15,145 bases of DNA from an uncultured Chloroflexia bacterium (GCA_963726245.1 CAVSBT010000023.1:1-15145); one strand, 5' to 3'; shown: positions 1 through 15,145, numbered from the stretch's first letter. The notes: generated from the letters alone by a model not told the origin. Made by a program: numbers and translations.

Positions 1-2
1 CC

Positions 3-2078
3 GCCCCAGTTCCCAGTTCCGAGCTCCCAGTTCCTAGGTACATCACCATCGCCACGACGCGGCCCGAGACGATAGTGGCCGACACAGGCGTGGCCGTGCA
101 CCCCAAGGACGGGCGCTACCGGTCCCTCGTGGGCAGGAAGGCGCTCCTCCCCATCATCAACCGGGAGATTGTCATTGTCGCCGACGAGGCCATCGACCCG
201 GAGTTCGGCACTGGCGCCCTCAAGGTGACCCCTGGCCACGACCCCGTGGACTTCGACATCGGGCAGCGCCACGGCCTGCCCGTGATCAGCGCCATCGCCC
301 TGGATGCCACCATGAATGAGGACGCGGGCCCCTACAAGGGCATGGACCGGGACGAGTGCCGGCGGGCCATCGTGCGGGACCTGGAGGAGCAGGGCTACCT
401 GGTGAAGACGGAGCCCTACGTTCACTCCGTCGGCCACTGCTACCGCTGCGACAGCGTGGTGGAGCCCCTGGTCAGTCTCCAGTGGTTCATGCGCATGTGT
501 CAGCCGCTGGCGCGACCGGCCATCGAGGCGGTGAAGGACGGCCGTATCCGCTTCGTGCCGGAGCGCTTCACCAAAGTCTACCTGAACTGGATGGAGAACA
601 TCCGCGACTGGTGCATCTCGCGCCAGCTCTGGTGGGGCCATCGCATCCCCGTCTGGTACTGCGCCGACTGCGGCGGCCAGACGCTGGCCCCTCTACCCGG
701 CGCAGGCGATCCCCTGGCGAACCCGGACCACTGCCAGCACTGCCAGTCTCCCCGTATCGAACAGGACCCCGATACCCTGGACACCTGGTTCTCGTCCGGC
801 CTCTGGCCGCACTCCACCTTGGGCTGGCCCGACGACACCGAGGACCTCCGCTACTTCTACCCCACCTCCGTCATGCAGATGGGATACGAGATCCTCTTCT
901 TCTGGGGGGCCCGCATGATCATGACCGGGCTCTACAACATGGGCCAGATCCCGTTTCGCACCGTCTACCTGCATGGCCTCATCCGTGACGACCAGGGCCG
1001 CAAGATGAGCAAGACGGTGGGTAACGTGGTGGACCCGGTCGAGGTCATCGAGCGCTACGGCACCGACGCCCTCCGCTATGCCCTGGCCACGGGCAGCAGC
1101 CCCGGCAACGACATGAAGCTCTCGGAGCAGAAGCTGGAGGCCGGACGCAACTTCGCCAACAAGCTCTGGAACGCCGCCCGCTTCGTTCTCACCAACCTGG
1201 ACGGCGCCAGGCTCGAGCGCCCCTCCCTCGACCGGCGGCAGGCCATGCCCCTGGAGGACCGCTGGATCATGTCGCGGCTCCAGCGGGTGACGGCCAGCGT
1301 CAGCCAGCTCCTGGAGCGCTTCGAGCTGGGCGAGGCGGGCCGGCAGGTGCATGACTTCCTCTGGGGCGAGTACTGCGACTGGTATGTGGAGATGGCCAAG
1401 GTGCGGCTACGGGCGGGTGACTCCTCGCCCCTGCCGCTGCTGGTCCACGTGCTGGACAGCAGCCTCCGCCTCCTCCACCCCTACATGCCATACGTGACGG
1501 AGGAGATATGGCAGGCCCTGGCCGGCCACCTGCCGGACCGGGACGCCGAGGCCCTCATCGTGGCGCGCTTCCCGCAGCTCGACCCGGCCTGGCAGGACGA
1601 CGAGGCGGAGGCCCAGGCCGAGGCCGTCATCGAGGTGGTGCGCGCTATCCGCAACATCCGCTCCGAGCGGCGGGTGGAGCCGGCCCGCTTCGTGGAGGCC
1701 CACGTCCAGGCCCGACGCCTGCGGCCCGCCCTGGAGGCCAGCCGTCCCCTCATCGCCACGCTGGCCCGCGCCGAGCCCCTGCACATTGTCGGCGAGGAGA
1801 CGCGCCTGCCAAGCGAGAACGTGGCGACCGCCGTCCTGGCCGACGGCCGGGTGGCCCTGCCCCTGGCCGGGCTCTTCGACCTGGGGGCGGAGCGCAGCCG
1901 CTTCTCCCGGCAGATCGACGAGCTGGAGGGTGAGGTGAGCCGCCTGGAGGCGCGTCTGGCCGACGAGCGCTTCCGCACCCGCGCGCCCGCCGCCGTCGTG
2001 CGACAGGAGGAGGAGCGGCTGGCGTCGGCCCGCTCGCGGCTGGAGGGCCTGCGCGCCCGCCTCGGCGAGCTGGGGTAG
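3..2078 (+). CDS. valS: Valine--tRNA ligase, 5'-truncated by the window edge
   Basis: The frame is open from position 3 (IATTRPETIVADT). It has ValRS motifs FGTGALKVTPGHD, DWCISRQLWWGHRIP, DTLDTWFSS, the class I KMSK(T) motif, GRNFANKLWNA, and a C-terminal coiled coil. Stop TAG at 2076-2078. The HIGH motif lies upstream of the window. Confidence 0.97.
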   Translation, partial: APVPSSELPVPRYITIATTRPETIVADTGVAVHPKDGRYRSLVGRKALLPIINREIVIVADEAIDPEFGTGALKVTPGHDPVDFDIGQRHGLPVISAIALDATMNEDAGPYKGMDRDECRRAIVRDLEEQGYLVKTEPYVHSVGHCYRCDSVVEPLVSLQWFMRMCQPLARPAIEAVKDGRIRFVPERFTKVYLNWMENIRDWCISRQLWWGHRIPVWYCADCGGQTLAPLPGAGDPLANPDHCQHCQSPRIEQDPDTLDTWFSSGLWPHSTLGWPDDTEDLRYFYPTSVMQMGYEILFFWGARMIMTGLYNMGQIPFRTVYLHGLIRDDQGRKMSKTVGNVVDPVEVIERYGTDALRYALATGSSPGNDMKLSEQKLEAGRNFANKLWNAARFVLTNLDGARLERPSLDRRQAMPLEDRWIMSRLQRVTASVSQLLERFELGEAGRQVHDFLWGEYCDWYVEMAKVRLRAGDSSPLPLLVHVLDSSLRLLHPYMPYVTEEIWQALAGHLPDRDAEALIVARFPQLDPAWQDDEAEAQAEAVIEVVRAIRNIRSERRVEPARFVEAHVQARRLRPALEASRPLIATLARAEPLHIVGEETRLPSENVATAVLADGRVALPLAGLFDLGAERSRFSRQIDELEGEVSRLEARLADERFRTRAPAAVVRQEEERLASARSRLEGLRARLGELG
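5..39 (+). repeat. Degenerate 7-bp tandem repeat inside valS (5 units)
   Basis: Consecutive units CCCAGTT CCCAGTT CCGAGCT CCCAGTT CCTAGGT, translated in frame as PVPSSELPVPR. Confidence 0.7.
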
Positions 2079-2133
2079 TCCCCGCGCTCTTCAAGCCCCG
2101 TGTGGTGACCTAGGCACGAGTTCCTCGCCGGGC

Positions 2134-2139
2134 TATAAT
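2134..2139 (+). promoter_or_regulatory. Putative -10 element for a leaderless or near-leaderless transcript of the RM gene
   Basis: Perfect TATAAT in a GC-rich background, ending 8 nt before ATG 2148. No Shine-Dalgarno in between. Confidence 0.65.
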
Positions 2140-2147
2140 GCGGCCAC

Positions 2148-5100
2148 ATGGCGGTTTCGAACGAACGTCTCAGGGAGATCATCGCCGAGCTGGTCAGCCG
2201 TCCCGGACATGAGAAGGTCCGGGCGCTGGTATACACGCTGCTCGTGGACGGGCTCGGCGCGACGAGCTCGGAGGTAGACTTCGAGCGACCCCTACCGGAG
2301 GTGCGGGGTCGGCCGGACGCCCTCTTGGGGCAGACCGTCTTCGAGTTCAAGCGCGACCTGCGAAGAGAGATTCGCGACGCCGAGGAAGAACTCTCACGCT
2401 ACTTGCCAGAACGCGAGCGCCAGACGGGTACCAGGTTCGTGGGCATTGCCACGGACGGCGCCGAGTTCGTGCCCTATGAGATTCGTCACGGTAGGCTCAC
2501 CAGCCTAGCTAAGTTCACGGTCGCGAAGGACGATCCTCGTGCCCTGCTGGTATGGCTCGACTCCGCCGTCTCGGTGCAAGCAGAGCTTGCGCCGGACCCG
2601 GAAACTGTACGGAGTGAGCTGGGACGCGACAGCCTGGCCTACGATATTGCACGCGCTAGGCTCGGTGAGCTGTGGGCGGGGGTGGCGGAGCACCCGGATG
2701 TTCGGCTCAAGCGCCAGTTGTGGGCCGATCTGTTGGAGCGGGTGTATGGTTCCGCCGTGGGTGACGACGGCCTCTTCTTCCAGCACACATACCTGACCAT
2801 CGTGGCGAAAACGATGGCCACCCGCGTCGTGGGGGCGGAGATGCCGGCTGCGGCTGACCTCCTGTCAGGAAGGCCCTTCCAGGAGGCGGGGATCGACGGC
2901 GCTGTGGAGTCGGACTTCTTCGACTGGGTGCTGGCAGGAGAGGGCAGCGCGGATGTGATTGGGCGCATCGCTCGCCAGGTGGCACGGTTCCGGCTGGCCG
3001 ATGTCCAGAGCCGACGTCCTCAAGGGGCTCTACGAATCGCTGATAGACCCACGTCAGCGTCACGACCTTGGTGAGTACTACACCCCTGACTGGCTGGCGG
3101 CGCGCATCTGTGAGCGGGCCATCGACCGCCCGCTGGAACAGAGGGTCTTAGACCCCGCATGTGGGTCCGGCACATTCCTCTTCCACGCGGTCAGGCGCTT
3201 TCTGGCGGCTGCAGACGCCGCGGGGCTCGCCAACGGCGAGGCGCTAAGCCGCTGCTGCGGGCAGGTTTTGGGCATTGATGTACACCCCGTTGCGGTGCTC
3301 ATCGCCCGGGTGACGTACCTGCTGGGCCTGGGCGAAAGGCTGCGCGACCCTGACCGCCCGCGTATGAGCATTCCCGTCTATCTGGGCGACTCCCTTCAGT
3401 GGAACACACGCGGGTTCCTCGCGGAACGCGAGGTGCTGATAGAGGTGCCAGAAGGCGGCCCTGTCCTGGAGTTCCCCTTCGCTGTGGCCCGCGATCCGGC
3501 TCTCTTCGACGCCGTGATCAGGCGGATGCTGGCGTTGAGTGAAGAGGAGGCGCCGCGCGAAGCCCTGGAGGCATGGCTGCGCCGGGAGCACAGCGTGGAT
3601 GATCACACCATCGGCGTGCTAACGCAGACGTACGCCGACTTGCGGGAACTGCGCTCCAAAGGGCAGAACCACATTTGGGGCTTCGTGGCCCGCAATTTGG
3701 TGCGGCCCGTCTGGCTGTCGCAGCACAGCGAGCGGGCCGACGTGGTTGTCGGGAACCCCCTTGGCTTGCGTATGGGTTCATGTCTGAGGCGATCCGCAAG
3801 CGTTTCCGGGCAGAATGCCAGGAGCAGGGGTATGTGGGTCGGAGGGCGTTTTGCCGCTCGGCAGGACCTGTCGGCGTATTTCTTCGCCCGCTGCGTTGAG
3901 CTGTACTTCAAGCCGGAGGGCGTTATCGCGTTCGTGATGCCCTACGGCGTGATGAGCCGCCGGCAGTACGAGCGGTTTCTCAGAGGGGTTTTCGGGCGCG
4001 CGGGCGGGGGTGGGCGCATCGGGCCCATAACATTCGTCCGCTTCACTGAGGCGTGGGTTTTCTCAGACGATGTGCAGCCCTTGTTCCAGGTGCCCTCGTG
4101 CGTGCTGTTTGCCCGCCTGCACGGCGTAGGCGATAGGGGGAAGGTCCTGCCGGGCGGGGTGGAGCGGGCGGTGGGGATCCTGCCGAAGCGGGACGCCAGT
4201 CCAGCCGAGGCGGAGGCTGCGCTGACGTGGCGGGAGGAGCCGTGGCCTGCTCTTGCCGCACGGGAAGGGGCGACGTGGTCGCCATACCACAAGCTTTTTC
4301 GCGAAGGCGCAACAGTGCGGCCGCGCGTGCTCTTCGTGGTGAAGCGGGTACCAGCTGGCCCGCTCGGAGGGACCCCAGCCGCGCCGGTCGTCGAGAGCCG
4401 CCGCACGACGCAAGAGAAGGCACCGTGGAAGAGCCTGGCAGCGCTCCGCAAACCGGTGGAATCAGATTTCCTGCGTCGTCTGTACATGGGCGAGTCAGTA
4501 GCGCCGTTCAGAGTGCTAGCGCCCCTGCTTGCCGTGATTCCGTGGGAAGAGGAAACGAAGCGTTTGCTAGACGGGGAGGCGGCACAACGGGCTGGGTACC
4601 CGCTTCTGAGTCGGTGGCTTCGGGAAGCGGAAGGGCATTGGCTCGAGCATCGCCGCCGTCCGGTCACGCTGGTGGAAGAGCTTGATCACTTCGGGAAGCT
4701 GTCTGCCCAGTTGCCAGGCGATGCTCTGCGCGTCGTGTACACGACACATGGCACGCTGCCAGCAGCCGGGGTCATAAGGGATGCTGCGGGCGTGATCGAG
4801 GATACGCTTTACTGGTTTGAACCCGCGGACTTGGACGAGGCGCGGTATCTCTCAGCGATACTAAACAGCGCAAGCACGCGGCGGAGGATCGAGCATCTTC
4901 AGAGCCGGGGTCAGTGGGGCGCGCGACACATTGTGAAGCTAGTGTTGGAACTCCCGATCCCCCGCTTCGCTTCTGGCAACCGCGTCCACCGGGCCCTGGC
5001 GGAGGCTGCGCAGCGGGCCGAGGAAGTCGCAGCGGGTGTGCCGCTGAGGGAGGGGGAGCACTTCGGGCGGGCCCGCGCTCTGATTCGCAAAGCGCTCGCC

Positions 5101-5154
5101 GAAGACGGCGTCTCCGGTCGGATCGACAGGCTTGTCGACAGGCTGCTGGGGTAG
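2148..5154 (+). CDS. Type IIG-like fused restriction endonuclease / N6-adenine DNA methyltransferase (~1000 aa once three apparent indels are repaired)
   Basis: N-terminal PD-(D/E)xK-like segment GRPDALLGQTVFEFK; motif X LGEYYTP; SAM-binding motif I VLDPACGSGTFL; motif IV NPPW recoverable at 3754-3764 by adding one C; C-terminal target-recognition-like region. ORFs 2148..3074 and 2959..5154 join at ~3011 (DVQS|DVLKGLYESL). Confidence 0.85.
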
Positions 5155-5204
5155 CCCGTCTAGGTTCCGAACAGCGCCTCCACGAGTTCGACTGGCTCTC
5201 CGGC

Positions 5205-5374
5205 TCCCCCTACCCCGCGCAGATGATGGAGCAGTCGGGGCCGTGGATGCGCTCCGCCTCGGCGATGGCCTCCTCGACGGTCGCGGTGGGGATGAAGCCG
5301 ACGTGCCGGGGCACCGCCGGGTCCTCGGCGCCCGCCACGAAGACGCGACCGGCGTGTCGCAGCCGCTTCAGGGG
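5205..5374. repeat. Direct repeat copy 1 (170 bp), duplicate of the LarA-like gene 3' end
   Basis: Aligns without gaps to 13743-13912 (offset 8538) with 10 mismatches. 5286-5347 is a 62-bp perfect match. Confidence 0.97.
5210..5374 (-). pseudogene. Orphan C-terminal 54 codons plus stop of the LarA-like gene
   Basis: Reads PLKRLRHAGRVFVAGAEDPAVPRHVGFIPTATVEEAIAEAERIHGPDCSIICAG*. It has no 5' part, and the phoU stop is only 22 bp upstream. Confidence 0.9.
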
Positions 5375-5396
5375 CGAAGCCGGGGAACGCCCAGGC

Positions 5397-6062
5397 TCAG
5401 TACTTGGAGACGTTTAGCTCCTCTACCTTGCCTTCCACCAGGTACACCACCCGCTCGCAGATGTTGGTCGCCCGGTCGGCGATTCGCTCCAGGTTGTGGG
5501 CTACCCAGATGAGGTAGGTGGCGCGCTGGATGGTGCGCGGGTCCCGGAGCATGAACGTCAGAAGTTCCCTATCGACCTGGTCATAGAGGGCATCGACCTC
5601 GTCGTCTGCGTCGCAAATCGACCGAGCCCGGTCTGCGTCGCGGGCTTTGAAGGCCTCCAGACTACCCATCAGCATGTCGATGGCGACCTGGGCCATCCGG
5701 GGGATATCGATGTAGGGCTTGAGGGGTGGCTCGTCGGCCAGCATGAGGGCGATCTTCGCGATTCCTTCCGCGTGGTCGCCCATGCGCTCCAGGTCAACGA
5801 TGATGTAGAGGACGGCGACGATGGTGCGAAGGTCGCTGGCCAGGGGCTGCTGGGTAGCCATGAGCTCCAGGCACTTCTCCTCAGTCTCGTAGCGCTTGCG
5901 GTTGATCTTGAGGTCGTCGGCGATGATCTGGCGGGCCAGCTCTACGTCACGATTGCGCAAGGCCTGGATACCCCGTTCGATGGCACTCTCCACCATGTTC
6001 GCCAGGACCAGCATGTCCTCCTGGATCTCGACAAGCTGGCGTTCGAAGGCAGTGCGGGTCAT
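5397..6062 (-). CDS. phoU: Phosphate signalling complex protein PhoU
   Basis: Motifs QQPLASDLR, DLERMGDHA, DDEVD and LERIADRATNICE; 221 aa; GGGAG RBS; directly after pstB. Confidence 0.97.
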   Translation of the reverse strand: MTRTAFERQLVEIQEDMLVLANMVESAIERGIQALRNRDVELARQIIADDLKINRKRYETEEKCLELMATQQPLASDLRTIVAVLYIIVDLERMGDHAEGIAKIALMLADEPPLKPYIDIPRMAQVAIDMLMGSLEAFKARDADRARSICDADDEVDALYDQVDRELLTFMLRDPRTIQRATYLIWVAHNLERIADRATNICERVVYLVEGKVEELNVSKY

Positions 6063-6076
6063 GGCTTGCGCTCCCT

Positions 6077-6952
6077 CTAGCCGAAGCGGCCCGTGATGTA
6101 GTCCTCGGTTCGCTTGTCCTTGGGATAGGTGAAGACGTCCCGCGTGGACCCGAACTCTATCATCTCGCCCGCCCGATCCTCCCCCATCATCATCACCGCC
6201 GTGTAGTCTGAGACACGCGCAGCCTGCTGCATGTTATGGGTGACGATGATGATCGTGTACTCGCGGGCCAGGTCCCGCATGAGGTCCTCGATCTTGAGAG
6301 TGGCGACGGGGTCGAGGGCGCTGCAGGGCTCGTCCATGAGAATGACTTCAGGCTCGATGGCCAGGGCGCGGGCGATGCAGAGGCGCTGTTGCTGGCCACC
6401 GGACAGCTCGGTGGCCGGCCGGTTAGGCTTGTCCTTCACCTCGTCCCAGAGGGCGGCCTGGCGCAGGCTGCGCTCTACTGTGTCTCCTAGAGCGCTGCGC
6501 CGCACAAGAAAACCGTTGAGGCGCAGGCCGGCCGCGACGTTGTCGAAGATGGACATCGTGGGGAAGGGGTTAGGCTTCTGAAAGACCATGCCGACGCGAC
6601 GGCGAACCAGCACCGCGTCCGTTCCGGGAGCGTAGATGTCATCTCCTCGCAAGAGCACCTCGCCGGAGACCCGGGCCCTGGGGGTCACCTCGTGCATCCT
6701 GTTGAAGCACCGTATCAGCGTCGACTTGCCGCAGCCGGACGGACCGATGATGGCGGTAATGCGCCTAGGTGGAACCAGCAGGCTGACCTCACGCAGCGCC
6801 TGGAACGACCCATACCAGGCGTTCAGGTCGCGGACGACCAGCCCCTCCGATAAGGCCTCTGTCTCAGAGACTGTGCCTTGCGCTTCGCTCTCCACACGCA
6901 TCTCATAGGCCATTATAGGGGCCTCACTCTCGAGTTGGGAATCTGTGGTCAT
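6077..6952 (-). CDS. pstB: Phosphate ABC transporter ATP-binding protein
   Basis: Walker [20 protein letters not shown], signature [13 protein letters not shown], Walker [18 protein letters not shown]-terminal [10 protein letters not shown]. Exact start uncertain (ATGs at 6952, 6913, ~6901). Confidence 0.97.
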
Positions 6953-6965
6953 CCTGCGCTTCCTG

Positions 6966-7805
6966 TCATTTTCTGGTCAGTACGAGTCGGGCTGTCAGGC
7001 TGATGAGGAACACCATCATGACCAGGACGAAGGACGCCGCCCAGGCCTGCTGGTGCCACTCGGGGTAAGGGCCGGTGCCATAACGCCAGATGCGTAGCGG
7101 CAAGGCATCGATAGGACCGCCGGTGACGCTCAGGGTCCACAGACGGTTGCCCAGGACGGTGAAGATGAGGGGCGCCGTCTCACCCCCGGCCCTCGCCACG
7201 GCCAGCAGACTGCCCGTAACCAGCCCCCGCCGCGCCGCGGGGATGATGACGCTGAGTATCGTCCGCCAGCGGGTGATGCCGAGGGCGAGGGCGGCCTCCC
7301 GCTGCGAGCGAGGCACCAGCTTCAGCATCTCCTCGCTGGAGCGGGCGACGATGGGCAGCATGATAACGGCCAGGGCTACCCCACCGGCCAGGGCCGAGAA
7401 GTGCCCCATCTTGAGCACTATTGCGCCATAGATGAAGACGCCGACCACGATGGAAGGCACGCCGGTCAAGACATCGGCGGTGAAGCGGATGACGTTCGCC
7501 AGGCGAGCGCCGGCGTACTCGCACAGGAAAACGCCCGCTCCCACGCCTACGGGGATGCCAATGAAGGCAGCGATGCCGATGGTCAGCAGCGAGCCGACTA
7601 TGGAGTTCGCGACGCCTCCGCCGGGCTCACCCAGGGGTGTCGGCATGTGAGTGAAGAAGTCCAGGTTCAGCGACCTGATGCCGTTGACCAGCACAAAGCC
7701 CAGTATCAGCGCCAGCACTCCAACAGCTACGAAGGCCGAGGCCGCGCAGAAGCCGAGCGCCACGGCGCTCGCGGTCTTCCGCCGACGGTACGTTATGCTG
7801 CTCAT
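6966..7805 (-). CDS. pstA: Phosphate ABC transporter permease PstA
   Basis: Motifs [26 protein letters not shown] and [10 protein letters not shown]. Start placed at ATG 7805 ([10 protein letters not shown]), overlapping the pstC stop as ATGA. Confidence 0.95.
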
Positions 7806-8788
7806 TCGGCGATCAACTCTGGCGAGCGGGCCACCCGCCATACCAGGAGCCTGGCCAGTACGTTCACCAGGAGGGTTATGCCCATGAGGATGAGCGCAAG
7901 CTCCACCAGCGCAGAGGTATAGAGGCTGAACGTGGCCTCGTTGAACTCGCTTGCCAGGGTGCTGGCGGCGGTGCTGGCAGGCTCGAACAGAGCGGCCGTG
8001 ATGTTGTAGCCCTTGCCGATCACCATCGTGACCGCCATCGTCTCGCCAAGGGCCCGGCCCAGGCCCAGGATGATTGCCCCTACCACGCCTGACCGGCAGT
8101 AGGGGAGGACAGCCCCCAGGATCACCTCCCACTTGGTGGCGCCCAGCGCCACCATCGCCTCACGCTGGCTCGCGGGCACGGCCTGCATCACGTCCCGGGA
8201 GATGGCGGTAATGATCGGCAGGACCATGATGGCCAGGACGAGGCCGGCGGACAGCATTCCGAAGCCGCCGAAGACACGCCCCTGGAAGAGAGGGATGAAA
8301 CTGAGATGGCTCAGCATCCGCTTCTCCAGGAAGTCTCCCGCCCAGGGATTCAACACATAGATGCCCCACAACCCGAGCACCACGCTGGGGATGGCGGCGA
8401 GCATCTCCACAAGGAAGGAAAGGGGGTTCCGCAGCCAGGGCGGCGCCATCTCCGAGAGGAAGATGGCCGCTCCCAGGCTCACGGGCACCGCCAGGACTAG
8501 GGCGATGAGGGAGCTGACGAGGGTTCCGTAGATGGCGGGCGCCGCCCCAAACACCCGATGCGCCGCGTCCCAGCGCGTGCCGGTGAGAAAGCCCCAGCCG
8601 AAGGCGCTGATGGACTCGCGTGACTGGAGCACCAGCTCGTAGGTCAGGAAGAAAGCCAGCGCCAGCACCGAGAGCCCCAGCGCGGCGAAGACAGCTCTGA
8701 ATAGGGGGTCGCCCCAGTTGCCGATGCCCCGCGGCCTACGCCTTGCCAGGGCTGGCGCAGTTGTTGAGCCGCCTCTGCCTGGCCGCAC
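7802..8788 (-). CDS. pstC: Phosphate ABC transporter permease PstC
   Basis: Motifs IYGTLVSS, LAAIPSVVLGLWG, REAMVALGATKWE and LGRALGETMAV. GTG start with upstream GAGGAG. Confidence 0.96.
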   Translation of the reverse strand: MRPGRGGSTTAPALARRRPRGIGNWGDPLFRAVFAALGLSVLALAFFLTYELVLQSRESISAFGWGFLTGTRWDAAHRVFGAAPAIYGTLVSSLIALVLAVPVSLGAAIFLSEMAPPWLRNPLSFLVEMLAAIPSVVLGLWGIYVLNPWAGDFLEKRMLSHLSFIPLFQGRVFGGFGMLSAGLVLAIMVLPIITAISRDVMQAVPASQREAMVALGATKWEVILGAVLPYCRSGVVGAIILGLGRALGETMAVTMVIGKGYNITAALFEPASTAASTLASEFNEATFSLYTSALVELALILMGITLLVNVLARLLVWRVARSPELIAE

Positions 8789-8802
8789 TTCTTCTCCTCG
8801 AC

Positions 8803-8819
8803 CCGGTCTGGCCGACCGG
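8803..8819 (-). other. Short hairpin in the pstS-pstC spacer (possible mRNA stabiliser)
   Basis: CCGGTC-tggcc-GACCGG: 6-bp stem, 5-nt loop, right after the pstS stop. No U-tract. Confidence 0.4.
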
Positions 8820-8820
8820 C

Positions 8821-10025
8821 TTAGGGGACCTGAAGCAGGGGCTGACCCTGGTAGCTGATGGACCTAATCTCTGCCTCCGCCTTCTTGACCGCGTCCGGCG
8901 ACAGGGAGGCGTACAGCAGGTCTTTGGTGAATTGCTGGCCGTCGTGGATGGACCACCACAGGTAGTAGACCAGCGCTTGGCCCTTCGCCTGATCGCTTTG
9001 GTTCACGTAGGCGAGTATCCACGTGAACCCCACGATGGGGTAGGCGTCGGGGTTCGATGAGTCGGTCAGGAGCACCTTCATGTCATCGGGAAGCGATATG
9101 CCTATGGCCGCCGCCGTTGCGCCGTCCAGGCTGGGCTCCTCGAACGTGCCGCTCTTGTTGCGAACCGCCGCCCACGACAGGTTGTTCTGGACGGCGTAGG
9201 CCAGCTCAACATAGCCGATGGCGCCAGGGATCTGGCGCACCTGGTTGGCCACGCCCTCGTTCCCCTCGCCGCCGATGTCGCCCGGCCACTCCACGGACGT
9301 GGCGTAGCTCACCTTGTCGCTCCACTCCTGGCTCACCTTCGACAGGTAGTTGGTGAAGATGAACGTCGTGCCGGAGCCGTCAGAGCGGTGCACGACGGCG
9401 ATGTCCGTGTCCGGCAGGTTGACGCCCGAGTTGTCGGCCGACTATGCGGGGGTCGTTCCACTTGGTGATCTTCTTCAGGTAGATGTCTGCCAGGACATCG
9501 GGAGCGAGCTTGAGCTGGCCGTTCTCGACGCCGGGCAGGTTGAAGACCACGGCGACGGCGCCGACCGTCATCGGGATGTGGAGTATGGGCCCGCCGGCGG
9601 CCTCGGCCGCGGCCGTCTGCTCGTCGTTCATGATGCCGTCGCTGGCCCCGAAGTCCACTGTCTTAGCAGTGATCTGCTTGATGCCGCCCCCGGAGCCGAT
9701 GGACTGGTAGTTGATCTGGACCTTGCATTGCTTGCCGAACTCATCGATCCACTTGGAGTAGAGGGGAAAGGGAAAGGTGGCGCCGGCGCCCGTGAGTGAG
9801 GTCGCCGCGCCGGCGGGCGGACAGGATGCTCGCCGCCTGGGCGCTCGGCGATGGCTGGCCGCCCGCTGACCGCGTGGCGGTGGGGCTTTTCGAGCCGCCG
9901 TTGTCGCCTCCGCCGCAGGCGGCCAGCAAAAAGGCCGCGAGTGTCGCGGCCAGGATGCCTGCGAAGAGCGTGAGGAGCTTGCGGGAACGTCTCGTTTTCT
10001 CCGCTCCAGGTGCAATGTGACTCAA
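8821..10025 (-). CDS. pstS: Phosphate-binding lipoprotein PstS, split over three frames by two apparent +1 indels (~9831 and ~9438)
   Basis: AGGAGG (10032-10037) then TTG start at 10025. Basic plus hydrophobic signal with lipobox LAAC. Motifs TGAGATFP, YQSIGSGGG, VDFGASD, HRSDGSGTT, GAIGYVE and AYPI. Confidence 0.93.
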
Positions 10026-10074
10026 TATGGACCTCCTAAGGTGTGCTTTCTCTTCACAACCTGTTCTGGCTCTC

Positions 10075-10128
10075 ACGATAAGGATTGCCGGTTAACGGGT
10101 TGTTAACGGCAGTGAACAAGGGGTAAAA
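10075..10128 (-). promoter_or_regulatory. Putative Pho-box array and -10 element of the pstSCAB-phoU promoter
   Basis: Plus-strand hexamers GTTAAC 10091, GTTAAC 10102, GTGAAC 10112, GTAAAA 10123 (spacing 11/10/11). Minus-strand TATCGT (10075-10080) lies 10 nt downstream of the last box. Confidence 0.75.
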
Positions 10129-10459
10129 GTTTGGCCTTCCGTCCGGCGTCGCTGCCTGGGCTCATCGCCCGCAGCACCGCGAGACGCTCGCGCCAGGAGC
10201 TGAGCGCCTCTCGGAGTAGCTCTGCTGCCTGGAGTCCGGTGCGCACCTCCTGCGGGTCCTGGGCTTCACCCACGCTGCAGAGCAACTCGAAGAGGGCGCG
10301 CTCGCAGGCCCTCGCCAGAAAGGTGCAGGCAAGGAGCTGAACTTGTGGCCCTTCTGTCCTGCCATCAGGGGATAGTCCGGGGTAACCGGCGAGGAATAGC
10401 GGCGCGCCCTCTATCGAACACTGAGCATTGGCAGCAGATAGGTAGAGTGATTGATCCAT
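10103..10459 (-). CDS. Hypothetical protein (~118 aa, helical C-terminal half)
   Basis: Co-oriented with neighbours; GGAG 8 nt before ATG 10459 (alternative GTG 10477 overlaps the upstream stop). No recognised motif. Its stop lies within the Pho-box array. Confidence 0.5.
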   Translation of the reverse strand: MDQSLYLSAANAQCSIEGAPLFLAGYPGLSPDGRTEGPQVQLLACTFLARACERALFELLCSVGEAQDPQEVRTGLQAAELLREALSSWRERLAVLRAMSPGSDAGRKAKLLPLVHCR

Positions 10460-10473
10460 TACGCAGACTCCAA

Positions 10474-10728
10474 TCACTTCGGCCCGTCATCGGTGTTGGG
10501 CTGTTCGACCTCGCTTTCCTGCAGGCTCGAAAGCAGCCAGCTTGGCAGGGACTTGAACGCTTCTTCCATGCCGGGCTCCACGCGCCAAGTCCACGCTTGA
10601 CGGCGCTTCGCCGCCGCCTTTGGGCTCCCCCGCGCCTGCCGCACGCTGGAGAGCCGTTCCAGTTCGCGCTCCCTCTCCGCGGTAGTCACCGCCAGCAGTT
10701 CCTCGGTCATTAGCATCCCAGTGATCAT
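10474..10728 (-). CDS. Hypothetical small protein (~84 aa)
   Basis: Strong GGAGGTG (10732-10738) before ATG 10728; charged helical segment AERERELERL; co-oriented with the operon. Confidence 0.6.
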   Translation of the reverse strand: MITGMLMTEELLAVTTAERERELERLSSVRQARGSPKAAAKRRQAWTWRVEPGMEEAFKSLPSWLLSSLQESEVEQPNTDDGPK

Positions 10729-10870
10729 TGTCACCTCCATCAAAGAGCAACCGCCACATCCCAGGAAGAAGGGTGCCGCCGATCATTGCTGCCCGTCATC
10801 CTCCATGTCGATTGAGTGGGCTAGCATACCGCCCATGGGTCAGGAGGCTGGAGGAGTTGGCGGCCACCGG

Positions 10871-10948
10871 GTGGGCGGTAGGCTAGGGTCGGGGGATGCC
10901 GCTCACTCCCCGCCTGCTGAACGTACATCCCCCGATCCCTCGGCCCAC
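10871..10948. other. Stem-loop in the long phoR-downstream intergenic region
   Basis: TCGGGGGATG (10889-10898) is the exact reverse complement of CATCCCCCGA (10926-10935). Pairing extends via AGGG/CCCT and GTGGGC (10871-10876)/GCCCAC (10943-10948). Confidence 0.55.
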
Positions 10949-10961
10949 GTTTGAGGCAAAC
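10949..10961. promoter_or_regulatory. Palindromic motif GTTTG-AGG-CAAAC, copy 1
   Basis: An identical intergenic 13-mer recurs at 13682-13694. Confidence 0.5.
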
Positions 10962-11022
10962 TGACTTGAAGGACGCCAACACTAGAGCTCACTCACGTTA
11001 ATGCAACCTTGTTCCGGGAGAA

Positions 11023-11076
11023 AGGGTAATGCCGGCAGTTTAACGGCGGATTGACGCCCGTTAACAGGACGTAAAC
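11023..11076 (-). promoter_or_regulatory. Second putative Pho-box array and -10 element
   Basis: Plus-strand hexamers TTTAAC 11039, ATTGAC 11050, GTTAAC 11060, GTAAAC 11071 (spacing 11/10/11). Minus-strand TACCCT (11023-11028) is 10 nt from the last box, the same geometry as the pstS promoter. Confidence 0.7.
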
Positions 11077-11098
11077 GTTGCGTCAAAACTGGGGTGGG

Positions 11099-12886
11099 CT
11101 AACTCTCCGAGGGCTCGGGCGCGGCAGGGATAGAGAAGCTGAACGTGGAGCCGTGGCCGAGTTCGCTCTCCACGCCGACAGTGCCGCCGTGGGCCTCCAC
11201 CGTATGCTTCACCACGGCCAGGCCCAGGCCGGTGCCCCCGACTGGGCGGCCACCCGTCCGGGCACGGGCGCGGTCGGCCTTGTAGAACCGTTCGAAGATG
11301 CGCGGCAGGTCCTCGGGGGCGATACCTATGCCTGTGTCACTCACGTTGACGGTCACGGCGCCATCCTCAGGATGCGCCGAGACGTGGACCGAGCCGCCGC
11401 CGGGAGTGAACTTGATGGCGTTGTGAAGGAGGTTGACGGCCGCCTGCTCCAAGCGTTCGGCGTCGCCGATGACGGAAGGCAGGTCAGGAGGCACCTCCAG
11501 AGTAAGGCTGACCCCCTCCTTCTCTGCTTGAGGGCGCATTCGTCCGACGGCCTTCGCAAGGACTTGGCCCATCTCCACCTGTTGCCGTTCGAGCGGAACG
11601 CGCTCGGATTCAACACGGGACAGCTCCAGGAGCTCCTCCACCATCTGCACCAGCCGGTCCACCTCCGCATCTGCACGCGAGAGGAAGTCCTGGGCCGCCG
11701 CCCGGTCATCGAGTGCCCCGGACTGCAGTGTCTCTATCACCGACTTGATGGAGGCGAGCGGCGTGCGAAGCTCATGGGAGACGTTCGCCACGAAGTCGCG
11801 GCGCACCTGCTCAACCTGCTTGATGTCGGTCAGGTCATGGAAAACAACCAGGCCTGCCCACTCGCCGCCGTCAACGATGGGTGTTGCGATGATCTCCAGG
11901 TATCGGCGGTTCGGCTGGTCAAGAAGGCGCGTCTCGCGGGACCCGTTCTGGCGGCTGATCCTCAGTGCCTCTAGCACCTGCTCATTGGGCATTACCCAGC
12001 CAAAGGGATTGCCAAGCAGCTCCTGCTGAGAGCGTGAGAACAGGCGCTCCGCAGCCACGTTGGCGAAAATGACGCGGTCCTCGGTGTCCACCGCTACCAC
12101 CGCGTCGATACTGCTGTTGAGAGCGGCTATGAGGCGGCTGCGCTCCTGAGAGGCGGACACGAGGAGGTCTTCAACGCTTGCGGCCATCTGGTTAAAGGCA
12201 TCGCTCAGGTCCCCTAGCTCACCAGAAGGCCGCGGGCTCACCCGCTCGCTCAGGTTGCCCGCGGCGATGCTGCGAGCCGCCTTCGCGAGCCTGCTGAGTG
12301 GCCGCGTGATGGCGCTGCCTACCAGCAGGCTCAGGGCGGCGGCCGCCGCTGCGGTGGCGACCACGCCGATCAGGATCGAGCGGGTGATATCGGACAGTGA
12401 GGAATCGACCGCCGCCGTCGGCCGCGCCACCCGCACGACGCCAACGACATTACCATCGGCAGTGACACTGGTGGCGACGTAGGTGAAGTTGATCCCCAGG
12501 GTGCTGCTGTGCCGGTCGCTCTTCCCCTGCCCGGTGCGGATCGCCTCCTGGACCTCTGGCCGACTCAGGTGGTTTTCCATGGTCGCGGGGTCGGCCTCGG
12601 AGTCACCCAGCACCGTGCCGTCGGGAGCGATAATGGTGATGCGGGTATCGGTCTGGGCGCCCAGTTGCTTCGCGAGCTGGTCAAAGGCCGCCGGCGGAGC
12701 GCCTTGCTGCACAAGAGGTCCCACAAGGTTCTTTGCCATCTGAGCCTGGGAGGCCAAGTCCGCCTCGATGCTCTTTCGAAAGTCACCCTCGACTTTGCCC
12801 AGGATGTACAGCCCGAGGCCGGCGAAGGCGGCCACAATGAGCAAAACGTAGGCGGCGGCGGTGCGAAGGCGAAGGCTCCTCAGCAT
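11099..12886 (-). CDS. phoR: PhoR-type sensor histidine kinase (2 TM, extracytoplasmic domain, HAMP, PAS, HisKA, HATPase)
   Basis: H box DFVANVSHELRTP, N box NLLHNAIKFT, G1 DTGIGI, F box IFERFY, G2 GGTGLGL. Start placed at ATG 12886, 2 nt after the regulator stop. Confidence 0.92.
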   Translation of the reverse strand: MLRSLRLRTAAAYVLLIVAAFAGLGLYILGKVEGDFRKSIEADLASQAQMAKNLVGPLVQQGAPPAAFDQLAKQLGAQTDTRITIIAPDGTVLGDSEADPATMENHLSRPEVQEAIRTGQGKSDRHSSTLGINFTYVATSVTADGNVVGVVRVARPTAAVDSSLSDITRSILIGVVATAAAAAALSLLVGSAITRPLSRLAKAARSIAAGNLSERVSPRPSGELGDLSDAFNQMAASVEDLLVSASQERSRLIAALNSSIDAVVAVDTEDRVIFANVAAERLFSRSQQELLGNPFGWVMPNEQVLEALRISRQNGSRETRLLDQPNRRYLEIIATPIVDGGEWAGLVVFHDLTDIKQVEQVRRDFVANVSHELRTPLASIKSVIETLQSGALDDRAAAQDFLSRADAEVDRLVQMVEELLELSRVESERVPLERQQVEMGQVLAKAVGRMRPQAEKEGVSLTLEVPPDLPSVIGDAERLEQAAVNLLHNAIKFTPGGGSVHVSAHPEDGAVTVNVSDTGIGIAPEDLPRIFERFYKADRARARTGGRPVGGTGLGLAVVKHTVEAHGGTVGVESELGHGSTFSFSIPAAPEPSES

Positions 12887-12888
12887 CC

Positions 12889-13569
12889 CTAACCGTCGAA
12901 TCGATATCCCACGCCGCGGACAGTGATGAGCCGCGACGGCTTGGCAGGCACGTCCTCTGTCTTCTGGCGTAACCATCGGATGTGGACGTCCACTGTGCGG
13001 GTGTCACCCACGAAGTCATAACCCCAGATCTGGTTCAGGAGCTGGTCGCGCGTGAAGGCGCGGCCGCGGTTGCGAAGGAAGAAGGCCAGCAGGTCGAACT
13101 CCTTAGGCTTTAGCGGGAGCGCCTGGCCGCCCCGCGACGCTTCCCTCCTCCGCAGGTCCACCTGAAGCTCGCCGGCTACCAGGACTTCCGTCTCGGCCGC
13201 CGGCGCTGTCTCGGCGCGGCGCAAGAGGGCGCGGACGCGGGCCAGAAGCTCGCGCATGCTGAACGGCTTGGTGACGTAGTCGTCGGCGCCCAGCTCCAGT
13301 CCCACCACCTTGTCTATCTCGTCGGTCTTGGCTGTCAACATCAGGATGGGCGTGGTCATCTCGCGGCGGAGGATGCGGCAGACCTCGAGGCCGTCCATCA
13401 CCGGCAGCAGAAGGTCAAGGAGTATGAGGTCGGGGCGGTTCGCGCGGGCAGCGGAGAGGCCTGCTTCGCCGTCTGCGGCGGTGATGACGCAGTAGCCCTC
13501 GCGCTCGAGATTGTACTTCAGGGTCGCTACGAGCGTGGGCTCATCATCGACAACGAGGACCTTCTTCAC
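12889..13569 (-). CDS. phoB: OmpR/PhoB-family response regulator (PhoB/PhoP by context)
   Basis: Receiver VLVVDDE...ILLD...LTAK...GADDYVTKPF; winged helix RTVDVHIRWLR...TVRGVGYRF. Phosphate specificity is inferred from adjacency to phoR and pst. Confidence 0.88.
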   Translation of the reverse strand: MKKVLVVDDEPTLVATLKYNLEREGYCVITAADGEAGLSAARANRPDLILLDLLLPVMDGLEVCRILRREMTTPILMLTAKTDEIDKVVGLELGADDYVTKPFSMRELLARVRALLRRAETAPAAETEVLVAGELQVDLRRREASRGGQALPLKPKEFDLLAFFLRNRGRAFTRDQLLNQIWGYDFVGDTRTVDVHIRWLRQKTEDVPAKPSRLITVRGVGYRFDG

Positions 13570-13601
13570 GAGAGGGAGTCCCAGCTCCGCGTTCTGAGGC
13601 C

Positions 13602-13607
13602 ATTATA
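13602..13607 (-). promoter_or_regulatory. Putative -10 element of the phoB-phoR promoter
   Basis: Perfect TATAAT on the minus strand, 32 nt upstream of GTG 13569. No clear -35. Confidence 0.55.
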
Positions 13608-13681
13608 GGACGGTAGCGCCTTGTGTAGCCATTGGCCGGGCGCGGGGCGGAGGCGCGGTGAGACGTGGAAGCGCTTCGGTT

Positions 13682-13694
13682 GTTTGAGGCAAAC
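13682..13694. promoter_or_regulatory. Palindromic motif GTTTG-AGG-CAAAC, copy 2, upstream of phoB
   Basis: Exact match to 10949-10961. Confidence 0.5.
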
Positions 13695-13742
13695 GGGCAG
13701 GACTTAGCGTTCGGACCGGTTTAGCCCCGTTTACCGCTGGGA

Positions 13743-13912
13743 TCCCCCTACCCCGCGCAGATGATCGAGCAGTCGGGGCCGTGGACTTTCTCGGCCTGGG
13801 CGATGGCCTCCTCGACGGTCGCCGTGGGGATGAAGCCGACGTGCCGGGGCACCGCCGGGTCCTCGGCGCCCGCCACGAAGACGCGGCCGGCGTGTCGCAG
13901 GCGCTTCAGGGG
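13743..13912. repeat. Direct repeat copy 2 (170 bp), current 3' end of the LarA-like gene
   Basis: 160/170 identical to 5205-5374; includes the stop codon and 5 downstream bases. Confidence 0.97.
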
Positions 13913-15104
13913 GTGCGTGGCCAGGATGCCGTGGATGGGGTGGAAGGCGCAGCCCCGCCGGTACATCTCGACGTAGTCGGAGCGCGCCGCGAACTCGTCC
14001 AGGAAGCGCTCAGTGATCTCGTAGGGGTCCAGCGACTGGGTGAGCACCCGGTCCCACACCTCCGGGTACGAGGGGTGGTGCTCCATGTCCCACTGCTCGG
14101 GACAGGGCGTGGAGAGGATCACCGAGCACCCCGGCTTCCCCAGCGCCTCGATGTAGCCGCCCAGGTAGCCCAGGCCCGAGGAGATCAGGGTGAGGATGGG
14201 GTTCATCCTGGCGAAGGTGGCGTAGGGGCTCCAGTTGGGCACGCCGTAGATGATGACGTCGGCCGGCTCGGCGGCCGTCCGGCGCGGCGGGTTCTGGGCC
14301 GCCTGCACCTCCAGGGCGCGCGCCCGCGTCTCCGAGACGGTGCCGGCCCAGATGTGGGCTATCGTCATCGCGTCCGCCAGGAGCGTCTCCACCTTGAAGA
14401 TGCGGCGCCCGATGGACTTCTCCAGGTGCTCGCCCATGCTCATCGAAGACCTGGTGCATGCGGTTGCCCCGGACCGACATCGACATGCCGTCCGGGGTGT
14501 GCGTCCAGCGGATGGAGCGCCAGGTGGAGAGGCCCACGCAGACCGACTTCCAGCCGCCGCTGAAGCCCAGCATGACGCCGGCATTGATGTAGACCGTCAG
14601 GTCTGAGTCGGCCACCAGGCGGTGCACCTCCACGTCGTAGCCGCTCGCCGTCGTGCCGAGGTTGACCAGGTTCTCCGCGTCCTCGGCGTCGTGGCAGGCC
14701 AGGCGCGGCCCGAAGCGCCGCACCAATTCTTCTCCCAGGATGCTGGTCAGCTCTTCGTGCGTCCACTTGCGGTGGAGGGCGTTGGCGCAGACCAGGTTGA
14801 CGTTCTCCTCCGGGACGCCGACCAGCGCCAGCTCCTCGAGGACGGCCTCGATGACCAGGCGCCGCACCGGCCCGTAGGAAGGCGCCGTCGGATCGTCGAA
14901 GGCGATGAGCACCCGGCCGCCGGGGCGCACCATCTCCCGGATGCGCGGCAGGCCGAGCGGCTTCGCCAGGGCGGTCAGGACCGCCTCGGCCTGGTCCGTG
15001 ACCGGCTGGAGGCCGCTGCGCAGGTCGCGGGAGGGGAAACGCGTGCGGTCCGGCAGGCTGACTTCGACTGTGGTGTCACCGTAGGGGAGCGTTCTCGTAA
15101 TCAT
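13748..15104 (-). CDS. LarA-superfamily (DUF2088, lactate racemase N-terminal domain) protein with one apparent +1 indel at ~14438
   Basis: N-terminal LPYG, AL..PLG.PRI.E, IAFDDPT, CANALHR, CHDAED and GFSGGWKS; C-terminal TVEEAI. Removing one base joins MHQVFDE to MGEHLEK, giving ~451 aa. Confidence 0.82.
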
Positions 15105-15145
15105 AGTGCCCAACTCATATCAGACGGTGCCGCCACGCGCAAGGG

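Follow-up and report, generated by a model that had tools for sequence, protein, structure and literature searches.

The duplicated larA end around a Chloroflexota phosphate cluster looks like a recombination scar

How does a complete phosphate regulator and transporter cluster come to lie between two copies of the end of a metabolic gene? The question is raised by a 15,145-nt stretch of DNA from an uncultured Chloroflexia bacterium (hereafter the window), which is one whole contig of a mixed-population Chloroflexota MAG. A sequence-only reading had proposed a mobile phosphate island, integrated at the 3' end of a LarA-like gene and carrying no integrase. Its insertion geometry, the uninterrupted sites it implied and the missing integrase all stood up to analysis, but the self-contained mobile module did not. 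Rather than a mobile element of a new kind, the duplicated larA end around the pho-pst genes looks like a scar left by recombination where the chromosome varies between strains.

A repeat search of the window identified an ungapped direct repeat of 173 nt and 94% identity, its copies spaced 8538 nt apart and containing the shorter pair first read at 5205-5374 and 13743-13912. Each copy comprises the final 54 codons of the larA-like gene, the stop codon and 8 nt beyond it:

5202-5374, minus strand: orphan larA 3' end (54 codons, stop, 8 nt), adjoining the stop of the restriction-modification gene; from the repeat search
5375-5396, minus strand: 22-nt joint from the phoU stop to the orphan, from sequence comparison with C30
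13740-13912, minus strand: repeat copy constituting the full larA-like gene's own 3' end, from the repeat search and alignment
13748-15113, minus strand: LarA-like gene of about 454 codons (Pfam Lar_N), with a one-base frameshift near 14438

Naming the LarA-like gene as source of the repeat was correct, with the clarification that the gene lies on the minus strand and that the full gene ends in the right copy, which restores its frame except for one probable assembly indel. The gene is a single frame in C17, G001 and G004. It scores 147 bits against Pfam Lar_N (cut-off 23.3), and the best NCBIfam model, LarAH14/15/16, scored on the intact C17 copy, reaches 303 against a cut-off of 740; the gene is a predicted LarA homologue (nickel-pincer dependent racemase/epimerase family) without a subfamily assignment. 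The coding parts of the two repeat copies are identical at 155/165 positions, and one further mismatch in the 8 nt past the stop brings the differing positions to 11. The differences are mostly synonymous or conservative, with three amino-acid changes in 54 codons. Alignment bore out the 62-nt perfect core at 5286-5347, and divergence of the copies begins 8 nt past the larA stop, where homology to the anchor gene ends. The phoU stop codon (5397-5399) lies 22 nt from the left repeat, as first read.

Could this arrangement be a chimera, with two co-binned populations joined during assembly through shared larA sequence or a chimeric read? The MAG has a contamination of 6.28%, and many of its contigs pair up at 85-98% identity; contig C17, for instance, carries a second valS and a second larA. 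The assembly is also error-prone: larA, pstS and the restriction-modification (RM) gene are each split by a frameshift, and the essential valS on C17 is in four pieces. Because one base is missing from relatives' contigs at each of 14438, 9438 and 9827 and the C17 valS is itself broken, the window frameshifts look like assembly indels. In addition, the best of 22 sequencing runs compared contained only 0.31 of the sampled window words. Even so, we consider a chimera scarcely probable. A repeat-induced switch in larA would run on into the body of larA rather than into DNA 22 nt past phoU, and the repeat copies differ at 11 positions and are therefore not collapsed. The right junction is present in the independent metagenome contig L047, a 226-nt contig of run X4 runs from phoB 26 nt into the repeat (less than the 31-letter match minimum), and the same geometry occurs in G001 and L054, which come from other assemblies.

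Contigs of runs X1-X4, mapped at 90% likeness, are relatives' contigs only and show no single molecule across the junctions; none of them bridges the left junction. They give almost no cover at the RM region (about 2526-5050) and the small-ORF region (10101-11110), gaps that carry no inference. A few odd joints in these runs, such as 5930 to 13801 in X1 (depth 4.8), were set aside for their short sides. Also set aside was record 2 of X1 (982 nt), which covers phoU and has 121 letters from outside the window that could lie on either side.

Between the repeats, Pfam annotation found the gene content of the first reading and nothing else, all on the minus strand:

5397-6062, minus strand: phoU (Pfam PhoU; NCBIfam TIGR02135 at 213.5 bits, above the 130.25 cut-off)
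6077-6952, minus strand: pstB, ABC ATPase (Pfam ABC_tran; 93% protein identity to the C30 copy)
6966-7850, minus strand: pstA, permease (Pfam BPD_transp_1); start uncertain, the listed ORF extending to 8132
7802-8788, minus strand: pstC, permease (Pfam BPD_transp_1)
8821-10015, minus strand: pstS (Pfam PBP_like_2 in both pieces, 8821-9393 and 9380-10015)
10091-10107, minus strand: tandem GTTNAC hexamers 11 nt apart, Pho-box-like, upstream of pstS (motif search)
10103-10477, minus strand: small conserved ORF of 118-124 aa, with five unnamed homologues at 69-91% identity
10474-10743, minus strand: small conserved ORF of 88-89 aa, with two homologues besides itself at 90% identity
11060-11076, minus strand: second Pho-box-like hexamer pair, between the phoR stop, which it directly follows, and the two small ORFs
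11099-12976, minus strand: phoR-like sensor kinase (Pfam sCache-like, HAMP, PAS, HisKA, HATPase), its true start probably nearer 12886
12889-13569, minus strand: phoB-like OmpR-family response regulator (Pfam Response_reg, Trans_reg_C)
13570-13739, minus strand: 170-nt spacer with a TATAAT box, separating phoB from the larA stop region; also in L047

By Pfam the cluster holds the complete Pst set (pstS, pstC, pstA, pstB and phoU). An extra base near 9438 breaks pstS, and the G004 orthologue is one frame that passes TIGR00975. Among the regulators, the phoB-like gene scores 238 bits against TIGR02154 (below the 296.2 cut-off) and the phoR-like gene 292 against TIGR02966 (below 334.2), with WalK/YycF and PnpS models scoring similarly and likewise below cut-off; we use the names phoB and phoR because of the conserved linkage to pstSCAB-phoU and the Pho-box-like repeats. 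The GTTNAC pair gave three matches at two sites in the window versus none in 200 shuffles, and G004 and C30 have the motif as well. Neither small ORF matched a family in Pfam, PHROGs or NCBIfam.

The claim that these genes form a discrete, self-contained mobile phosphate module did not survive comparison with relatives. The pho-pst gene order is constant across the bacterial family and order, and the composition of the cluster does not stand out. Identity is 89% to C30 and 82% to G004, compared with 91% and 77% for valS; the divergence of the cluster matches that of housekeeping genes, and the window carries the ordinary pho-pst cluster of this bacterial family. Taken alone, the phoR-like gene is 82% identical in DNA to its G004 counterpart from end to end. 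The flanks of 10 pho-pst loci share no neighbour genes, and six flank pairs have any HSP, at 25-36% identity, a comparison that has no synteny control and so is not evidence of mobility.

The variable part of the locus is its surroundings. On the far side of the orphan larA end, the window carries two further genes:

3-2078, plus strand: valS, C-terminal 691 codons (Pfam tRNA-synt_1, Anticodon_1, Val_tRNA-synt_C), cut by the contig start
2148-5154, plus strand: single-chain RM / N6-adenine methyltransferase gene (Pfam N6_Mtase), split by a frameshift into 2148-3074 and 2959-5154

Here valS, 91% identical to C17:42452-44502, is one border of the slot. The RM gene orthologue of G007 is a single ORF of 1126 aa, matching N6_Mtase and MmeI_Mtase, and it lies tail to tail with larA, their stops 15 nt apart; the same uninterrupted arrangement is found in L035 and L038. 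At two other loci (L036 and L048) larA directly meets valS, tail to tail. The slot holds Type ISP remnants and a methyltransferase on C17, four other RM or methylase genes at L034, L039, L046 and L053, and ABC transporter genes in G001. These comparisons mark the larA-valS gap as a strain-variable slot, mostly filled by differing RM genes, and the uninterrupted sites agree with the original proposal of an insertion that duplicated a gene end.

Both arrangements that meet in the window are found apart. The first, RM beside larA, is that of G007, L035 and L038. The second, a larA end followed by phoB, is seen in part in L047, which begins inside the repeat and continues through the same 170-nt spacer (93%; 166/178 aligned positions) into phoB and phoR. 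The larA-phoB right junction is thereby independent of this assembly, and it occurs in a lineage whose phoB is only 87.5% identical to the window's. The left junction, from phoU to the orphan, is present in no other sequence compared.

Where, then, does the orphan come from? It is identical at 162/165 positions to the larA alleles L042/L044, which are linked to the closest relative of the window's RM gene (92% protein identity, locus L044), and it has no private substitutions in 165 nt and shows no decay. Because the orphan and the RM gene end are colinear with the RM-larA junction of G007, we take the orphan to be the tail of the slot's own larA and not of a paralogue linked to phoU. A remnant of a complete second larA, once 3' of phoU and truncated by deletion, had been raised as an alternative from the outset. 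It would account for copy differences that are mostly synonymous or conservative, as for two once-functional genes, but we judge it very unlikely: a scan of 93 genomes of the order found no second full larA and verified an extra partial copy only in G000 and G001, none of the 17 pho-pst loci examined has a larA match nearby, and the colinearity of the orphan extends to the junctions of L035 and L038. In the same scan, an apparent second larA fragment in G063 proved to be merely two contigs overlapping by 100 nt, and G088 gave two short larA matches of 28 and 92 nt.

The window orphan is not the only one. On G001:C127 and in L054, orphan larA ends begin about 45 nt later than in the window and ABC transporter genes lie between larA and the orphan, and in L043 a shared 8-nt CGTCTTCG marks the fusion of an orphan to an RM gene's final 20 codons. 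The orphans thus have three different start points within about 45 nt, each including part of the 62-nt core. Such differing boundaries fit illegitimate joints better than a single att site, although three boundaries this close together, each with part of the core, could also reflect a site-specific system with differing attP lengths. At the window's own left joint, comparison with the C30 sequence past phoU gave an imperfect CCCC..TGAAG..CGG match; this microhomology could be a chance match, the C30 copy being only 89% identical. The terminator hairpin found 3' of phoU on C30 is absent at the joint.

There is a familiar precedent for DNA integrating at a metabolic protein gene's 3' end. The element e14 and phage 21 integrate in E. 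coli icd and leave an orphan icd end, the incoming DNA supplying a replacement gene end of about 50 codons while the original is displaced. The window shares the type of target, but e14 and phage 21 bring an integrase of their own and integrate with fixed att boundaries, whereas the window has no integrase and the orphan boundaries vary. A six-frame genome search found no PF00589 (tyrosine) or PF00239 (serine) match on the window contig, and no window ORF matched a recombinase in Pfam, PHROGs or NCBIfam, so the integrase is missing as first stated; the three tyrosine and five serine recombinase genes of the MAG are all on other contigs.

Those genes could in principle act on an att-flanked cassette without an integrase, either cis-mobilisable or a decayed relative of the tycheposons, that was integrated by a recombinase encoded elsewhere and supplied the replacement larA end. 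The repeat geometry is that of attL and attR, a second cargo lies between larA and an orphan end in G001 and L054, and each of the three orphans retains some of the conserved core. The orthologous pho-pst cluster of G004, moreover, has a tRNA-Gly gene on one side and, on the other, a 37-nt copy of that gene's 3' half. Tycheposons of Prochlorococcus, according to the available text of their description, can carry nutrient-uptake cargo including phosphate assimilation, with a cargo cassette duplicated under selection (bioRxiv 10.1101/2020.12.28.424599). As there, the cargo lies in a region that varies between strains and has partial copies of the target gene at its borders; unlike what that text describes, the window has no tyrosine recombinase, replication genes or tRNA target. 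We hold such a cassette to be unlikely. The cargo segments examined are all without a recombinase, the three orphans have three boundaries, one of them a microhomology fusion to an RM gene, and the cluster has no foreign composition. The G004 tRNA-Gly pair was rejected as an att pair: because the same fragment with its upstream leader also occurs on C40 and C15 of G000, away from any pho-pst genes, it is old and not an insertion mark, and the window and G004 clusters have no conserved element ends in common. The broader proposition, that the larA 3' end is a true attachment site in these Chloroflexota at which recombinase-less cassettes (pho-pst, the ABC transporter cluster, RM genes) are moved in and out by a recombinase encoded elsewhere, seems to us distinctly unlikely; if true, it would make the phosphate regulon a plug-in module that is lost, gained or tandemly amplified under phosphate stress.

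We lean instead, with modest confidence, towards homologous exchange on one side combined with an illegitimate joint on the other, by homology-facilitated illegitimate recombination (HFIR) or Campbell-type insertion-duplication; homologous recombination had been suggested earlier and is a plausible route. Two arrangements of the slot between the convergent, conserved larA and valS would have been joined, one with larA followed by phoB-phoR-pstSCAB-phoU and the other with larA tail to tail with an RM gene adjoining valS. On one side the exchange would lie within a conserved flank, and on the other an illegitimate joint, probably guided by microhomology, would connect DNA 22 nt past phoU to a point 54 codons before the larA end. 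The product would be a full larA, the pho-pst genes and, beyond them, the orphaned tail of larA, which would have kept its former RM neighbour, with no need for an element-encoded recombinase. The crossover point within the repeat cannot be located from shared polymorphisms, the larA alleles being mosaics. Two directions would give this product: pho-pst may have entered an RM-bearing slot, or the RM gene and orphan may have arrived beside a resident pho-pst cluster. Because the larA-phoB junction is common to the lineage with the 87.5% identical phoB and the orphan has not decayed, it may be the RM gene together with the orphan, rather than pho-pst, that was joined recently.

A single Campbell-type crossover of a circularised fragment would be the equivalent of HFIR here. 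In insertion-duplication of this type, circular DNA carrying a piece of the target recombines with it, which leaves the target gene whole and produces direct repeats of exactly the length of the shared homology; the event can be reversed or amplified by recombination between the repeats. Excision or amplification through the 62-nt core is likewise possible in principle in the window. Unlike the plain Campbell-type case, the phoU/larA joint would still need a prior illegitimate event, and a natural source of the circle is hypothetical.

Kirchberger et al. 2017 (PMC5361080), in the available text, ascribe the orphaned 3' regions of genes in rhs, CDI and T6SS effector-immunity arrays to HFIR, and cite de Vries & Wackernagel 2002, Prudhomme et al. 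2002 and Meier & Wackernagel 2003. The window resembles the arrays of that text in that a conserved gene serves as homologous anchor and new DNA enters behind it, the old 3' end is displaced downstream and kept as an orphan without need of a recombinase, and one locus has several different orphans, depending on the strain. It differs from them, as far as they are described there, in that the anchor is a metabolic gene, a LarA homologue, and not a toxin gene, and that a core phosphate regulon lies between the copies, with no selection comparable to the retention of old immunity genes.

A gene block flanked by a duplicated gene end is not proof of a mobile island. If the recombination-scar reading holds, ordinary recombination can move even a core nutrient regulon into a hotspot of defence genes, and its 173-nt flanking repeats would in principle permit deletion or tandem amplification of the regulon.

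The source MAG (G000) comprises 46 contigs and 2.68 Mb, with a completeness of 82.8% and a contamination of 6.3%. On its contig C23, the window, three genes frame the phosphate cluster:

3-2078, plus strand: C-terminal two thirds of valS
2148-5154, plus strand: large single-chain restriction-modification (RM)/N6-adenine methylase gene
15113-13748, minus strand: full copy of the LarA-like gene

All features from 5202 onwards are read on the minus strand, in the transcription order larA-like, 170-nt spacer, phoB-like, phoR-like, two small ORFs and pstS-pstC-pstA-pstB-phoU. Beyond phoU, after 22 nt, lies a second larA-like end (the orphan) consisting of the last 54 codons, the stop and 8 nt, and 38-40 nt separate it from the RM gene stop. 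A repeat search of the window aligned 5202-5374 with 13740-13912 as one ungapped direct repeat of 173 nt (94% identity), in which the coding part is identical at 155/165 positions and a 62-nt stretch (5286-5347) is perfect; the full larA-like gene is on the right-hand repeat side. The sequence-only reading had described a duplicated larA 3' end with a 62-bp perfect core and phoU 22 bp away, and the repeat search and alignment bore out every measurable point; which copy ends the full gene, its strand and the frameshifts described below were not visible to that reading.

Comparison of the MAG with itself revealed numerous contig pairs that are 85-98% identical. Because large parts of it are thus present twice (e.g. 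C19/C38, C18/C29, C3/C13), the bin is a mixture of at least two related populations, and its duplicated genes are not to be read as paralogues. On contig C17 another valS (91%) and another larA (92%) lie 4.2 kb from each other without intervening pho-pst, and C30 carries a second pstSCAB-phoU in a different context, so the window is the valS-larA region as carried by a second, related population. The phoB and phoR of C30 are 79% and 75% identical to those of the window whereas the adjacent pst genes reach 89%; apparently one of the two populations has had its regulator pair exchanged. The C30 phoR (L005 6269-8251 vs window 11099-13569) is without an N-terminal sensor part of about 200 codons.

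In the present assembly larA, pstS and the RM gene are interrupted by one frameshift each. Since contigs of related populations have one base fewer at 14438, 9438 and 9827, and since the same assembly splits the essential valS of C17 into four pieces, we take these breaks to be assembly indels, not pseudogenes. Single-base frameshifts are frequent (positions 3782-6525 of locus L004, taken from C17; window 14438, 9438, 9827 and 13648), and the assembly appears indel-prone.

The right junction, larA end to phoB, is real. A 1752-nt contig from a different sample (L047) runs from a larA end through the same spacer into phoB and phoR, with identities to the window of 92.8% (larA end), 93.3% (spacer), 87.5% (phoB) and 75.4% (N-terminal part of phoR); it starts within the repeat and covers nothing upstream of it, where a full larA may or may not lie. 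A 226-nt contig from run X4 spans 13540-13765, its overlap with the repeat being only 26 nt, under the 31-letter threshold. The left junction, phoU to orphan, had no second occurrence in the genomes, metagenome loci or run contigs compared. Given a mixed bin on one side and an independently recovered right junction on the other, we consider it most improbable that the contig is an assembly chimera.

A 29-nt pattern taken from the repeat core matched 21 loci among public metagenome contigs, of which 16 run on into a larA body, two are orphan fragments (L043, L054) and three are unclassifiable with a contig end too near the pattern (L035, L040, L047). Downstream of larA we found the window-type RM gene directly (L035, L038) or after one additional gene (L044; L042 shares its flank), valS as the immediate neighbour (L036, L048), four other RM or methylase genes (L034, L039, L046, L053), a GrpB gene (L041), phoB-phoR (L047) and, in the remaining loci, unnamed or too-short sequence; the C17 slot contains Type ISP remnants and a methyltransferase. 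As these contents differ among loci, the gap between convergent larA and valS is a strain-variable slot occupied chiefly by defence genes. A short conserved stretch after the larA stop (window 5150-5210, GGAGGCGCTGTTCGG within) has different genes beyond it and takes up the first 60-70 nt past the stop in L038, L042, L044, L050, L049, L053 and L045; it may mark the real start of the slot.

In G007, from a different genus of the same family, the RM orthologue is a single ORF of 1126 aa whose stop is 15 nt from the larA stop, and this junction aligns colinearly with the RM end and orphan of the window (window 5038-5374 vs G007:C143:30362-30658, 75%). The comparison with relatives proposed in the sequence-only reading thus disclosed uninterrupted sites of both kinds, RM-larA (G007, L035, L038) and larA-valS (L036, L048). 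The orphan has the form of a larA gene cut short, and it adjoins the RM gene as an intact larA does in G007; that it is a truncated larA paralogue seems very unlikely. The larA homologue (window 13748-15113) is 88% identical in DNA to those of another family (G019:C221, G023:C90) and 79% to that of G004 in the same family, a pattern pointing to either lateral spread or an uncommonly high degree of conservation of this gene.

The cluster had been proposed to be a self-contained mobile phosphate module. The repeat geometry and the lack of an integrase stood: a domain search found no recombinase domain on the entire contig. Mobility was not supported, as the order phoB-phoR-pstSCAB-phoU recurs throughout the family and order, pst divergence (89% identity to C30, 82% to G004) tracks that of valS (91% and 77%) and base composition is unremarkable. 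Genes flanking pho-pst vary among 10 loci, in a comparison without a synteny control. The two small ORFs encode conserved hypothetical proteins with homologues in a few environmental relatives and are preceded by their own Pho-box-like hexamer pair, GTTNAC-N5-GTTAAC, a second copy of the motif; they are probably additional phosphate regulon members. The approximately 960 bp between phoR and pstS that include them (10103-11098) are absent from G004, C30 and a run X1 contig.

In G004, pho-pst is bracketed by tRNA-Gly on one side and, on the other, by 37 nt that duplicate the 3' half of this tRNA gene (positions 1-72 and 7953-7989 of locus L009, taken from G004:C10). We rejected these as an att pair, because the fragment and its upstream leader also occur without pho-pst on two G000 contigs (C40:2248-2292; C15 ~247010-247036), and treat the fragment as an old feature. 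Copies of the tRNA-Gly(GCC) 3' half, 37-45 nt long, stand immediately before tRNA-Cys and tRNA-Leu in two genera and are preceded by a promoter-like leader that is conserved; being near-identical to the real tRNA, the fragment may be under maintenance or have a function instead of being a scar in decay.

The 173-mer is present in 44 of 93 genomes of the order (including the unpublished G051), with at least two matches in G000, G001, G063 and G088. Direct inspection confirmed an additional partial copy in G001, where ABC-transporter genes occupy 5.6 kb after a full larA, with a second larA core at the contig end (C127). The second copy in G063 was rejected as an artefact of overlapping contigs, and both matches in G088 are short. 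L054 has the G001-type joint and extends past it as far as the stop codon, beyond which the flank differs. L043, a further rearranged version of the slot, has a 44-codon orphan joined to the last 20 codons of an RM gene at a common CGTCTTCG; this orphan has an in-frame stop, and a HicA/HicB-like toxin-antitoxin pair adjoins it. An att-site cassette moved in trans would account for flanking repeats on a contig free of recombinases, and the three orphans have three distinct start points spread over about 45 nt; we regard such a cassette as unlikely.

Compared with 27 other larA ends, the window's orphan has zero private substitutions. Its peptide is that of the G001 gene, and its closest relatives (L042/L044, 162/165) are alleles linked to the most similar RM gene (92% protein identity). 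The repeat copy in the full gene has a derived patch, AQAEKVH vs AEAERIH, and one private change. Because the orphan is undecayed while a lineage with 12.5% divergence in phoB shares the larA-phoB junction, larA probably came to adjoin pho earlier, and the joint that made the orphan is probably young. The last arrival could therefore be the RM gene with its larA tail rather than pho-pst, with allele recombination blurring the order; among these recombined alleles, comparison did not place a crossover point inside the repeat.

We somewhat favor a homologous anchor in larA combined with an illegitimate far joint, or a circularised fragment with a single recombination. The conserved gene would anchor incoming DNA by homology, and the far end of that DNA would be joined illegitimately within the recipient's copy of the anchor gene; alternatively, DNA closed into a circle through a joint of this kind would recombine once with the chromosome, with an identical outcome. 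A terminator hairpin lies 3' of phoU on C30 and is absent at the window's phoU. At the corresponding place C30 reads GCCCCAAATGAAGATCGG vs CCCCTGAAGCGG in larA, a possible, imperfect microhomology at the phoU-larA joint. This model was also put forward for orphaned 3' regions of T6SS, rhs and CDI loci (PMC5361080).

The geometry of a segment between a gene and its duplicated 3' end is already known; mildly unusual here are the enclosure of a complete phosphate regulon and the site, a defence-gene slot. With a perfect core of 62 nt, the 173-nt repeats might serve RecA-dependent recombination that deletes the cluster or amplifies it in tandem.
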